Of a stretch of 64,000 bases of DNA, positions 1 to 64,000 are shown one piece after another. The notes beneath the pieces are model-generated. The model was not told the DNA's origin. It did not search any database and was given only the letters and a program-made list of their open reading frames with translations. A program made the translations under genes and the position numbers. Origin of the DNA: Myxococcota bacterium (GTDB lineage: Bacteria > Myxococcota_A > UBA9042 > PHBI01 > JACKFB01); assembly GCA_041389525.1 (NCBI GenBank), contig JAWKRR010000018.1, forward strand, positions 1,721-65,720, written 5' to 3'. Numbering within the stretch: position 1 is the stretch's first letter; the number at the start of each line of letters is the position of its first letter.

Positions 1-5
1 CGGCC

Positions 6-3000
6 GTGCTGAGCGCCAGCCTCGACGCGCTGCCCACCAGCGCGGTGGCGCTCTTCGAGCCGCCCGGTGGCATCACCAACCTCGCCGCGGGCGCGCTGCT
101 GCCCGGGATCTCCGGCAGCTTCCGCCACATCCAGGTCGCCGACCTGCTGGTCGCCGCGTCGTCGACGGCCTCGGTCGGCATGTCGAACCTCGCGGTCACC
201 CTGGTCCTGCCGGGTGACGGCTCGGCCCGGGTCGTCATCGCCGACCAGGACGGCGCGGTCCTGCAGAAGCGAGCCTTCGCCAGCGTCGCCGACTCCTGGG
301 CGACCGACATCGAGCCGATGATGCGCGGCCTGGGCCTGGTCCACCGCTTCGACAAGCCGCAGTCGCCCGACCTCCGCGTCCGCGTGCGCTCGTACCTGCG
401 CTACGACAGCGGCAACTCGTCGTCGGCGCCCTTCGCGCCCATGGAGCAGGGCACGCTGCTGGCCGAGTCCACGTTCGGACCGCTGGTCGCGCCGGCCGCC
501 ACCGCCACGGTGGACTCGGACTGCGACGGCGTCGGCGAGGCGTTCGACACGGTGACCATGATAGGCCAGCCCGAGATCCTGAAGTCCCCCCAAGACACCC
601 TCTCGGTGCTGGTCGGCAACGCGCTGGCGCTGATGTGCACCGCGTCGTCCCCGCCGGGGGCAGCCGCGCTCACCTTCCAGTGGAAATCCTCAGTCGCCGC
701 CGATCTGTTCGAGCCCGCGGGTGCCGCCGTCCAGTTCACCGCGAGCTCGTCGGGGACCCGCTCGGTGACCTGCTCGACGACCTGGGAGGGCACGACGCTG
801 TCGCGCGTGTTCACGGTCGTCGCCCAGGCCGCCAACGCCGCCAACACGCGCCCCACCTGCATGCCCACCGCCGACGCCAAGCTGCTGCTGGTCGGCGGCT
901 CGACGGGGCTGGTGGCGAACGCGGTGGACCCCGACGGCGACACGGCGCTCAAGGTCGAGTGGGGCGTGTTGAACGCCGGCGGGGAGTTCGGCGGATCGCC
1001 GTTCTTGTCGGCCTTTGGTGGCCCGTCGACGCTGTTCGGGCCGGTCACGGCGGCGGGCACCTACAAGGTCGCGTGCCGCGCGTCGGACGCGGGCGGGCAG
1101 GGGCCGCACGGGGTCGTCGAGGTCCAGGTGCTGCCTGCGGCGTCGAACCTGCCGCCCAGCCTCGCGCTGCTGAGTCCAGCCGGCGCCACGGTGGCGGCGG
1201 GCGAGGCGCTGACGTTGACGGCGTCGGCGAAGGACTCCGACGCGCTGACCTTCAGCTGGTCGCCGACGGCCTTCGTGACGGCGGGGAGCGACGACGGGGC
1301 CAAGGGCAGCGCGACCTTCGTCAGCGCGGTCCCGGGCCTCTACTCGGTCTTCGTCAGCATCGGCGACGGGACCAACCCGCCGGTTTTGCTGAAGTCGGTC
1401 GTGCTGGTGACCGGGTCGCCGCTGGGCTTTGACGCCGACGGCGACGGGTTTTTCAGCGCGGGCGTGCCGCTGGACTGCAATGACGGCGACCCGCTGGTGA
1501 ACCCGGCCGCGGCGGAGATCTGCGGCAACGGCGTCGATGACAACTGCAGCGGCGCCCAGGACGAGGGCTTCCCGGACGTCAACGGCGACGGCGTGGCCGA
1601 GTGTGTGCCTTTTGGCACAGGCAGCGACAGCGACGGCGACGGGGTCGTGGACGCTGACGACAACTGCCCGTTCCTGCCCAACCCGGGCCAGGCCGACGCG
1701 GACGGCGACGGCATCGGCGACGCGTGCGACCTGGGGTGTCCGCCGGTCTGCAACGACGGGAACCCGTGCACCACGGACTCGTGCAACCCGGCCACGTTCA
1801 ATTGCCAGTTCGTCCCGAACAGCGCGGCGTGCAGCGACGGCGACGCGTGCACGGTGGGCGACGCCTGCGTGGCTGGGGCTTGCGTCCCGGGGCAGGCGGA
1901 GGACTGCGACGACGGCGACGCCTGCACCGACGACGCCTGCGACAAGCTGCTCGGCTGCACCGCGCTGGTGAACACGGGCGGCTGCGACGACGGCGACCCC
2001 TGCACCCTGGTGGACACCTGCGTCGCGGGCGAGTGCATCGGCGTGGGAGCGCCGACCTGCGACGACGGGAACCCCTGCACGGCCGACACCTGCAACGGCG
2101 ACACCGGCGCGTGCGAGCACTTGGACCTGGCCGTGGCCTGCGACGACGCGAACGCCTGCACCGAGGGGGACTTTTGCTCGGTCGGCGCCTGCCTGCCCGG
2201 GCCGGCGCAGGACTGCGACGACGGGAACCCGTGCACCAGCGACGTGTGCGACAAGACCACGGGGGCGTGCGTGAACCTGCCGATCGCGGCGGGCTGCGAC
2301 GACGGCAACTCGTGCACGGCGGACGACGCGTGCGTGGCGGGGGCGTGCGTGGGCGGGCCCAACGGGTGCGCGTGCGCTGAGGACGGCGACTGCGCGGTCA
2401 AAGAGGACGGCGACGCCTGCAACGGCACGCTCATCTGCAAGCTCAACGAGTGCGTCGTGGACCCGCTGACCCTGGTGAGCTGCGCGGTGTCGAGCACGCC
2501 GTGCCAGAAGAACGTCTGCGTGCCCGCGACGGGGCTGTGCGCGCTGAGCCCGGTGCCCGACAGCGCCGGCTGCGACGACGGCGACGGCTGCACTCTGGGA
2601 GACACCTGCGCCGCGGGGACCTGCGTCGCGGGGGCGGCGGCGAGCTGCGACGACGGCAACGCCTGCACGGACGACAGCTGCGACCCCGTGACGGGCCTGT
2701 GCGCGCATGCGCCCAACACGGCGGCGTGCGATGACGGCAACGCGTGCACGACCGGGGACACGTGCGGCGCCAGCGTGTGCGTCGGGCTGGTTCCGGTCGA
2801 CTGCGACGACGGCAACCCCTGCACCACCGACTCGTGCCTCAGCCTCAGCGGCTGCATCCACGCGCCGAACGCGCTTCCGTGCGACGACGGCGCCGCGTGC
2901 ACGGTCGGCGACGGCTGCGCGGCCGGAAGCTGCGCGAGCGGGGGCAACGTCTGCCAGTGCCAGGGCACGCTCGATTGCGCGGCGTTCGAGGACGGCAACC

Positions 3001-6000
3001 TGTGCAACGGCACCTTGGTCTGCGCGGACAATCAGTGCGTCGTCGACCCGCTGAGCCCGGTGGTCTGCGGGCAGGCGCCGCCGTGCCAGGCCAACATGTG
3101 CGAGCCCAGCAGCGGCGAGTGCGTGGCGCTGGCGATGGGCGACGGCACCCCCTGCGATGACGGCGACGGGTGCACGGTGGGCGACGTGTGCGGCCTGGGC
3201 GTGTGCGTGGGCGGCGGGCCGCTGGACTGCGGCGAGGGCGGGTCCTGCGCGGGCGGCGTGTGCAGCGGCGGGGCCCTGGCGACCTGTCGCGACCTGGCGC
3301 TGTGCTACTTCGCGTGCGGGCTGCCTGGCGCGCCCGACAACTGCAACAGCGACTGCGAGGCCGCCGCGCTGCCTTCAGCGACCGCCGAGCTTGGCGTGTT
3401 CATCGATTGCCTAGACGCGGCCTGCCTCGTGGACCCGTCGCCCGGCTGCGACCACCCGAACAACCCCGTGTGCGCGGTGCAGCTCGCGAGCTGCTTGCAG
3501 TGCGAGACGGACGACCAGTGCGACTACGGGAACACGTGCGCGAACGCGGTCTGCACGGTGGGCGGGAGCTGCGACGTCTCGCCCATCGGCGACGGCACAC
3601 AGTGCGACGACGGCGACGCCTGCACCGCGGACGACTCGTGTCTGGCCGGCGAGTGCGTGGCGTCGCCCGGGCTCGACTGCGATGACGGCAACCTGTGCAC
3701 CGCCGAGGTGTGCGACGGCCTCGGCGGGTGCGTGTCCACGGCGGTCGAGGGCTGCAACCCCACCGACGACCTGGACTTCGACGACTCCACGGCGGACGTG
3801 GACTGCGACGACGGCGACGCGACGGTGTACCCGGGCGCGCCCGAGCTGTGCGACGGCCAGGACAACGACTGCGACGGCGCGGCCGAGGGGTTGGTGGGCA
3901 CGGACTGCGCGGTCGGCGAGGTGTGCATCGAGGCGGGCTGCGTGGACGTGGCGGTCGAGTGCGCGTCGGTCGATGCGTGCGTCGCCGTGTGCGGTGGCGA
4001 CTCGGTGTGCGCGGAGGCGTGCGTCAGCGCGGCGTCGCCGGCGTACCAGGCGGCGCGACAGGGGCTCAGCGAGTGCCTCGACGCGAGCTGCCCGACCGGC
4101 GACGAAGGGAACTGCTACAGCGTGGCGATCGGCGGGCCCTGCGCGGGCTGGGCGGTGTGCGGGGAGGGCGCCTGTGTCCCGGACTGCGCGGGCAAGACGT
4201 GCGGCGACGACGGATGCGGCCAAGAGTGCGGCGTGTGCCAGCCCGAGGACGTCTGCATCGCGTTCCAGTGCGGGGCGCCGGAGTGCTTCAACGAGACGGA
4301 TTGCCTCCCTGGCGAGTTCTGTAACGGCGGCGTCTGCCGCGACCTGAACTGCCCCGAGGGCTGCCCGGGCGGTCAGGTGTGCGCGCCGGGCGGCTGCGTG
4401 GACCCGACGCCGTGTCTGGGCGACGGCGACTGCGCCACCGCCGATTCGTGCCTCGAGGCGACGTGTGTGGGCAATTTCTGTCAGTTCTCGCCTGTGAATT
4501 GCGACGACGGGAACCCGTGCACCGTCGACTCCTGCGACGGCTCGGGCGCTGCGGCGCTGTGCGTGAACGCGGCCGTGCCCACCGGCGTGTCCTGCGAGCT
4601 GGTCAGCAGCTGCGCGGCGCCCTTCGGCATCTGCTCGCTGGGGAGCTGCCTGCCGGTCGAGCCGGTGGTCTGCAACGACGGCGATCTCTGCACGGTCGAC
4701 GGCTGCCAGGAGGGCGTCGGGTGCGTCTTCGAGCCGCTGTGCGCGGGCGGCGAGGTGTGCTTCGGGGACGGGCGGTGCTTGGTGGCGGGCGCGGGCTGCA
4801 CGCTCGACGCTCAGTGCGCGACCGGCGACCCGTGCGTGCAGGGGCAATGCTTCCAGAACGTCTGCGTCGAGCTGTCGTACTGCGACGACAACAACCCCTG
4901 CACCGACGACCTCTGCTCGCTGAGCCCCGGCCTGACCTGCGACTATCAGACGAGCACCTTGAACGGCTCGGCCTGCAACGTCGGGGCGTCGGGATGCGGC
5001 GGATTCGTGTGCGACTCCGGTAGCTGCGTCGAGGACGTCGGGGCCCCGCCGCCCTGTCCCGACGACGGCGACGTCTGCACCATCGCGCAGTGCTTCGGCG
5101 CGGGCGCCTGCGGCTACGTGTCCATCGCGTGCGACGACGGCGATCCCTGCACAACGGACTCCTGCGACCCGATCTCGGGCTGTGCTTCGACGCCCGTCGA
5201 TTGCGGGGCGGGCGCGCTGTGCCACCTCGGCGGCTGCGTCCCGGAGATCCCGTGCGGGACCGTCGCCGAGTGTCCGGCCCCGGTCGACGCCTGCGAGGTC
5301 TACGCCTGCGAGGGCTCGCTGTGCTTGCCGTCGCCGCTGGGCTGCGACGACGCGAACCCGTGCACGCAGGACTTCTGCGACCCCGGCTCGCCGCTGTCCC
5401 CCTGCCAGCACCCCGCGCGGCCCTTCGCGTCGGGCTGCGGCGGCGCCTGCGAGTTCGGGTTCTGCGTCGCCGGCGTGTGCTCGGGCCTGACCCCGGTCGG
5501 GTGCAGCGACGGCGACCCGTGCACGCTGGATAGCTGCGACGCGGGCAGCGGAAACTGCACGTTCACGCCGGTGTGTTCCGGCGACGACGTGTGCTTGGGC
5601 GGCCAGTGCTACGCGGGCCCCTCGTGCGCCGACGCGAGCGGGTGCGACGACGGCGACCCGTGCACGCAGGACATCTGCCACGAGTCGGTGTGCGTCAATC
5701 TCCCGCAGTGCGACGACGGCAACCCCTGCACGGCGGACTCTTGCCTGCTCGGCGCGTGCACCTTCGACCCGACGCCCATGGAGGCCGCCGGCTGCGACAC
5801 GGGCAGCGCCTGCCTGACCGGCGCCTGCGTCCTGGGCGCCTGTCTGCCCGCAGCGCCGGTGACCTGCCCCGACGACGGAAACCTGTGCACCGTCGCGCAG
5901 TGTCACCCCGAGCTTGGCTGCGTCGTCCAGCCCGCCGACTGCGCCGGCGACCCGTGCGAGGTGGCCGACTGCAACCCCGTGACCGGCTGCAGCGCCACCC

Positions 6001-6371
6001 CCATCGACTGCGGCGTCGAGGCTGCGTGTTTCCAGGGCGGCTGCTACTTCAGCCCGCCATGCGCCGACGTCTCCGATTGCCCGCCGCCGCCGGACGCCTG
6101 CTCCACGTTCGCGTGCATCGGAGAGTCCTGCGTCCTCGTGGCGGTCGCGTGTGACGACCTCGACCCGTGCACCGACGACTACTGCGACGGCGGGCTCGGC
6201 TGCCAGAACGTCCCGCTGAACTGCGAGCCCGGCTACACCTGCAACGCCGGCACCTGCGAGTGCGTCCCCGACTGCGCCGGCAAGCAGTGCGGGGACGACG
6301 GTTGTGGCGGCGCGTGCGGCGTGTGCGCAGAGGGCGACGTGTGCAACGACGGCCTCTGCTTCGCGCAGTAG
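6..6371 (+). CDS. Giant Cys-rich surface protein (PKD/Ig-like repeats, MopE-related putative metal-binding motifs, thrombospondin type 3 repeat, many CDDGNxCTxDxC repeats); probably 5'-truncated by the window edge
   Basis: 2121-aa ORF. Motifs DADGDG..DCNDGD..NPAAAEICGNGVDDNC and DCDDGDATVYPGAPELCDGQDNDCDG (MopE-like); DSDGDGVVDADDNCPFLPNPGQADADGDGIGDACD (TSP3); dozens of CDDG[ND]xCTxDxC repeats; C-terminal CVPDCAGKQCGDDGCGG. Confidence 0.9.
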   Translation: MLSASLDALPTSAVALFEPPGGITNLAAGALLPGISGSFRHIQVADLLVAASSTASVGMSNLAVTLVLPGDGSARVVIADQDGAVLQKRAFASVADSWATDIEPMMRGLGLVHRFDKPQSPDLRVRVRSYLRYDSGNSSSAPFAPMEQGTLLAESTFGPLVAPAATATVDSDCDGVGEAFDTVTMIGQPEILKSPQDTLSVLVGNALALMCTASSPPGAAALTFQWKSSVAADLFEPAGAAVQFTASSSGTRSVTCSTTWEGTTLSRVFTVVAQAANAANTRPTCMPTADAKLLLVGGSTGLVANAVDPDGDTALKVEWGVLNAGGEFGGSPFLSAFGGPSTLFGPVTAAGTYKVACRASDAGGQGPHGVVEVQVLPAASNLPPSLALLSPAGATVAAGEALTLTASAKDSDALTFSWSPTAFVTAGSDDGAKGSATFVSAVPGLYSVFVSIGDGTNPPVLLKSVVLVTGSPLGFDADGDGFFSAGVPLDCNDGDPLVNPAAAEICGNGVDDNCSGAQDEGFPDVNGDGVAECVPFGTGSDSDGDGVVDADDNCPFLPNPGQADADGDGIGDACDLGCPPVCNDGNPCTTDSCNPATFNCQFVPNSAACSDGDACTVGDACVAGACVPGQAEDCDDGDACTDDACDKLLGCTALVNTGGCDDGDPCTLVDTCVAGECIGVGAPTCDDGNPCTADTCNGDTGACEHLDLAVACDDANACTEGDFCSVGACLPGPAQDCDDGNPCTSDVCDKTTGACVNLPIAAGCDDGNSCTADDACVAGACVGGPNGCACAEDGDCAVKEDGDACNGTLICKLNECVVDPLTLVSCAVSSTPCQKNVCVPATGLCALSPVPDSAGCDDGDGCTLGDTCAAGTCVAGAAASCDDGNACTDDSCDPVTGLCAHAPNTAACDDGNACTTGDTCGASVCVGLVPVDCDDGNPCTTDSCLSLSGCIHAPNALPCDDGAACTVGDGCAAGSCASGGNVCQCQGTLDCAAFEDGNLCNGTLVCADNQCVVDPLSPVVCGQAPPCQANMCEPSSGECVALAMGDGTPCDDGDGCTVGDVCGLGVCVGGGPLDCGEGGSCAGGVCSGGALATCRDLALCYFACGLPGAPDNCNSDCEAAALPSATAELGVFIDCLDAACLVDPSPGCDHPNNPVCAVQLASCLQCETDDQCDYGNTCANAVCTVGGSCDVSPIGDGTQCDDGDACTADDSCLAGECVASPGLDCDDGNLCTAEVCDGLGGCVSTAVEGCNPTDDLDFDDSTADVDCDDGDATVYPGAPELCDGQDNDCDGAAEGLVGTDCAVGEVCIEAGCVDVAVECASVDACVAVCGGDSVCAEACVSAASPAYQAARQGLSECLDASCPTGDEGNCYSVAIGGPCAGWAVCGEGACVPDCAGKTCGDDGCGQECGVCQPEDVCIAFQCGAPECFNETDCLPGEFCNGGVCRDLNCPEGCPGGQVCAPGGCVDPTPCLGDGDCATADSCLEATCVGNFCQFSPVNCDDGNPCTVDSCDGSGAAALCVNAAVPTGVSCELVSSCAAPFGICSLGSCLPVEPVVCNDGDLCTVDGCQEGVGCVFEPLCAGGEVCFGDGRCLVAGAGCTLDAQCATGDPCVQGQCFQNVCVELSYCDDNNPCTDDLCSLSPGLTCDYQTSTLNGSACNVGASGCGGFVCDSGSCVEDVGAPPPCPDDGDVCTIAQCFGAGACGYVSIACDDGDPCTTDSCDPISGCASTPVDCGAGALCHLGGCVPEIPCGTVAECPAPVDACEVYACEGSLCLPSPLGCDDANPCTQDFCDPGSPLSPCQHPARPFASGCGGACEFGFCVAGVCSGLTPVGCSDGDPCTLDSCDAGSGNCTFTPVCSGDDVCLGGQCYAGPSCADASGCDDGDPCTQDICHESVCVNLPQCDDGNPCTADSCLLGACTFDPTPMEAAGCDTGSACLTGACVLGACLPAAPVTCPDDGNLCTVAQCHPELGCVVQPADCAGDPCEVADCNPVTGCSATPIDCGVEAACFQGGCYFSPPCADVSDCPPPPDACSTFACIGESCVLVAVACDDLDPCTDDYCDGGLGCQNVPLNCEPGYTCNAGTCECVPDCAGKQCGDDGCGGACGVCAEGDVCNDGLCFAQ

Positions 6372-6401
6372 CGGCCGGCGCTCGGCGAGGGGCGCCGGCC
6401 T

Positions 6402-7274
6402 CTATTCGGGCGACGCGCCAGGGCCTGGGCAGGGCGCGCGGAGGGCTGGCGGCAGCGGCGTCGCGGGGGCGGTGGTGGGCCAGCCGCGCGCGTCGATGAC
6501 GGCCTGGAGCGCGGCGATTCGCACGTCGCCGACGGGGTGGGTGCGGGTGAAATCGAAGCGGTTGACCCAGCTCTCGTCGCCGGCCTCGGCCAGGATTCCC
6601 ATGACGGAGACGGCGCCGCTGGCGTGTCCGCGGGTCTGGTGCAGCAGGCTGAGGCCGACGCGGTCGGCGGCGATCTCCTGGTCGCGGCCGTGGGCGGTCT
6701 GGGCGGCGTTGATGGCCGCGCCGACCACCGACGCGCCGTCGACGCCGCCCATCGACAGCACGCCCTGCAGGATGACGCCGATGGCTACGCTGCGGCCGAG
6801 CCCGCGAAGCTGGTCTCTGTGGATGAAGTGGCCGAGCTCGTGGCCGAGGATGAAGGCGAGCTGGCTTTCGTCGCTGAGCCGGGCGAGCAAGCCCGAGGTG
6901 ACGACCACGATGCCGCCGGGCAGGGCCATGGCGTTCGGGGTCTCGTCGCACAGCACGTGGACTTTCCACTCGTAGGGCATGGGCTGGGCGGCGGCGGCGA
7001 TGGGCTCGAACAGGCTGGCGAGGGCCTGGTCCGCCTCGGCGCTGGCGCCGGCGCCGCCCAGGCCCTCGAGCATCGACGAGCCCAGGGGCGCGAAGATCTC
7101 GCGCTCGGTGTCCATGGAGATGCGGACGACGATGCTCTCCGCGAACCAGCCCAGCAGGGCGGCGGCGCAGGCGGCGAACGCGACGGTGCCGGTCAGCAGC
7201 CAGACCACGTCGCGCACCGGCGTCTGGCGGCCGATGTTGGGCGCGTCGTCGGGCTGGCGTGGCTCGCTCCTCAC
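6402..7274 (-). CDS. M48 family zinc metallopeptidase
   Basis: N-terminal TM helix, PNAMALPGG, HELGH (HExxH), downstream QEIAAD and THP motifs typical of M48. Confidence 0.9.
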   Translation of the reverse strand: MRSEPRQPDDAPNIGRQTPVRDVVWLLTGTVAFAACAAALLGWFAESIVVRISMDTEREIFAPLGSSMLEGLGGAGASAEADQALASLFEPIAAAAQPMPYEWKVHVLCDETPNAMALPGGIVVVTSGLLARLSDESQLAFILGHELGHFIHRDQLRGLGRSVAIGVILQGVLSMGGVDGASVVGAAINAAQTAHGRDQEIAADRVGLSLLHQTRGHASGAVSVMGILAEAGDESWVNRFDFTRTHPVGDVRIAALQAVIDARGWPTTAPATPLPPALRAPCPGPGASPE

Positions 7275-7738
7275 GCGCCGAGCCGGACCGCCGTGCCGAA
7301 CGCGAAGATCTCGACGCCCGCGGTGCCTTTGCCGTTGGCGCCGGCGCTGGCGAGGCGCGAGGTCTCGACGCGCACGCAGATGATGGTGTCGTAGCCCAGG
7401 CGCTGCGCCTCCTCCTTCATGCGCAGCACGGCCTCGCGGCGCCCGCGGTCGAGCAGGGTCTCGTAGGTCGACAGCCGCCCGCCGAAGAGCTTGCGCAGGC
7501 CGGCCACGAAGCTCTTGAAGTAGTCGACGGACACGACGACGCCGCCGGTGACGAGGCAGCGGTCCGTGCTGCCGTCGAGGCCCGGCAGGCGTTGCAGCGG
7601 CACCACGGTCATGCTGGCCGTCGCCTGCTCGCGTTCGCGGATGGAGCGGTAGTGATTCGCTTCCAGGCGCCGACCGACGCCGTAGCCGACGAGGAGCAGG
7701 ACGAGCAGGCCCCCGAGTTGAAAAGCAAGCTCTTCCAC
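7271..7738 (-). CDS. YbjQ/UPF0145 family protein with N-terminal TM helix
   Basis: YETLLDRGRREAVLRMKEEA...FAFGTAV matches the YbjQ pattern; overlaps the M48 gene start by 4 nt. Confidence 0.85.
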   Translation of the reverse strand: MEELAFQLGGLLVLLLVGYGVGRRLEANHYRSIREREQATASMTVVPLQRLPGLDGSTDRCLVTGGVVVSVDYFKSFVAGLRKLFGGRLSTYETLLDRGRREAVLRMKEEAQRLGYDTIICVRVETSRLASAGANGKGTAGVEIFAFGTAVRLGA

Positions 7739-7742
7739 GGGG

Positions 7743-8057
7743 TTACTCGACCCGGACGGCGGTGCCGTAGGCGAAGAGCTCGGCGGCGCCCTGGGCCACC
7801 GACGACGTGGCGAAGCGCAGATTGACCACGGCGTTGGCGCCGACGGACTCGGCCTGCGCGGTCATGCGCTGGATGGCCTCGTTCCGCGAGTCGCTCAGCA
7901 GCTCGGTGTAGCCTTTTAGCTCGCCGCCGACGATGTTTTTGAAGCTCGCCGCGATGTCGCGCCCGATGTGTTTGGCGCGGACCGTGCTGCCGGTCACGAG
8001 ACCGTAGAACGCGACGACGCGCATGCCCGGAACGCCTTCTGTGGTGGTCAGGATCAT
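7743..8057 (-). CDS. YbjQ/UPF0145 family protein
   Basis: MILTTTEGVPG...GSTVRAKHIGRDIAASFKNIVGGELKGYTELL...AYGTAV; start set at the ATG at 8057. Confidence 0.9.
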   Translation of the reverse strand: MILTTTEGVPGMRVVAFYGLVTGSTVRAKHIGRDIAASFKNIVGGELKGYTELLSDSRNEAIQRMTAQAESVGANAVVNLRFATSSVAQGAAELFAYGTAVRVE

Positions 8058-8157
8058 GGTGTGCTCCGTGAGGGGGAGCCCGATGGTGAACTGTCGTGGG
8101 GGCGGGCGCAACGGGGGCTGGCTTTGCTTTGATGGCCGGCGGGCTGGGGGGCTGGAG

Positions 8158-8493
8158 TCAGCGCAGCCAGAGCGCGAGCACGATGAGCAGGCCGACCACG
8201 TAGAGGGCGCCGAAGATGGTCTTGTTGTGCCGGGCGAGCCACTCGGGGAGGAAGATGTCGAAGTTGTCGCGCCGGTCGGTGGTGTAGCGGGCGGCGACCG
8301 CGGTCAGGGGGCAGCTCCAGCGGTTCAGGAGCAGGACGACGACCTCGCCCATGACGACGGCGCAGAGGGCGGCCGCGAGCGGGAGGGCTCCGCAGGCGGC
8401 GACGATGGGGATGGCGACAATGCAGCCGGCGAACACCGCCCAGACGGCCGTGTGAACCAACTTCACCGCCAAGAGCCGTGACTCATTCGTCAT
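8158..8493 (-). CDS. Small integral membrane hypothetical protein
   Basis: MTNESRLLAVKLVHTAVWAVF...WSCPLT...FDIFLPEWLARHNK; three hydrophobic segments. The longer 383-aa ORF in the track is a spurious upstream extension. Confidence 0.7.
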   Translation of the reverse strand: MTNESRLLAVKLVHTAVWAVFAGCIVAIPIVAACGALPLAAALCAVVMGEVVVLLLNRWSCPLTAVAARYTTDRRDNFDIFLPEWLARHNKTIFGALYVVGLLIVLALWLR

Positions 8494-8546
8494 ATGCCAG
8501 CTACGAATTCGTAAGTCGGTGGGTGATCTCGGGACCGCCGGCCGCG

Positions 8547-9035
8547 CTAGAAGAGCGGGTCGCCTGGCAGCTCCGCGGCCTGCCTGAGCCAACTGGCCAG
8601 CAGCTCCTCGTCGAGCCGCTCGCCCTCGTGGATGTGGAGGTAGCGCGTGTTCGGCTGCTTGGAGGCGACGGGTGGGAGCGGGGTCAGCGATGTGCCGCGG
8701 AGAAAGGTCACCTTCAGGTACTTCGCGAAGCAGTGGAACCCCAGAAACCAGCCCTGGCCCGCGACCCCGTAGAACGGCGTGTTCCATCGCACGGCTTTGC
8801 GAACGTGGGGGACGGTGCGGGTGATGAGCGCGTCCAGGTGGCGGCCGGCGTCGCGTTTCCAACCCGGCATGGCGGCGAGATAGGCCTGCACGGGCGCGTC
8901 GCCGTCGCCTTTCGGGATCTGGGGGTTGCCGCCCGACAGGAGCTTCGGTTCGCCTGCGGGCGGCGGGGCGATCGCCTTCTTCGCGGGCTTGGTCTTGGCG
9001 TTTGGCGAGGTCGGGCCTGGCATCGTCGTCACCAT
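8547..9035 (-). CDS. DUF1801 (YdhG-like) domain protein
   Basis: LLSGGNPQIPKGDGDAPVQAYLAAMPGWK...KAVRWNTPFYG...FHCFAKYLKVTF, a typical DUF1801 signature. Confidence 0.85.
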   Translation of the reverse strand: MVTTMPGPTSPNAKTKPAKKAIAPPPAGEPKLLSGGNPQIPKGDGDAPVQAYLAAMPGWKRDAGRHLDALITRTVPHVRKAVRWNTPFYGVAGQGWFLGFHCFAKYLKVTFLRGTSLTPLPPVASKQPNTRYLHIHEGERLDEELLASWLRQAAELPGDPLF

Positions 9036-9137
9036 GGTGCGGGCGGTTCGGTCGCCGTGGTGACGCGACGATACCCAGGGTGAGCGCCGCGGGCCAGTCC
9101 CCGCCCGCGACGCCCGAGACCCGCTGCCGCGGGACGC

Positions 9138-10427
9138 TCAGATGCCGGCGGAAGACGCGGGACGGCGGCCAGCGACCCAGGCGACGGCCAGCGCGACCAA
9201 CCACCACGTGAGGTCCACCGGTGGGCCTCCAGACCGCGAGCCGCCGCCGGCCGAGCAGGCGCTTCCCAGGATGCTGGAGTTTGAGCCACCGCTCGACCCG
9301 TTCGGGCACGGCAGCGGCACGTAGTGGATGACCTCCTCGTGGACCTCCTCCTGCAGTCGGTAGTCCAGGGGCAGCGGCGCCAGCGTGGCGCCCAGGGGGG
9401 GCTTGCCGGCCGGCTTGTAGTCGAAGCCGGTGAGGATGGTGCCGTAGCTCGCCCAGACCCAGACGCCGCCGGTGCCGCTCGCGGGGACGCCTGCGAACCG
9501 CATCGTGGACGCGCCCGGGATCTCGTAGGCCGTGTCACCGATGGTCCACACCGAGAAGCTGATCTGGCCGCCCGCGTGCCAGCTGATGAGCGCAGGGATG
9601 ACCGGCCCGGTGCTCGGCGTATCGAAGGTGATGGCGAGCGGCTCCAAGAACGCTTTGCCCTGGTATTGCGGCACGTTGGCGACGCGGACGGCGACGAAGG
9701 CCCAGCCCGCGGCGGCGTACTCGCGCAGGATGGTCTCCGATTCATCGTCCAGACCGTACCCGTTCGCCTTCAGCCAGCCGGTGAACTCGCCGTCGAACCC
9801 GCCCTCGATGATCGCGACCTCATAGCCGCCGAGGACGCTGTGGCCGGTGAGCCACGGCTTGGTCCCCGAGTCGCCAGCGTCGGCGGTGATGGCGCCCGGC
9901 CCGCCGTCGCTGCTTGAGTCCACCACGTCCCTGCCGCCCTGGATTCCGGTGCCCATGGGCACGCTCGCCCCGCATCCGCCGCCGTAGTCTTCGCCCGCGT
10001 TGCGCGTCTGGGTCTGACCGTTTTGGCTGGAGAAGCTGGGGTCGTGGCACTGATATCCCATCGAGGCATCCGGCACTTCCACCACCGTCTCGACCACGAG
10101 GGGGCCGGCAGAGCGGCTCACGTCGTCGAAGATGGTGGCCGCCGTGACCTGGACCAGCGGCGAGCTGGGCACGGGGACCACGAGGCCGAAGGGGCCGCTG
10201 ACCTCGAGAAAGCGCGCGCCGACGATCATCGTCTCGCGGGCAGGCGTGGGGGGCTGTAGGTAGCTGTTGCCAGGCCAGACGCGGACCAGGACCGGCTGCT
10301 CGCCGGCGGGGATGACGTTGTACTCGGCACCAGGCTGGCTGGGAGCGACGACGCGACACACCGCGTGGGCGACGGCGCTGCAAGCGAGGAGAACCGACAG
10401 GGATAGGCCAATGATGATGCGTGTCAT
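9138..10427 (-). CDS. DUF2330-like secreted protein with C-terminal MYXO-CTERM-like anchor
   Basis: Signal peptide; FGLVVPVPS, GGYEVAII, WLKANGY, GWAFVAV, LEPLAITF motifs; C-terminal Gly/Ser linker, Cys, TM helix and RR. Confidence 0.75.
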   Translation of the reverse strand: MTRIIIGLSLSVLLACSAVAHAVCRVVAPSQPGAEYNVIPAGEQPVLVRVWPGNSYLQPPTPARETMIVGARFLEVSGPFGLVVPVPSSPLVQVTAATIFDDVSRSAGPLVVETVVEVPDASMGYQCHDPSFSSQNGQTQTRNAGEDYGGGCGASVPMGTGIQGGRDVVDSSSDGGPGAITADAGDSGTKPWLTGHSVLGGYEVAIIEGGFDGEFTGWLKANGYGLDDESETILREYAAAGWAFVAVRVANVPQYQGKAFLEPLAITFDTPSTGPVIPALISWHAGGQISFSVWTIGDTAYEIPGASTMRFAGVPASGTGGVWVWASYGTILTGFDYKPAGKPPLGATLAPLPLDYRLQEEVHEEVIHYVPLPCPNGSSGGSNSSILGSACSAGGGSRSGGPPVDLTWWLVALAVAWVAGRRPASSAGI

Positions 10428-10689
10428 GGTGGGGCACCTCCTGCGACCCGCAAGAGCAAGCGTCATGCCACACGCAAATCACTGCTAAATCGCACCGACA
10501 TGATCTCGGGCGGGCGATCGATGAGTGATAGTTCGCGAATCCAGTACGATCCGAGCGGGTTGTGAGGCAGGCCGCCGCCGAGAATCACCCGCGCAGCGTG
10601 CGCCTCCCCCTCGCCGGTCGATCACCGAAGGACCGACCGTCAGCCTCGCCGCGCGCGGGGGAGGGGCGGGAGGTCGGCGCAGCGCCCGC

Positions 10690-15897
<5,208 letters not shown>

Positions 15898-16085
15898 GCC
15901 AAATTAGTGCCAGAATCGGCCCGAAAGTGCCATCGCGGGTCTGGCGCGCCGCGAAACCTCTCCGCTCCCGCGCGGACTACGGTGTCGTCGGGGCGCGCTG
16001 GGCGTCGGACGGCGGGCGGCCCCGGATTGACTTCAGAGGCAGGCGCCGACACACTTTCGAGGCCCCTTGAGCCGGAGCTTCCGCC

Positions 16086-16481
16086 GTGCGCCCACCACCC
16101 CGTTTGCCCCATTACCTCCGATTCGCCCGTTCGCTCGCCTTCGCCGGCGGCCTAGCCCTCGCCGGGTGCGGAGACAGCTCGACCACCAACCCCGACGCCA
16201 TCGCCGACGTCGTCGCCGACGCGGGCGGCGACACGGTCGGCGACGGCACCACGCCGGACACCACGGCACCTGACGCCGACGTCACCGAGATCCCCGAGGT
16301 CGCTGAGGTCAGCGACTTCGACATCCCCGACCTCGCCGAGTTCGACGTCGCCGACGGCGTCATCGACTGCGCCAAGTGCGACTGCGGCTCCGCCGACGCC
16401 TCCACCGAGTGCGTCAATACCTGCTGCATCGCGGTAGGCCCGCTCTACCCGCCGGACCTGCCCGCGCTCGCTCACGCCTGA
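16086..16481 (+). CDS. Small lipoprotein with acidic linker and Cys-rich C-terminus ending GPLYPPDLP
   Basis: Lipobox LAGC; Asp/Ala-rich spacer; CAKCDC...CVNTCC-IAVGPLYPPDLPA; stop codon 2 nt before the next gene. Confidence 0.75.
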   Translation: MRPPPRLPHYLRFARSLAFAGGLALAGCGDSSTTNPDAIADVVADAGGDTVGDGTTPDTTAPDADVTEIPEVAEVSDFDIPDLAEFDVADGVIDCAKCDCGSADASTECVNTCCIAVGPLYPPDLPALAHA

Positions 16482-16483
16482 AC

Positions 16484-17314
16484 GTGCGTCTGCTCGGCCA
16501 GCTCTCGGGCACCGCGCTCAGCGACGAGCACCGCGCCATCGGCGCCGCCATGTCGCGGGTCGAGATCCCCGAATTTGCCTGGGAAATCCAGGCGATTTCC
16601 GCGCTCGACCCCCAGCTCCCCGCTCGCCTGCGCGCCCACTGGGCCGCTCGCCTGCGCGTGGAACACCGCTCCAGCATGGTCTTCGCCCAGCTCGCGGCCC
16701 AGCTCTTCGAGGCCGGCGCCTACCTGGACGAGCAGGTGGTCATGCTGCGGATGGCCCAGGACGAGCTGCGCCACACCGGCACCTGCGCGGCGGTCCTCCT
16801 CGCCCTCGGCGGGTCGCTTGAGGCACCACAGCCCGAGATCGAGCCGCTCGCCCGCCACGCCGGAGTCACCCCGGAGGAACGCGCGCTCCGCAACGTCATC
16901 TTCACCACCTGCATCTCGGAGATGGTGGCCTGCGCCCGCTTTGTGGCGACCCTGGACCACACGACCGACCCGATGATGCGTGGGGCGCTGCGGGTGCTGC
17001 TGTCTGACGAGACGCTGCACGGTCGGTTCGGGTTTCACTACCTGGCCGCGCGGGCGGAGGCGCTGCGGGAGCCGGCGCTGCGGACGTCGCTGTACCGGTT
17101 CTTGGTCCACGCGTTCGCGGTGGCCGAGCGCGAGCTGGCGCCGGTGCCGCCGTGGCGAGCGTCGAGCGCCGCCGAGCGAGCGTATGGGCTGGAGGACCCC
17201 GAGCTGGCGCATGAGGTGTTCCACCAGACCCTCGAGCACGCGGTGGTCCCGGGGCTTGAGCAGCACGGGATCGAGGCCGGGGCGGCGTGGCGGGAGCGTC
17301 GGCTCCTGGCGTGA
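16484..17314 (+). CDS. Ferritin-like di-iron carboxylate protein
   Basis: Helical protein with paired ligands E(VEHRS), DELRH, CISE, DETLH; GTG start at 16484. Confidence 0.85.
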   Translation: MRLLGQLSGTALSDEHRAIGAAMSRVEIPEFAWEIQAISALDPQLPARLRAHWAARLRVEHRSSMVFAQLAAQLFEAGAYLDEQVVMLRMAQDELRHTGTCAAVLLALGGSLEAPQPEIEPLARHAGVTPEERALRNVIFTTCISEMVACARFVATLDHTTDPMMRGALRVLLSDETLHGRFGFHYLAARAEALREPALRTSLYRFLVHAFAVAERELAPVPPWRASSAAERAYGLEDPELAHEVFHQTLEHAVVPGLEQHGIEAGAAWRERRLLA

Positions 17315-17400
17315 GCGCCCGCGAGTCGCGAGCCCGCGAAGACGCTCAGGGCGCCCAGGTCAGGCGCCGCGAGGGGCCTCCGGGCTGCGCGCGCGCCGCC

Positions 17401-18897
17401 TCACGGAAAGCAGAAGCCGCCTCCGCCCTTGCTGTACATGGTGCCGAGGGTGGTCACCTTCAGCGAGGGCCACTCCACCGTGAAGACGTCCCATGTGCGG
17501 TTGGTCTGGTCGAGGTGGGTCGGCCCCCAGCTCTGGATGACCGTGCCGTAGCTCAGCAGCTGGACGGTGGCTTTCGACGGCTGCGGGAACGAGCCCTCGT
17601 AGGTGTCATCATAGTAATGGATGATGAACTTGTAGGTGCCCGGCTTGGGGTCGGAGATGTTGATGTTCTCGGGGCCAAAGCCGTCGACGTCGTCGAGGTC
17701 GAGGAAGGGGTCGTCGAGGATGTCGCCCTTAGTGCCCCAATCGGGCTGCGGATTGCCGAAGTAGCAGTCGGTTTGGCAGTCCCACATGGAGCCGCCGGGC
17801 CAGAGCAGGTGCATGTCGACGTCGGTGGCGTCAGCGTCCCACGTGAGGTTGATGTGCAGGCCGATCTCCTCGAGCGGGGGGGCGACGCCGATGCCGGAGA
17901 CGTCGAGCTGGAGCTGCGGGGTCTTGGGGTCGTCGGTGTGCAGGAGGAAGTAGCCGGAGTCGGGGCCGGCGAGGTGCGGCGCGTAGCTGACGTCGAGGAC
18001 GACGGATTTGCCGGGGCCGATGGTGTTTGGGAGGGCGGGGAGGTTGGTGATCTGGAACTCGTCGGAGAGCGGGAAGAAGAGGAAGGCGGAGCGGGTGATT
18101 TGCTTGAGGACGAGGGAGGCGGTCGACGAGCAGTTGGTGAGCGTGGCCTGCTTGGTGGAGACGTTGCCGCGGGTGACCTGGCCGAAGTTGAGCGCGGTGG
18201 GTTTGAGCTCGGCGCAGGGCTCGGGGTTGTTGATGGTGCCTTTGACGTAGCTGGAGAGCGGGACCTCGATGACGGGGCGCACGGGGTCGTTGGACTCGAT
18301 GCGGAGGACGCCGGGGGCGCCGGTGCCCTGGGTGAAGCCGACGCGGACGAGGGTCTGCTTTTGGGGCTGCACGGTCTTGGGGAGCGGGGGGAGGAGTGCC
18401 AGGGAGAAGTCGGGCGAGCCGGTGGTCGTGAGCGCGTAGATGTGCAGCGGGGCGTCGCCGGTGTTGTAGAGGGTGAACTGCTTTACCAGGGTCTCTTTTA
18501 GCGGGGAGATATAAGGGAAAGCGTAGAGTTCGGGGTCGACGGCGAGGGCGGGGGCCGTCGGGGCGGGGGCGTCTGGGGGGTCCGAGTCGCCGGTGGGCGC
18601 GTCGGGCGGGCTGGCGTCTGTCGCGGCGTCGGGCGGGCTGGAGTCTGTCGCGGCGTCGGGCGGGCTGGCGTCTGTCGCGGCGTCGGGCGGGCTGGCGTCT
18701 GTCGCGGCGTCGGGCGGGCTGGCGTCCGTGGCCGCGGGGGTGTCCAGGGTCGCGAAGCCGTCGCCGCCGATGACGGCGTCTGCGAGTGCGACGGGCGTGT
18801 CGGCGGCGCCCGGGTCGGACGAGTCCGAGCAGGCGAGGAGGCCGAGGGCCCCGAGGGTGAAGGCGGAGAGGACGATGAGGGGGGCTGGGTTGCGCAT
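17401..18897 (-). CDS. Lipoprotein with choice-of-anchor D (ASH/Ig-like) domains and a C-terminal YfaP/DUF2135-like domain
   Basis: Lipobox LLAC; two Ig-like units (FTLYNTGDAPLHI, LRIESNDP; LNFGQV...LTNC...HTDDP); INLTWDADATDVDMHL...LDLDDVDGFGPENINI. Confidence 0.8.
   Translation of the reverse strand: MRNPAPLIVLSAFTLGALGLLACSDSSDPGAADTPVALADAVIGGDGFATLDTPAATDASPPDAATDASPPDAATDASPPDAATDSSPPDAATDASPPDAPTGDSDPPDAPAPTAPALAVDPELYAFPYISPLKETLVKQFTLYNTGDAPLHIYALTTTGSPDFSLALLPPLPKTVQPQKQTLVRVGFTQGTGAPGVLRIESNDPVRPVIEVPLSSYVKGTINNPEPCAELKPTALNFGQVTRGNVSTKQATLTNCSSTASLVLKQITRSAFLFFPLSDEFQITNLPALPNTIGPGKSVVLDVSYAPHLAGPDSGYFLLHTDDPKTPQLQLDVSGIGVAPPLEEIGLHINLTWDADATDVDMHLLWPGGSMWDCQTDCYFGNPQPDWGTKGDILDDPFLDLDDVDGFGPENINISDPKPGTYKFIIHYYDDTYEGSFPQPSKATVQLLSYGTVIQSWGPTHLDQTNRTWDVFTVEWPSLKVTTLGTMYSKGGGGFCFP
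18599..18733 (-). repeat. In-frame 27-bp tandem repeat (about 5 copies) encoding PPDAATDAS
   Basis: gcgtcgggcgggctggcgtctgtcgcg units seen directly, within the lipoprotein linker. Confidence 0.9.
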
Positions 18898-19001
18898 GGT
18901 GGGGATCCTGCATGGGCGCGAGATCGGCGGCAAGGGGGCAGGGCGCGCGCTGTGACCGCGGGCGCTGGACCTGGTTGGCGTGGCCGCTGATAATGCGCGG
19001 T

Positions 19002-20237
19002 ATGAACAAGGTCACGCATCGCGCATTCGCTCGCCTCGGCGCGGGCTGCCTCGCCCTCGCCCTGCTGGCGGCGTGCCCGCCCGACAAGGACACGGCGGCG
19101 GACGCGGACGCGGTGGCCGAGACGTCCGGGGACGCTGGCGGCGAGACCGAGACGGGGGCGGACGCGGACCTCGACGCGGTGGCGGAGACGGACACGGCCA
19201 CTGACGCGGGCTCCGACGCGGTGGGGGACGCCGAGACCCTCGGCGATGCGGCCCCCGACGCGGACGGAGCGGCTGACGGGGCCGCCGACACGGCGGCGGA
19301 CGGCGCGCCGGACACCGTCGCGCAGGAGTGCTGTTTTCTCGACTCCCAGTGCGGTGAGGGCAAGACCTGCGCGAAGCTGCTGGCCCAGTCCTCGCTGGGC
19401 AAGTGCGAGGCCACGCCGCCGGCGGGTAAGTGCTGGGACGCGAGCGAATGCGCCGTTGGGGCCGTGTGCGACGCGGCCACGACCTGCCCATGTGGGACCG
19501 GCTGCGAGAACACCTCGCCGGGCGTCTGTGCGCCCCAAGCCGGCTGCTGCGAGACCGACGCGGACTGCAAAGGCGACGAGGTGTGCGCCCGGGGCTTCGG
19601 AGCCGAGCACTACAGCCGCTGCATGCCCGCCATCGCCGCGGGCGGGTGCTGGGACGACGGCCAGTGCGGCGCGGGACAGGCGTGCACGAACGCGTTCTTC
19701 TGTCCGTGCCACATGGGTTGCGGGGCGGCGGATGTGCCGGGGACGTGCCAGGACTTGCCGAGCGGCTGCTGCGTCTCGGACGCAGGCTGCGCCGCGGGGC
19801 AGGTCTGCGAGGGAGGCACGACGGCGCTGCCTGGCACCTGCAAGGCCGCCCCCAAAGGGCCCGCGTGTGCCAGCGGCGACACCTGCTGCTGGACGAGCGC
19901 GGACTGTGGCGCCGGGCTCCGGTGCGAGGGCGCGCTGGCGTGCGGGTGCCTCGCGCTGTGCCCGAACTGCGGCAACTGCGTGGCCGACCAGCTCGGGAAG
20001 TGCGCGCCCGTCGTCGACAGCTGCTGCACCAGCGACGCCGAGTGCGGCGCCGGCTACGTCTGCGGCGACCTGGGCATCAACACGAACGTCGGCCCCTGCA
20101 AGCCCGCACCGCCGGCGGGCAAGTGCTGGGCGGCGGCTCAGTGCGCGCCGAACCAGACCTGTCAGGGCGCGCTCATCTGCCCGTGCGACGCCGACTGCGA
20201 CCAGGACGACGCGCCCGGAGACTGCGTCGGCGGCTGA
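19002..20237 (+). CDS. Cys-rich lipoprotein with internal CCxxDxxC / PPAGKCW repeats
   Basis: Lipobox LAAC; DA-rich linker; repeated CC..D..C..G..C...CK..PP.G.CW...C...CPC...PG.C units. Confidence 0.8.
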   Translation: MNKVTHRAFARLGAGCLALALLAACPPDKDTAADADAVAETSGDAGGETETGADADLDAVAETDTATDAGSDAVGDAETLGDAAPDADGAADGAADTAADGAPDTVAQECCFLDSQCGEGKTCAKLLAQSSLGKCEATPPAGKCWDASECAVGAVCDAATTCPCGTGCENTSPGVCAPQAGCCETDADCKGDEVCARGFGAEHYSRCMPAIAAGGCWDDGQCGAGQACTNAFFCPCHMGCGAADVPGTCQDLPSGCCVSDAGCAAGQVCEGGTTALPGTCKAAPKGPACASGDTCCWTSADCGAGLRCEGALACGCLALCPNCGNCVADQLGKCAPVVDSCCTSDAECGAGYVCGDLGINTNVGPCKPAPPAGKCWAAAQCAPNQTCQGALICPCDADCDQDDAPGDCVGG

Positions 20238-20375
20238 GGGTGAAGCGCCCGCGGGCTTTGCTCCGGGGATGCGCGGCGGTCCTTCCCTGAGCGGTTTGCG
20301 TCCTCGAGATGCTCCACCGGGCCCGGCTCGTCGGGACGCGGCGGGCGCAGAGCCGACGCGCCGCCGAGGCTCAGG

Positions 20376-21244
20376 TCAGCCGCCCCCGAAGTCGATGTCC
20401 GGGCCGACCGGGACGATGCCGTGCGGGTTGATGCTCTTGTGGCTGCCGAAGTAGTGGCGCTTGATGTACGGGATGTCGACGGTCTCCGCGATGCCCGGCA
20501 GCGCGTAGAGGCGCTTGGTGAAGGCCCACAGCCGCGGGTAGTCGCGCAGGCGCCGCAGGTTGCACTTGAAGTGGTAGTGGTAGACCGGGTCGAAGCGCAC
20601 CAGCGTCGTGAAGAGGCGCCAGTCCGCCTCGGTCTCCTGCCCGCCGACCAGCCACTGCTGCCCGTCCAAGCGCTCCTCGAGCCGGTCCAGCGTCGTGAAG
20701 AGCCCCGCGAACGCGTCCTCGTAGGCGGCCTGCGTGGTGCGAATCCGCAGCGATAGACGCTGCTGTTTACGTTGTCGTAGACCTCCGCGTTCAGCGCGTC
20801 GATCCGCCACGCAGCGCCTCGTGTAGAAGTCGTGGCGCACGTCGGCGAAGGCGTCGAAGGCGCCGTTCATGATGCGCAGGATCTCGACGATTCGTTGTTC
20901 ACGATGGTCTTCAGCTGACCGTGATCCCAGAGCACCGGGACCGTGACGCGCCCGGAATCCGGCCGCGCGGCGGTGTAGATCTCGTGCAGGAAGCGCGCGC
21001 TGCAGGGGATCCGTCCCCCAGCCGTTCTCCAGCATCAACGGCGCTACGCTCGAGAAGCTGATGACGCCCTCGGCGCCCTTGCGGACGCGCATCACCAGCG
21101 TGCGGTGCGCCCACGGGCAGGCCCACGACATACAGGTGGCGCCTGCGCGCCGCCGGAAACGCGCCGGAACCGTCGGCGGTCACCGCGTTTCCGAAACGAG
21201 GAATCCTCCTCGCTGAACGGCCACCTCGGTCGGATACCAGACAT
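20376..21244 (-). pseudogene. Omega-class glutathione S-transferase (glutathionyl-hydroquinone reductase, YqjG/ECM4 family), multiply frameshifted
   Basis: CPWAHRT active site; C-terminal TEADWRLFTTLVRFDPVYHYHFKCNLRRL...HYFGSHKSINPHGIVPVGP. N-terminal motifs (AVTADGSGAFPA...HLYV) sit in other frames. Could be a true pseudogene or sequencing error. Confidence 0.85.
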
Positions 21245-21399
21245 GCGCCATTTCGCCACCCACCAGCTTCCCCATCCTGCACCTTCCCCTGCGTCCGGTC
21301 GCCCCAGCCATCCTGGCCTCGCCGCCGCAGCCGTCAACCCCCGGCGCGCGCCCTCGGGAGGGGAACAGCCCCCAGGCCAAGCCTTCCGCGCTGCAGCGC

Positions 21400-21715
21400 T
21401 GCCATGGGCTTTAGCCGGCTTCCTGACTGCGGAGCGGAGCCGCTTCCAGAGAGCCCGGGATCTCTGGCGCTGTGCCAGACCGCGACGACAAACAGCATCT
21501 CTGCCTTCGCTCAAGATTGTTCAGCCCAGCGGAAAGCGCCGAAGCGTGCAGCGCCGATACCCTCCGCCGAGCTTCACCGCCGCACCCGGATGGTCGCTAA
21601 TCGAGGCTATGCACGGCGGAACTCGGCGACGAACTCTGAGCCGAGCCCGCTACCTGCTCGTCACCATCGCCGGCCTGCAGGCGGAGCCCAGCGCAGGGAG
21701 GATGACGGCCTTCAT
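21400..21715 (-). pseudogene. RelE/ParE family toxin, frameshifted
   Basis: Reading across frames gives MKAVILP...GLGSEFVAEFRRA..SDHPGAAVKLGGGYRRCTLRRFP...VVAVWHSARDP..WKR. Confidence 0.7.
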
Positions 21716-21911
21716 CGCGTCTTGAGGTAGTCAGCCGTGTCTTCCGCAGCGCGACGCCGGTCGTCGGGTCCTCCTCGTAGCCGGCGACGCGGCGATCCAG
21801 CTCGGCGAGCTCATCCACCGTGAGCGGCGCTGACAACTCGTCGTCGAGAGCGAGTTCCACAGTGTCTCGATCAGCTGCAGCTTTTCCCTGCGGCAACTTC
21901 ATTGATTTCAT
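21712..21911 (-). pseudogene. Putative addiction-module antitoxin (TIGR02574-like), frameshifted
   Basis: EKLQLIETLWNSL in one frame, LTVDELAELDRRVAGYEEDPTTG in another; directly upstream of the ParE-like toxin. Confidence 0.7.
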
Positions 21912-22116
21912 TGCCCACGCTGCAGCGCTCACGTTCTTCCTGTGGGTCGGGCCAACATCAACATAGTCCTGACGGGGCCGGTGTCCAAGCCTGGGACATG
22001 AGCGTTCTCAGCTCCCCTGGGGTCGGTGGGGCCTGCGAGGCAGCGGGATAATCATCATGTGGAACGACAGCGCGGAAGCAATGGGGTGCACCAGCACCTC
22101 GCCTCTGGAGCCAGTC

Positions 22117-22380
22117 ATGGCCACCCCACCCCGCATCACCTTCGATCCGTCGTTGGCGGGCGGGAAGCCGTGCATTCGCGGGCTCCGGGTCACCGTCGCA
22201 GGCCGGTCGTAGGTCTGCCGCTTCCGGGCGTTCCTGAAGAGATCCTCGCGCTCTATCCCTACCTCGAACCCGACGACATTCAGGCTGCCCCACGGCCAGC
22301 GTGGCGAGTCGAGGATAAGACCCGCCCCTCGGCCCTGATGCGCCTCCTGCTCGACATGAACCTCTCCCCCGCGTCGGTGA
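22117..22380 (+). pseudogene. DUF433 antitoxin plus start of a DUF5615 PIN-like toxin, degenerate copy 1
   Basis: MATPPRITFDPSLAGGKPCIRGLRVTV...EEILALYPYLEPDDIQAA, followed by TGATG-coupled MRLLLDMNLSP. Confidence 0.8.
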
Positions 22381-22487
22381 GCGAATTGACGCTCCGTATT
22401 AGTTTCCCTTGGGGTTAGTTCCGTTAGAGGTGGTTCAAAGTGCGAGTACGGGGTAAGAACCCTGCTTTCCCGCGAAGAATATCACCC

Positions 22488-22561
22488 CAAAATGAAGAAA
22501 TGAGTGGCGTTGCCTACTCGCTTCAAAATGAGAAATGGGTGGCGTTGCCCCTACTCGCTTC
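22488..22561 (+). repeat. Two-copy ~37-bp AT-richer tandem repeat
   Basis: aaaatga(a)gaaatg(a/g)gtggcgttgcc(cc)tactcgcttc occurs twice head-to-tail. Confidence 0.75.
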
Positions 22562-22719
22562 AGCACGTGCAGGCTCACCTACCAAGCAAGAGGAGAGGCG
22601 CCTGACAGGCGCGGTGTAGGCCGAGAAGAAGAGAACGCAGCGGATCGGACCGCGTAGTCATCGAAATCAGGAGGGCCTTTTATAAAACTCACCCATGTCG
22701 AGAATTGAGTGGTCTCGAC

Positions 22720-22850
22720 CCCTACATCCTCGACCTCGAACCCGACGACATTCAGGCTGCCCTGACCTACGCCGCGTGGCGAGTCGAGGAGCAAGACTCC
22801 GCCCTCGGCCCTTGATGCGCCTGCTGCCCGACATGGCTTCGCCTGCGGGC
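22720..22850 (+). pseudogene. Second partial DUF433/DUF5615 junction fragment
   Basis: cctcgaacccgacgacattcaggctgccc...gcgtggcgagtcgagga...tgatgcgcctgctgcccgacatg repeats the 22260-22360 segment. Confidence 0.7.
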
Positions 22851-23421
22851 CGAGCCGGGCGCTTGTGGGCTCACGATGACGTGCAGTCTATTATCTCTCC
22901 CCGGGTCGGATCCCCCGGTCCTCTGTTCGCTCCCCGGGGTTGGCTTTGCCAAGGTTTTGGGGGATCTCGTATGGGGGGAGCGCAATGGGTGAAGCAATCG
23001 GCTCGCGTCTTGAAGAGGCTATCAAGCTGCTGCGGACGTGGATGCTAGGGGCGAGCGGTAGTGGAAATGTAGGCCAAGATCCCAGGAGCCGATTCTGGCC
23101 TCAGGAACAGACACTTCAGGATTGGTTTGCCGCTGCGCTTGTGCGGGCAGGCTATTGTGCGGGCCCCACCCATGTACTCGCGGAAATTGCGCTTGGTGTC
23201 AGCAGGGGTCGAGAAGCGCGTAGGGCCGGCGAGCAGCGCGTGATGCCGACAATCTGGCTGGCGACCAGCAGGTCGCGTAGTCAGAGGTGTCTTGAAGTCG
23301 GGGAGCTGGCGCAGTAACGCCGGCTCCCCTGGGCGGGTCCGACAACAAACGTCTGAACCGTCCGAGCGGAGGATGCCGCGGACCGCTTAGGACGGCCAGG
23401 ACTTCGAGGCGGGAGACCCCG

Positions 23422-24060
23422 CTGGAGAGCGCTCGTCTGTACTCGTGCCGCGCGTGCGGTCACCTCGTGACGATCTGTCGGTCTTGCGACCGCGGCAACA
23501 TCTACTGCCAGGACTGCCGCCCTGAGCGCCGCTGTGCGAGTCGCCGCCGGGCTCGCCAGACCTACCGCCGCACCGCTCGCGGCGCCCGCAAGCACAAGAT
23601 GGGCGAGTCGCGCCGCTACCACCGGTTGCGCGCCGCCGCCCTCACAAACCTGGGGGATCACGGTTCCGCCACCCCATCGCCGGTCGCAGCATCTTCCGAG
23701 ACCTCGACCCCCAACCCTGTCGAGGCGGAGGTGACCCATGCATCATTGGAAGATGGCCATCGAGCCGACCACCTGGAACACAAAGCTCCTGGTGACGGAC
23801 CCGGACGGCCACGAGCTCTTGAAGGCGGCCCTGCCGCCGACCCCGCAGCACCCGCGTGCCCTGCTGACGCTGCTCGAGGGCCTGGCGCTTTGGGCCGGAC
23901 GCCCGCTCACGGCTGTGATTTCTGTCGGGCCGACGTTGCCCCGGCACTTCGACGAGGCTTTGTTCGGCACCCCGCTCGTCCCGAGCGACAGCGCGCTGGT
24001 GCGCTTCGAAGTGGTCGCGCCGGCCCGCCGCCGCCGCCGCACCCTCAGCGGTGTCGGTGA
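23422..24060 (+). CDS. IS21 accessory ORF with Cys-rich putative Zn-binding N-terminus and basic region
   Basis: LESARLYSCRACGHLVTICRSCDRGNIYCQDCR followed by an Arg-rich helix. Start uncertain (CTG at 23422 after GGAG, or GTG at 23467); the 3' part overlaps the next ORF. Confidence 0.6.
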   Translation: MESARLYSCRACGHLVTICRSCDRGNIYCQDCRPERRCASRRRARQTYRRTARGARKHKMGESRRYHRLRAAALTNLGDHGSATPSPVAASSETSTPNPVEAEVTHASLEDGHRADHLEHKAPGDGPGRPRALEGGPAADPAAPACPADAARGPGALGRTPAHGCDFCRADVAPALRRGFVRHPARPERQRAGALRSGRAGPPPPPHPQRCR

Positions 24061-24100
24061 CTTCCGGCAGCTCCGCCTCCTGCACCGGGGGCGGGCATGA
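23738..24100 (+). CDS. IS21 accessory ORF 2 (hypothetical, 120 aa)
   Basis: GGAGG ribosome-binding site upstream; TKLLVTDPDGHELLKAALPP..HPRALLTLLEGLALWAG; ATGA overlap with istA. Confidence 0.75.
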   Translation: MHHWKMAIEPTTWNTKLLVTDPDGHELLKAALPPTPQHPRALLTLLEGLALWAGRPLTAVISVGPTLPRHFDEALFGTPLVPSDSALVRFEVVAPARRRRRTLSGVGDFRQLRLLHRGRA

Positions 24101-25605
24101 TCTCCGCCGACCTGAAGGCCAGGATCCGTCGACTCTACCACGCCGAGGGGTGGCCCGTCGGGACCATCGGGCGCCACCTGAGCCTGCACCACAACACAGT
24201 CCGGCAGTCGCTGTTGCGCGACGGCGTGCCGCTGGACGCCATCGCGACGCGGCGCTCGAAGGCCGACCCGTACGTGCCGTTCTTGCTCGGGATGCTGGAG
24301 AAGTACCCGACGCTGACGGCGAGCCGCCTCTACGCGATGGTGCGGGAGCGCGGCTATGACGGCGGCCCCGACCACTTTCGCGTGTTCGTGGCGCGGCACC
24401 GCAAGCGCCCGGCGGCCGAGGCGTACCTGCGCCTGTCGACGCTCCGAGGCGAGCAGGCGCAGGTGGACTGGGGCCACTTCGGCCACATCGACGTCGACGG
24501 CGCACGGCGGCCGCTCGTGGCGTTCGTGATGGTGCTGTCGTGGTCGCGGTGGGCGTTTTTGCGCTTCGGCGTGGACATGCGCATGGGCAGCTTCCTCGAG
24601 CATCACGAGGCCGCGTTCCGCGCGTGGGGCGGCGTGCCGCGGGTGGCGCTCTACGACAACCTCAAGTCGGCCGTGACGCAGCGCATCGGCGACGCCATCG
24701 TGTTCAACACGAACCTGCTGGCGTTCGCGGGGCACTACGGCTACGAACCACGCCCGGTCGCGCCCTACCGCGGCAACGAGAAAGGCCGCGTCGAGCGGGC
24801 GATTCGCGACGTGCGCACGTCGTTCTTCGCGGCGCGGGAGTGGACGGACCTGGCCGACCTGAACGCGCAGGCCGAGCGCTGGTGCCGCGAGGTGCGCGGG
24901 TCGCGGCGGCACCCCGAGGACCGGACGCTCACGGTCGCGCAGGCGTTCGCCGAGGAGCAGGCGCTGCTGCGCGCGCTGCCGAGTGACGCGTTCCCAGTGG
25001 CCGACCGCGTCGAGGTGAAGGTCGGCAAGACGCCGTACGTGCGCTTCGACGGCAACGACTACAGCGTGCCGCACGACCATGTGCGGCGCATGCTGACGGT
25101 GCTGGCGACGAGCGATGCGGTGCGTGTGATAGATGGCGCCGAGGTTGTTGCGACGCACACGCGCTCGTGGGGCAAGGGGCGGCAGGTCGAGGACGCGGCG
25201 CACATGGCGGCGCTTGTCGAGCATAAGCGCGCGGCGCGGGAGGCGCGCGGGATGAACCGCGTGTTCGTGTCGGTGCCACCAGCGCAGGAGCTCGTGCGCG
25301 TCCTCGCCGAGCGCGGTGGCAACATCGGCGGGGCGGTGGCGCGGCTCGGTGAGCTACTCGATGCCTTCGGGGCCGAGGAGATGGTGGCGGCCGTCGACGA
25401 GGCGATGGCGATGGACGCTCCGCACGTCGCGGCGGTGCGACAGATCCTCGACCGACGTCGACGCGACCATGGCCAGCTGGCACCCATCGCCGTGGCGTTG
25501 CCAGACGATCCGCGCGTACGGGGCGTCGTCGTGCGCCGGCCGACGCTCGGCGTGTACGACGCGCTCAAGGGGCTCAAGGGGTTCAAGGGGGGCGGCGATG
25601 AGTGA
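24097..25605 (+). CDS. istA: IS21 family transposase
   Basis: N-terminal HTH; GEQAQVDWG, YDNLK, PYRGNEKGRVER (DDE); FDGNDYSVP. Confidence 0.95.
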   Translation: MISADLKARIRRLYHAEGWPVGTIGRHLSLHHNTVRQSLLRDGVPLDAIATRRSKADPYVPFLLGMLEKYPTLTASRLYAMVRERGYDGGPDHFRVFVARHRKRPAAEAYLRLSTLRGEQAQVDWGHFGHIDVDGARRPLVAFVMVLSWSRWAFLRFGVDMRMGSFLEHHEAAFRAWGGVPRVALYDNLKSAVTQRIGDAIVFNTNLLAFAGHYGYEPRPVAPYRGNEKGRVERAIRDVRTSFFAAREWTDLADLNAQAERWCREVRGSRRHPEDRTLTVAQAFAEEQALLRALPSDAFPVADRVEVKVGKTPYVRFDGNDYSVPHDHVRRMLTVLATSDAVRVIDGAEVVATHTRSWGKGRQVEDAAHMAALVEHKRAAREARGMNRVFVSVPPAQELVRVLAERGGNIGGAVARLGELLDAFGAEEMVAAVDEAMAMDAPHVAAVRQILDRRRRDHGQLAPIAVALPDDPRVRGVVVRRPTLGVYDALKGLKGFKGGGDE

Positions 25606-26326
25606 CGACCTCGACAAGCGTCTTCGCGCCATCGGTCTCGTCGGGCTCGCTGCGCGTCTCGACGAGATCCGCGGCGAACCGTGGGTCGAGCGGGTCATCG
25701 CCATCGAGGCGGAGGAGCGGCAGCGGCGGGGTTTCGATAGCCGCTTCAAGAGCAGCCGACTGGGCCGCTTCAAGCCGATGGCCGACTTCGACTGGAGTTG
25801 GCCGCGTGCCGCCCACCGCGAGGCCATCGACGCCCTGTTCCAGCTCCGGTTCATCGACGAGGGGGCCAACGTGATCCTCGCCGGGCCCAACGGAGTCGGA
25901 AAGACGATGATCGCGAAGAACCTCGCTCACGCGGTGATCCGGGCGGGCAAGACGGGGCGGTTCACGACGGCGAGCGCGATGCTCAACGAGCTGGCCGCGC
26001 AGGAGGGCCTGGTCGCCTTGTCGCGCGCATATCGGCGCTACACGAGCCCGGCGGTCCTGGTCGTCGACGAGCTCGGCTACGTCGCCTACGGCAATCGCCA
26101 CGCCGACGTACTCTTCGAGGTAGTGAACCGCCGCTACGAACTCGGCCGCAGCGTCATCGTCACCACCAACAGGGCGTTTCAGGAGTGGGGGGACCTGTTT
26201 CCCAACGCCACCTGCGTCGTCCCCCTCATCGACCGCCTCGTTCACAAAAGCGACATCTTCGAAATCGACGGTGACTCCTACCGTCTCAAGGAGGCCCAGG
26301 AGCGCGCCCAGCGCCGCAACGCCTGA
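25598..26326 (+). CDS. istB: IS21 family ATP-binding helper protein
   Basis: DFDWSWP, GPNGVGKT, LVVDELGY, SVIVTTNRAFQEWGDLF, IDRLVH. Confidence 0.95.
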   Translation: MSDDLDKRLRAIGLVGLAARLDEIRGEPWVERVIAIEAEERQRRGFDSRFKSSRLGRFKPMADFDWSWPRAAHREAIDALFQLRFIDEGANVILAGPNGVGKTMIAKNLAHAVIRAGKTGRFTTASAMLNELAAQEGLVALSRAYRRYTSPAVLVVDELGYVAYGNRHADVLFEVVNRRYELGRSVIVTTNRAFQEWGDLFPNATCVVPLIDRLVHKSDIFEIDGDSYRLKEAQERAQRRNA

Positions 26327-27057
26327 GTCCTGAGCGCGCGGCTGACCACCGACGACACCGGCGGTCAGCCGCGCTTCTCGCCGCCGTGGATGGCGAGCTG
26401 GCGTAACTCGCCGTCCACGGCGGTGACATCACGCACAACTCGCCGCGCACGATGGGGACATCACCCACAACTCGCCGTTCCTGTGCGCTTATTGGGCGCC
26501 GTCAACACTTGGCGAAAACGAAGTCGTATCGGCCACGGTCCGCGCCGGAATCGGGGGCGAGTCCTCAACTTGCTTCCTGTACGACCTCGTAGTGCTTCAC
26601 GGCCCAGCCATCGGGATGTCTCGCAGTTTCGAGACCGTTCAAGATCCTGGGCCTGGGGCGAAGCTGTTCGTACAGATCAAGTCGCTCAACAGCGCAGGGA
26701 CCATGGGTAGAAACCAGTTGGTCTCCGACCTTCGAAGTCTGTGGGTCGCCAGGAGACACAGCGAGGAGCGAGGTTGCACTGCTGACACGTTGTTCCTCGT
26801 CCTCGCAACCAGCTCCAAGGACGCGAAGGACATCGAGCAGGTCAGGCGCAGGGTCCGGTGGTTAGCGGATCGTTTCGTGGAGTTCACTGGAGACGGTGCT
26901 GCGGCCGACGTGCCTTCCGGCGTGCCGTTCGCATTGGTTCTTGCGGACGGAGTACCGGCCCTGGGCATAAACTCGGTCGACATCAGGCGAACCACGGGAA
27001 CTTGGACACCTCAACCCAAGTGAGACGAGGGGGCGGGTCCGGACTTAGGATGAGCGC

Positions 27058-27197
27058 TGTCTGACCCTGATGTATCCCCACGAATTTTTTACGCTGGAGG
27101 GGGGCGCGCTGGAGGGGGGCGGAGGGCGGTGTCTGACCCTGATGTATCCCCACGAATTTTTTACGCTGGAGGGGCGCGCTGGAGGGGCGGAGGGCGG
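27058..27197 (+). repeat. Two-copy ~70-bp tandem repeat, each unit starting at the TGTCTGACC REP core
   Basis: tgtctgaccctgatgtatccccacgaattttttacgctggagggg...ggagggcgg at 27058-27129 and 27130-27197. Confidence 0.85.
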
Positions 27198-27218
27198 TGT
27201 CGACCCCCGCACTACGCA
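27197..27218 (+). repeat. Left REP-like motif of RAYT copy 1
   Basis: GTGTC-GACCCCCGCACTACGCA, one base shorter than the 30605-30627 copy. Confidence 0.8.
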
Positions 27219-27254
27219 CTTGACCCTTCGGGGCGCTCGACGGAGACTGGTCGC

Positions 27255-28206
27255 ATGGCACGGAAGCAGCGGATCGATGAGGCTGGGGCTTGGCACCACG
27301 TGATGAACCGCGGGGCTCGGCGGGGGATGTGTTTACGCGGGACGACACTGCGTGGCGTTCCTCGACCTGCTCGGCGAGGTGACGTTCGAGTTGGGGTGGG
27401 AGGTGCATGCGTGGGCGCTGATGCCGAACCACTTCCATCTGCTGGTGCGAAGTGTGGAAGGCAACCTGTCGCGGTGCATGCAGACGCTTTGCGGGCGGTA
27501 CACGCGGCGGCTTAACGTGCAGGAGGGTGGGATGGGCCGACGTTTCGCGGGCGCTTTCGGAACCAGCGCATTGTGGACGCTCGCTATCTGCGCCACTTGG
27601 TCGCATACGTTCATCTGAACCCGGTGCGCGCGCGACTGGTGCGGCGGGCTGACGAGGACTGCTGGACCAGCCATCGGTCGCACCTCGGGCTCGACAGTCC
27701 GCCGGCTGGCTGGCGCGCTGGATGGTCGAGCAGGTTCGGCTCGCCGGAGCAGCTTCAGGCGTATGTGCGCGATGTGCACACGGGTCGCGAGCCGTGGCCT
27801 GCGGATTTGGACCTGTCCACGGGTTGGCTGAGCCAGCCAGCCACGGCCAAGGCGCAGTTTTCGCGGGCGCCGGTGGACGCCGACGCATCGCCCGCCGTGC
27901 TCACGCCCGACGACGTGCTCAGCCGGGTCATCGCGGTCACCGGCGCAAGCAAGCCCGAGATCGCGCAGGCGACCCGGAGGCGGCGCAAACCCGCCACGCA
28001 GGTTCGCGGCGTGGATGCTCGCTCGGCACACCACCCTTACCCACGCCGAGATCGGGGCGACCCTGGGGATGGGCCGACGGCAGGAGTCGCTGCTGTACCG
28101 GCTGCGGATGCGGGGAGCGAGTGCGCCGCTGACGGACTGGCGCGACGTGGGACCGGTCGCTGCGCCGCCGTCGCGCTTGGCCCGGACTCGCGGGAGTAAT
28201 GCGTAG
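27255..28206 (+). pseudogene. REP-associated tyrosine transposase (RAYT, Y1_Tnp) copy 1, frameshifted
   Basis: Near-identical to 30664..31629 but with multiple 1-5 nt indels; HAWALMPNHFHLL is retained. Confidence 0.9.
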
Positions 28207-28781
28207 TGCGGGGGTCAGACACTGATGTCCGCGGGGGTAATGCGTAGTGCGGGGGTCAGACACTGATGTCATGGGGGCAGACACACCGCACCGTCCGCAC
28301 CGTCTGACGGACTGGCGCGACGCGTGGGACCTGGTCGCTGCGCCGCCGTCGCGCTTGGCCCGGACTCGCGGGGGGTAATGCGTAGTGCGGGGGTCAGACA
28401 CTGATGTACCCCTTACCCACGCCGAGATCGGGGCGACCTGGGGATGAGCCGACGGGCAGGTGGAGTCGCTGCTGTACCGGCTGCGGATGCGGGGAGCGAG
28501 TGCGCCGCTGACGGACTGGCGCGACGCGTGGGACCTGGTCGCTGCGCCGCCGTCGCGCTTGGCCCGGACTCGCGGGGGTAATGCGTAGTGCGGGGGTCAG
28601 ACACTGATGTCCTGGCCCGGACTCGCGGGGGTAATGCGGTAGTGCGGGGTCAGACACTGATGTCCTGCGCCGTCGCGGCCCGACTCGCGGGGGTAATGCG
28701 TAGTGCGGGGGTCAGACACTGATGTCCACTTGGCCCGGACTCGCGGGGGTAATGCGTAGTGCGGGGGTCAGACACTGATGT
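28178..28781 (+). repeat. Nested array of RAYT 3'-end copies, each ending at GGGGGTCAGACACTGATGT
   Basis: Seven endings at 28228, 28269, 28407, 28610, 28663, 28725 and 28781; intervening units of 41, 138, 203, 53, 62 and 56 bp, all derived from the RAYT 3' end. Confidence 0.85.
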
Positions 28782-28964
28782 ACTGCGACCGGCCCTCCCG
28801 TCGAGCTGCTTCCAAAGCGGTGCCCGACGGCGCTCGCAGCAATCTCACGCAGTCCCTACCGGGCTGAGGAAGATGCGTGGGGATCCCTTAAGGGTCAGAC
28901 ACCGCAACTTGAATAGGTGATACTTATTGCTTAACGCGAGGCCGTGCGGTACGCGTTTTGTATC

Positions 28965-29573
28965 ATGCGTTCTGAGAGCACGACCAAGACTGAGGCGCTG
29001 CTGCGATTGGCCCGGATGGGGCCGGTTCGGGCTCGGGACCTTGATGAGGTTGGGATCCCTCGGGCTTATCTGAGGCGACTTTGCGAGCGCGGGCTGCTGG
29101 CGCGGGTCGACCGCGGGCTCTACCGGCTGGCTGACGCGCCGGTGACGGAGCTGAGTTCCCTCGCCGACGTCTGCAAGCGCGTGCCCAGCGCGGTGATTTG
29201 CCTGCTCAGCGCGCTGCAGGTTCACGGGCTGACGACCGAGGCGCCGCACGCGGTCTGGGTGCTCATCCCGCGTCACGGGCGGTCGCCGAAGCTGGAATCA
29301 CCGAAGCTCGAGGTGGTGCGGGCCAGCGGCGCTGCGCTCGAGCATGGCGTGGAGACACGGACCGTTGACGGGGTGGAAGTCAGGTTCACCACACCTGCGA
29401 AGACCGTCGCCGACTGCTTCCGGTTCCGCCGACACGTGGGCCTCGACGTCGCGCTCGCAGCGCTTAGCGACTACCTGCGCAAACGCGCCGGCAGCGTGGA
29501 CGAGCTTGTCGCAGCCGCCCGCGCAGATCGCATCTATTCGTTCATGCGGCCCTACCTGGAGGCCCTCGCATGA
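28965..29573 (+). CDS. abiEi: Type IV TA antitoxin, AbiEi family transcriptional regulator
   Basis: wHTH (RARDL...YLRRLCERGLLARVDRGLYRL), VICLLSALQVHGLTTE, TTPAKTVADCFRFR. Confidence 0.9.
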   Translation: MRSESTTKTEALLRLARMGPVRARDLDEVGIPRAYLRRLCERGLLARVDRGLYRLADAPVTELSSLADVCKRVPSAVICLLSALQVHGLTTEAPHAVWVLIPRHGRSPKLESPKLEVVRASGAALEHGVETRTVDGVEVRFTTPAKTVADCFRFRRHVGLDVALAALSDYLRKRAGSVDELVAAARADRIYSFMRPYLEALA

Positions 29574-30487
29574 CAAAGCGGCCGCCTACAGATATCGGTG
29601 ACTCGGTCCGCGCTCGACTCGCTCGCGTCGCTCGCCAGCAGGGTGAGGACTTCCAGTTCGTGCTGACGCGATACGCGAACGAGCGGTGGCTCTACCGCCT
29701 GGGCTCATCTCGGCACGCATCTCGATTCGTGCTGAAGGGCGCGGCGCTCTTTTCGATCTGGATGGGCAGACCCCACCGGGCGACTCGCGACATTGACCTG
29801 CTCGGGTTTGGCGACCCGGACGTGGCCCACATTCGCGAACTCTTCGCCGAGCTGCTTGCGCTGGATGTGCCTGAGGACGGCGTCGATTTTGAGCGAGAGT
29901 CGCTGACCGTCGCCCCTATCCGCGGAGGGCAGGAGTACGGCGGCGTGCGAGCCGAGTTCCTAGCCCGCATCACGTCTGCGCGTATTCGGATGCAGGTCGA
30001 CGTCGGGTTTGGGGACGCCGTCACACCCGCGGCGCGCGACACCGAGTTCCCGTGCCTGCTCGACTTTCCAGCCCCGCGCCTGCGGGTGTACCCGCGCGAG
30101 ACCGTCGTCGCCGAGAAGCTTGAGGCGATGGTCCGACTCGGCGCGGCGAATAGTCGGATGAAGGACTTCTTCGATATCGCCGCCCTGGCGCATGGCTTCG
30201 CTTTCGAGGAGGACAGCCTCGCGAGTGCCGTCTCCGCGACCTTCGAGCGCCGCAAGACATCGTTGCCGACGGGCACTCCCGTGGCGCTGACGCCGGAGTT
30301 CACCGACGACACGGCCAAGAAGCTCCAGTGGGCCGGATTCATCCGCAAGGCGAACGTGGGCGACGCGATGAGCCTTCGGGAGACCGGGTCGGCTATTGAC
30401 CGATTCTTGGAAGTCCCTCTCGCCGCGGCCAGACGTGGCGGGCTGAGTTCGGGCGCGGTCTGGAAGCCTGGAGGGCCCTGGGAGTAG
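29570..30487 (+). CDS. abiEii: Type IV TA toxin, AbiEii family nucleotidyltransferase
   Basis: YANERWLYRL, FVLKGAAL, RATRDIDLL, QVDVGFGD, YPRETVVAEKLEAM, SRMKDFFD; ATGA overlap with abiEi. Confidence 0.92.
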   Translation: MTKRPPTDIGDSVRARLARVARQQGEDFQFVLTRYANERWLYRLGSSRHASRFVLKGAALFSIWMGRPHRATRDIDLLGFGDPDVAHIRELFAELLALDVPEDGVDFERESLTVAPIRGGQEYGGVRAEFLARITSARIRMQVDVGFGDAVTPAARDTEFPCLLDFPAPRLRVYPRETVVAEKLEAMVRLGAANSRMKDFFDIAALAHGFAFEEDSLASAVSATFERRKTSLPTGTPVALTPEFTDDTAKKLQWAGFIRKANVGDAMSLRETGSAIDRFLEVPLAAARRGGLSSGAVWKPGGPWE

Positions 30488-30604
30488 GGTCTCGGCGTCC
30501 AGGCGGGGCTCGCGCCGGTGGCAAGGGGAGAGGCGGTCTCGGTTCCTGGTACCCATGCTACACATCAGCAGCCCGACAGCCACGGACTGAAAGACGGGAG
30601 GGCG

Positions 30605-30627
30605 GTGTCTGACCCCCGCACTACGCA
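30605..30627 (+). repeat. Left REP-like motif of RAYT copy 2
   Basis: GTGTCTGACCCCCGCACTACGCA is the exact reverse complement of TGCGTAGTGCGGGGGTCAGACAC found in the arrays at the RAYT 3' ends. Confidence 0.85.
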
Positions 30628-30663
30628 CTTGACCCTTCGGGGCGCTCGACGGAGACTGGTCGC

Positions 30664-31629
30664 ATGGCACGGAAGCAGCGGATCGATGAGGCGGGGGCTT
30701 GGCACCACGTGATGAACCGCGGGGCTCGGCGGGGGGATGTGTTTACGCGGGACGAGCACTGCGTGGCGTTCCTCGACCTGCTCGGCGAGGTGACGTTCGA
30801 GTTGGGGTGGGAGGTGCATGCGTGGGCGCTGATGCCGAACCACTTCCATCTGCTGGTGCGAAGTGTGGAAGGCAACCTGTCGCGGTGCATGCAGACGCTT
30901 TGCGGGCGGTACACGCGGCGGCTTAACGTGCAGGAGGGGTGGGATGGGCCGACGTTTCGCGGGCGCTTTCGGAACCAGCGCATTGTGGACGCTCGCTATC
31001 TGCGCCACTTGGTCGCATACGTTCATCTGAACCCGGTGCGCGCGCGACTGGTGCGGCGGGCTGACGAGGACTGCTGGACCAGCCATCGGTCGCACCTCGG
31101 GCTCGACAGTCCGCCGGCCTGGCTGGCGCGCTGGATGGTCGAGCAGGAGTTCGGCTCGCCGGAGCAGCTTCAGGCGTATGTGCGCGATGTGCACACGGGT
31201 CGCGAGCCGTGGCCTGCGGATTTGGACCTGTCCACGGGTTGGCTGAGCCAGCCAGCCACGGCCAAGGCGCAGTTTTCGCGGGCGCCGGTGGACGCCGACG
31301 CATCGCCCGCCGTGCTCACGCCCGACGACGTGCTCAGCCGGGTCATCGCGGTCACCGGCGCAAGCAAGCCCGAGATCGCGCAGGCGACCCGAGGCCCGGC
31401 CGCAAACCCGCCACGCAGGTTCGCGGCGTGGATGCTCGCTCGGCACACCACCCTTACCCACGCCGAGATCGGGGCGACCCTGGGGATGAGCCGACGGCAG
31501 GTGGAGTCGCTGCTGTACCGGCTGCGGATGCGGGGAGCGAGTGCGCCGCTGACGGACTGGCGCGACGCGTGGGACCTGGTCGCTGCGCCGCCGTCGCGCT
31601 TGGCCCGGACTCGCGGGGGTAATGCGTAG
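30664..31629 (+). CDS. REP-associated tyrosine transposase (RAYT, HUH Y1_Tnp) with C-terminal HTH
   Basis: WHHVMNRGARR, HAWALMPNHFHLL (HuH), YTRRLN...GPTFRGRF, LVAYVHLNPVRA, CWTSHRSH; C-terminal LTHAEIGATLGMSRRQV HTH. Confidence 0.9.
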   Translation: MARKQRIDEAGAWHHVMNRGARRGDVFTRDEHCVAFLDLLGEVTFELGWEVHAWALMPNHFHLLVRSVEGNLSRCMQTLCGRYTRRLNVQEGWDGPTFRGRFRNQRIVDARYLRHLVAYVHLNPVRARLVRRADEDCWTSHRSHLGLDSPPAWLARWMVEQEFGSPEQLQAYVRDVHTGREPWPADLDLSTGWLSQPATAKAQFSRAPVDADASPAVLTPDDVLSRVIAVTGASKPEIAQATRGPAANPPRRFAAWMLARHTTLTHAEIGATLGMSRRQVESLLYRLRMRGASAPLTDWRDAWDLVAAPPSRLARTRGGNA

Positions 31630-32207
31630 TGCGGGGTAGTGTGGGGGTCAGACACCGCACCGTCTGACGGACTGGCGCGACGCGTGGGACCTGGTCGCTG
31701 CGCCGCCGTCGCGCTTGGCCCGGACTCGCGGGGGTAATGCGTAGTGGGGGGATACATCAGGGTCAGACACTGATGTGGTCCTGATGTTCTGATGTGGTCG
31801 TGGCCCGGACTCGCGGGGGCAATGCGATAGTGCGGGGGTCGACACTGATGTCCGACACGATGTCCGGGTCGCTCGAGGCCGGTCCACGCGGCACTGGGCT
31901 TACGAGGCGAGGCGGTCCTGGCACTGGCGACTGTCGCACCTGGGAGGTACTGCGTAGTGCGGGCGTCAGACAGTCGCCCGGACTCGACACCCCCGTGACG
32001 CCGTAGTGGGGTGTCGATCTACGGCTCGCGCCAGACATCCTCACGCCCGCAGTGTCCAGCCGCGACGGCTGCGGATGCGGCTGGAGCGGGAAGTGCGCTC
32101 GCTGAGCGGTACTACGCGCGGACGTCGCGGGGGTCAGACGCTGATGTCCCGCTCTGATGTCCGGACTCGCGGGGGTAATGCGTAGTGCGGGGGTCAGACA
32201 CTGATGT
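31623..32207 (+). repeat. Second, more degenerate array of RAYT 3'-end/REP copies
   Basis: Repeated ggcccggactcgcggggg..tgcgtagtgcgggggtcagacactgatgt variants; hairpins GTCAGAC-accgcacc-GTCTGAC and ACATCAG-ggtcagaca-CTGATGT. Confidence 0.75.
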
Positions 32208-33183
32208 GGACGAGGGTGACGAGAACGACGCGCTCAAGGACGTGTTCTCGAACATCCCGGCGGGCGAGGCCGCGGTCTCGACCATCGACGGCGTCACGCT
32301 GGACATCACGAACCTCGTCCCGGCCATCACGGACGCGTGGACCTACGACGGCTCGCTGACCACGCCGCCCTGCTCGGAAGGCGTGAACTGGATCGTCATG
32401 GCCGAGTCCATGGAGGTCTCCGCGGCGCAGCTCAAGGCGTTCACCGACGTCATTGAGGACAACAACCGCCCCACGCAGTCCCTCGAGGCCCGCACGATTC
32501 ACGGCGCCCACTGGTCCTACGAGGGCGAGGCCGGTCCGGAGAATTGGGGCGAGCTGGCGCACGCGTGGGGGACCTGCGAAGAGGGCACCGAGCAGTCGCC
32601 CATCGACATCGACACCGCGACCGCGCCTGCCGATTTCAGCTCGCTGTCGACGACCTACGGGACCTCGGCGCTGAACATCCTCAACAACGGCCACACGGTT
32701 CAGGTCAACGTGGACGCGGGCAGCACCATCGACGTGGCCGGCAAGGCCTACTCGCTGCTGCAGTTCCACTTCCACGCGGGCAGCGAGCACACCCGTGACG
32801 GGGCGCAGGCCCCCATCGAGATGCACATGGTCCACCAGGCGGCCGACAAGTCGCTGGCGGTCCTCGGTGTGTTCATCACGGAGGGCTCCGAGAACGACAC
32901 GTTGAAGGGCGTGTTCTCGAACCTGCCCGTCACCAGCACGCCCGTCAGCACCGTGGACGGCGAGACCGTCGACGTCGCTGGGCTGCTGCCGGCCAGCCTG
33001 ATGGGCTGGTCGTACGCGGGCTCGCTGACCACGCCGCCCTGCTCGGAGGGCGTGAGTTGGATGGTGATGTCGGAGGATATCGAGGCGTCGAAGGCGCAGA
33101 TCGACAGCTTCACGTCCATCTTCAGCGACAATTTCCGCCCCGTGCAGTCGCTCGGCGCGCGCACGTTGACCGCGGGTAACTAA
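32185..33183 (+). CDS. Tandem-domain alpha-carbonic anhydrase, 5' part replaced by the repeat array
   Basis: Complete second domain (HWSYEG..GPENWG, QSPIDI, NNGHTVQ, QFHFHAGSEH, EMHMVH, YAGSLTTPPCSEGV). The first domain is only its C-terminal half (YDGSLTTPPCSEGVNW..NNRPTQ) and begins at the REP junction near 32207. Confidence 0.85.
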   Translation: MRGSDTDVDEGDENDALKDVFSNIPAGEAAVSTIDGVTLDITNLVPAITDAWTYDGSLTTPPCSEGVNWIVMAESMEVSAAQLKAFTDVIEDNNRPTQSLEARTIHGAHWSYEGEAGPENWGELAHAWGTCEEGTEQSPIDIDTATAPADFSSLSTTYGTSALNILNNGHTVQVNVDAGSTIDVAGKAYSLLQFHFHAGSEHTRDGAQAPIEMHMVHQAADKSLAVLGVFITEGSENDTLKGVFSNLPVTSTPVSTVDGETVDVAGLLPASLMGWSYAGSLTTPPCSEGVSWMVMSEDIEASKAQIDSFTSIFSDNFRPVQSLGARTLTAGN

Positions 33184-33317
33184 GGAGCGCGGGCGAGCGG
33201 GCTTATCTCGCCTCGCCCGTCGCTCATCGGTGTCGTGAACGGGGCGCTCGGCTCAGGCTGAGCGCCCCGCTTCGTTTTGGGGTCCGTCGGTGCTGGTGGG
33301 CCGCAGGCACGCGCGCG

Positions 33318-35126
33318 TCAGGGGCAGTCGGCGACGGCGCGGTAGGGCGATTCGGGGTAGCAGCCGGGGCGGTAGTCGGCGTCGTCGCGGGCGGACCAGG
33401 CTCCGAGGGAGAGGGCGGCGCCGGCCATGAAGGTGCGCTGCTCGATGCGGGCGAGGCGCCAGGCGGGGCGAAGCTCGGCTGGGACGGCGGCGGGGGCCAG
33501 GGTGACCAGCTCGCGCTGGCGGCTGCTGAGGGGGTCCGACGCGAGGCCTTGGAAAGCCAGCAGCGCCAGGGTCGCCAGCGCGATGAGCAGCGGGGCCCAG
33601 CGGGTGAGCGGCGGCGGCCGGGGCGCGGGGGCGGGCGGGTGCTCCGGGCGCGCCGTCACGACCAGCCCGTAGGCGGCGACGACGGCGGCGAGGTGCAGCC
33701 AGACCCAGGGCGCGACGACGGCGAGGTTTCGGAGGCCGGGCGTGCGGCTGGGGTCCAGGTCGAGGACCGGCATCAGGGCGCCGCTGACGAAGAGCGGCAG
33801 GCTGAACTGCCACAGGGGGCTGGCCACCTCGGTGGGGTGCAGCGGGACCGTCCAGACGGTGGCGAATTGGTAGAAGGTCGCCACGGCGAGGGTGGCGGTC
33901 AGGGCGGCGAAGAGGGCGTGGCGGCGCGCGGCGGCCCAGGTCTCGGCGAGGTGAGCGAGGTGAGCCAGCCCGAGGGCCAGCCACGGGTAAGCGGGGAGCA
34001 TGTGGCGGTTGAAGGGGGCGTCGTCGGGGTTGGTGCCGACCCAGATGGCGTTGAAGCAGAGGGGGGCGATCACCATGGCCAGGGCGGTGAGGCCGGCGAA
34101 GCGGGTGGCGCGGCGGGCGATCATGGCGGCCACGCCGAACTGCGCGATGGCGGCCCAGGGGGCGTGGAGGAAGAGACCCAGGCGGGCGCCGACCAGGGCT
34201 TCACGGAGGGTGGCGAAGCTCCAGCCGATGGCGTGGTGGCGGGCGGCGTGGTCGGCGTTGAGGAAGGCGGGGGCGTAGGCGGTGGTGAAGGGGCCGCCCC
34301 AGACGATGGTGTTGTAGGTGAGCAGGGCGGCGGCGGGGAGCGCGACCGCGAGCAGGCCGACCGGCAGCAAGGGTCTCCACGGGCGGGCGGTGCGGACGCG
34401 GCGGGCGAGGTCGATGGCGGCGACCATCGCGCCGTAGGCCCAGAACACCATGTTGTCGATGCCGGCGAGGCCCATGAGCAGGGCGGCGGCGGCGTAGCGG
34501 GGGCGGGAGTCGCCGGTCTGGAGCAGCAGCCAGGCGCTGACGAGCAGCAGGGTGGGGCGGGCGTAACCCATGAACATCATGGCGTAGACGCAGAGGGGCG
34601 AGGCGAGCAGGAGGGTCGCGAGGGCGAGCAGGGCGGCGCGCGGGCCGTGGCGGGCGAGCAGGTAGCGGCCGAGCTGGTGCGCGATGAGGAGGCAGGGCAG
34701 CAGGATGGTGAGGAGCGAGAGCATCGCGATGGCCCAGTGGGTCGGCGGGCGGCCGTCGGGGGCGAGCTGGCTTAGGACCCAGTAGGCGGGGATGGCGGCC
34801 CAGGAGATGCCGGGGGGCTTCTGGGAGTAGGGGCGGCCGTCTTTGAACGAGAGGTCGAGCTCGGCGCCGCGCTCGGTGCGGGCGAGGACGTCCTCGATGG
34901 ACCAGTCGCCGTAGCGGACCCAGGCCTCGGCCGAGGCGTAGCGGACGAAGCGGTTGGTCTCGTGGGCCGCGGTGGTCTCGCGGTCGGGCAGCGCGATAGC
35001 GAACCCGGCGAGCACCAGCAGGGCGAGCAGCGCGCGGTGGGATGAGCCGCGACCGCGGTGCAGGATGACGGCCAGCGCGGCCACCAGCGCCGCGCTGACG
35101 CCGAGGAGTGCGCTCGCTGAGTACAT
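33318..35126 (-). CDS. Polytopic membrane protein, probable GT-C type glycosyltransferase
   Basis: More than 10 TM segments; periplasmic loop DLSFKDGRPYSQKPPGISWAAIP; late RHMLPAYPWL motif. Family inferred. Confidence 0.6.
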   Translation of the reverse strand: MYSASALLGVSAALVAALAVILHRGRGSSHRALLALLVLAGFAIALPDRETTAAHETNRFVRYASAEAWVRYGDWSIEDVLARTERGAELDLSFKDGRPYSQKPPGISWAAIPAYWVLSQLAPDGRPPTHWAIAMLSLLTILLPCLLIAHQLGRYLLARHGPRAALLALATLLLASPLCVYAMMFMGYARPTLLLVSAWLLLQTGDSRPRYAAAALLMGLAGIDNMVFWAYGAMVAAIDLARRVRTARPWRPLLPVGLLAVALPAAALLTYNTIVWGGPFTTAYAPAFLNADHAARHHAIGWSFATLREALVGARLGLFLHAPWAAIAQFGVAAMIARRATRFAGLTALAMVIAPLCFNAIWVGTNPDDAPFNRHMLPAYPWLALGLAHLAHLAETWAAARRHALFAALTATLAVATFYQFATVWTVPLHPTEVASPLWQFSLPLFVSGALMPVLDLDPSRTPGLRNLAVVAPWVWLHLAAVVAAYGLVVTARPEHPPAPAPRPPPLTRWAPLLIALATLALLAFQGLASDPLSSRQRELVTLAPAAVPAELRPAWRLARIEQRTFMAGAALSLGAWSARDDADYRPGCYPESPYRAVADCP

Positions 35127-35317
35127 CGAACCTCCGGGTCGATATGCGCGTTCTTATGAGGCGATGTTGCGGTGCAGCATTCCGCGCGCCGTGTCAGGCA
35201 CCCGCCCCCGTGTGGCCACAGGTTGCCACGACTCGCAGCGCCCCCGGAAGCCGCCTCCATGGCGGCTCGCCCTGACCTGCGGGGCAGGCCAAGGGTAGAC
35301 CGTGCTCGAGCAGGCCG

Positions 35318-37528
35318 CTACTGGGGCGGCGAGAGGGCCGCGCTACCACCATAAGGGCGCGCCTGCTTCATGAAGAGGCGGGGCGTCTCGTCGGCGGCCG
35401 CGTCGAACTTGAACTCGACGTCCATGGCGTAGAAGCCGTCGATGGCGCCCGTGCCGGAGCCGTAGAGCGGCGCGAAGAAGCGGTGGATCTCGCTCAGCGC
35501 TTGGCCCAACCGGTAGGTCTGCGCGGCCGAGAGCACGGTCCTCCCAGGCAGCACCTGGTTGGAGTGCGAGAGAAACGAGATGGGCGAGCCGGGGAAGTCG
35601 TAGTGGTAGATGAAGCTGTCGGTGGTCACGCCGGGCTCGGGTTTCACCACCGAAAGCTCGCCCACCTGCACGTTGACGAAGAAGCCAGGCTCCAAGCCCG
35701 ACGTGTTGAAGGGGTTGCCGGTCAGGGCGACGCCGTTGGCCTCCTCGTCCGGGAAGCTCTGGTGCACCAGCAGCGCCATGCCGATGCCGGTGTGGTCGAT
35801 GCTGCGGTACTCGCGCTCCTGGAAGGCCCGCGAGGTCCAGACGCTGGCCCAGACATCTTTGATGGCGGCGTCGACGGGGCGCTCGGGGTCGCTGGGGTCG
35901 CCGCTCTTCGAGGTGTAGAGCCCGGCACCGGTGAACCCGTCGAGGTCCTCGCCGTTGGTGCTGGAGCGAAAGCGCATGCGCACGCCCGGGTAGTCGGCGG
36001 CCAGCTTTGCTGAGACGGCGCCTAGGAAATCGGCGTCGATGGGGGCGGCGGCGATCTTGTCGCGCAGGGCCTCGAGCGCGGCGTCGCGGTACAGCGGGTC
36101 GGCACCCACCTGGGGGTCGGCGAGCAGCGCGGCGATGTCGGCGTCGAGCCCGTTCTGCGTCAGGTGCTGCATGTAATAGTAGAGCGGGATGGCGAAGGCC
36201 TTGGGCACCGGGACGATGGGGGTGCCGTCGTCGAAGCTGCGCATCGCGTGAAAGGTCCCGTAGTGGCTGGCTTTTCCGCCGAAGGCCGGGATGGCCGCGG
36301 CGAGCGCGGGCCCCAGACCCGCCGACAGGTCCAGCACCTCCTCGATGTCGGTCAGCGCGGTGACGTCGAGGTTCATGGACGGCACGGCGATCCCGGCCGG
36401 CTTGTGCGCCTCCCACCACGCGTCCGCCTCGGCCTGCGTCACCTCGCGGATGCTCCAGTCGAAGGGGCCGACGCGAAGCTCGACCCAGCGGCCGTCCAGC
36501 GCACGCAGGGCCGGGTCCTCGAAGACGCCAAGCTGCGCCATGTTCGGCGTGCCGCGGTTCTGCGACAGCACGTTGATGTGCGAGAGCGCGGTCTGGAAGG
36601 TCGCCGTGATGATGCCCGCGACCACCCCGATGTCGTTGGGGATCGAGTCCAGCACGACCAGATCTCGGAAATCGAGGGGGCCGACCTCGGCCTCGGCGGC
36701 GGTGGTGAAGCGCAGGCGGCCCACCGCGGTCGCCACGTTGAGCGCCTGGTAGGTGATCCCGGCGAAGAGCTCCTCGGAGCGCATCACCGGGATGGACGGC
36801 GGGAGCTTCGTCGCCTCCGACTCGACCGCCTCGCTGGTCGGGTGAAAGACCAGCGTGGGCCCGAACCACGCGGCGGCCCGGATGCGCTCGAACGCGGTCT
36901 GGATCATCTCGGCGCTGGCCGTGTCGTAGGGCGAGATCTCGTAGGCCCAGACGTCCGGCTCCTGGTACCAGGTGACCGCGCCCAGCAGGAAGCGGCGGTC
37001 GGGGCTGTAGTACTCGGTGGTATTGAACTGGGCGAGCGGCGGCACCAGCGGCAGCCCGGCGCCCGAGAGGTGCGTGCTGGCGAAGGCGTAGTGAATCGGG
37101 AAGCGCTTGGAGTTCTGGAAGTGCAGCGTGTCGCCGGTGACCCGGTCGATGACGGTCTTCAGGCTGAGCGCGCCGGGGATGGAGGCGTCGACGGGTTCGG
37201 ACGCGAGGGTGCGGAAGTCGGCCTCGCAGCCGAGGGTGGGCGCCCAGTCCGGGTCCAGGTCGGTGAGCACGCACTCGACGGGCGGGCTGGCGATATCGGA
37301 GCCGCCGAGGGCTGTGTCGGCGCCTGCGCTGGCGTCGGCGTCCGCGGCCGCGTCTGGGCCGAGCGCGGACGACCCGCTGGCGCCACCGCAGGCGGCCAAT
37401 CCCCAAAAAATACAGGCGGCAGCGAAGGAATTGAGGAGGCGCGACCTCCGCTCGGCCGGCCCCTCAGCCGGGGTCGCGCCGGCGCGGGCCGGGCGACCTG
37501 GCAGAGTCCGTTGCGAGTGGTTGCGCAC
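35318..37528 (-). CDS. Lipoprotein with PEP/pyruvate-binding (PPDK_N, ATP-grasp) domain
   Basis: Lipobox LAAC; FGGKASHY, PKAFAIPLYYY, RFRSSTNGEDLDGFTGAGLYTS, VWASVW..RAFQERE, ANGVALT, MDVEFKF..LFMKQARP. Confidence 0.85.
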   Translation of the reverse strand: MRNHSQRTLPGRPARAGATPAEGPAERRSRLLNSFAAACIFWGLAACGGASGSSALGPDAAADADASAGADTALGGSDIASPPVECVLTDLDPDWAPTLGCEADFRTLASEPVDASIPGALSLKTVIDRVTGDTLHFQNSKRFPIHYAFASTHLSGAGLPLVPPLAQFNTTEYYSPDRRFLLGAVTWYQEPDVWAYEISPYDTASAEMIQTAFERIRAAAWFGPTLVFHPTSEAVESEATKLPPSIPVMRSEELFAGITYQALNVATAVGRLRFTTAAEAEVGPLDFRDLVVLDSIPNDIGVVAGIITATFQTALSHINVLSQNRGTPNMAQLGVFEDPALRALDGRWVELRVGPFDWSIREVTQAEADAWWEAHKPAGIAVPSMNLDVTALTDIEEVLDLSAGLGPALAAAIPAFGGKASHYGTFHAMRSFDDGTPIVPVPKAFAIPLYYYMQHLTQNGLDADIAALLADPQVGADPLYRDAALEALRDKIAAAPIDADFLGAVSAKLAADYPGVRMRFRSSTNGEDLDGFTGAGLYTSKSGDPSDPERPVDAAIKDVWASVWTSRAFQEREYRSIDHTGIGMALLVHQSFPDEEANGVALTGNPFNTSGLEPGFFVNVQVGELSVVKPEPGVTTDSFIYHYDFPGSPISFLSHSNQVLPGRTVLSAAQTYRLGQALSEIHRFFAPLYGSGTGAIDGFYAMDVEFKFDAAADETPRLFMKQARPYGGSAALSPPQ

Positions 37529-37538
37529 GACCCTCCTC

Positions 37539-38699
37539 CTACAGCGCGAAGCAGTAGAGCGCGCCGTAGCCGCCCGAGCACCCGATGCAGGTGCCGGTCC
37601 CGGGGCCGTTCTGCAGCAGGTTCGCGCCCTTGCCGCAGCCGCGCAGCGTGTGGTCGCTGAGCCAGTTCGCCCCGCCCTTGCCGCCGCCCGGGCCGCCGGG
37701 TCCGCCCGAGGTCGCCCGCGGGAAGGAGTGCCCGCACATCACGGCGGTGGTGCTGGTGGAGCCGCCGCTGCCCACGCCGACCGAGCCGCTGTCGCTGGTC
37801 CAGTCGTTGCACGTCGAGCTAGGCGTGGTGCTGTTGAGGTGGCCCAGCTTGTTGCTGCCGGTGACCACGTCGTGGGCGTCGCCCAGCACCGAGGTCGGAA
37901 TCCCGCACTCGTCGGGCAGGTCGTCCACGCTGGCGGCCACGCCGTCCGGGCGGTCGGCCGCGAGCAGGCCCGCGATGCCGGTGGCGACGAGGCGCCCGTT
38001 GGCGTCGTACCAGGGGCCGGCGCCGATGCGGTCGATGGCGTGGACCGGCTGCCCGTCGGGGCCGCTGACCGCGCTCAAGAAGGCCCGCCAGGTCTTGTCG
38101 CCGTTGCCGGTCGCCGCGGCGATGCCCTGGCAGATGGCGTCCGCGCCGGCGAGGCCGCCGAAGTTCCCGCCCAGGCCGCCGCCCAGGTCGGAGACGGGGT
38201 CGCCGCTGAGCGCCCAGATGGCGTTCATGCTGGTCACGAAGAAGCTGAAGTCGGGCTTGGTGACCGTGCACCAGCCGCTGAGCTCGGCGGGGACCGCCGT
38301 GGCGGTGTCGGCCGCGCTGTCGGGGACCGCGTCGGGCGCTGCGTCCGCGACGGCGTCGGGCGTGGCGTCGGGGACCGCGTCGGGCGTCGCGTCAGGCGTC
38401 GCGTCAGGCACGGCGTCGGGAGCCGTGTCCGCCGCCACGTCCGCCACGGCGTCGGGTGCCCCGTCGACCGCGGCGTCGGGTGCCGTGTCCGCGGCGGCGT
38501 CAGGCGCGGCGTCCGCCACCGCGTCGGGTGTCGCGTCCGCGGCCACATCCGCCACCGCATCCGCCGTCGCCACCGCGTCCGACACGACGTCGACCGCCGC
38601 CGCGTCCGCGTCCGCGCCCGAGGTCGTCGAGTCACCACAGCCCGAGATCCCTCCAGCCAGCAGCGCAAACCCAATCGCCAAATGCCACCGTGTCTTCAT
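37539..38699 (-). CDS. Lipoprotein with endostatin/NC10-like (C-type lectin fold) domain
   Basis: Lipobox ISGC; DA-rich linker; FSFFVTS..GGNFGGLAGADAICQ..KTWRAFLS..IDRIGAGPWYDANG..LYCFA. Confidence 0.75.
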   Translation of the reverse strand: MKTRWHLAIGFALLAGGISGCGDSTTSGADADAAAVDVVSDAVATADAVADVAADATPDAVADAAPDAAADTAPDAAVDGAPDAVADVAADTAPDAVPDATPDATPDAVPDATPDAVADAAPDAVPDSAADTATAVPAELSGWCTVTKPDFSFFVTSMNAIWALSGDPVSDLGGGLGGNFGGLAGADAICQGIAAATGNGDKTWRAFLSAVSGPDGQPVHAIDRIGAGPWYDANGRLVATGIAGLLAADRPDGVAASVDDLPDECGIPTSVLGDAHDVVTGSNKLGHLNSTTPSSTCNDWTSDSGSVGVGSGGSTSTTAVMCGHSFPRATSGGPGGPGGGKGGANWLSDHTLRGCGKGANLLQNGPGTGTCIGCSGGYGALYCFAL

Positions 38700-39733
38700 C
38701 GCGTCACTCCACAGGTCAGGTCGACGCCGCAGGTCTGGCCCGCCTCGCAGTCGTCGTCGTTCGAGCACGAGGTCAGCCCCGGAATCTCGACCGCGAGGGT
38801 GCGGCCGGACTCCACCACCAGGTCAAAACAGCCAGTCGCCAGCTGGGTGGAGTCGGCGGTGTGCCGGCTCAGGGACACGCTGGGGAAGCCCGAGTAGCCG
38901 AGATCCAGCAGGGCGTTGATGTGGGCGGTCGGGATCTCGAAGCTGCCGTCGTCGGCGGTCAGGCACTCGACGCGCCCGGGGGTGCCGCCGTGGTTGGCGA
39001 TGCTCAGCTCGATGCGGACGCGCGCGGCGCTGGGGTCGGCGGGGGCGGTCCATTTCAGGGCGCCGGGCTGGTCGCGCGCGATGGCGAGGGCGGTCGTCTC
39101 GACCACGAGGGCCGGGACGCCGGTGGCCGCCAGCGACACGGTCTCGGGGCCGACCACGGACAGGCCGATGGGGTCGCCGGCCGCGAACCCGGGGTGGGGC
39201 AGGTCGCCCGCGAAGTAGTAGATGCGGGTTGGCAGGATGGCCTTCATCTCGACCGGGGCGCTGAGGCCGCTGATGGTGACGGTGCCGATGTCGACCTTGG
39301 TGGGGTAGGCGATGCAGGCGCCCGACGGCGTGCAGGCTTGGCCAGACGGGCAGGCGGGGTCGCAGAAGAGGGTCGGGGGCCGGAGCAGGCGGCACTCGCC
39401 CTGGTCGAGGGTCACGGCGGGGACGTCGGCCGGGACCACGCCGCTGGCCGCGCCGCCTTGGACCGACGTGGACTTCTCGCCCAGGGCGACGACGAAGCCG
39501 CCGGTGCGCTCGGAGGGTTCGCAGCGCGCGTAGGGGGCGGCGGGCGACGCGTCGGGCTGGGGGCCGAGCTCGGCGTCGGCTTGGGCTGCGGAGTCGGCGG
39601 CCGTGTCTGCGGCGAGGTCGGCCGTGACGTCCGCGCTGTCTGGGCTGGCCGTGCCGTCGCTCGAGCCGCCGTCGCAGGCCATCGCCGCGCAGCACGCCAG
39701 CGCCACCGCCGCGGCGAGAGAAGATCGAGACAC
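38696..39733 (-). CDS. Hypothetical Cys-containing lipoprotein
   Basis: Lipobox AMAC; CRLLRPPTLFCDPACPSGQAC; C-terminal CSNDDDCEAGQTC; 4-nt overlap with the next gene. Confidence 0.75.
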   Translation of the reverse strand: MSRSSLAAAVALACCAAMACDGGSSDGTASPDSADVTADLAADTAADSAAQADAELGPQPDASPAAPYARCEPSERTGGFVVALGEKSTSVQGGAASGVVPADVPAVTLDQGECRLLRPPTLFCDPACPSGQACTPSGACIAYPTKVDIGTVTISGLSAPVEMKAILPTRIYYFAGDLPHPGFAAGDPIGLSVVGPETVSLAATGVPALVVETTALAIARDQPGALKWTAPADPSAARVRIELSIANHGGTPGRVECLTADDGSFEIPTAHINALLDLGYSGFPSVSLSRHTADSTQLATGCFDLVVESGRTLAVEIPGLTSCSNDDDCEAGQTCGVDLTCGVTR

Positions 39734-39928
39734 GGGCTGCTCCCTCGGCGTTCGCGCCGCGCGGGCAGGGATTCGGGCGAGGAGCGCACCCACAGGCTCC
39801 GCTTGGTACACCCAAGGCAGAAGTAGCACAGGCCCGCATGCCGGCACAAAGCAGTTTGGCGGGCGGCGGCGCGGGGCCAGGGCCCGGGACGCCACGACGA
39901 GGCCGCGCGGGTCTGCTAGCCTCGCGCG

Positions 39929-40966
39929 ATGAACGACGCACCGCTGGTCTTTGTCCACGGCATCAAGGGCGGGCGGCTCAGCACGCCGGATGGGCGGCTG
40001 CGCTGGATCGGCTGCCGCAGCGCGCTGGGGCTGGACCGGCGGCCGCTCGCCGCGCCGCTGACGTGGACCGGCGGCGCGCAGGACGCGGACGAGCTGGTGG
40101 CGGGCGGGCCGCTGGCGAGCGTGCTGGGCGTGAAGGTCTACGCGCGGTTTCTGGCCTGGGCGCGGGCTCAGGCCGCGGAGTTTCAGGGGCTGGCTTACGA
40201 TTGGCGGCGAGATCTTCCCGAGGCGGTGGCGCGGCTGACCGCGCTGCTGGAAGCGCTCGCGGCGCGACACGGCCGCCCGGCGCGGGTCATCGGCCACTCC
40301 ATGGGCGGGCTCATCACCTGGCTGGCGCTGCGCGAGCGGCCTGAGTTGGCGGCCAGCGTGCTCTTCGCCGCGGTCCCCTTCGGCGCCGGCATCTCCTTTG
40401 GCGGCGTCATGCAGCACGGCGAGCGGCTGGGCCTGAACGGGCGGCTTTCCAACGTCGAGGCTCACGGCTCGTGGACCGCGCCCTACTGCTTTTTCCCTGC
40501 TGGCGCCTCGCAGATCGAGGACTCCGCCGGACGCCCGGTGGAGCACGACTGGTACGACGTCGCCGCCTGGGAGCGCCAGCGGCTCGGCGTCTTCGGCCAG
40601 CCCGACTGCGACGCCGCCGCGTGGCGCACGCACCTGACCCACGCGCTGGCCTGCGCGCGCCGGACCCGCGCCCTGCTGGACCAACCCCACCCGCAGCCCG
40701 AGCGCCTGCCGCCGCTGGCCGTGCTCTCCGGCGTCGGCCGCCGCGCGGTCCAGATCGCCATCCGCGGGGGCACCGACGCAGCGCCCACCTGGGATTTCAC
40801 GAGCGGCCGCGCCGACGATGGCGACGGCTCGGTGGGGGCGGTGCGCAGCGTCCCGCCCGGGGGCCTCCAGGTCACGTCGGCGACCACGACCCTGGCGCAC
40901 CAGAAGGTCCTCGACGACCTCGACCAGGTCGGCGCGCTGATGCAGGCGCTGGCCGCGCGCGAGTAG
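39929..40966 (+). CDS. Alpha/beta hydrolase (lipase/LCAT-like acyltransferase)
   Basis: FVHGIKG, AYDWRRD, GHSMGG nucleophile elbow, DGDGSV, C-terminal His. Confidence 0.85.
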   Translation: MNDAPLVFVHGIKGGRLSTPDGRLRWIGCRSALGLDRRPLAAPLTWTGGAQDADELVAGGPLASVLGVKVYARFLAWARAQAAEFQGLAYDWRRDLPEAVARLTALLEALAARHGRPARVIGHSMGGLITWLALRERPELAASVLFAAVPFGAGISFGGVMQHGERLGLNGRLSNVEAHGSWTAPYCFFPAGASQIEDSAGRPVEHDWYDVAAWERQRLGVFGQPDCDAAAWRTHLTHALACARRTRALLDQPHPQPERLPPLAVLSGVGRRAVQIAIRGGTDAAPTWDFTSGRADDGDGSVGAVRSVPPGGLQVTSATTTLAHQKVLDDLDQVGALMQALAARE

Positions 40967-40988
40967 TCCGCGCGCGGCCACTCAATCG

Positions 40989-41459
40989 CTAGTCAGCGGT
41001 CCGCAGGTACTCGACGTGGATGGTCGACTCGAACTCGCCGAGGGGCACGCTGGCCCCCGTCTCGGTCTTCCAGGTCTGCTTGAACCAGCGCACGCGCAGC
41101 AGCTGAATCGGCTCGTTGGCCGGCGGCGTGAAGTGCGCGCTGGGCTTCCGCGTCTCGCCGCCCAGCACCACGCCGAGGTGCCCAGGCGCCGCGACCACGT
41201 CGGTCGCCGCGCCAGTGTCCACCGGCTTGAACGTGCCCGCGCGGTTCTCGATGCGCACCTTCTGGCCAGCCCGGAACGTGAACCCCTTCCACTCGACCGT
41301 GGGGTAGTGGCTGTCCTCCGGCGCCTCGGTGGTGGTCTGGGCGGGCTTTGAGTGCGCGCAGGCCGACAGGCTCGACACCAGCACGCAGAACGCCGCGCAC
41401 GCCACGATGTTTCCAAGTCCGAATCGCGCCGTCCGCGCGGTGAGGGTCAACGACCGCAT
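40989..41459 (-). CDS. Hypothetical lipoprotein
   Basis: Lipobox LSAC after a hydrophobic segment; 156 aa with GC-typical codon usage. Confidence 0.6.
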   Translation of the reverse strand: MRSLTLTARTARFGLGNIVACAAFCVLVSSLSACAHSKPAQTTTEAPEDSHYPTVEWKGFTFRAGQKVRIENRAGTFKPVDTGAATDVVAAPGHLGVVLGGETRKPSAHFTPPANEPIQLLRVRWFKQTWKTETGASVPLGEFESTIHVEYLRTAD

Positions 41460-41646
41460 GCTCGTCTCCTTGGGAAAGCAGGTTGCGCCGCGCAGCATGA
41501 CACAAGCCGCGGCGGCCGCCCACGGGTGCCGGGCGGGGGATCTGCGCCGAGGGGAGGGCCCGCGAGACCGGTCTGGGCGGCGGGTGCGGTAGGCTGCGGT
41601 GATCCCGGCGCCGCGCGCGCTCCCACCCCGAGGTCCCGAGGCCCCG

Positions 41647-42441
41647 ATGCCCTTCGACTGGCTGCGAAAGAGGCGGCGGAAGAAGCTGCTCGAGCAGCCC
41701 TTCCCCGACGAGTGGCTCGAGATCCTGCGTGAGAACACCGCCCACTGGCAGTGGCTGGACGCCGCCGAGCAGGCCCTGCTGCGCGACCTGGTGCAGGTCT
41801 TCGTCGCCGAGAAGGCTTGGGAGGGCTGCGGCGGCCTCACGCTGACCGACGAGATCCAGGTGACCATCGCCGCGGACGCGTGCTTACTGCTGCTGGGGCT
41901 GCCCCACGACCTCTACGACTCGGTGCAGACCATCCTGGTCTACCCGTCCACCGTCATCAGCCCGCAGCGGCAGCTTGGGTTCTTCGAGGTGGCGACGGCT
42001 CCGCTGAGCGGCGGGCGGCCCGTCATCGGCGAGGCGCACCTGCGCGGGCCGGTCATCCTGAGCTGGGACGCGGTGCGGCGGGGCGCGCGCCACCCGGAGC
42101 GCGGTCACAACGTCGTGTTTCACGAGTTCGCGCACAAGCTGGACATGCTGGACAGCTACGCCGACGGGACGCCGCCGCTGGCCTCGCGGGCCGACTACAA
42201 GCGCTGGGGCGAGGTCTTCAGCGCGTCGTTCAATGCGCTGCGGGCTGAGGCCGAACAAGGCGAGCCGACGCTGTTGGACCCCTACGGTGCGACAAACGAG
42301 GCCGAGTTCTTCGCGGTCGCGACGGAGACCTTCTTCAACCTCCCGTTGAAGCTGCGAGAGGGCGAGCTGGCTTTATACGAGCTGCTGGCTGAGTTTTATC
42401 AGCAGGATCCGGCCGCGCGGGTGGAGCGACGGGCGGGCTAG
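41647..42441 (+). CDS. mtfA: MtfA-like M90 family zinc peptidase
   Basis: FVAEKAWEGCGGL, ILVYPS, GEAHLRGPVILSW, NVVFHEFAHKLD, LDPYGATNEAEFFAVATETFF. Confidence 0.9.
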   Translation: MPFDWLRKRRRKKLLEQPFPDEWLEILRENTAHWQWLDAAEQALLRDLVQVFVAEKAWEGCGGLTLTDEIQVTIAADACLLLLGLPHDLYDSVQTILVYPSTVISPQRQLGFFEVATAPLSGGRPVIGEAHLRGPVILSWDAVRRGARHPERGHNVVFHEFAHKLDMLDSYADGTPPLASRADYKRWGEVFSASFNALRAEAEQGEPTLLDPYGATNEAEFFAVATETFFNLPLKLREGELALYELLAEFYQQDPAARVERRAG

Positions 42442-42450
42442 CGGGGGGCC

Positions 42451-43056
42451 TCAGCGACGTGAAGGCGGGGCGGTCTGGTAGCGCGCCAGGAAGGTCGCGA
42501 CGGCGGCGGCGACCCGCTGCGCGATCTCGGCCTCGTCGGGCGGCTCGCGCATCCCCATGGCGACCTTGAGCTGGATGTGCCCGGCGATGGCGGCCAGGAA
42601 GTGCTCGGACGCGAGCTGGAGGTCGTCGACGGCGAGCTCGCCGCGGCTGCGGCGGGTGTCGAGGAAGCGCGCGAAGTCGGCGTAGGTGACCGCTGGGCCG
42701 TGCTCCCAGACGATCTGAGCGAGCTGAGGGAAGCGGCCGAACTCGCCCAGGCACAGGCGCAAGAGCGTCACGGCGCCCGGGCTGACGACCGCGCGCAAGA
42801 GCGACGTGCCCAGCGTGGTGAGCGCGTCGGCCAGGGGGGCCTCGTCGAGCCCTTCGGGCGCGCTGCGGTTGGCCATGGTCTCGACCACGCGGTCCATCAG
42901 GCCGGCGATCAGGTCGTCTTTCGACGGGAAGTATTTGTACAGCGTGGCTTTGGAGCCGCCGACCTGGGCGACGATCATGTCGGTGGTGGTCCCGACGAAG
43001 CCGTGGGCGGCGAAGAGCTCGAGGGCGGCCTGGAGATAGCGTTGGCGTCGAAGCAA
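42451..43056 (-). CDS. TetR/AcrR family transcriptional regulator
   Basis: AALELFAAHGFVGTTTDMIVAQVGGSKATLYKYFPSKDDL. Confidence 0.92.
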   Translation of the reverse strand: MLRRQRYLQAALELFAAHGFVGTTTDMIVAQVGGSKATLYKYFPSKDDLIAGLMDRVVETMANRSAPEGLDEAPLADALTTLGTSLLRAVVSPGAVTLLRLCLGEFGRFPQLAQIVWEHGPAVTYADFARFLDTRRSRGELAVDDLQLASEHFLAAIAGHIQLKVAMGMREPPDEAEIAQRVAAAVATFLARYQTAPPSRR

Positions 43057-43112
43057 TCGGGGGTCCTGTGGGAGGCCGGCGCGGTCGTTGACTGACGGGC
43101 TCGGGGGAGTGT

Positions 43113-43127
43113 ACTGTACGGTACAGT
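43113..43127. promoter_or_regulatory. Perfect palindrome ACTGTAC-G-GTACAGT, probable TetR operator
   Basis: Lies in the short divergent intergenic region between the tetR and cupin genes. Confidence 0.7.
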
Positions 43128-43152
43128 TCCCGCCACAATTCGGAGGTACCCC

Positions 43153-43659
43153 ATGAGCGCCGACTCAGGCCACATTGCGCCCGGCACGGCCGGTTTGCCC
43201 ACGACCCTCATCGTCCGCCGCGCCGGCGACGCGCCGTCTGCGTCGCTCTCGCCCACCGACCGCACGCGATTTCTGTTCGCGGACGTGCCGGGCGAGCCGG
43301 AGTTCTTCGACGCCATCGGGGGTCGGGGGGACAGCGCGCCGCTCCATCGCCACCCGTGGGCGACCTGGGAGTTGATCATCGAGGGCAAGGTCCGCTTCTC
43401 GGTGGACGGCGAGGAGGTCGTGGCCGAGGCGGGCGACTTCGTCTACACGCCGCCGAACGCGGTGCACAGCTTCGTGCTCGAGAGCGCCAGCGCGCGGATG
43501 GTGGGGTTCAACCACCCGGCGCCGCGCTTTGCGTCGCTGCAGCGGCAGGCCCAGGCGCTGTTCGCAGCGGAGGGCGGGCCCGACATGAAGCGCATCGCGC
43601 AGCTCGCGAAGGAGCACGGCGTCGACGTGCTCGGCCCGCCGATGCAGCCGCGGGATTGA
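43153..43659 (+). CDS. Cupin domain protein
   Basis: APLHRHPWATWELIIEGKVRF...GDFVYTPPNAVHSF. Confidence 0.88.
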   Translation: MSADSGHIAPGTAGLPTTLIVRRAGDAPSASLSPTDRTRFLFADVPGEPEFFDAIGGRGDSAPLHRHPWATWELIIEGKVRFSVDGEEVVAEAGDFVYTPPNAVHSFVLESASARMVGFNHPAPRFASLQRQAQALFAAEGGPDMKRIAQLAKEHGVDVLGPPMQPRD

Positions 43660-43852
43660 GCTGACGATTGCCGGCGATGCGGGCGCGCCGGGCGCCGGTG
43701 AGACGGTGCGCGCGGGCGCCCATGCGGCGCGTGGGGTACTGCACTCCCGCGCATTCGCTTGAGTTTCCGGGGGTGGGATCGCTACGATGCGCCGCGCGCG
43801 CGGACAGGTTGCCGGTCTCGCGTCGGCGGAATCGCGCCAGGAGCCCCCACCC

Positions 43853-46800
43853 ATGCGCACCCGAATCATCATGTGCGTCGTCGCGCTGGCGCTCGCCGCC
43901 TGCTCGGGGGTGGGCGACACCAACAGCGCGGACGCCGTCGAGACGCCGGACGCGCCGCCCCTCGCGGAGGTCGCGGACACCGACGCGGACACGGGCGCGC
44001 AAGGTAGCGACGTGACGGTGGACGGCGCGGACGCGGACGGCGGCGTCGACGGCGTGCAGCCCGGGGACGCGGTGCTCGACGAGCATTCCGACGACGCGGA
44101 CACCGAGACCGACGCGGACGCGGACACCGACACCGAGACCGACGCCGACGCCGACGCCGACCCGGACGCGGCCGACACCGACGCCGACGCCCCCCTGGGC
44201 GACGTCGCCGCCGACTGCTCCGCCGAGCTCGACGGCACCCCCTGCGACGACGCCGACCCCTGCACGTCCGGCGACATCTGCCTCGCCGGCGCTTGCTCGG
44301 GCGACCCCATCGACTGCGACGACGGCGACCCCTGCACCACCGACCTGTGCACCTCCGCCGGCTGCTCCCACGACGTCATCCCCGACTGCATCTGCGCCAT
44401 CGACGACGACTGCGACCCCGTCGGCCCCGCCAACCTCTGCCTCCCCGACCGCGTCTGCGTCGAGGGCGCCTGCCTCCCCGTCCCCGACACCGGCGTCACC
44501 TGCCCCGCCGCCGACCACCCCCAATGCGGCGTCACGACCTGCAACCCCGCCACCGGCGCCTGCACCCTCAACCCCATAAACCAAGGCGGCAATTGCCCCG
44601 CCGGAGCCTGCGCGGCCAAGGGCGCCTGCGTCGACGGCGTCTGCGTCCCGGTCGGCCAGACCAACTGCTCCGACGACGACCCCTGCACCACCGACACCTG
44701 CGACCCCACCCTCGGCTGCACCCACGCCCCCGCGTCCGGCGCCGCCTGCAACGACGGCAACGCCTGCACCTCCGACGACCTCTGCCAGTCCGGCCTCTGC
44801 GCCGGCCAGCCCGTCGCCTGCACCGACAACAACCCGTGCACCACCGACGGCTGCGCCCCCGCCACCGGCTGCACCTTCACCCCCGCGTCCGGCGCGCCCT
44901 GCGACGACGGCGACCTCTGCACCCAAACCGACACCTGCCAATCCGGCACCTGCGTCGGCGCCAACCCCAAGGTCTGCACCGCCCCCGACCCCTGCCACGC
45001 CGCCGGCCTCTGCGTCGCCGGCGTCTGCGGAGCCGGCGCCCCCACCGACTGCAACGACAACGACCCCTGCACCACCGACGCCTGCAACCCCGCCACCGGC
45101 TGCACCCACACCCCCGCCAGCGGCGCCCCCTGCGACGACGCCAGCGCCTGCACCACCGCCGACACCTGCCAGTCCGGCACCTGCGTCGGCACCCCCATCA
45201 ACTGCGCCGACGAGTCCCCCTGCACCGCCGACGGCTGCGCCCCCGCCACCGGCTGCACCCACCAGCCCGTCAGCGACCTCCCCTGCAACGACGGCAACGG
45301 CTGCACCACCGCCGACACCTGCCTCGCCGGCGCCTGCGTCGGCACCCCGCTCGCCTGCGACGACGGCGACCCCTGCACGACCGACGCCTGCACCGCCCCC
45401 GCCGGCACCTGCACCCACCTGCCCGCCAGCGGCGCCCCCTGCGACGACGGCAACGGCTGCACCGCGGGCGACACCTGCGCCTCCGGCACCTGCGTGGGCG
45501 GCGGCCCCGTCGTCTGCCAGCCGCTCGACGACTGCCACGTCGCCGGCGTCTGCGGCGGGCCTGACCAGGTCTGCTCCAACCCCACCAAGCCCAACGGCAC
45601 CCCCTGCGACGACGCCGACATCTGCACCGAGGGCGAGCGCTGCCAGTCCGGCGCCTGCACCGACGGCACCCTGGTCATCTGCATGACCTGCGCGACCTGC
45701 CCCGCCGGCAAGGGCCTCGCCGCCGAGTGCACGCCGATCTCCGACACCGTCTGCGAGGCCTGCCAGCCGGGCGTGACCTACAGCGACGTCGACGACGAGA
45801 CCTTCTGCCAGCCCTGCCACGTCTGCCTCGCCGGCGAGTACGCGTCGAAGCCCTGCACGCCGACCGGCAACACGGTCTGCGCCGCCTGCCACCCGACCTG
45901 CGTGACCTGCGACGGCGGCACCAAGACCAAGTGCACGAGCTGCGGCCCCGGTCGCTCGCTGAAAGGCGGGGCCTGCCTGCTCATCGACGGCCAGCCGTGC
46001 ACCGCCAACGCCGAGTGCGTCAACACCTGCATCACCGGCCTCTGCGCCCCCCAAGCACCGACTGAGGGCGTCTGCGACCCCGGCGACACCGCCGACTGCC
46101 AAGCCAAGAACGTCTGCGAGGGCGGCATCGACGTGAAGCTGCGGTCCAAGGACGGCGCGCCGGGCGACAAGTTCGCCTTCGCGGTCGGCCTGTCGGGCAA
46201 CACCGCCATCGTCGGCGCGCCCGAGGACGACGACGCCGGCAATTCCTCAGGATCCGCCTACATATTCGTGCGCCACGGCGCCACCTGGACCCAGCAGCAG
46301 AAGCTGGTCGCCCCCGACGCGGTCGGCTTTGACCAGTTCGGCTACGCGGTGGCGATCTCGGGCGATATCGCCGTGGTCGGCGCCTACCTCGACGACGACG
46401 CCGGCAGCGGCTCGGGCTCGGCCCACGTCTTCGTCCGCAGCGGCGGTTCCTGGTCGCACCAGCAGAAGCTCAACGCCGTCGGCGCCGCCGCCTTCGACCA
46501 GTTCGGCTATGCCGTCGCGATCTCGGGCGAGACCATCGTCGTCGGCGCGTTTCAGGACGACGACGCCGGCAGCTCGTCGGGCTCGGCCTACGTCTTCGTG
46601 CGCAGCGGGACCACCTGGACCCAGCAGCAGAAGCTGACCGCCAAAGACGCCGCCGCCAGCGACTTCTTCGGGATCTCACTGGGGATCTCGGGCGACTCCA
46701 TCATCGTCGGCGCGAACGGTGACGACGACGGCGGCTCGCTGTCCGGTTCGGCCTACGTCTTCGCGCGCAGCGGGACCACCTGGACCGAGCAGCAGAAGCT

Positions 46801-47314
46801 GACGGCCAAAGACGCGGTGGCCGACGACCTCTTCGGGTACGCCGTCGCGATCTCGGGCGGCACGGCGGTGGTCGGGGCCTACGGTGACGACGACGCCGGC
46901 AGCTCGTCAGGCGCGGCCTACGTCTTCGTGCGCAGCGGGAGCACGTGGAGCGAGCAGCAGAAGCTCTTGCCCATCGGTGGCGCGGCCGGCGACCACTTCG
47001 GCTTCGCGGTGAGCCTGTCGGGCGACACCGCGCTGGTCGGCGCGGACCAGGACGACGACTTCGGCCTGGGCTCCGGCTCGGCCTACGCCTTCGTGCGCGA
47101 GGGCAGCACCTGGACCGAGCAGCAGCGCCTCAACGCCTCGGACGCGGCCGCCAGCGACTGGTTTGGCGCCGCCCTGGCCGTCTCCGGCGACATCGCGGTC
47201 ATCGGCGCCTTCTTCGACGACGACGCGGGCACCGACTCAGGCACCGCCCCGTGCTTTCAGCGCCTGCGGACCGGCTGGACCCAGAAGCCCTGGGCCTGCG
47301 TCGCCACGCCGTAG
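43853..47314 (+). CDS. Lipoprotein with Cys-rich repeats, TNFR-like Cys repeats and a C-terminal FG-GAP beta-propeller
   Basis: Lipobox LAAC; acidic linker; CDDGDPCTTD repeats; CxxCxxC...C.P..DTVC; about 7 repeats of D.FG.AVA.SGD..VVGA..DDD.G..SG.AYVF.R.G..W.QQQKL. Confidence 0.9.
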   Translation: MRTRIIMCVVALALAACSGVGDTNSADAVETPDAPPLAEVADTDADTGAQGSDVTVDGADADGGVDGVQPGDAVLDEHSDDADTETDADADTDTETDADADADPDAADTDADAPLGDVAADCSAELDGTPCDDADPCTSGDICLAGACSGDPIDCDDGDPCTTDLCTSAGCSHDVIPDCICAIDDDCDPVGPANLCLPDRVCVEGACLPVPDTGVTCPAADHPQCGVTTCNPATGACTLNPINQGGNCPAGACAAKGACVDGVCVPVGQTNCSDDDPCTTDTCDPTLGCTHAPASGAACNDGNACTSDDLCQSGLCAGQPVACTDNNPCTTDGCAPATGCTFTPASGAPCDDGDLCTQTDTCQSGTCVGANPKVCTAPDPCHAAGLCVAGVCGAGAPTDCNDNDPCTTDACNPATGCTHTPASGAPCDDASACTTADTCQSGTCVGTPINCADESPCTADGCAPATGCTHQPVSDLPCNDGNGCTTADTCLAGACVGTPLACDDGDPCTTDACTAPAGTCTHLPASGAPCDDGNGCTAGDTCASGTCVGGGPVVCQPLDDCHVAGVCGGPDQVCSNPTKPNGTPCDDADICTEGERCQSGACTDGTLVICMTCATCPAGKGLAAECTPISDTVCEACQPGVTYSDVDDETFCQPCHVCLAGEYASKPCTPTGNTVCAACHPTCVTCDGGTKTKCTSCGPGRSLKGGACLLIDGQPCTANAECVNTCITGLCAPQAPTEGVCDPGDTADCQAKNVCEGGIDVKLRSKDGAPGDKFAFAVGLSGNTAIVGAPEDDDAGNSSGSAYIFVRHGATWTQQQKLVAPDAVGFDQFGYAVAISGDIAVVGAYLDDDAGSGSGSAHVFVRSGGSWSHQQKLNAVGAAAFDQFGYAVAISGETIVVGAFQDDDAGSSSGSAYVFVRSGTTWTQQQKLTAKDAAASDFFGISLGISGDSIIVGANGDDDGGSLSGSAYVFARSGTTWTEQQKLTAKDAVADDLFGYAVAISGGTAVVGAYGDDDAGSSSGAAYVFVRSGSTWSEQQKLLPIGGAAGDHFGFAVSLSGDTALVGADQDDDFGLGSGSAYAFVREGSTWTEQQRLNASDAAASDWFGAALAVSGDIAVIGAFFDDDAGTDSGTAPCFQRLRTGWTQKPWACVATP

Positions 47315-47324
47315 GTCCTCGCGG

Positions 47325-49127
47325 TCACTTGTAGATGACCAGCCAGCTGCTCATCACGATGTTGCCCGCGTCGGGTGGCGGCGGCGCGCCGTTGAGCAGC
47401 CCGCGGTAGCTCACGCTGGCCGTCGTCCCCGGCAGCGCCACGTCGCTGACGTCCACGATCCAAGGCGCGACCTGCTGCCCCGGGCACCAACCGCCGCGCC
47501 CGTACCACCAGGTGCCGTACTGGTTCGGCACCATCCCGCGCGCAAGCTCCGGCATGCAGCCGGTCGGCACGCCCACCGTCGGGTGGGTGCGCAGCGCGGT
47601 CTTGCCGTTGACCGTGAACTCGTGGGCGTGGTTGCAGAACTCGGCGCACTGCGACGTGGCCGAGCCGTGCCCCGTGATGACCGAGTACAGCTCGACCCGG
47701 GTCGCGTCGGCCGGGATCGGCACGTCGATGGGCGCGAAACCCTCGTTGTATCCCTCGCCGAAGTTCCCCCCGAAGTAGAGGGGCACCGCCTCGCGCGGCG
47801 TCATCCCCTTGCCGCGCTTGGAGAAGCGCAGCGCCAGCCGCGTCCAGGTCGGCTGGGTGTTCCACGGCGGCGCAAAATCCCAGCGCAGCTTCCGCGTGCC
47901 GCCAGCTTTGAGGTGCGCCAGCATGGGGCTCACGTCCGAGGCCCAGCGGGTCTCGCGGGCGTAGGCGGTGATGAAGCGCCCAAGCTCGATCCGCGCGTCC
48001 CCCTCGGCCGCACCTAGCAAATAGAGGTGCGCGAGATAGTCCCACTCGCCGCAATTGCCGGGCTCGATCTTCTTCGCGTCCGGGCAGCGCATCTCGACCT
48101 CGATGTGCAGCGTGTCGAACTCGGCAAGCTCGGCCGCGGAAGGCAGGGTGACCTCGGTCTCCGCGAACTCGGCCAGCACCTCGCCGTCCCACGCCACCAC
48201 CCGCGTCGCCTCCTCCGCCTGCAGCGCCTGGACCTGGGCGGCTTCCGCGTTCAGGTAGCGCGCCTCGTTCGACGCGTAGGCCAGGTTGGTCTCAAAGGGC
48301 CACGCCCCGGCCGCCGAGGCCGCCTGGTTCTGCCGCGTCACGTCTGAGAGCGAGCCCAGGCCGCGAATCCGCTGGGTCCGGTCGATGGCGAAGCCCAGCG
48401 CCCCGGTCCCCTGGTCCATCACGGTCTGAACCCACGAGCCCAGCGCCCCCGCCCGCCGCGGCGTCACGTGCAGGTGAGCCAGCCAGAAGCCGCCTTTCTC
48501 CGCGGGCATGTTGATGACCGCGTCGATGAAGCGCCCCGCCAGCGCGTTCGCCGCGGCCGCCGCGGCCTCGTCGGTCGCCGCGCGCGAGATGAAGACGTAG
48601 TGCACGTTGTCAGGCGAGGCCGCGATCAGCCCCGGGACGCCGCCCGCCCAGATCGAGGTCGGGTCGATCTGCGTGCGGCGCAGCGTGTCGGGGATGAAGA
48701 CGTAGGTGTCGCAGCCGGTCCAGTGCTCCGAGAGGCGCCAGGTCGTCCCGTCGGTGCGCTCAAACGTGAAGTCGCCAGCGAGGTCGTGCCGGTAGACGCC
48801 ACCTTGCTCGTAGGAGAACGGCCGCGCCGGCAGCCCGTCGGCGCAGAGCACGGGAGGCTCCACGATCTCGGGCGCTGCGTCGCCGCCAGCATCGCCGCCG
48901 GCATCGGCCACATCGGCCACCGCATCCGCCACGTCCGCCGCCTCACCATCCGGCCCCGCCGCGTCACCATCCCCGGCCGCCTCACCACCGTCTGCAAGCG
49001 CGTCCGCCGCGCCCACCGCGTCCCCGCCCCCGTCAGCGGCGTCGTCCCCCGCGCCGCATCCAAGCGTCAGAGCCAGAAGCGCCGCCAAGACCAGCGCCCG
49101 AAATGTCGACAAGGCGTGAACATTCAT
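47325..49127 (-). CDS. Peptide-N-glycosidase F-related lipoprotein
   Basis: Lipobox TLGC; CGEWDY, ELGRFITAY, ITGHG..QCAEFCNHAH, NQYGTWWYGRGGWCPG. Confidence 0.85.
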   Translation of the reverse strand: MNVHALSTFRALVLAALLALTLGCGAGDDAADGGGDAVGAADALADGGEAAGDGDAAGPDGEAADVADAVADVADAGGDAGGDAAPEIVEPPVLCADGLPARPFSYEQGGVYRHDLAGDFTFERTDGTTWRLSEHWTGCDTYVFIPDTLRRTQIDPTSIWAGGVPGLIAASPDNVHYVFISRAATDEAAAAAANALAGRFIDAVINMPAEKGGFWLAHLHVTPRRAGALGSWVQTVMDQGTGALGFAIDRTQRIRGLGSLSDVTRQNQAASAAGAWPFETNLAYASNEARYLNAEAAQVQALQAEEATRVVAWDGEVLAEFAETEVTLPSAAELAEFDTLHIEVEMRCPDAKKIEPGNCGEWDYLAHLYLLGAAEGDARIELGRFITAYARETRWASDVSPMLAHLKAGGTRKLRWDFAPPWNTQPTWTRLALRFSKRGKGMTPREAVPLYFGGNFGEGYNEGFAPIDVPIPADATRVELYSVITGHGSATSQCAEFCNHAHEFTVNGKTALRTHPTVGVPTGCMPELARGMVPNQYGTWWYGRGGWCPGQQVAPWIVDVSDVALPGTTASVSYRGLLNGAPPPPDAGNIVMSSWLVIYK

Positions 49128-49291
49128 AGGCCCAGCATACCCAAGCGGCGCCCACAAAGAAGGCCCCAACCCAAGCGGCGCCACCCCGGCCCCACGAAAG
49201 CCGCCGCCAAGCTGAAGGCCAAACGCTGAAAGCTGAAAGCGGGCCATCGCGCCCCCGACCCCACAGCCCCGCCCCCAACGCCCCGCCGCGA

Positions 49292-50524
49292 TTGCCCCCC
49301 CTTGCGTTCCCAAGCAAGCTGGGACAAGGCTCCCGCGCGGCCCCGCGCCCCCGAAGGCCCCCGGCCGACCGTGGCAGCACCGCCCGAGATCTGCTCCTGC
49401 CGCCCGAGCCCCCGTTGTTCAAGGCCCTCCACAAGCGCTTCCACGACCTCGCGATGCACCTGCTGCGCGAGCACACCGAGCCCCCGCGCATGGCGCTGGC
49501 GGTCTGGGTGGGCTGCGTGGTCGGCTGCACGCCGCTCTTCGGCTTTCACCTGTGGGTCTGCATCGCGCTGGCGTGGGCGCTGCGGCTCAACCAGGTCGTG
49601 GTCTACGCCGCCGCCAACATCTCCATCCCACCGCTGGCGCCCTTCATCGGGTTCGCCGCGGTGCAGCTTGGCGAGCAGGTGCTGCACGGCCGCTGGATGG
49701 CGCTGGAGCTGGCCGACTTCACCTGGCGAAACGCCCCCGCCCTGGGCGCGCGCTTCTTCGTAAACTGGCTGGTCGGCGGGCTGGTCGTCGGCGCGGCCAT
49801 CGGCCTCGTGGGCGCTGCGGTCACCTGGGTCTTTCTGGCCCGCCGGCGCGACCGCAAGCGCGCGGAGGAGGACCCGCTCTACGCCGCGATGCTGACCGCG
49901 TCGGCGCGCTACCGGCCGCTGCCGCGAAACCTGCGCGTCTACGCCCACATGAAGTACCGCATGGACCCGTCCTACCGCGCCATCGCCGGGCTGGTGCCGC
50001 CGGGGGCCTTCACCGTGGACCTCGGCACGGGCCTGGGGATGCTGCCGACCCTGCTCGGCGTGCTCGGCGAAGGCCGCAAATCCCTAGGCGTGGACTGGGA
50101 TTCCGCCAAGGTGCGCGGCGGCGTCCAAGCGTCCGCGGGCCTCGCAGGCGTGGACCTCGTCGAGGGCGACGTCCAGCGCTTCGAGCCGCCGGCTTGCGAC
50201 GTCATCACCCTGGTCGACGTCCTTCATTACTATGAGCCCGCCGACCAGCGCGCCCTGTTGGCCCGCTGCGCCGCCGCGCTGCGCCCCGGCGGCCGCCTCA
50301 TCATCCGCGAGGGCGACCGCGCCCGCGAAGGCGGCGCGCGCTGGACCCGCCTGGTCGAGCGCGTCGTCACCAAGCTGGGCTGGAACCGCGGCCCGGCCGT
50401 CCACTTCCGCCCCGCCGCCGACCTCCAAGCCGACCTCGAGGCCCTGGGCTTCACCGTCGCCATCACGCCGCTGGCCGGCAGCCTCCACCCCGGAAACGTC
50501 CTGCTGGTGGGCGAGATCGGCTGA
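49292..50524 (+). CDS. DUF2062 membrane domain fused to a class I SAM-dependent methyltransferase (start uncertain)
   Basis: ALAVWVGCVVGCTPLFGFH...RLNQVVVYAAANISIPP (DUF2062); VDLGTGLG, GVDWD, DVLHY, LRPGGRLIIRE (methyltransferase). Confidence 0.8.
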   Translation: MPPLAFPSKLGQGSRAAPRPRRPPADRGSTARDLLLPPEPPLFKALHKRFHDLAMHLLREHTEPPRMALAVWVGCVVGCTPLFGFHLWVCIALAWALRLNQVVVYAAANISIPPLAPFIGFAAVQLGEQVLHGRWMALELADFTWRNAPALGARFFVNWLVGGLVVGAAIGLVGAAVTWVFLARRRDRKRAEEDPLYAAMLTASARYRPLPRNLRVYAHMKYRMDPSYRAIAGLVPPGAFTVDLGTGLGMLPTLLGVLGEGRKSLGVDWDSAKVRGGVQASAGLAGVDLVEGDVQRFEPPACDVITLVDVLHYYEPADQRALLARCAAALRPGGRLIIREGDRAREGGARWTRLVERVVTKLGWNRGPAVHFRPAADLQADLEALGFTVAITPLAGSLHPGNVLLVGEIG

Positions 50525-50671
50525 GCGCGCGCGGGCGGGCGGGCGGCGACCGTCCGGCAGGCGTGGCGCCCCCCGCACAGGCCGTCGGCACCTGTGGACT
50601 CAGTCGGCCGCCGAAGGGCCTCCGACTCACCGGAGCACAACGCGTTTAGGCCCATTTACCCAGGAGCCGTC

Positions 50672-52300
50672 ATGGTCTCTCGAAGATGGTCACACTGTGT
50701 CCGCGCCGCCGCGGCTCTGTGCGTTCTCGCCCTGGGTGCCGTCGCCTGCGACAGCGGGGGCGACGAGGGGGGCGAGCCGGTCGATGACGACTCGGTGCAG
50801 GCCACCGTCGGCGCGAAGGGCGGGGTGTTGGACGGGCGGGCTGGCTCGAGCTTGTTCGGGGTCAAGGTCCTCTTCCCGCCGGGCGCGCTGACCGGCAACA
50901 CGAAGGTGACCCTGAAGCCGACCTTCGACGCCACGCCGCTGCCCGAGTACGCCGAGCGGGTCGGGCCGCAGGTCGTCATCGAGAGCAAGGGCACGCTGAG
51001 CGGGCCGATGCTGCTGACGCTGCCGGTGGACTCGGGCGCGGTCGACCGGTTCGGGCAGGGCGCGACGTCGGTCAAGGTGTGGCTTCGCGCAGGCGGCACC
51101 TGGGCTTTGACCGAGCCGACGGAGACCGGCGAGGGGACCGTCACCATCTCGCTGAGCGAGTTCACGACGGCCGCGGCGGGGGTCAAGGTGACGTCGCTGG
51201 TGCCGAAGTGCGCGGGCGCTGGCGCCTGCACGGGCACGGCGGCGAGCCACTACGACGCGGTCGGGTGCGCGAGCACGGGGCTGTGCGCGAGGGCGATGTT
51301 CCCCGCCGGCCAGCCCATCGACGGCTTTGACTTCGCCGTGGCCGAGCGCGGCACAGCCCTCGCCTTTCCCGCGCCCGCCGCCACGACGGGCATCAAGGGC
51401 GCGTCGTTGGGGGTCCAGGCCGGCTCGTCGGCGTTCGGCCCCTCGCGCACGCTGACCTCGTCGCGGCGGGTCAATCCGGGCCTCGTCGGCGCCGGTGACG
51501 TGATGGTCGGGCTGGCGTCCGGCAACCTGCTGCTCCCAGCCGACTCGCGCGCCCCGGTCCTCTACACCGACGGCGTGGGCCTCGGCGGCTTTCGCATCTC
51601 CAGCGGGCAGTCCCTGCGCTTCGCCATCGACCCCAAGGGGGACCTCGGCGTCATCAACCACGAGGAGGGCCTGCTCGCTGTGGACGAGCAGATCATGGTT
51701 ATCGCGGTCAACAACGTCATCGCGGTCTCCCACGAGAACGCGCCGCGCATCGTCCCGCTCCGAGGCGACGCGGGCTTCCTGGTCGGCCTGGCCAGCCAGG
51801 TCCTGGAGGCGAAGCTCACCAGCGAGATCAAGGGTTCGGTGACACAGACCGTGCAGCTGCCGAAGGGCCAGTCCTTGTCGCCCCAGGCCCCGCTGGCCAG
51901 CGGACCGGCGGGCGCGGTGGCGGCGGTCAGCCAGCCCGGCGCGAAGGTCGTGGTCTCGCGCGGCGGCGCGGCGTTTCAGGTCGTGTCGGGCGTGGCGTTC
52001 CCGGCGTCGAGCGTGGCCTTCGACGGCACGGGCGCGGTGGTGATCTCATCCGCAACCACGCCCGAGATCATGGTGGTCCAAGCGAACGGCCAGGCGCGCA
52101 GCTTCCGCCTCACCGACGCACCCGAGGGCAGCGCGGCCGCGACAAACGCCATCATCCGCCAGATCGTCTCAGCCAGCGGCGACGCGCGCCTGCCGGTGGC
52201 CGGCATCGTCTCGCCCCGCGGAGACGTCGCCGCCACGCTGGAGGTGGGCCTCATCGCCCTGACCCAGGACCGCAGCTTCGTGCGCCTGACGCTGCCCTGA
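50672..52300 (+). CDS. Hypothetical lipoprotein with N-terminal ZU5-like domain
   Basis: AGGAG ribosome-binding site, lipobox AVAC; GVKVLFPPGAL..KVTL..VGPQVVIE..LLTLP..FTTAAAGV resembles ZU5; the rest is beta-rich. Confidence 0.65.
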   Translation: MVSRRWSHCVRAAAALCVLALGAVACDSGGDEGGEPVDDDSVQATVGAKGGVLDGRAGSSLFGVKVLFPPGALTGNTKVTLKPTFDATPLPEYAERVGPQVVIESKGTLSGPMLLTLPVDSGAVDRFGQGATSVKVWLRAGGTWALTEPTETGEGTVTISLSEFTTAAAGVKVTSLVPKCAGAGACTGTAASHYDAVGCASTGLCARAMFPAGQPIDGFDFAVAERGTALAFPAPAATTGIKGASLGVQAGSSAFGPSRTLTSSRRVNPGLVGAGDVMVGLASGNLLLPADSRAPVLYTDGVGLGGFRISSGQSLRFAIDPKGDLGVINHEEGLLAVDEQIMVIAVNNVIAVSHENAPRIVPLRGDAGFLVGLASQVLEAKLTSEIKGSVTQTVQLPKGQSLSPQAPLASGPAGAVAAVSQPGAKVVVSRGGAAFQVVSGVAFPASSVAFDGTGAVVISSATTPEIMVVQANGQARSFRLTDAPEGSAAATNAIIRQIVSASGDARLPVAGIVSPRGDVAATLEVGLIALTQDRSFVRLTLP

Positions 52301-52380
52301 GCCCAGGCGTCGCGCGCCGTTCGCGGTGGCATTGGCGCATTCGGGTGGCCGCGCGGCGGTCACCGGCCCTGTTGAGGACC

Positions 52381-52570
52381 GGTGAGGTCGCGCCGGATGA
52401 CTATCGAACCTGCTTCTAAACCCATCACCCATAATAGGTGGGGTTCACTATGGACGCTTAAGGCTTCCGGCTACGAGGCCGGCATGCTCACCGCGTTCAG
52501 GGGCGAATCCCGAGGTTAGAAGATAGGGGATAGAATCAAAGGCTGGAAGGCCATCCGGCAGACCATCACC
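52381..52570 (-). ncRNA. ssrS: 6S RNA
   Basis: 190-nt rod. Closing stem GGUGA(U)GGUC.GCCGGAUG/CAUCCGGC..GACCUCACC; inner stem CUAUC..CUUCUAACC/GGUUUAGAAG..GAUAG. The minus strand carries CCCCUGAAC, GGUGAGCAUG-CCGGC-loop-GCCGG-AAGCCUUAA and GUGAACC..GGGUU, matching recalled E. coli 6S motifs. No covariance search was run. Confidence 0.78.
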
Positions 52571-52576
52571 AACTGC

Positions 52577-52585
52577 AGGCTACCA
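52577..52585 (-). promoter_or_regulatory. Putative extended -10 promoter (TGG-TAGCCT) for the 6S RNA
   Basis: TGnTAnnnT pattern ending 6-7 nt before the predicted 5' end at 52570. Confidence 0.45.
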
Positions 52586-52747
52586 CATTCGGCCCGGAGT
52601 GGAAGTCACCGGAAGCGAAAACCCGCACGCGCCGAAAACGCAGGCGGTGACTGCCTCTGATGACACCTCTACGCACGGCGGGGGGAGTGTGTCATTGTCG
52701 TGGTATCCCGTTGAGTACAAGTCGCCCCGTCCACGCGGGGGTGCGCG

Positions 52748-53203
52748 ATGCAGGGTCTCCGTGAGCTCCTCGACGCGTTTGACGAGCCCGCCTTCTTGCT
52801 GGACCTCGCGGGCGTCGTGGTGTTCGCCAACCTCGCCGCGCAAGCCGCGGGGATGAGCGGGCCGGTCACACCCGAGGGCGATGCGGCGCTGCACGTCGGC
52901 GTTCGCAGGGTGCGCTTCGAGCTGGACGGGGAGTCGCTCGAGCTCGTGGTGCCCAAGCCGATCTACGCCGCCGACAGCTCGGAGGTCCTGCCTTGGGCGC
53001 TGCCGCCTTGGATGGAGCGCGTGGCGCACCCGCTCGCCCATGGCCTCTGCGACAAGGAGATCGCCGTCGAGCTGGACATGCCGCTGAGCTCGGTGCGCAC
53101 CTGCGTCGCTCGGATCTTCCGCCGCGTGGGGGTCCACAGCCGCGCCGAGTTCATCGCCAAGATCGGCGAGCTACAGCGGGCCGCGCGGAGCCGCCCGCGC
53201 TGA
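52748..53203 (+). CDS. LuxR-type HTH transcriptional regulator with short PAS-like N-terminus
   Basis: LAHGLCDKEIAVELDMPLSSVRTCVARIFRRVGVHSRAE; N-terminal LDAFDEPAFLLDLAGVVVFAN. Confidence 0.8.
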   Translation: MQGLRELLDAFDEPAFLLDLAGVVVFANLAAQAAGMSGPVTPEGDAALHVGVRRVRFELDGESLELVVPKPIYAADSSEVLPWALPPWMERVAHPLAHGLCDKEIAVELDMPLSSVRTCVARIFRRVGVHSRAEFIAKIGELQRAARSRPR

Positions 53204-53231
53204 GCCTGCCGAAGCGCGCCCGGCCCGCGCC

Positions 53232-56200
53232 CTAGGGCGTGCCGACCACGATGAACTCGGCTGCCTGGTCCACGTCGCCGCCTGGGTCCGCGGCGGTGAA
53301 GCGCAGGACGCTGACGCCGCTGACAGGCGCGCTGAACCCGAACCACTCCTCGGTGCTGCTGGCCGTCGGCAGCGCGACGTTTGGCAGCTCGTCGAGCAGC
53401 GTGCCGCCCCCGTCGGGGTCGCCGTCGTAGACCGCGAAGGTGCCGACCGCGGGGTTGACGTAGTCGGCTGAGTCTCGCGTCCAGTAGTACAGGCCGTCGA
53501 CGGTGACCGGCGCCGGGAAGGTGATCTGCCACCACGAGGCGTTGGCGACCTCGCCGGGGTTGGTCACCCAGGCGGTCCACAGCGTGTGGTCCGCGGCCTC
53601 GGCCGCCTCGTACCCGGCGCTCCACGCGCTGCTGGCCGTCGCGACAGCACCCGGCAGGTAGGTCAGGAAGATGGAGCCCGGGTCCACCGAGAGGCCGGTC
53701 GTGACCTCGACGGGCGGGCTGGTCGCCCCGAAGAGGCCGACCGCGTCTGCGTCGAAGGTGGTGACGCCGTCGATGTTCCCGTAGACCGAGGCGTAGCCGT
53801 AGTAGAGGCCCTCGGTGACGACGGTCGTGGGGTCCACGGAGAGCACGGCCGGGTCGTTGGAGGTAAACGCGACCTCCAGGTCGGCGTCGACCACCTGATA
53901 CTGCCCGGCCGCCAGTGTGTAGACGAAGAAGGTCGCGGGGTTGAAGCCGAGGGTGGCAGGCACGCTCGAGATCAGCAGCTCAGGGATGACGACGCCGAAC
54001 TCGACGAGCTCGCTCGGCACGTAGCCGGGGGCCGACGCGGTGATGGCGGCGTTGCCTGGCTGCGCGCCGACCACGGTGACGTACACGTAGTCCCCGCCGG
54101 CGAGAACGGTCGCCGAGGGCTGCGGGCTCACGATGGCGGGGTCCGAGGACTCCAGGGTGATCTCGAGGTCCGCGGGCACGTAGTAGGGCTGGCCGTTGAG
54201 CCGCGTCCGGATGTAGCAGTTCGAGTGGCGCAGGCCCACGCCGACGGTCTGGGGGCTCAGCGCGCAGTTCTCGAAGTGCAGGCTGAGCTCGGGATCGACG
54301 ACGGTCACCAGGTCGGAGTCGGAGCTGTAGAGACCGGACGCTTCGGCGCGCACTTGGTAGGTGCCGGTGGCCGTGGGCTGCGAGATGTAGATGTACGGCG
54401 AGTAGTAGGTGTCGGCCGGGATCAGCGTCTCGGTGATGAGCGACCCGCCGGCGGGCGCGTCGTAGAAGGCCACGATGCCCGCGGGGTTCGCGTTCAGCGT
54501 CGAGAGCTGCACGGTCATGTCCCCGCGCGCGTAGAGGGCGTTGCCGTAGAGGCTCGCGGTCGTCGCCAGCAGCCAGACGGCGTTGGGTGGGCTGAGCGTC
54601 GAGCGCTGGGTCTCCAGGCCGCTGAAGATGAACTCCGGCGGGTCGACGGTCACGGGGAGCGCGGCCGGGGCGTAGGTGCCGGAGTCGTCGGAGGCCGTGA
54701 CGGTCAGCACGTCGTCGCCGACCGACACGCCGTCGAGGGCGAAGTAGGCGTAGTCGAGGCCCGCCGGGATCGTCGTCTCGGCCACGAACGCGCGACCGGA
54801 GGCTGAGGCGAAGTGCAGGGTGAGCGGGGTCGGGGGGGCGTGGTTGAGGCCGTTGAGGTGGCGGCGGATGTAGCAGCTGGTGTGGTAGAGGCCCACGCCG
54901 GTGAAGTAGCCGGCGGCGCAGTTTTCGAAGCTCAGGGCGAGGTCGCCGGCCGACACGCTGACCGTCTCGGAGTCGCTGATGGCGAAGCCGGGGGCTTGGG
55001 CGCGCGCCGCGTAGGAGGCCGGTCGTCGTGGGCTGCGAGATGTAGTGGTAGCCGACGTAGTAGCTGCCCGCGGGGGCCAAGATGCTGTTTTGGGGTGTGC
55101 TGGCGCCGTCCTGGAACTCGACGATCCCCGAGGTGGAGCCGGGCGTCAGCGAGAGGTCGACGGTGGTGTCGGCGAGCAAGTACATGGCATAGCCCGGGAG
55201 GGAGGGCAGCTCGTAGAGCAGGTAGAAGTCGTCCGGGAGGCTGAGGGGGCTGCGGGCCGTGTCGAGGGCGACGAAGCGGAAGGTGGGCGCCTCGACGGTG
55301 ACGGCGAGGGTGGCGGGGTCGTAGGTGCCGGAGGCGTCGGACGCGGCGACGGTGAGGGTGTCGGGGCCGACGGCGACGCCGGCGAGCACGATGTAGGCGT
55401 AGTCGAGGCCCGCGGGGATGGTCGCCTCGGCGGCGATGGCGCGGCCCGTGGCCGACGTGAAGGTCAGGGTGAGCGGGGTCGGCGGGGCGTAGTTCTGGCC
55501 GTTCTGGAGGCGCCGGACGTAGCAGGTCGTGTGGTAGACGCCGACGCCGGTGAACATGCCGAGGCTGCAGTTCTCGAAGCTCAGCGAGAGGTTGGAGGTC
55601 ACGACCGAGACCAGGTCGGAGTCCTCGACGGCGAACCCGGGGGCGGACGCGCGGAGCCGGTAGGTGCCGTCCACGGCGGGCTGGGAGGCGTAGAACGGGC
55701 CGATGGAGGTGGCGCCGGCGGACCCGAGGACGGAGCCGACTGGGGCGCCGCCGCCGTCGACGATCGCCACGATTCCGGAGGTGGAGCCGGGGGCTAGCGA
55801 GAGGCTGACGAGGGTGTCTGCGGCCAGGGCCTCGCCGGTGGGGGTGCTGGCGGTGCCGAAGCTGAGGTAGACGTCATCGAGGGGGTCCAGGGTGCTGCGC
55901 TCGGTGTCCACGCCGGTCCAGGTCAGGCGCGGGGCCTCGACGGCGACTGGCAGATCGACGGCGCCGAAGAGGGGGGCTGAGAAGGTGAGGGTGTCGGCGC
56001 CGACCGCGATTCCGACGACCGGGAAGTAGGCGTAGTCGTAGCCGGGGGGAAAGGCGGCGCTGGCGCTGGCGCGGCCGGTGGCGGAGGTGACGGCGAGGGG
56101 GAGGCCGCCGATGGGCGCGTAGTTGACGCCGCCGACGAGGGCGCGGATGTAGCAGGCCGAGTGCTGGAGGCCCGCGCCGACCGATGTGCCGGCGGCGCAG

Positions 56201-59200
56201 TTCTCGGCGACCAGCGAGCCGGCGGCTGCGGTGACGTTCAGGCTGGCGGGGACGAGGCCGGGGCGGCTGGCGGAGAGGGTGGCGGCGCCGGCGCTGAGGG
56301 CGGAGACGATGACCGGGGTCGGCGAGACGAGCTGGCCTGCCGGGACGGTGACGGTGGCGGGGGTGACGGCGGCGACGGACGGGGTGGCGCTCGCGATGTC
56401 GATGACGAGGCCGCCGGCGGGGGCAGGGTGATCGATGCGGACCGAGCGGCTGGCGGGGCCGCCGACGGGGAGGCGGAGGTCGCCGGTGGGGTCGAAGGAG
56501 ACGGTGACGGTTTGGACGAGGAGCAGCGCGCTGTCGCTGTCCCAACCGGGTGCCGAGACGGCGACCGAGGTGGTGCCGGGGGTGACGCCGGTGAGGGTGG
56601 CGTTTGCGGCGGTGGCGCCTGCCGGGACGAGGATCTCGGGCGTTACGGTGGCGAGCGCCGGGCTGCCGGTGGAGAGGCTGACCGTGAGGCCGCCGGCCGG
56701 GGCGGGGGCCGTGAGGATGATGGGGACGGAGGCGTTGAGGCCGGGGCCGACGAGGAGGGCCGCGGGGAGCAGGAGCGCGCGCTGGAGGACGGTCACCAGG
56801 GCGGTGTCGGGCTGGTGGTCGGGGGCGGACGCGGTGAGGGTGGTCTGGCCGAGGGCGAGGCCGGTGACGACGGCGGGCGCGGGGAAGGAGAGGGCGCCCT
56901 CGGGGATGGTGACGGCGGCCGGCGTGACGGACGCGATGCCGGTGGGGGAGGTCGCCAGCGAGACCGTGACGCCGCCGGGGCCGGCGGGGGCCGAGAGCTG
57001 GACGGAGACGGTGGCCGTGTAGCCGGCGCCGACGAGGACCTCGGTCACGCTGAGGAAGAGGGTGCAGGCGCCGCCGGTGTGTACGCAGCCCTGAAGGCGG
57101 GATTGCAGGCGTCGGCGGTGCAGGCGGTGGCGTCGTCGCAGGAGGTGGGGGCGTGCGTGCAGCCGGTGGCGGGGTTGCAGGCGTCGGTGGTGCAGGCGTT
57201 GGTAATCCGCGGGGAGATGAGGCGTGCGCGCAATCCGAGGCAGGGTTGCAGCTGTCGGTGGTGCAGGCGCTGGCGTCGTCATAGGAGATGGGCTGGTGGG
57301 TGCAGCCCGCGTTCGCGTTGCAACCGTCGGCGGTGCAGGCGTCATCGTCGTCGCAGTTCGCGGGCGCGTGGCAGGTGCAGCCGGTTTGCGCGTCGCAGCC
57401 GTCGGTGGTGCAGGCGTCGCCGTCGTCGCAACCCAGCGCGACGTGCTGGCAGCCGGTTTGTGCGTTGCACGAATCGGTGGTGCACGCGATGCCGTCGTCC
57501 CGGCTGCCGCCTGATGCGTGCAGCCCGTGTTCGCCGTCGCAGCCGTCGGTAGTGCAGGCGTTTCGTCGTCGCACGACACCGGCACTCCTGCAACCCGACG
57601 CCGGGTTACGCAGCCTTCATCGGTGGTGCAGGCGCTGGCGTCGTCGCAGGAGACGGCGGTGGAGTGCAGCCGTGTTCGCGTCGCAGCCGTCGGTGACAGG
57701 CGTTTCCGTCGTCGCACGTTCGCGCGCTCGCAACCCGACGCCGGGTTGCAGCTGTCGGTGGTGCAGGCGCTGGCGTCATCGCAGGAGATCGCCTCGTGCG
57801 TGCCAGCCCGACTGGAACATCCGCAACCATCGGCCGTGCCGCGCGTCGCCGTCGTCGCAACTCACACCCGCGTGAGTGCAGCCCGCAGCGCGTCGCAGCC
57901 GTCGGTGGTGTACCAGCGATCCCCGTCGTCGCAGCCCAGCGCGACGTGCTGGCAGCCGGTTTGTGCGTTGCAGGAATCGGTGGCGTTGCACACCCCGATG
58001 CCGTCGTCGCACGACACCGCCTGATGCGTGCAGCCCGTGTTGTCGCGTCCGCAGCCGTCGGTAGTGCAGGCGTTTCCGTCGTCGCACGACACCGGCGCGC
58101 TCTCGCACCCCGACGCCGGGTTGCAGCTGTCCGGTGGTGCAGGCGCTGGCGTCATCGCAGGAGATCGCCTCGTGCGTGCAGCCCGACTGGGTGTCGCAAC
58201 CATCGGCCGTGCACGCGTCTTGTCGTCGCAACTCACACCCGCGTGAGTGCAGCCCACCAGCGCGTCGCAGCCGTCGGTGATGCAAGCGTCCCGTCGTCGC
58301 AGCCCAGCGCGGCGTGCTGGCAACCGGTTTGTGCGTTGCAGGAATCGGTGGTGCACCCGTGCCGTCGTCGCGGTGCCGCCTGATGCGTGCAGCCCGTGTT
58401 CGTCGCAGCCGTCGGTAGTGCAGGCGTTTCCGTCGTCGCACGACACCGGCGCGCTCGCACCCCGGCCGGTTGCAGCTGTCGGTGGTGCAAGCGCTGGCGT
58501 CATCGCAGGAGACCGCCTCGTGCACGCACCCCGTCAGCGCATCACCCATCGGCCGTGCACGCGTCGCCGTCGTCGCAGCCAACCGCCGCATGCGTGCACC
58601 CACCAGCGCGTCGCAGCCGTCGGCCGTGCACGCGTCGCCGTCATCGCAATCGACCGCCGCGTGCTGGCACCCCGTCTGCGCGTCGCAGCTATCCGCTGTG
58701 CACGCCAGCCCATCGTCGCACGACACCACCTCGTACACGCACCCGACCGCCGGCACGCACGTGTTCACCACGTGCACGCGTCCCCATCGTCGCAGTCCGC
58801 CGTCGGCCGCCGCCCGGCCCCACGCACCCGACCTCGACCATACGCCGCCGGTACCCGTCGCCCCCGCCACATTCCCGTCGTCGCACTCCTCGGTCACCTC
58901 CACCGTCCCATTTCCGCACACCGCCAGCGTCGCCATCCGCGCCCGCACCAGCTTCGCACCCTTGTTCGGCTTCGCCCGCTCGACGTCGCTCCACGCCACC
59001 CACAGCTTCCGATTCGCCCGCGCCGCCACCGCCGGCCAGCTCGGCGTCGCCTTGTCCGTCGTGTTGATGCGCGTGTCCTCCCCCGCAAAACCCCAGTCCG
59101 CCCCCAGCGTGCGCCCGTGAATCGTCCAGCCCTTATCCCCCGGCGTCCACGGCCGGTCGTCCGCCCACGCGACCACATAGCGCCCGCCCGAGATCTCGAA

Positions 59201-60262
59201 CCCCGCCGCCGGCTGCCGCTGCCGCCCCCCAACCGCCGACGACACGATCTCCAAGAACCCCGCCGGAGCCCCCGACGCCCAGACGCCCCGCGTCCAGACG
59301 TTCCAAGACTCACCGCTGTTCTCCGACGCCTCCTCCCACGCGGCCAGGAAGCCCCCATCGCCTCCCGCCGCCACCGTCGGGTGCTGGTGCAGCTTCGCCC
59401 CCGCGTCCAGGTACTCCACCCACCGCAGCGGCGCCCCATCCACCGAAAAGAGCCGCGACTGCACCGAGTACCCGCCGCCGCCCTTCGCCACCCACACCGC
59501 CAGCCACCGCCCATCCGCCGCCACCGCCACCGCCGGATGACGCGGGTCCTCAGGCGCGGGCGTGCTCACCGCGATGACCCCACCGACCGCCGCCCCCCCG
59601 GAGTCCAGCCGCTGCGCCAAGATCCGCCGCCCGGATGCCCCCGCCGCGACCCGGTCCCGCCACACCACCACGTACCCGCCATCCGGCAGCGCCCCCACGA
59701 CCGGCCGGTGCTCCGCCAGCGCCGACGTGACCGCCACCGCGAAATCTCCCCCGACCGGCGCGCCGTCCGCCGCCACCCGACGCGCCCGAACCGACGCCGC
59801 CTGCGTGTTCGCGTTCGCGCGCGTCCGCTCGCTCCACACCACCAGATACCCGCCGCCCGCGCCCGCCGCGACGTCCGCGTCCGCCTGCGACCGATTCGTC
59901 GCCGTGCTAATCGCGAAATCCGCCCCGACCGCCACGCCGTCCGCCCCGTAGAACCGCCCCCGCACCGGCCCATCCCCCGGCGCCGCCGGGTTCCCGAGCG
60001 TCTCCCCCACGAACACCACGAGCGCCGCCCCATCAGCCCCCTCGGCCACCGCCGGCCGCTCCCGCCCCAGCGCGGCCGACGTGTTCACGTCCATATCCGG
60101 CCCGTCAAAACAGAGGGGCTCCGCGCACGCCTCCGTCAACGCGCCCGCCGCGATCCCCAGCGTCGTGTCCGCCGGATCGTCCCCGTCACCACCGCAAGCG
60201 CCCCCCGCGGTCCCGGCGAGCACAACGCAGACCAATCCCCAAAGCGAGCGGGCGCTCTTCAT
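53232..60262 (-). CDS. Giant surface lipoprotein broken by frameshifts: VNT...Q..P.VA propeller-like repeats, Myxococcus Cys-rich repeat, Cys-rich stalk, Ig-like repeats and discoidin-like C-terminus
   Basis: Start MKSARSLWG..GGAC at 60262; CGNGTVEVTEECDDGN; indel-riddled CDDGxxCTxD repeats at 57.1-58.9 kb; clean frame about 57085-55020; single extra base near 55019; final frame to 53232. Confidence 0.75.
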
Positions 60263-60333
60263 GGCGGTTCCCCATGCAATCACGGTGTATCGGACATGCT
60301 GGCCCTGCCCCATGAGGCCGTCGAGGTCCGCAA

Positions 60334-60855
60334 TTGGGGACCGCCCTGGCCGCCCCGAAGCCCACGACGAACAGCCGCGCCCCGTGCTCGCGGAGGGACG
60401 CGATCGGCGCTATATTTCGCGGCTCCAGCGACGCCCCGTCACCGACCGCTTCGGCGCTGCCCGTCGCTGTTTGTGTCGAGCCCGCCACGTATTCCTGCGC
60501 CGCCCACTGCGCTACGAACCCCGGGAGTTCGTGCGTCGGCGGCGACTGCCCCTGCGACCCAGGCATCACCGACTTTGTCCTGACCTACGACGCGGCTACC
60601 GGCCACTGCGTCGACGCCACAGGCGGCTGCGACGACGTCACCGCCTTCTGCCGCGGCGGCGCCACCTGCCTGAAACTCACTCGCGGTGAGCCCTGGCTCC
60701 CCCTCCCCGGAGGCGCCACCGCCGGCGGCGCGTGCGAATGCGACCCGGCGTTCGAGGCCAACGCGCCCCCGGACCAGAAGGTCTGCGGCCAAGGCACCTG
60801 CTTCGACCTAGGAGCCTTCGGGCTCCCCGCCACGCCCCCCGTCTGCACCGATTGA
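60334..60855 (+). CDS. Hypothetical Cys-rich protein (start uncertain)
   Basis: Ordered Cys pairs (CAAHC, CPCDPG, CECDP, VCGQGTC) in a GC3-rich frame; N-terminus doubtful. Confidence 0.4.
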   Translation: MGTALAAPKPTTNSRAPCSRRDAIGAIFRGSSDAPSPTASALPVAVCVEPATYSCAAHCATNPGSSCVGGDCPCDPGITDFVLTYDAATGHCVDATGGCDDVTAFCRGGATCLKLTRGEPWLPLPGGATAGGACECDPAFEANAPPDQKVCGQGTCFDLGAFGLPATPPVCTD

Positions 60856-60987
60856 GCGCGGCTGCGGGCTGGCTTACCGCCCACCGCCAGCGGCTCGCTG
60901 CGATTGCGCGCCGAGGTGAGGCCCGACCGACTGGCCTCGCCAAGCCTGCGTCCGTGTGGAGGCGCCGCGACGCCGTCGCGGGCCCGC

Positions 60988-61506
60988 TCAGCGCGGCGCG
61001 GTGGCCAGCAGGGCGTCGAGGGTCGGAGCAGTCAGGATGGCCTCGAGCCACGCGTCGACTTCGGCATCGGAGGCGTCGAGCACGCGGGTCTCGATGGGAG
61101 TGGCCGGAGAGCCATAGCGCAGCGCGATCTGCTTGAGCAGCGCAAGCCGAGCGCCTTTGGCCACGCCCCGCGCCTCGCCCCGCGCCTCGCCCCGCGCCTC
61201 GCCCTCTTTGCGCAGCTTCTCCACTCCGTTCATCACGTACTCCTTCACTACCGGGTCAAGCTCGCCCACGAGGTCGACCACCGCATCGGGCGCGACCTCG
61301 TCGTTGATCTCGAAGACGTATCTTACGATCAGGCCGGCGAACCGCAATGGTTCAGGCTGCTCGGTCAGGAAAGCCCGGAAGAGATGGCGGTGCGTCTGGA
61401 GCGTCTCCAGCAAGCTAGCTTGGCGTCCGCGCGCGAGGAGGAGGCAGATCAGGGCTTGACCGTCGCCCCGGCTACCACGGGCCGTCCCTCTGGCACCGAG
61501 TGCCAC
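60988..61506 (-). pseudogene. C-terminal remnant of an Rpn/YhgA-like nuclease (DUF4351-like tail) with a possible independent 81-aa ORF at 60988..61233
   Basis: LRKEGEARGEARGEARG...LLKQIALRYG...VDAWLEAILTAPTLDALL; the PD-(D/E)xK N-terminus is absent; AAGGAG-6 nt-ATG at 61245-61231. Confidence 0.75.
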
Positions 61507-61518
61507 CCACGCGCGGTC

Positions 61519-62121
61519 TCAGGATGGGCCGAAGCCTCGGGCGAAGAGGGCGAAGGCTTCGACGCCGCGGCCTACCAGGTCGCCGCGGCCTTCGGATTCG
61601 TACCACTCGCACAGGAGGGCGCGGATCATTCCCATCAGGGCGCCGGCGGCGATGGCGGCCGTCTCGGGGGGCATGGCGCCGCAGCCGCCGCGCCGAAGTG
61701 CTTGGGCTATCTCGGCCTCCCACTCGGCGTCGACTTGCAGGTCGGCGGCCATCAGGTGTTTGGAGCCCTGGATTACTCGGTGCTGCAGCAGCCGCTCTTC
61801 GCGGTCCGCCGTGTACACCGCCGCGAGGGCCAAGATCGCTCGCCGCACGGTCTCCAGGGCTGACTCGCCCGGCAGCGGCGAGGCGACGAGCGAGCGAAAC
61901 ACCCCCAAGCGCCGCCGCTGGCCGCTGAAGAAGGCGGCCTCTTTGGTGGGGAAGTACCGAAAGAAGCTGCGTCGCGAGACCCCCGCCTCCTCGGCGATTC
62001 GGTCCACCGTGGTCGCGTCGAAGCCGTGCTCGGCGAAGAGCGCCAGCGCAGCCTCCAAGAGCGCCTCCTGGGTCCTGGCCCGCTTGTTGGGGGGTGGCAC
62101 TGTGGCCGGTTTGATACTCAT
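61519..62121 (-). CDS. TetR family transcriptional regulator
   Basis: ALFAEHGFDATTVDRIAEEAGVSRRSFFRYFPTKE. Confidence 0.93.
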   Translation of the reverse strand: MSIKPATVPPPNKRARTQEALLEAALALFAEHGFDATTVDRIAEEAGVSRRSFFRYFPTKEAAFFSGQRRRLGVFRSLVASPLPGESALETVRRAILALAAVYTADREERLLQHRVIQGSKHLMAADLQVDAEWEAEIAQALRRGGCGAMPPETAAIAAGALMGMIRALLCEWYESEGRGDLVGRGVEAFALFARGFGPS

Positions 62122-62128
62122 AGATTCC

Positions 62129-62156
62129 AGTCTAGTTTTGACATCTTGCCTGTCAA
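62129..62156 (-). promoter_or_regulatory. Sigma70-type promoter TTGACA-16 nt-TAGACT overlapped by the palindrome TTGACA-N7-TGTCAA
   Basis: -35 at 62156-62151 and -10 at 62134-62129; predicted +1 falls at or near the tetR ATG (62121). Confidence 0.6.
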
Positions 62157-62357
62157 TCCAGGCACTTGATGCTAATGACACTCAGTGCCGCCGGGCGCGC
62201 GGTCGGAGGAGATAAGCCAGCCCGAGAGGACTCCGCTAGGAAGCTGCCCGTCGGGGGAGGGAACGTCGACGCCCTCTTCGCACAGATGGCGCCCTTCCGC
62301 GAGCGCGACATGGGCTTTCGGGTCCACGCGTGTGCGGGCGGCGCCGCAGGGCGAGGT

Positions 62358-63335
62358 TTAGGTGAACAACCAGCGCCAGCCCGAGTAGCGCGGGCCGCTG
62401 AGCAGCGCCTTGATGTTCGCTCGCGCGGGGGCTTCGAATTGGTCGCGCATGACGTCTGTGTGGAAAATTTGGGGCGAGGCGAGCAGGCTACGTAGGAACT
62501 TCCGACGCTTCCAAAGATAGATGGGGCGGGGGACTTTGGCGTATTCCTCGGTCACGGCGTACTCGAAGTCCACGAATCGGAACGGGTGGCGGCCGAGGAT
62601 TGCCAGGTCGATGTCGACGACCAGGGCCTCATCCGGGGCCAGCGTCGCGGCGGCGGGGCGGCCGAGGTGCTGGGTGGCCCGAACGAGCCGGGCTGCGTCG
62701 CCTGCGAGTTCGGCGTCGACGCCCAGCCGGGCGAGGTCCTCGAGCAGCATGCGCGCGCTGCGTTCTTCGCTGTCGCCGGCCAAGGGCAGGTAGACCGCGT
62801 CGTGATACCAGAGCGCGAGCTCGGCGCGCAGCAAGGTTTCGGCGGTCCAAGCGTTCGCGTCGCTCGCGGAGAGGGCGTCCAGCGCATCGAGGCAGTCCAC
62901 GAGGTGCGCGACGTCGTGGTAATGGCGGTCCACGCCCGCCCAGGCGTCCAAGAGCGTGGCCGCCGTCTTCTCTGCCTCCGCGGCGTCGGCCCCCGCGCGA
63001 TGCGCGAGGTCAGTGAAGCGCTTGGCCAGCGCGTCGCGGTCGGGGCGGTTCTCGCTGCGATTGCGCTCCCAAACGTAAAAGAGGCGCTCTGTCGAGCAGC
63101 CCATCGCGCGGATGATGTTCATCGCGTCACAGCCGGGACACATCGCGTTGAGCGTGGTCATGAACTCGCTTGAGAGCGCTCTCGAAGGCAGCGAGAGCGT
63201 GCGGCCGTCCCGCGACGCAAACTCCCAGAACACGTCATCGTCGAAGGGGCCGTCACTTGTGGTGCGGATGGCGATCGCATCGAATCGTGACCAGTCCAGC
63301 GTCGCTTCTGAGGTGTCGATCGACTCTGCTGACAT
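62358..63335 (-). CDS. COG4339-like HD-superfamily metal-dependent hydrolase with an extra N-terminal domain
   Basis: RHYHDVAHLVDCL, LALWYHDAVY...SEERSA, VVDIDLAILG, YAKVP...RRKFL; N-terminal IRTTSDGPFDDDVFW domain. Confidence 0.82.
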   Translation of the reverse strand: MSAESIDTSEATLDWSRFDAIAIRTTSDGPFDDDVFWEFASRDGRTLSLPSRALSSEFMTTLNAMCPGCDAMNIIRAMGCSTERLFYVWERNRSENRPDRDALAKRFTDLAHRAGADAAEAEKTAATLLDAWAGVDRHYHDVAHLVDCLDALDALSASDANAWTAETLLRAELALWYHDAVYLPLAGDSEERSARMLLEDLARLGVDAELAGDAARLVRATQHLGRPAAATLAPDEALVVDIDLAILGRHPFRFVDFEYAVTEEYAKVPRPIYLWKRRKFLRSLLASPQIFHTDVMRDQFEAPARANIKALLSGPRYSGWRWLFT

Positions 63336-63453
63336 GCGTGCCGGTGCCGGAAGCGGGGTTTGCGGGGGGGCTGCGTTGGCGAGCATGCCACATCACCTGC
63401 GCAGCGGCGACGGACGGCCTGCTGGGGCGGCTCAGGCTCGGGCTGGCGCTCGG

Positions 63454-64000
63454 CTACTGCGGCGGCGCTGTCGGCCACTTGAGGAGGTTGCCGCCGGGGC
63501 CGCCGGGGGTGGAGGCGAAGTCGGGGCCGAAGGCGTCGAAGAAGAGGTTGGCGCCGTCGGTGGCGAGGGTGCCGTAGCCGAACTCGTCGGCGAGCCAGTG
63601 CTCGGCGGCCCACTCGGCCTTGCCGTCGCTGCCGAGGCGCGCGAGGTAGGCGCCGCTGTGGGGGAGGAGGAGGCCGGCGACCTTGGAGGCGCCGCCGTCG
63701 TAGGCGACGAGCTTGGGGCCCTCGGCGAGGTAGACCATGACGACCCCGGCGACGAGCGCGCCGTTGTCGGGGGCGGGGGCGAGGCTGTAGACGCTGCTGG
63801 TCACGCTGGGGCGGCCCTCGGCGTGGGGCTTGGGGCTGTGGTTCCACGGCCACTCGATGGAGGTCGGCAGGCCGGTGAAGTCGAGGCGGACGATGGGGCT
63901 GCCGGCGGCTCCTAGCTCGTAGGTGGGCAGCAGGGTGGCTTCGTTGCCGACGTAGACCGTGTGGACGGGGCCGAGTTGGCCGCCGGCGCGGTACCAGTGA
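63454..64000 (-). CDS. C-terminal part of a hypothetical protein running off the window
   Basis: The frame is open from 63999 to the stop at 63454 (HWYRAGGQLG...NLLKWPTAPPQ). Confidence 0.65.
   Translation of the reverse strand, partial: HWYRAGGQLGPVHTVYVGNEATLLPTYELGAAGSPIVRLDFTGLPTSIEWPWNHSPKPHAEGRPSVTSSVYSLAPAPDNGALVAGVVMVYLAEGPKLVAYDGGASKVAGLLLPHSGAYLARLGSDGKAEWAAEHWLADEFGYGTLATDGANLFFDAFGPDFASTPGGPGGNLLKWPTAPPQ

What the first reader, a model, noticed from the sequence alone, without database searches (positions are those of the whole stretch)
27058..32207. RAYT-REP unit in tandem with an AbiE TA operon as cargo between inverted REP motifs
Seen: the architecture is REP>-RAYT-<REP array-abiEi-abiEii-REP>-RAYT-<REP array. 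Each RAYT is preceded by the same 23-bp motif (GTGTCTGACCCCCGCACTACGCA) and followed by reverse-complement copies starting at its stop codon. The abiE operon is itself flanked by GGGTCAGACAC (28892) and GTGTCTGACCC (30605) in inverted orientation. At least 15 exact or near-exact core copies lie in 5 kb. Known: RAYTs are HUH nucleases that nick at REPs and are usually viewed as domesticated single-copy genes spreading short non-coding REPINs. Inference: here a RAYT may duplicate itself and mobilise gene-sized cargo, a REP-bounded cassette system stabilised by an addiction or Abi module.
Basis: partly seen in the sequence, partly recalled or inferred. Interest (0 to 1): 0.75.

Follow-up and report, generated by a model that had tools for sequence, protein, structure and literature searches.

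The report
Duplicated TIR-flanked tyrosine transposase beside AbiE
Two copies of a little-studied RAYT-like transposase gene (a "TIRtron"), each trailed by stuttering arrays of its own end fragments, sit either side of an AbiE toxin-antitoxin operon in a mobile-DNA island of a myxobacterium; the repeats are real, but nothing shows that the transposase carries AbiE as cargo.

Summary
Sixteen copies (≤1 mismatch) of the 11-bp core lie in 27057-32201, none elsewhere in the 64 kb (1.5 expected by chance). They bracket two Y1/HUH transposase genes with an intact abiEi/abiEii operon between.

Corrections:
- Copy 1 is frameshifted: 9 deletion events relative to copy 2.
- Its left motif lacks one base.
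- The "REP arrays" are nested 3'-terminal fragments of the transposase unit (25-187 bp). All end at the same tip, ...GGGGGTCAGACAC(TGATGT).

The gene is not a classical REP/REPIN RAYT. It fits the TIRtron/TIRYT kind (Di Nocera 2013; subclass 2.1 of Quentin 2018): a 321-aa HUH-Tyr domain closest to TnpA_REP, a C-terminal DnaA-type HTH, a 23-bp perfect TIR, and a right TIR overlapping the stop codon.

abiE lies between two units, not inside one, and is single-copy. Its nearest relatives (≤68% identity) sit at a fixed site without the motif. Across the family, neighbours are mostly housekeeping genes. The cargo claim is therefore unsupported, though TA or defence genes adjoin TIRs in several close relatives.

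The most interesting result is that tip-anchored nested end fragments recur in relatives (L003, L017, 11 of 45 distant loci). I infer repeated abortive nick-extend-rejoin events at the element tip.

The parts
27054..27197 (+). Two tandem 72-bp B-type repeat units (cores at 27057 and 27129; GTGTCTGACCCTGATGTATCCCCACGAATTTTTTACGCTGGAGGGG...GGAGGGCG), running directly into the left TIR of unit 1.
   Evidence: D11, D13; period 72, 2.2 copies. A homologous B-type segment occurs in L003 at 7425-7470 and 7690-7735.
27189..27232 (+). Left TIR (type A) of unit 1. It is the 23-mer with a 1-nt deletion at 27198-27219, preceded by GGAGGGCG and followed by CTTGACC.
27256..28199 (+). TIRYT copy 1. It is about 98% identical to copy 2 but carries 9 deletion events (15 nt), so it is frameshifted. 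It is either a pseudogene or an error-laden consensus.
28200..28775 (+). Right-end array 1. It holds the element's own right TIR plus 6 further tips (7 in all), plus one degenerate core at 28274. Each tip closes a nested 3' fragment of the transposase unit (25, 89, 187, 38, 29 and 38 bp by BLAST; the 29-bp piece may be longer with internal deletions), and each ends ...GGGGGTCAGACACTGATGT.
   Evidence: (D1-D3, D5).
28776..28905 (-). B-type ~125-bp segment in reverse orientation, ending in the core GGGTCAGACAC at 28892-28902. It is conserved directly downstream of the identical transposase gene in L001, so it is the tail of unit 1.
   Evidence: L001 997-1194 matches window 28729-28905 at 86%.
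28944..29573 (+). abiEi antitoxin/regulator (AbiEi_4 N-terminal wHTH plus AbiEi_1 C-terminal domain). The likely ATG is at 28965. An AT-richer putative promoter region begins 3-4 nt after the B core.
29570..30487 (+). abiEii nucleotidyltransferase toxin (PF08843, E 2.6e-45). Its start overlaps the abiEi stop (ATGA).
30595..30637 (+). Left TIR (type A) of unit 2. The exact 23-mer is at 30605-30627, preceded by GGGAGGGCG and 36 nt upstream of the ATG.
   Evidence: I3-I9.
30664..31629 (+). TIRYT copy 2, intact at 321 aa. It has the HUH motif (PNHFHLL), a conserved Tyr in YVHLNPVRA, and a C-terminal DnaA-DBD-like HTH. It is 100% identical over 1034 nt to an independent short-read metagenome contig (L001).
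31607..32207 (+). Right-end array 2. It contains a right TIR with an internal 10-nt duplication (31623-31655), an 88-bp fragment ending in an A/B hybrid tip (31664-31770), and further tips at 31801-31851, 31951-31973 (2 mismatches), 32127-32147 and 32161-32207. The last tip abuts a truncated host gene.
32208..33183 (+). Context: an alpha-carbonic anhydrase gene with tandem domains. The N-terminal half of its first domain is missing, and the break is exactly at the last repeat tip (...CTGATGT|GGACGAGGG). The missing half is nowhere in the window.
   Evidence: (D12).

Best explanation
The locus is a local cluster of two copies of a TIRtron. A TIRtron is a gene for a TIR-associated tyrosine (Y1/HUH) transposase (TIRYT, subclass 2.1 of the TnpA_REP/RAYT branch) bounded by 23-bp terminal inverted repeats. 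The cluster lies in a lower-GC island of mobile and TA DNA in a Myxococcota genome.

Shown:
- The protein has a RAYT-like HUH-Tyr catalytic domain fused to a DnaA-domain-IV-type HTH.
- Its TIRs sit where they sit across the family: the left TIR a few tens of bp upstream of the start, the right TIR over the stop codon.
- The repeat arrays beside each copy are nested terminal fragments of the element, all anchored at the same outer tip.
- The same tip is joined directly to a truncated host gene.

Inferred mechanism:
1. The HTH domain docks on the near-palindromic GTCWGAC core.
2. The HUH domain nicks one strand at the outer tip and stays covalently linked to the 5' end. This polarity is established HUH chemistry.
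3. A polymerase extends the free flank 3'-OH a short way into the element.
4. The enzyme-bound old 5' end is then rejoined to the nascent 3' end, giving [tip..n][tip..full].
5. Repetition of this cycle builds the stuttering arrays. Because the ends are inverted repeats, the same event on the other strand builds the right-hand arrays.
6. Occasional strand transfer to ectopic sites would give the tip-precise truncations of neighbouring genes.
7. Use of a more distal tip as the end would copy longer units. That explains why both arrays share one junction.

abiE is an ordinary, apparently self-contained AbiE type IV TA/abortive-infection operon. It ended up between two TIRtron insertions, or was inserted between two adjacent copies. 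It may help retain the island, but nothing shows that the transposase moves it.
For: Identity of the element:
- Pfam Y1_Tnp scores 31.8 bits against a cut-off of 23.
- A profile of 22 homologues hits PDB 4ER8 (TnpA_REP) best, E 7e-8.
- The AF2 model (pLDDT 85) matches 4ER8 (TM 0.71). Another part matches the DnaA DNA-binding domain 3PVP (TM 0.71); I take this to be the C-terminal part, where Pfam places Bac_DnaA_C.
- Bac_DnaA_C, HTH_23, HTH_28 and Sigma70_r4_2 hit the family (9, 6, 1 and 5 of 22 members). Quentin 2018 lists the first three for subclass 2.1.2.
- The TIRs are 23 bp and perfect (I3-I9).
- Of the 63 family loci with enough flank to assess, 53 have TIR pairs at the same positions. 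Their tips read GGGGTCAGRYC..TACACATTTGACA, alignable to the window's GGTGTCTGACC..TACGCACTTGACC.

Nested tip-anchored fragments:
- Window.
- L003: a 76-bp left-end fragment, reproduced in 4 samples.
- L017: at least 16 fragments of 6-90 nt.
- Distant family: 11 of 45 loci have same-orientation tip duplications at an end.

Tip-precise joints to foreign DNA:
- The carbonic anhydrase gene at 32207/32208.
- The interior of an IS110 transposase gene in L003 at 7352 and about 17545.

Other support:
- The shared filler CGCACCGT plus a fragment start at 31549 occurs in both arrays.
- Non-autonomous, internally deleted derivatives exist in the family (L044 at 8553-8866, L099 at 304-572).
- abiE as bystander rests.
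Against: - No biochemical work on TIRYTs turned up in the held library, where only two papers mention them. The nick site, its strand and the role of the HTH are therefore inference.
- The left ends in the window lack the ACATCAG extension that the right tips carry, so the exact tip is uncertain.
- The core is near-palindromic, which makes the orientation of B-type copies ambiguous.
- Junctions often contain 0-6 nt of filler. The simple rejoin model does not predict this.
- The deletion-only differences in copy 1, and indels inside array units, suggest consensus errors in this repeat-rich stretch. Fine details of the arrays may be unreliable.
- Close relatives lie next to TA or defence genes in 4 of 6 loci examined (window, L002, L017, L020, against L003 and L008 with other contents). 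This hints at more than chance adjacency.
Confidence: 0.6

Rival explanations
1. The transposase mobilises gene-sized cargo. Either abiE is a cassette bounded by inverted repeat cores, or the span A>(27198) ... <A(32201) is a composite element carrying abiE, with the TA module stabilising the element.
For: - The cores at 28892 and 30605 are inverted.
- The outermost A> and <A form a proper TIR pair enclosing abiE.
- Both arrays share a junction, so a unit longer than the minimal element has been copied.
- In MAG GCA_964577445.1, a PIN-RHH module lies between two same-orientation TIRs next to a TIRYT. Nested fragments anchored at the outer TIR run into the 3' end of the PIN gene (L017).
- In the same MAG, an AbrB-PIN module lies between A> and a degenerate A> (L002).
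Against: - abiE lies outside each individual unit, in the opposite arrangement to TIR> gene <TIR.
- The core at 28892 is part of a segment that follows the transposase gene in L001, where no abiE is attached.
- abiE is single-copy, and there is no second abiE-bearing element anywhere searched.
- AbiEii relatives are ≤68% identical, and the one I examined sits at a fixed site without the motif.
- Family-wide there is no TA enrichment among neighbours.
- The supposed right TIR after the L002 TA is not better than background (score 18; null mean 16, maximum 25).
Confidence: 0.12
2. Assembly artefact. The second transposase copy and/or the arrays come from misassembly or poor polishing of a repeat in long-read data. 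The true locus would have one TIRtron with one or two terminal repeats.
For: - Copy 1 differs from copy 2 by 9 deletion events and only about 4 isolated substitutions.
- Several array units carry 1-nt indels.
- An independent short-read contig with the identical gene shows only one <A followed by the B segment (L001).
- Elsewhere in the window ORFs of 1,100-2,100 aa are intact, so any errors are concentrated in this repeat region.
Against: - The two copies have different left flanks and differently composed arrays. Unique sequence (abiE, 1.7 kb) separates them.
- Comparable tip-anchored arrays occur in independent assemblies of relatives, including four samples for L003-L006 and a SPAdes-type MAG for L017.
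- They also occur in 11 of 45 distant loci.
Confidence: 0.1
3. Passive repeat dynamics. The arrays and the duplication arose by replication slippage and unequal homologous recombination between pre-existing repeat copies, with no current activity of the transposase. The gene would be domesticated or decaying, and the repeats merely recombination-prone.
For: - Array units of 41-56 bp are close to tandem repeats.
- More distant family members are single-copy at fixed sites among housekeeping genes, which looks like domestication.
- Copy 1 may be a pseudogene.
Against: - Slippage does not explain why every fragment, over a 25-187 bp range (6-90 nt in L017), shares exactly one terminus while the other end varies.
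- It does not explain why the same terminus is the joint to unrelated genes.
- It does not explain why the pattern recurs at element tips across distant relatives with different TIR sequences.
- Copy 2 is intact and identical in two samples.
Confidence: 0.15

Closest known systems
TIRtrons / TIRYTs (TIR-associated tyrosine transposases; Di Nocera, De Gregorio & Rocco 2013, PMC3733652)
   Same: - A RAYT-like Y1/HUH protein that is longer than RAYTs.
- The gene is flanked by long terminal inverted repeats rather than GTAG-tagged REP hairpins.
- The TIR carries a GGGGWSAS-type motif (GGGGTCAG on one strand).
- The right TIR overlaps the 3' end of the gene.
- TIR copies occur as singles, dimers or clusters.
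   Different: - There are two near-identical copies within 3.4 kb.
- The TIR has a 7-8-nt insertion relative to the compact family consensus.
- The clusters here resolve into nested, tip-anchored fragments of the element itself. As far as I found, the two papers that mention TIRYTs do not describe this.
- The setting is a TA, IS and defence island.
Subclass 2.1 (2.1.2) of TnpA_REP in the Y1 HuH classification (Quentin et al. 2018, PMC6006769)
   Same: - Among the longest Y1 proteins.
- The C-terminal extension resembles Bac_DnaA_C, HTH_23 or HTH_28.
- No typical REPs lie nearby.
- The authors equate this subclass with the TIRYTs.
   Different: I did not place the protein in their tree. Assignment rests on domain architecture and TIR features only.
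Classical RAYT/REPIN systems (E. coli TnpA_REP, PDB 4ER8; Pseudomonas RAYTs; Nunvar 2010; Bertels & Rainey 2011; Bertels 2017, PMC5581495)
   Same: - Best sequence and structural match of the catalytic domain.
- The gene is bracketed by cognate inverted repeats.
- The repeat contains GTAG.
   Different: - The protein is about twice as long, with an added HTH domain.
- It falls below the NCBIfam RAYT cut-off.
- The motif alone is not a hairpin.
- There are no copies in the other 59 kb of the window.
- The gene is duplicated, whereas duplicates are rare among RAYTs: 6.2% in Group 1, the highest rate within the RAYT family proper.
IS200/IS605 family (IS608, ISDra2 TnpA)
   Same: - The same Y1/HUH fold and ssDNA chemistry.
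- The ends are recognised asymmetrically.
- No target duplications are expected.
   Different: - IS200/IS605 elements have subterminal hairpins and no TIRs.
- Their transposases are small (about 130-155 aa).
- The match here is weaker than to TnpA_REP.
AbiE type IV toxin-antitoxin / abortive infection system (Dy et al. 2014, PMC3985639)
   Same: A bicistronic operon with overlapping genes, an AbiEi antitoxin with a wHTH, and an AbiEii DUF1814 nucleotidyltransferase.
   Different: Nothing unusual in the operon itself. Only its position between two TIRtron copies is notable.

Membership tests
TIRtron / TIRYT | Encodes a Y1 HUH transposase homologous to RAYTs (HUH motif and catalytic Tyr). | tested here: met
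   - Y1_Tnp scores 31.8 bits against a cut-off of 23.
- H60/H62 of PNHFHLL are nearly invariant/invariant, and Y119 is nearly invariant, in 22 homologues.
- The best PDB matches are 4ER8 by sequence (E 7e-8) and by fold (TM 0.71).
TIRtron / TIRYT | The gene is flanked by long terminal inverted repeats rather than self-complementary GTAG REP hairpins. | tested here: met
   - The TIR is 23 bp at 100% for copy 2, and against all array tips (I3-I9).
- The motif region does not fold better than shuffles (z +1.1).
- Caveat: the right end has a modest imperfect hairpin (z -2.8).
TIRtron / TIRYT | The TIR shares the GGGGWSAS motif or is homologous to the TIRs of other TIRYTs. | tested here: met
   - GGGGTCAG is present on the complementary strand of the TIR.
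- An alternative, longer alignment is GGTGTCTGACC..TACGCACTTGACC against the family's GGGGTCAGACC TACACATTTGACA.
- Which orientation is the functional one remains ambiguous because the core is near-palindromic.
TIRtron / TIRYT | Position of the TIRs: left TIR upstream of the start, right TIR at or overlapping the stop codon. | tested here: met
   In the window the left TIR ends 36 nt before the ATG, and the right TIR overlaps the stop codon by one base, starting 2 nt into the TAG. One search's list of 53 loci with TIR pairs shows the same layout in most of them.
TnpA_REP subclass 2.1 (Quentin 2018) | A long protein with a C-terminal HTH related to Bac_DnaA_C, HTH_23 or HTH_28. | tested here: met
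   - The window protein itself is weak (Bac_DnaA_C E 0.004).
- Of 22 homologues, 9 hit Bac_DnaA_C, 6 hit HTH_23 and 5 hit Sigma70_r4_2.
- Part of the model matches the DnaA DNA-binding domain 3PVP, TM 0.71; Pfam places Bac_DnaA_C at residues 220-275.
TnpA_REP subclass 2.1 (Quentin 2018) | Phylogenetic placement inside the 2.1 clade. | not tested
Classical RAYT with REP/REPIN population | The protein passes the curated RAYT model. | tested here: not met
   NCBIfam NF047646 REP_Tyr_transpos scores 69 bits against a cut-off of 80, and covers only residues 3-134.
Classical RAYT with REP/REPIN population | The cognate repeats are short palindromic hairpins dispersed in many extragenic sites of the genome. 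| tested here: inconclusive
   - No copy lies outside 27057-32201 in the 64 kb, and the hairpin is weak.
- The rest of the genome could not be read.
- The 20-mer found one other record among 185,579 species genomes. A second, overlapping 20-mer found none in the metagenome collection.
Classical RAYT with REP/REPIN population | A single-copy, vertically inherited gene. | tested here: not met
   Two copies lie 3.4 kb apart at about 98% identity. More distant family members do look single-copy at fixed sites.
IS200/IS605 insertion sequence | Subterminal hairpins without TIRs, and a small TnpA. | tested here: not met
   A perfect 23-bp TIR is present, the protein is 321 aa with an extra domain, and matches to ISDra2/IS608 TnpA are weaker than to TnpA_REP.
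AbiE type IV TA / Abi | A bicistronic abiEi (wHTH antitoxin) and abiEii (DUF1814 NTase) with overlapping or adjacent genes. | tested here: met
   AbiEi_4 E 3.4e-12 plus AbiEi_1; AbiEii E 2.6e-45; 4-bp ATGA overlap at 29570-29573.
AbiE type IV TA / Abi | Toxicity neutralised by the antitoxin, and phage defence. | not testable with these tools
   This needs expression and phage assays.
Cargo-carrying (composite or cassette) transposon | The same cargo bounded by the same ends occurs at more than one site, or an empty site exists in a relative. | tested here: not met
   No second abiE copy was found. The exact AbiEii protein is on record only on the source contig. L001 has the same transposase unit without abiE attached. 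This is not exhaustive, because the source genome could not be read.

The most novel reading that the evidence does not exclude
TIRYT elements of this Myxococcota clade are active. They use any of several alternative tips as ends, so they copy variable-length units. By the same end-bypass route they occasionally capture adjacent genes. TA modules would be the cargo that survives because it enforces retention, giving TIR-bounded TA cassettes as in L017 and L002, and a composite TIRtron-abiE-TIRtron here. The nested tip-anchored arrays would then be the footprint of a nick-primed, rolling-circle-like copy mechanism not previously described for the RAYT/TIRYT branch.
Probability: 0.15. Interest if true: 0.7.

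Novelty: new member of a known kind. Interest (0 to 1): 0.42.

Why it matters
TIRYTs are a large family: more than 3,388 homologues at E ≤ 1e-5 in the protein search alone. They are almost unstudied. Only two papers in the held library mention them, and I found no biochemistry.

This locus and its relatives give a concrete, testable handle on how these enzymes act. A defined tip behaves as a hot end. It accumulates nested partial copies of the element, and it is the exact joint to truncated neighbouring genes. That points to a specific nick site and polarity, and it suggests a role for the DnaA-like HTH in recognising the GTCWGAC core.

The result also corrects a tempting over-reading. An Abi/TA operon lying between two transposase copies is not evidence that it is cargo. 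If the cargo reading were nevertheless true, it would link HUH single-strand transposases to the spread of TA and defence modules.

Tried and rejected
1. **Exact look-ups of the window proteins.** The TIRYT was found only on a 1,270-bp ENA contig. AbiEii is not on record, so the source genome could not be read.
2. **Motif scans of public collections.** GTAGTGCGGGGGTCAGACAC in genome contigs gave one hit, L002. The overlapping 20-mer TGTCTGACCCCCGCACTACG (its complement shifted by one base) in metagenome contigs gave none. A genome-wide census of what the motif flanks was therefore impossible.
3. **A TIR-bounded vapBC cassette in L002 (A> ... <A).** I rejected this because the putative right TIR scores no better than background windows. 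What stands is A> - TA - degenerate A> in direct orientation.
4. **A canonical family-type left TIR facing abiE at 28892-28916.** I rejected this on inspection of the sequences. Beyond the shared core plus CGC, only about 7 nt (ACTTGA) resemble the TIR interior, which I judge no better than chance.
5. **Family-wide TA enrichment next to TIRYTs.** Rejected. Among the 25 most frequent families over 127 neighbouring ORFs, ParE appears twice and AbiEi_2 once. P0033 and P0027 lie among housekeeping genes.
6. **The motif as a REP hairpin.** Left-end and B-type sequences fold no better than shuffles.
7. **A simple tandem duplication that includes abiE.** Rejected because abiE is not duplicated and the second unit is followed by a truncated carbonic anhydrase gene.
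8. **P0007 look-up.** It failed because the protein is not on record.
9. **Promoter and terminator scan of the region.** It gave nothing above shuffles.

Full report
**1. What is in the sequence**

The window is about 72% G+C, with a lower-GC stretch (64-69%) from about 20 to 32 kb. That stretch holds:
- remnants of DUF433/DUF5615-like TA genes, identified from the translations only;
- an IS21 element, with istA at 24097-25605 and istB at 25316-26326, whose right end interrupts an unknown ORF;
- the region of the finding.

The 11-mer GTGTCTGACCC (≤1 mismatch) occurs 16 times, all between 27057 and 32201. Shuffles give 1.5. The 23-mer (≤3 mismatches) occurs 10 times against 0 expected. The repeat cluster is therefore real, far above chance, and strictly local within the 64 kb.

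**2. Anatomy**

Two repeat types share the core. Type A is GTGTCTGACCCCCGCACTACGCA. Type B is GTGTCTGACCCTGATGTATCCCCACGAAT... I write > for the orientation given and < for its reverse complement. Reading left to right:

1. B> B>, as 72-bp tandem units (27054-27197).
2. A> with a 1-nt deletion (27198).
3. Transposase copy 1 (27256-28199).
4. Seven <A tips (28200-28775).
5. A ~125-bp <B segment (28776-28905).
6. abiEi/abiEii (28944-30487).
7. A> (30605).
8. Transposase copy 2 (30664-31629).
9. A second array of <A tips and one A/B hybrid (31607-32207).
10. An alpha-carbonic anhydrase gene whose first domain has lost its N-terminal half.

Further points on the two copies:
- Copy 2 is intact (321 aa). 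It is 100% identical over 1034 nt to an independent short-read metagenome contig, L001.
- Copy 1 differs by 9 indel events, all deletions in copy 1, and about four isolated substitutions. It is broken into several frames.
- That deletion-only pattern looks more like consensus error in a repeat, or like decay, than like ordinary divergence. I cannot tell which.

**3. The arrays are nested end fragments**

BLAST of the region against copy 2 shows that each array unit is a 3'-terminal piece of the transposase unit. The pieces are 25, 89, 187, 38, 29 and 38 bp in array 1, and 88, 37 and 32 bp in array 2. Each piece ends at the same tip...GCGTAGTGCGGGGGTCAGACAC, usually followed by TGATGT(C/A)C. 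Only the inner end varies.

Both arrays contain the same junction: the core, then filler CGCACCGT, then a fragment starting at 31549. The two units therefore descend from a unit that already carried an extra fragment. What was copied was longer than the minimal TIR-to-TIR element.

The last tip is joined directly to the interior of the carbonic anhydrase gene (...CTGATGT|GGACGAGGG). The missing half of that domain is not in the window.

**4. What the gene is**

Sequence evidence:
- Pfam Y1_Tnp passes its cut-off.
- NCBIfam's RAYT model does not (69 against 80 bits), and covers only the N-terminal 134 residues.
- More than 3,388 homologues of about 300 aa exist, many from Myxococcota or 'Deltaproteobacteria'.
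- In an alignment of 22 of them, the HUH histidines (PNHFHLL) and the Tyr of Y(I/V)HLNPVRA are conserved. So is a C-terminal block, GANPARRFA...EIG...MS..QV.
- The profile's best solved relative is E. coli TnpA_REP, 4ER8.

Structure evidence:
- The AlphaFold model has pLDDT 85. It matches 4ER8 with TM 0.71.
- Another part of the model matches the DnaA DNA-binding domain 3PVP with TM 0.71. Pfam places Bac_DnaA_C at residues 220-275.
- Bac_DnaA_C, HTH_23 and Sigma70_r4_2 hit 9, 6 and 5 of the 22 homologues.

This is the architecture that Quentin et al. 2018 give for subclass 2.1.2 of TnpA_REP. They equate that subclass with the TIRYTs of Di Nocera et al. 2013: RAYT-like genes flanked by long TIRs, often carrying GGGGWSAS, with the TIRs sometimes forming dimers or clusters.

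The window's TIR is a perfect 23-mer and contains GGGGTCAG on one strand.

**5. Family survey**

A scan of metagenome contigs with the family alignment returned 80 distant loci at 24-49% identity.
- Of the 63 with enough flank to assess, 53 have a TIR pair laid out as in the window. The left TIR lies a few tens to about 200 bp upstream, and the right TIR lies over or just past the stop.
- Their tips read GGGGTCAGRYC..TACACATTTGACA. This aligns to the window's GGTGTCTGACC(+7 nt)TACGCACTTGACC.

Membership in the TIRtron kind is therefore well supported. The motif is not a stable hairpin on its own. Only the right end forms a modest imperfect one, CCCGGACTCGC-GGGGGTAAT-GCGTAGTGCGGG.

**6. Are the nested arrays peculiar to this assembly?**

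No.
- The 91%-identical orthologue (P0001) has a 76-bp left-end fragment (TIR, 5' UTR and 13 nt of CDS) in tandem before the full element. This is reproduced in four samples.
- In the same locus, 265-bp composite units that begin with the A-type TIR truncate an IS110 transposase gene exactly at a tip.
- The 64%-identical relative P0005 comes from MAG GCA_964577445.1 (locus L017). Upstream it has at least 16 tandem fragments of 6-90 nt. All start GATCAGGCGTCTGAC..., and they are separated by 0-6 nt of filler.
- Among 45 distant loci with TIR pairs, 11 show same-orientation tip duplications at an end. Seven have further copies, and two have internally deleted MITE-like derivatives.

Tip-anchored partial duplication is thus a recurrent property of the family. 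This argues against a pure assembly artefact and against simple slippage.

**7. How it most likely works (inference)**

HUH enzymes nick ssDNA, bind the 5' phosphate covalently and leave a 3'-OH. That is established chemistry for Y1 transposases and rolling-circle Rep proteins. From this, the proposed cycle is:

1. The nick falls at the outer edge of the tip.
2. The flank's 3'-OH primes synthesis into the element.
3. Rejoining the enzyme-bound old 5' end to the nascent strand after n nucleotides yields [tip..n][tip..full].
4. Repetition gives arrays of nested fragments outside the element. These appear on the left or, via the inverted TIR on the other strand, on the right.

Transfer to ectopic 3' ends would give the tip-precise truncations of neighbouring genes. 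Use of a distal tip would copy longer units. The DnaA-type HTH may recognise the near-palindromic GTCWGAC core in duplex DNA.

None of these steps has been tested. The filler nucleotides and the absence of the ACATCAG extension at the left ends remain unexplained.

**8. The cargo claim**

abiE is an ordinary AbiE operon (Dy 2014, PMC3985639). Evidence against cargo:
- It lies between the tail of unit 1 and the head of unit 2.
- The core at 28892 belongs to a segment that follows the same transposase gene in L001, where abiE is absent and the B tail continues differently.
- abiE's own AT-richer upstream region begins 3-4 nt after that core.
- abiE is not duplicated.
- The exact AbiEii protein is on record only on the source contig, and its relatives are ≤68% identical.
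- One such relative occupies a fixed site downstream of 2-oxoacid dehydrogenase genes in eight places drawn from at least eight samples, and none of those loci has the motif.
- Neighbours of distant TIRYTs are mainly housekeeping genes.

Observations pointing the other way:
- In the close clade, TA or defence genes adjoin TIRs repeatedly: PIN-RHH between two same-orientation TIRs in L017, AbrB-PIN between A> and a degenerate A> in L002, and Wadjet/SNF2 genes beside P0006.
- In L017 the nested fragments anchored at the outer TIR run into the 3' end of the PIN gene.
- The span 27198-32201 is formally a TIR-bounded composite.

I therefore rate cargo mobilisation as unproven and unlikely for abiE here (about 0.12-0.15), but not excluded.

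**9. Verdict**

The repeat architecture is real. The interpretation needs re-filing, from 'RAYT-REP with cargo' to 'duplicated TIRtron (TIRYT subclass 2.1) in a TA/IS island'.

The locus is a new member of a known but barely studied kind. Its main value is the clear footprint of end-directed activity, which makes the mechanism of TIRYTs directly testable.

Noticed in passing
L003 6715-6740 and 17545-17750 (relative's locus): Two copies of an IS110-family element begin immediately after GTCTGA| of a TIR-type core (GAGGTGTCTGA|TGGCGTAAGG and GGGGTCTGA|TGGCGTAAGG). This suggests the IS targets the TIR core. From general knowledge, not checked here, some IS110/IS1111 members are reported to target REPs. 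Both IS copies are also truncated at a junction with another TIR tip.
   Followed up: partly
L003 17100-17540: An array of a sibling repeat (GCCAAGTGCGTACTGCGGGGGTCAGACCCCATGCC, ~46-bp units) with an embedded CCCCCATG microsatellite. This points to a second TIR family in the same organism.
   Followed up: no
window 32185-33183: An alpha-carbonic anhydrase gene with two tandem CA domains. The first domain is truncated exactly at the last repeat tip, and its missing half is absent from the window. This implies an adjacent deletion or a larger rearrangement.
   Followed up: partly
window 24097-26510: An IS21-family element (istA/istB) with multiple terminal direct repeats at 26405-26477. It interrupts an unknown ORF whose C-terminal part runs to 27023 and has no Pfam or NCBIfam hit.
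   Followed up: partly
window 22026-22418 and 22695-22840; L002 3048-3355: Fragments that, by eye, resemble DUF433/DUF5615-type (PIN-like) TA genes (MRLLLDMNLSP...). I ran no family search on them. They are 82-90% identical at DNA level to a segment of the Myxococcales MAG contig L002, so the island carries several TA remnants shared with that MAG.
   Followed up: no
L044 8553-8866 and 7705-7747; L099 304-572: In distant family members there are internally deleted MITE-like derivatives (left ~100 bp plus right ~171 bp of the element) and a 43-bp tip-to-tip TIR dimer within a few kb of the parent gene.
   Followed up: partly
L020 1854-8132: The 63%-identical TIRYT P0006 lies next to an SNF2-family helicase and JetD/JetC-like (Wadjet) genes, which is a defence-island context.
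   Followed up: no
window 31748-31776: At the A/B hybrid tip, the sequence ACATCAGGGTCAGACACTGATGT forms a 7-bp perfect palindrome around the core. It is followed by three CTGATGT repeats (31766-31795).
   Followed up: no

Follow-up and report, generated by a model that had tools for sequence, protein, structure and literature searches.

The DNA analysed here is a 64,000-nt stretch (hereafter the window) of contig JAWKRR010000018.1 from a Myxococcota bacterium (GCA_041389525.1), and all coordinates are window positions. It contains two full copies, 3.4 kb apart, of a gene encoding a Y1 HUH transposase, and each copy is followed by an array of partial copies of its own 3′ end (Table 1). Copy 2 is intact and is identical (100%) over 1034 nt to a clean element on an independent short-read contig from another sample (L006), which served as the alignment reference for copy 1 and the array units. 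The presence of two full copies at this distance, together with the identity of copy 2 to a copy in another sample, indicates that the element is or was mobile. Copy 1 is now a pseudogene that differs from the reference by 11 small deletions, one insertion and three substitutions, an odd spectrum dominated by indels. These indels are local, because reading frames elsewhere in the window are stable by both ORF structure and a GC3 phase scan, which rules out global assembly noise as their source.

The protein encoded by copy 2 has intact catalytic motifs (i.e. NHFHLLV for HUH and the catalytic Tyr within AYVHLNPV), matches Pfam Y1_Tnp with 31.8 bits (cutoff 23) and aligns with the TnpAREP structure (PDB 4ER8, E = 4e-6) across both the HUH (NHFHLLV versus EHMHCIW) and the Tyr (AYVHLNPV versus DYIYINPV) motifs. 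Its length of 321 aa and a conserved C-terminal block in the homologue alignment are compatible with a C-terminal HTH extension, for which the profile scores are below cutoff (Bac_DnaA_C, E = 0.004 and 17.4 bits against 31.5; Sigma70_r4_2, 17.8 bits); several homologues have precomputed PF08299 or PF08281 matches. Judged by its Y1 HUH core, a putative DnaA_C-like HTH and the inverted-repeat flanks, the gene belongs to the TIRYT type (TnpAY1 subclass 2.1). The earlier note had taken it for a RAYT. A classical REP-associated identity is rejected, since the protein scores 69 bits on the NCBIfam RAYT equivalog model NF047646 (curated cutoff 80) and the flanking sequences are terminal inverted repeats without a hairpin.

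These inverted repeats are ∼25 nt long and contain GTAG and a GTC(A/T)GAC core; at 30605–30627 the inverted repeat is perfect over 23 nt against the right ends. The stop codon of copy 2 is the TAG of GTAG in its downstream repeat. A GGGGWSAS-type motif (GGGGTCAG) is present on the GTAG strand; the upstream strand has GGTGTCTG instead, which makes the match strand-dependent. The fixed end of the arrays (CAC + TGATGT) is unlike the canonical repeat end (CACCGC), and the CTGATGT heptamer is over-represented. When folded as DNA, both strands of a unit, of the left end and of the 72-nt repeats give structures no better than those of shuffled sequences (z-scores of +0.4 to +1.0 for the repeat ends), and hairpin stalling as the anchor of the arrays is therefore rejected; a 7-bp GTCAGAC/GTCTGAC stem is present in the minimum-energy fold at 31647–31668. 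A second repeat type, in which the shared outer repeat head GGTGTCTGACC is followed by CTGATGTATCCCCACGAAT, lies directly upstream of copy 1 and occurs also in inverted orientation at 28860–28905, in the L006 flank and in a relative (L002). All matches to the repeat core in the window fall within 26980–32210; within this 64 kb the repeat is thus not of the dispersed high-copy kind.

An AbiEi/AbiEii pair sits between the outer ends of two repeats. Downstream of the second array, the last repeat end coincides precisely with the breakpoint of a truncated alpha-carbonic anhydrase gene (CTGATGT|GGACGAGG), and the missing part of this gene was not found elsewhere in the window. No known RNAs or tRNAs were found in the 20–34 kb part of the window.

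Table 1. Features of the two transposase gene copies, their terminal repeats, the 3′-end arrays and the neighbouring genes (window coordinates; element positions are those of the reference element).
Position	Strand	Feature	Remarks
27054–27194	+	Second repeat type	Two tandem copies (72 + 69 nt), immediately before the copy 1 left end
27195–27218	+	Left terminal inverted repeat, copy 1	Degenerate; central T of GTCTGAC lost
27255–28206	+	Copy 1, Y1 transposase gene	Now a pseudogene; from alignment to reference
28200–28228	+	Right inverted repeat, copy 1	TGCGTAGTGCGGGGGTCAGACAC + TGATGT; first of seven fixed ends
28229–28269	+	Array 1, unit 2	41 nt; starts near element position 1010
28270–28407	+	Array 1, unit 3	138 nt; 27-nt repeat-derived filler, then element 941/947–1049; junction as at 31659
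28408–28610	+	Array 1, unit 4	203 nt; element 849–1049
28611–28663	+	Array 1, unit 5	53 nt; starts at element 999; junction ...GTCC|TGG
28664–28725	+	Array 1, unit 6	62 nt; starts at element 981 or 987; junction ...GTCC|TGCGCC; small internal deletions
28726–28781	+	Array 1, unit 7	56 nt; starts at element 997; junction ...CCAC|TTGG
28782–28905	+	Original 3′ flank	Begins ACTGCG...; ends in inverted head of second repeat type (28860–28905)
28944–30487	+	AbiEi antitoxin (28944–29573) and AbiEii toxin (29570–30487)	Context, outside the array
30597–30627	+	Left terminal inverted repeat, copy 2	GGAGGGCGGTGTCTGACCCCCGCACTACGCA
30664–31629	+	Copy 2, Y1 HUH transposase gene	Intact; 321 aa; TIRYT type
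31626–31658	+	Canonical right inverted repeat, copy 2	GTAGTGTGGGGGTCAGACACCGC; preceded by 10-nt stutter GTAGTGCGGG/GTAGTGTGGG
31659–31776	+	Array 2, unit	Element 941–1049; 10-nt insertion
31777–31795, 31852–31864, 32148–32160	+	Array 2, mini-units	
31796–31851	+	Array 2, unit	Starts near element 991–999
31865–31972, 31973–32020, 32021–32147	+	Array 2, old units	Diverged
32161–32207	+	Array 2, unit	47 nt, perfect; starts at element 1003
32208–33183	+	Alpha-carbonic anhydrase gene	First domain cut off

An exact search on the + strand finds seven perfect copies of GGGTCAGACACTGATGT after copy 1, one at the end of its right inverted repeat and one at the end of each of units 2–7, against a chance expectation of 0.04 (100 shuffles). 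A repeat search gives the same register, with start-to-start spacings of 41, 138, 203, 53, 62 and 56 nt, and the seven segments with a common end described in the earlier note are thereby confirmed. Unit starts are ragged (Table 1), while all units reach element position 1049, i.e. the T of CTGATGT. Unit 4 is in the reference state at all five copy-1-specific changes. In L006, a flank like that at 28782 follows one single 3′ end; it carries a 7-nt and a 14-nt indel relative to the window flank, and L006 is for that reason taken to be another strain.

A second array of the same kind, in part much older, follows the intact gene at 31637–32207. It contains at least seven further 3′-end fragments, including diverged old ones and mini-units of 8–13 nt, and further GGGTCAGACACTGATGT matches end at 31776, 32147 (one mismatch) and 32207. 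This array had gone unremarked in the earlier note, as had the nature of the ends (inverted repeats, not hairpins) and the contact of the 32207 end with the truncated carbonic anhydrase gene. Together, the two loci, as assembled, contain seven units plus at least seven more with a fixed end and ragged starts, and 8–10 independent junctions share one anchor. Unit identities span 100% to roughly 60–80%, which indicates that the process recurred over a long time. The recurrence of one junction near 28300 and 31650, also claimed before, holds: the variant GCACCGTCTGACGG opens both the 28270–28407 and the 31659–31776 units. The two occurrences of this 'CTGAC microhomology' junction represent one old event that was inherited or copied to two places. 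At 28270–28303, the junction is degenerate, with one T missing and a 9-nt stretch duplicated.

We then compared the junctions at base level, where their placement has a freedom of 1–3 nt. Three of eight young units start exactly on CT, a dinucleotide that occurs 11 times in the 191-nt region of the starts (p = 0.009 in a post hoc test), and three more young starts are ≤2 nt from CT. C|T junctions are found at units 3, 5, 6 and 7, at the three mini-units and at the original flank, while about half of the junctions (i.e. unit 2, unit 4, 31796, 32161, the old 31972|31973 and the carbonic anhydrase, which is T|G) are not C|T. Of the 17 ends tabulated for relatives, 15 have a C|T within 0–9 nt beyond the repeat, and in a 91%-identical relative with a nested duplication of the left end, C|T is present on both partners (GTAG strand: GCATC|TTCCGTGCC and GCATC|TTCGCAC). 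No motif beyond the CT dinucleotide is shared before the ragged starts as a pseudo-target of the IS608 TTAC kind, and no target sequence common to the flanks of different copies was found from which a target rule could be derived. Junctions may carry short fillers (c, ac, cc and cca). Junction microhomology in the window is only 0–2 nt, which fits poorly with plain slippage, and simple slipped-strand duplication is accordingly rejected here. A 76-nt duplication in three assemblies of the 91% relative (L001-3) has a 4-nt GAAG overlap.

Nested or mini end-copies recur at other loci, as the earlier note had proposed to look for, but among the surveyed homologue loci they are found only in the 91% relative (L001-4), L019 and L020-22, whereas L017 (with a perfect 29-nt inverted repeat), L014, L027 and L031-38 have clean single ends. 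End-copying is therefore not general, as most relatives examined end cleanly. The end-copies of relatives come from independent assemblies (three JGI samples, one SRA run, L004, with a different version, and also L019 and L020-22); some are mirror images at the left end, and assemblies L021 and L022 have unequal numbers of the 20-nt equal-length units that adjoin a solo repeat. An exact repeat scan of 185,579 species genomes returned one match, in a Myxococcales MAG (L007) where a solo repeat adjoins a MazE/PIN pair. A metagenome scan with the array end returned no matches; the 18-nt core gave six, on contigs without a RAYT gene in tblastn, and these were judged unrelated by their contexts. 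No further arrays were found in the species-genome and metagenome scans and no relatives in the viral contig scan, while plasmids yielded only distant core-only relatives (≤38% identity).

The anatomy of the arrays has a published counterpart. In vitro, TnpAREP cuts single-stranded DNA at C|T, either 5′ or 3′ of the GTAG-bearing REP strand, with many cut sites over >400 nt, and the attacking 3′-OH is joined to T (PMC3333891, PMC8266576). The published BIME amplification model predicts units that run from a variable first cut to a fixed cut 3′ of the repeat (Fig. 7B in PMC3333891). That the encoded Y1 HUH enzyme left the arrays as footprints by nicking, copying and rejoining its own end time and again, as proposed in outline before, matches this model and is the best-supported reading, to which our analysis gives about an even chance of being correct. 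Speaking against it are the many junctions that are not C|T, the clean single ends of most relatives and the mismatch between the fixed end and the canonical repeat end.

From the array anatomy, polarity, motifs, GTAG and C|T junctions read in the DNA, we infer how each enzymatic step might proceed. The enzyme would bind the single-stranded repeat on the strand reading 5′-GTAG...GGGGGTCAGACAC-3′ and cut at C|T, both at one fixed site a few nt 3′ of the repeat (ancestrally CTGATGTAC|TGCG) and at variable sites up to ∼200 nt 5′ of it within the gene. The 5′-site cut would leave a 3′-OH that host polymerase could extend, re-copying the stretch up to the repeat. A second cut of the new strand at the fixed 3′ site would then yield a 3′-OH able to attack the first tyrosyl-5′-phosphate link, with one extra copy of [variable start ... 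fixed end] as the outcome. In an equivalent route, excised single-strand circles [x..end] could re-insert at C|T beside the resident repeat. Repeated over time, such events would stack units of unequal length with a common end. If so, neighbouring genes such as the carbonic anhydrase would also be truncated by the same end activity, and the adjacent copy may bear an indel-rich scar of repair that it left.

Several other origins could be considered. Template switching, with no catalysis by the enzyme, would require a polymerase to stall or run off repeatedly just outside the repeat (e.g. where the DNA is nicked, protein-bound or unusually structured), after which the nascent 3′ end would re-anneal. 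Upstream re-annealing would produce a duplication and downstream re-annealing a deletion. The mini-units suit this view, since they are very short for a repeat-binding enzyme and, like the 10-nt stutter at 31626–31646, resemble polymerase stutter, which counts against the footprint reading. The junction fillers, the wealth of small indels at locus 1 (as left by error-prone repair synthesis), the variable number of equal 20-nt units beside the solo repeat and the carbonic anhydrase junction point the same way. We nevertheless consider template switching possible but unlikely because the microhomology is so short and the end has no stable hairpin, because a protein roadblock would be expected at the inner edge of the repeat and not 6–9 nt past its outer edge, and because the excess of CT at starts and the conserved C|T outside the repeats of relatives would be left unexplained. 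Repeated insertion of whole elements in or next to a resident tail, with homologous recombination between the long direct repeats or end-anchored adjacent deletion leaving only tail fragments, appears improbable. Its appeal lies in the two nearby full copies (copy 2 being identical to that of another sample), the junction at 32207, where the repeat end meets a truncated foreign gene in the manner of transposon-adjacent deletions, the survival of fragments ≤203 nt only, as expected if recombination removes long repeats, and the mirror image at the left end in relatives. It would need, however, at least eight separate full insertions within 200 nt of the end, each precisely collapsed, and could not produce the mini-units. 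No left-end fragments lie upstream of either copy in the window, and nested self-insertion, which predicts them, is rejected.

An assembly artefact, or a consensus of a heterogeneous population whose real genome has one 3′ end or another number of units, is quite improbable. It would agree with the single 3′ end and same flank that follow the identical gene in the short-read contig L006, and with the oddly indel-dominated differences at locus 1. Yet an assembler cannot make old units at ∼60–80% identity; each junction is unique, the remainder of the window has stable frames, independently assembled relatives also contain nested end-copies, and the flank indels mark L006 as a different strain. 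Hairpin-stalled reads, raised in the earlier note as a source of such an artefact, are an unlikely one, as the end does not fold. As for IS91/ISCR/Helitron-like one-ended rolling-circle transposition, or 5′ truncation by reverse transcription, only the formal pattern of one fixed and one variable end speaks for either, and both are hardly credible: the protein matches Y1_Tnp alone, neither a Rep/helicase nor a reverse transcriptase is encoded nearby, ori/ter-type ends are absent, and the products fall short of the element in length whereas one-ended IS91 products exceed it. The IS91/rolling-circle part of the earlier proposal, and membership in these groups, are consequently abandoned.

The arrays bear on the question of how REP- and TIR-type repeats come to multiply and cluster. 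To our knowledge, no TIRYT has been studied biochemically, and the 'rolling-circle-like recombination' proposed for the growth of REP/BIME clusters has never been observed in vivo. The TnpAREP papers likewise describe the dissemination mechanism as poorly understood. In ordinary REP/BIME arrays, the cut points are unreadable because the units are all alike. The units described here carry unique coding sequence and differ in length, and therefore each junction reports both breakpoints and the strand polarity. It is conceivable, if somewhat short of probable, that the two arrays are a base-resolution in vivo record, possibly the first natural one, of a TIRYT (TnpAY1 2.1) cutting the GTAG strand at C|T, at a fixed site outside the repeat and at variable sites in the gene, with subsequent amplification by 'rolling-circle-like recombination'. 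The arrays provide a natural map of candidate cut sites, with predictions on strand, C|T sites and GTAG dependence, and a sequence signature for which other Y1 transposase loci could be screened. They also suggest that a "domesticated-looking" gene can still destabilize its surroundings, here with a truncated carbonic anhydrase, a decayed sister copy and a toxin–antitoxin cassette between repeats.

Compared with known systems, the locus resembles transposon-adjacent deletions and IS91 one-ended events in having one breakpoint fixed at the element end and the other variable, and the carbonic anhydrase is cut exactly at that end as in the former; the enzyme family is different, however, and at this locus short stretches of the element's tail have mostly been duplicated, rather than flanks deleted or captured. 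With IS200/IS605 elements (e.g. IS608 and ISDra2) it shares a Y1 HUH transposase and, on the footprint reading, would share strand-specific single-strand chemistry ('peel and paste') and cut sites that are distant from the recognized end and chosen by a short guide. Those elements, however, have unlike subterminal hairpins, lack inverted repeats and insert 3′ of a fixed tetra- or pentanucleotide, whereas the ends here are inverted repeats without hairpins, which places the element outside that family. The E. coli TnpAREP/REPtron and its BIMEs (PMC3333891, PMC3479197, PMC8266576) are closer, with a homologous core (4ER8), GTAG on the inward side of each repeat, many junctions that coincide with or lie close to C|T, tandem unit numbers that vary between strains and an amplification model that combines a fixed 3′ cut with a variable 5′ cut. 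Here, by contrast, there is no stem-loop REP and no alternation of REP and iREP, the units are direct repeats of unequal length that contain gene sequence, the repeats are confined to one part of the 64-kb window and the NCBIfam RAYT score is below cutoff. From the TIRYTs or 'TIRtrons' (TnpAY1 subclass 2.1(.2); PMC3733652, PMC6006769) the locus differs in having an intact and a decayed gene copy within 3.4 kb, and stacked ragged-start partial copies with up to 200 nt of coding sequence, which are not described in the TIRYT literature searched. It shares with them the same Y1 HUH core, here with a putative C-terminal DnaA_C-like/HTH extension, terminal inverted repeats rather than palindromic REPs, a GGGGWSAS-type motif, repeats that occur as singles, dimers or clusters, and a gene stop codon that overlaps the downstream repeat.

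A 321-codon gene is present twice in the window, with 3.4 kb between the copies (see table). The encoded transposase matches Y1_Tnp in Pfam, with weak C-terminal matches to DnaA_C and sigma-70 region 4, and its catalytic core aligns with that of E. coli TnpAREP (PDB entry 4ER8) across both the HUH motif and the tyrosine. It scores 69 bits against the NCBIfam RAYT model, under the 80-bit cutoff of that model, and has >3,000 homologues, mainly in Myxococcota-type metagenome bins. A perfect 23-nt inverted repeat brackets the gene (left arm GTGTCTGACCCCCGCACTACGCA, right arm TGCGTAGTGCGGGGGTCAGACAC), and the stop codon is the TAG within the GTAG of the repeat, a tetranucleotide whose last two bases (AG) are kept in most relatives. 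No hairpin was found in the repeat (fold z-scores of +0.4 to +1.0 versus shuffles), which is confined to positions 26980-32210 of the 64-kb window. The central base of its quasi-palindromic core, GTC(A/T)GAC, was lost independently at 27202 and 31841 to give GTCGAC; solo-repeat units of the 48% relative (contigs L021/L022) likewise read GGGGTCGA.

Coordinates of the transposase gene copies and neighbouring features in the window
Feature	Position	Strand	Remarks
Glutathione S-transferase (GST) gene	20376-21300	-	Pfam detects C-terminal GST domain only
IS21-family element (IstA 502 aa, IstB)	24097-26326		0.7 kb upstream of repeat region
Transposase gene, copy 1	27255-28206		Broken: 11 small deletions, 1 insertion, 3 substitutions
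AbiEi antitoxin/AbiEii toxin pair	28944-30487		Between outer ends of two repeats
Transposase gene, copy 2	30664-31629		Intact
Array 2	31637-32207		Canonical right repeat with 10-nt stutter; 118-nt fragment, start junction same as unit 3 of array 1; 3 mini-units, 8-13 nt, little beyond CTGATGT repeated; 56-nt unit; 3 old units, only about 60-80% identity to gene tail; perfect 47-nt unit
Alpha-carbonic anhydrase gene, two tandem domains	32208-33183		Domain 1 cut exactly at last repeat end

Downstream of copy 1, the earlier note had described seven successive segments with a fixed right end and ragged starts, and the exact ends, their spacings and alignment to a clean reference element bear this out. 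The sequence GGGTCAGACACTGATGT occurs in seven perfect copies ending at 28228, 28269, 28407, 28610, 28663, 28725 and 28781 (0.04 expected by chance), with spacings of 41, 138, 203, 53, 62 and 56 nt and a unit count as assembled. The reference is L006, an independent short-read contig with a gene 100% identical to copy 2 and a single 3' end, followed by the same flank that follows array 1. In its numbering, the units of array 1 start at about 1010, 941/947, 849, 999, 981/987 and 997, and all reach 1049. The recurring junction that the note had reported was also found, at about 28300 and 31660. Most differences between the reference and locus 1 with its unique flank are small indels, which may be either repair scars or local consensus error, while copy 2 equals the reference. 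At each of the five changes specific to copy 1, the array units match the reference, so their template was intact. The heptamer CTGATGT, with which every unit ends, has 21 occurrences in the window versus 3.2 expected, 19 of them within this 5-kb repeat region. Beyond each of the two left ends, at a distance of about 40-70 nt, lies one outward-facing heptamer (26980-26986 and 30562-30568, - strand), and others lie inside 72-nt repeats of a second type ('type 2') at 27067 and 27139 (+), where relatives read CTGAGGG. In the 91% relative, none of the loci contains the heptamer.

The second array, downstream of copy 2, was missed in the earlier note. Its last end is directly joined to the carbonic anhydrase gene, whose first domain is without its initial two thirds; this missing 5' part was not found anywhere in the window. 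The carbonic anhydrase reading frame now begins within the repeat, with a GTG at 32185. Taken together, both arrays, the old units and the carbonic anhydrase fusion show that, over a long period, the fixed end has acquired at least 8-10 different partners.

Nested end-copies also occur in relatives. The 91% relative (L001-4) carries an extra 76-nt left-end copy, 11 nt into the coding sequence, in three JGI samples, and two shorter left-end copies (about 52 and 25 nt) in a contig from SRA data that represents another strain. The left end of the 64% relative (L019) reads GGGGTCAGA-tcc-GGGGTCAGACGCC and that of the 48% relative (L020-22) reads GGGGGTCGCAC-GGGGGTCAAGAC; the latter also has 20-nt units beside a solo repeat, varying in number and length between two assemblies. 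Because the inverted repeats are symmetric, these left-end arrays share the polarity of the window array: in both, the strand reading GTAG...GGGGGTCAGACAC has its ragged starts on the 5' side and its fixed end on the 3' side. Other relatives (L017, L014, L027 and L031-38) have clean ends, so that nested end-copying is lineage-specific. In L002, a contig of the 91% relative, an IS110-family transposase gene is broken by a 265-nt unit present twice in tandem (1345-1870), consisting of the left end of the transposase, which stops just short of the ATG, and a segment headed by a 'type 2' repeat. Such repeat-headed pieces thus spread or multiply independently of the transposase gene.

The AbiEi/AbiEii pair is bounded on one side by an inverted head of 'type 2' (28860-28905) and on the other by the left repeat of copy 2 (30597); L006, from another sample, has the same 'type 2' head followed by different DNA. 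Toxin-antitoxin pairs neighbour these repeats elsewhere too. A MazE/PIN pair lies between two direct-orientation solo repeats in L007 (195-228 and 1210-1245), RHH/PIN genes lie just upstream of the transposase in L015/L016, and an IstB remnant adjoins a homologous transposase in L014. The GST gene, likely of the Xi/YqjG-type subfamily, is probably a pseudogene, as its N-terminal CPWAHR region seems split between frames. Next to it, and upstream of the IS21 element, is a stretch low in GC and poor in ORFs (21300-24000), with a 110-nt direct repeat (22255-22358 and 22726-22835, 86% identity).

E. coli TnpAREP binds the GTAG-bearing REP strand and cleaves single-stranded DNA at C|T, either 5' or 3' of the REP, with many further C|T sites cut across >400 nt; each cleavage produces a 5'-phosphotyrosyl link along with a 3'-OH, and the T is joined by an incoming 3'-OH (PMC3333891, PMC8266576). 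In the BIME array growth model of Ton-Hoang et al., the 3'-OH from the first cut is extended by host polymerase (PMC3333891), and Corneloup et al. linked the last two tetranucleotide positions (AG) to C|T selection (PMC8266576). First cuts at differing C|T sites would produce ragged starts, one fixed end and C|T junctions. The ancestral flank reads CTGATGTAC|TGCG. Junctions of units 5, 6, 7 and 3 are C|T, with the T side at gene CT dinucleotides (element positions 999, 981, 997 and 947), and three mini-units begin at the T of C|TGATGT. Of eight young starts, three coincide exactly with a CT (the 191-nt start region has 11 CT sites; p = 0.009 in a post hoc test chosen after the data were seen, with each junction's placement free by 1-3 nt), and three more lie ≤2 nt from one. 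On the GTAG strand of the 91% relative, GCATC|TTC stands at the nested junction as well as at the original flank, with the partner coming from a gene C|T. Of the 17 ends tabulated, 15 have a C|T at 0-9 nt beyond the repeat, and junction microhomology is 0-2 nt. About half of the junctions are not C|T, and the carbonic anhydrase junction is T|G.

Because the C|T junctions, CT starts and low microhomology fit the prediction of the BIME model, our favoured reading, to which we give roughly an even chance, is that the junctions were made by the enzyme. The mini-units and stutters more closely resemble polymerase slippage at a run-off point, a likeness that speaks for pure template switching, which we consider unlikely as a full explanation. 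A hybrid is quite possible, in which an enzyme nick fixes the end and the extended strand then switches templates. Whole-element self-insertion followed by recombination or adjacent deletion appears improbable, and IS91-like or retro-type processes scarcely credible. It is also very doubtful that the arrays are an assembly artefact. The single 3' end in L006 would favour this, but indels of 7 and 14 nt set the flank there apart from that of the window, and it thus belongs to another strain. Moreover, units with 60-80% identity are beyond what an assembler can make, all junctions are unique, the fixed end has no hairpin, reading frames are stable across the rest of the window, and similar nested end-copies occur in independently assembled relatives.

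TIRYTs or TIRtrons (PMC3733652), equivalent to TnpAY1 subclass 2.1.2 (PMC6006769), combine a Y1 core with a DnaA_C-like HTH, and terminal inverted repeats with a GGGGWSAS motif replace the REP hairpins (PMC3733652, PMC6006769). The architecture of the window element matches this description, which suggests that its gene is a relative of RAYTs and not a classical RAYT. The element belongs to a described but experimentally untouched class (TIRYT/TnpAY1 2.1). In the literature searched, only two works name TIRYTs, and we found no description of stacked copies of unequal length that are anchored at one end and take in coding sequence. Clusters of TIRYT-type repeats are already known, and the stacked copies match the prediction of a published, unproven amplification model. 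The window element is not a new system; it offers a usable natural experiment on an open mechanistic question.
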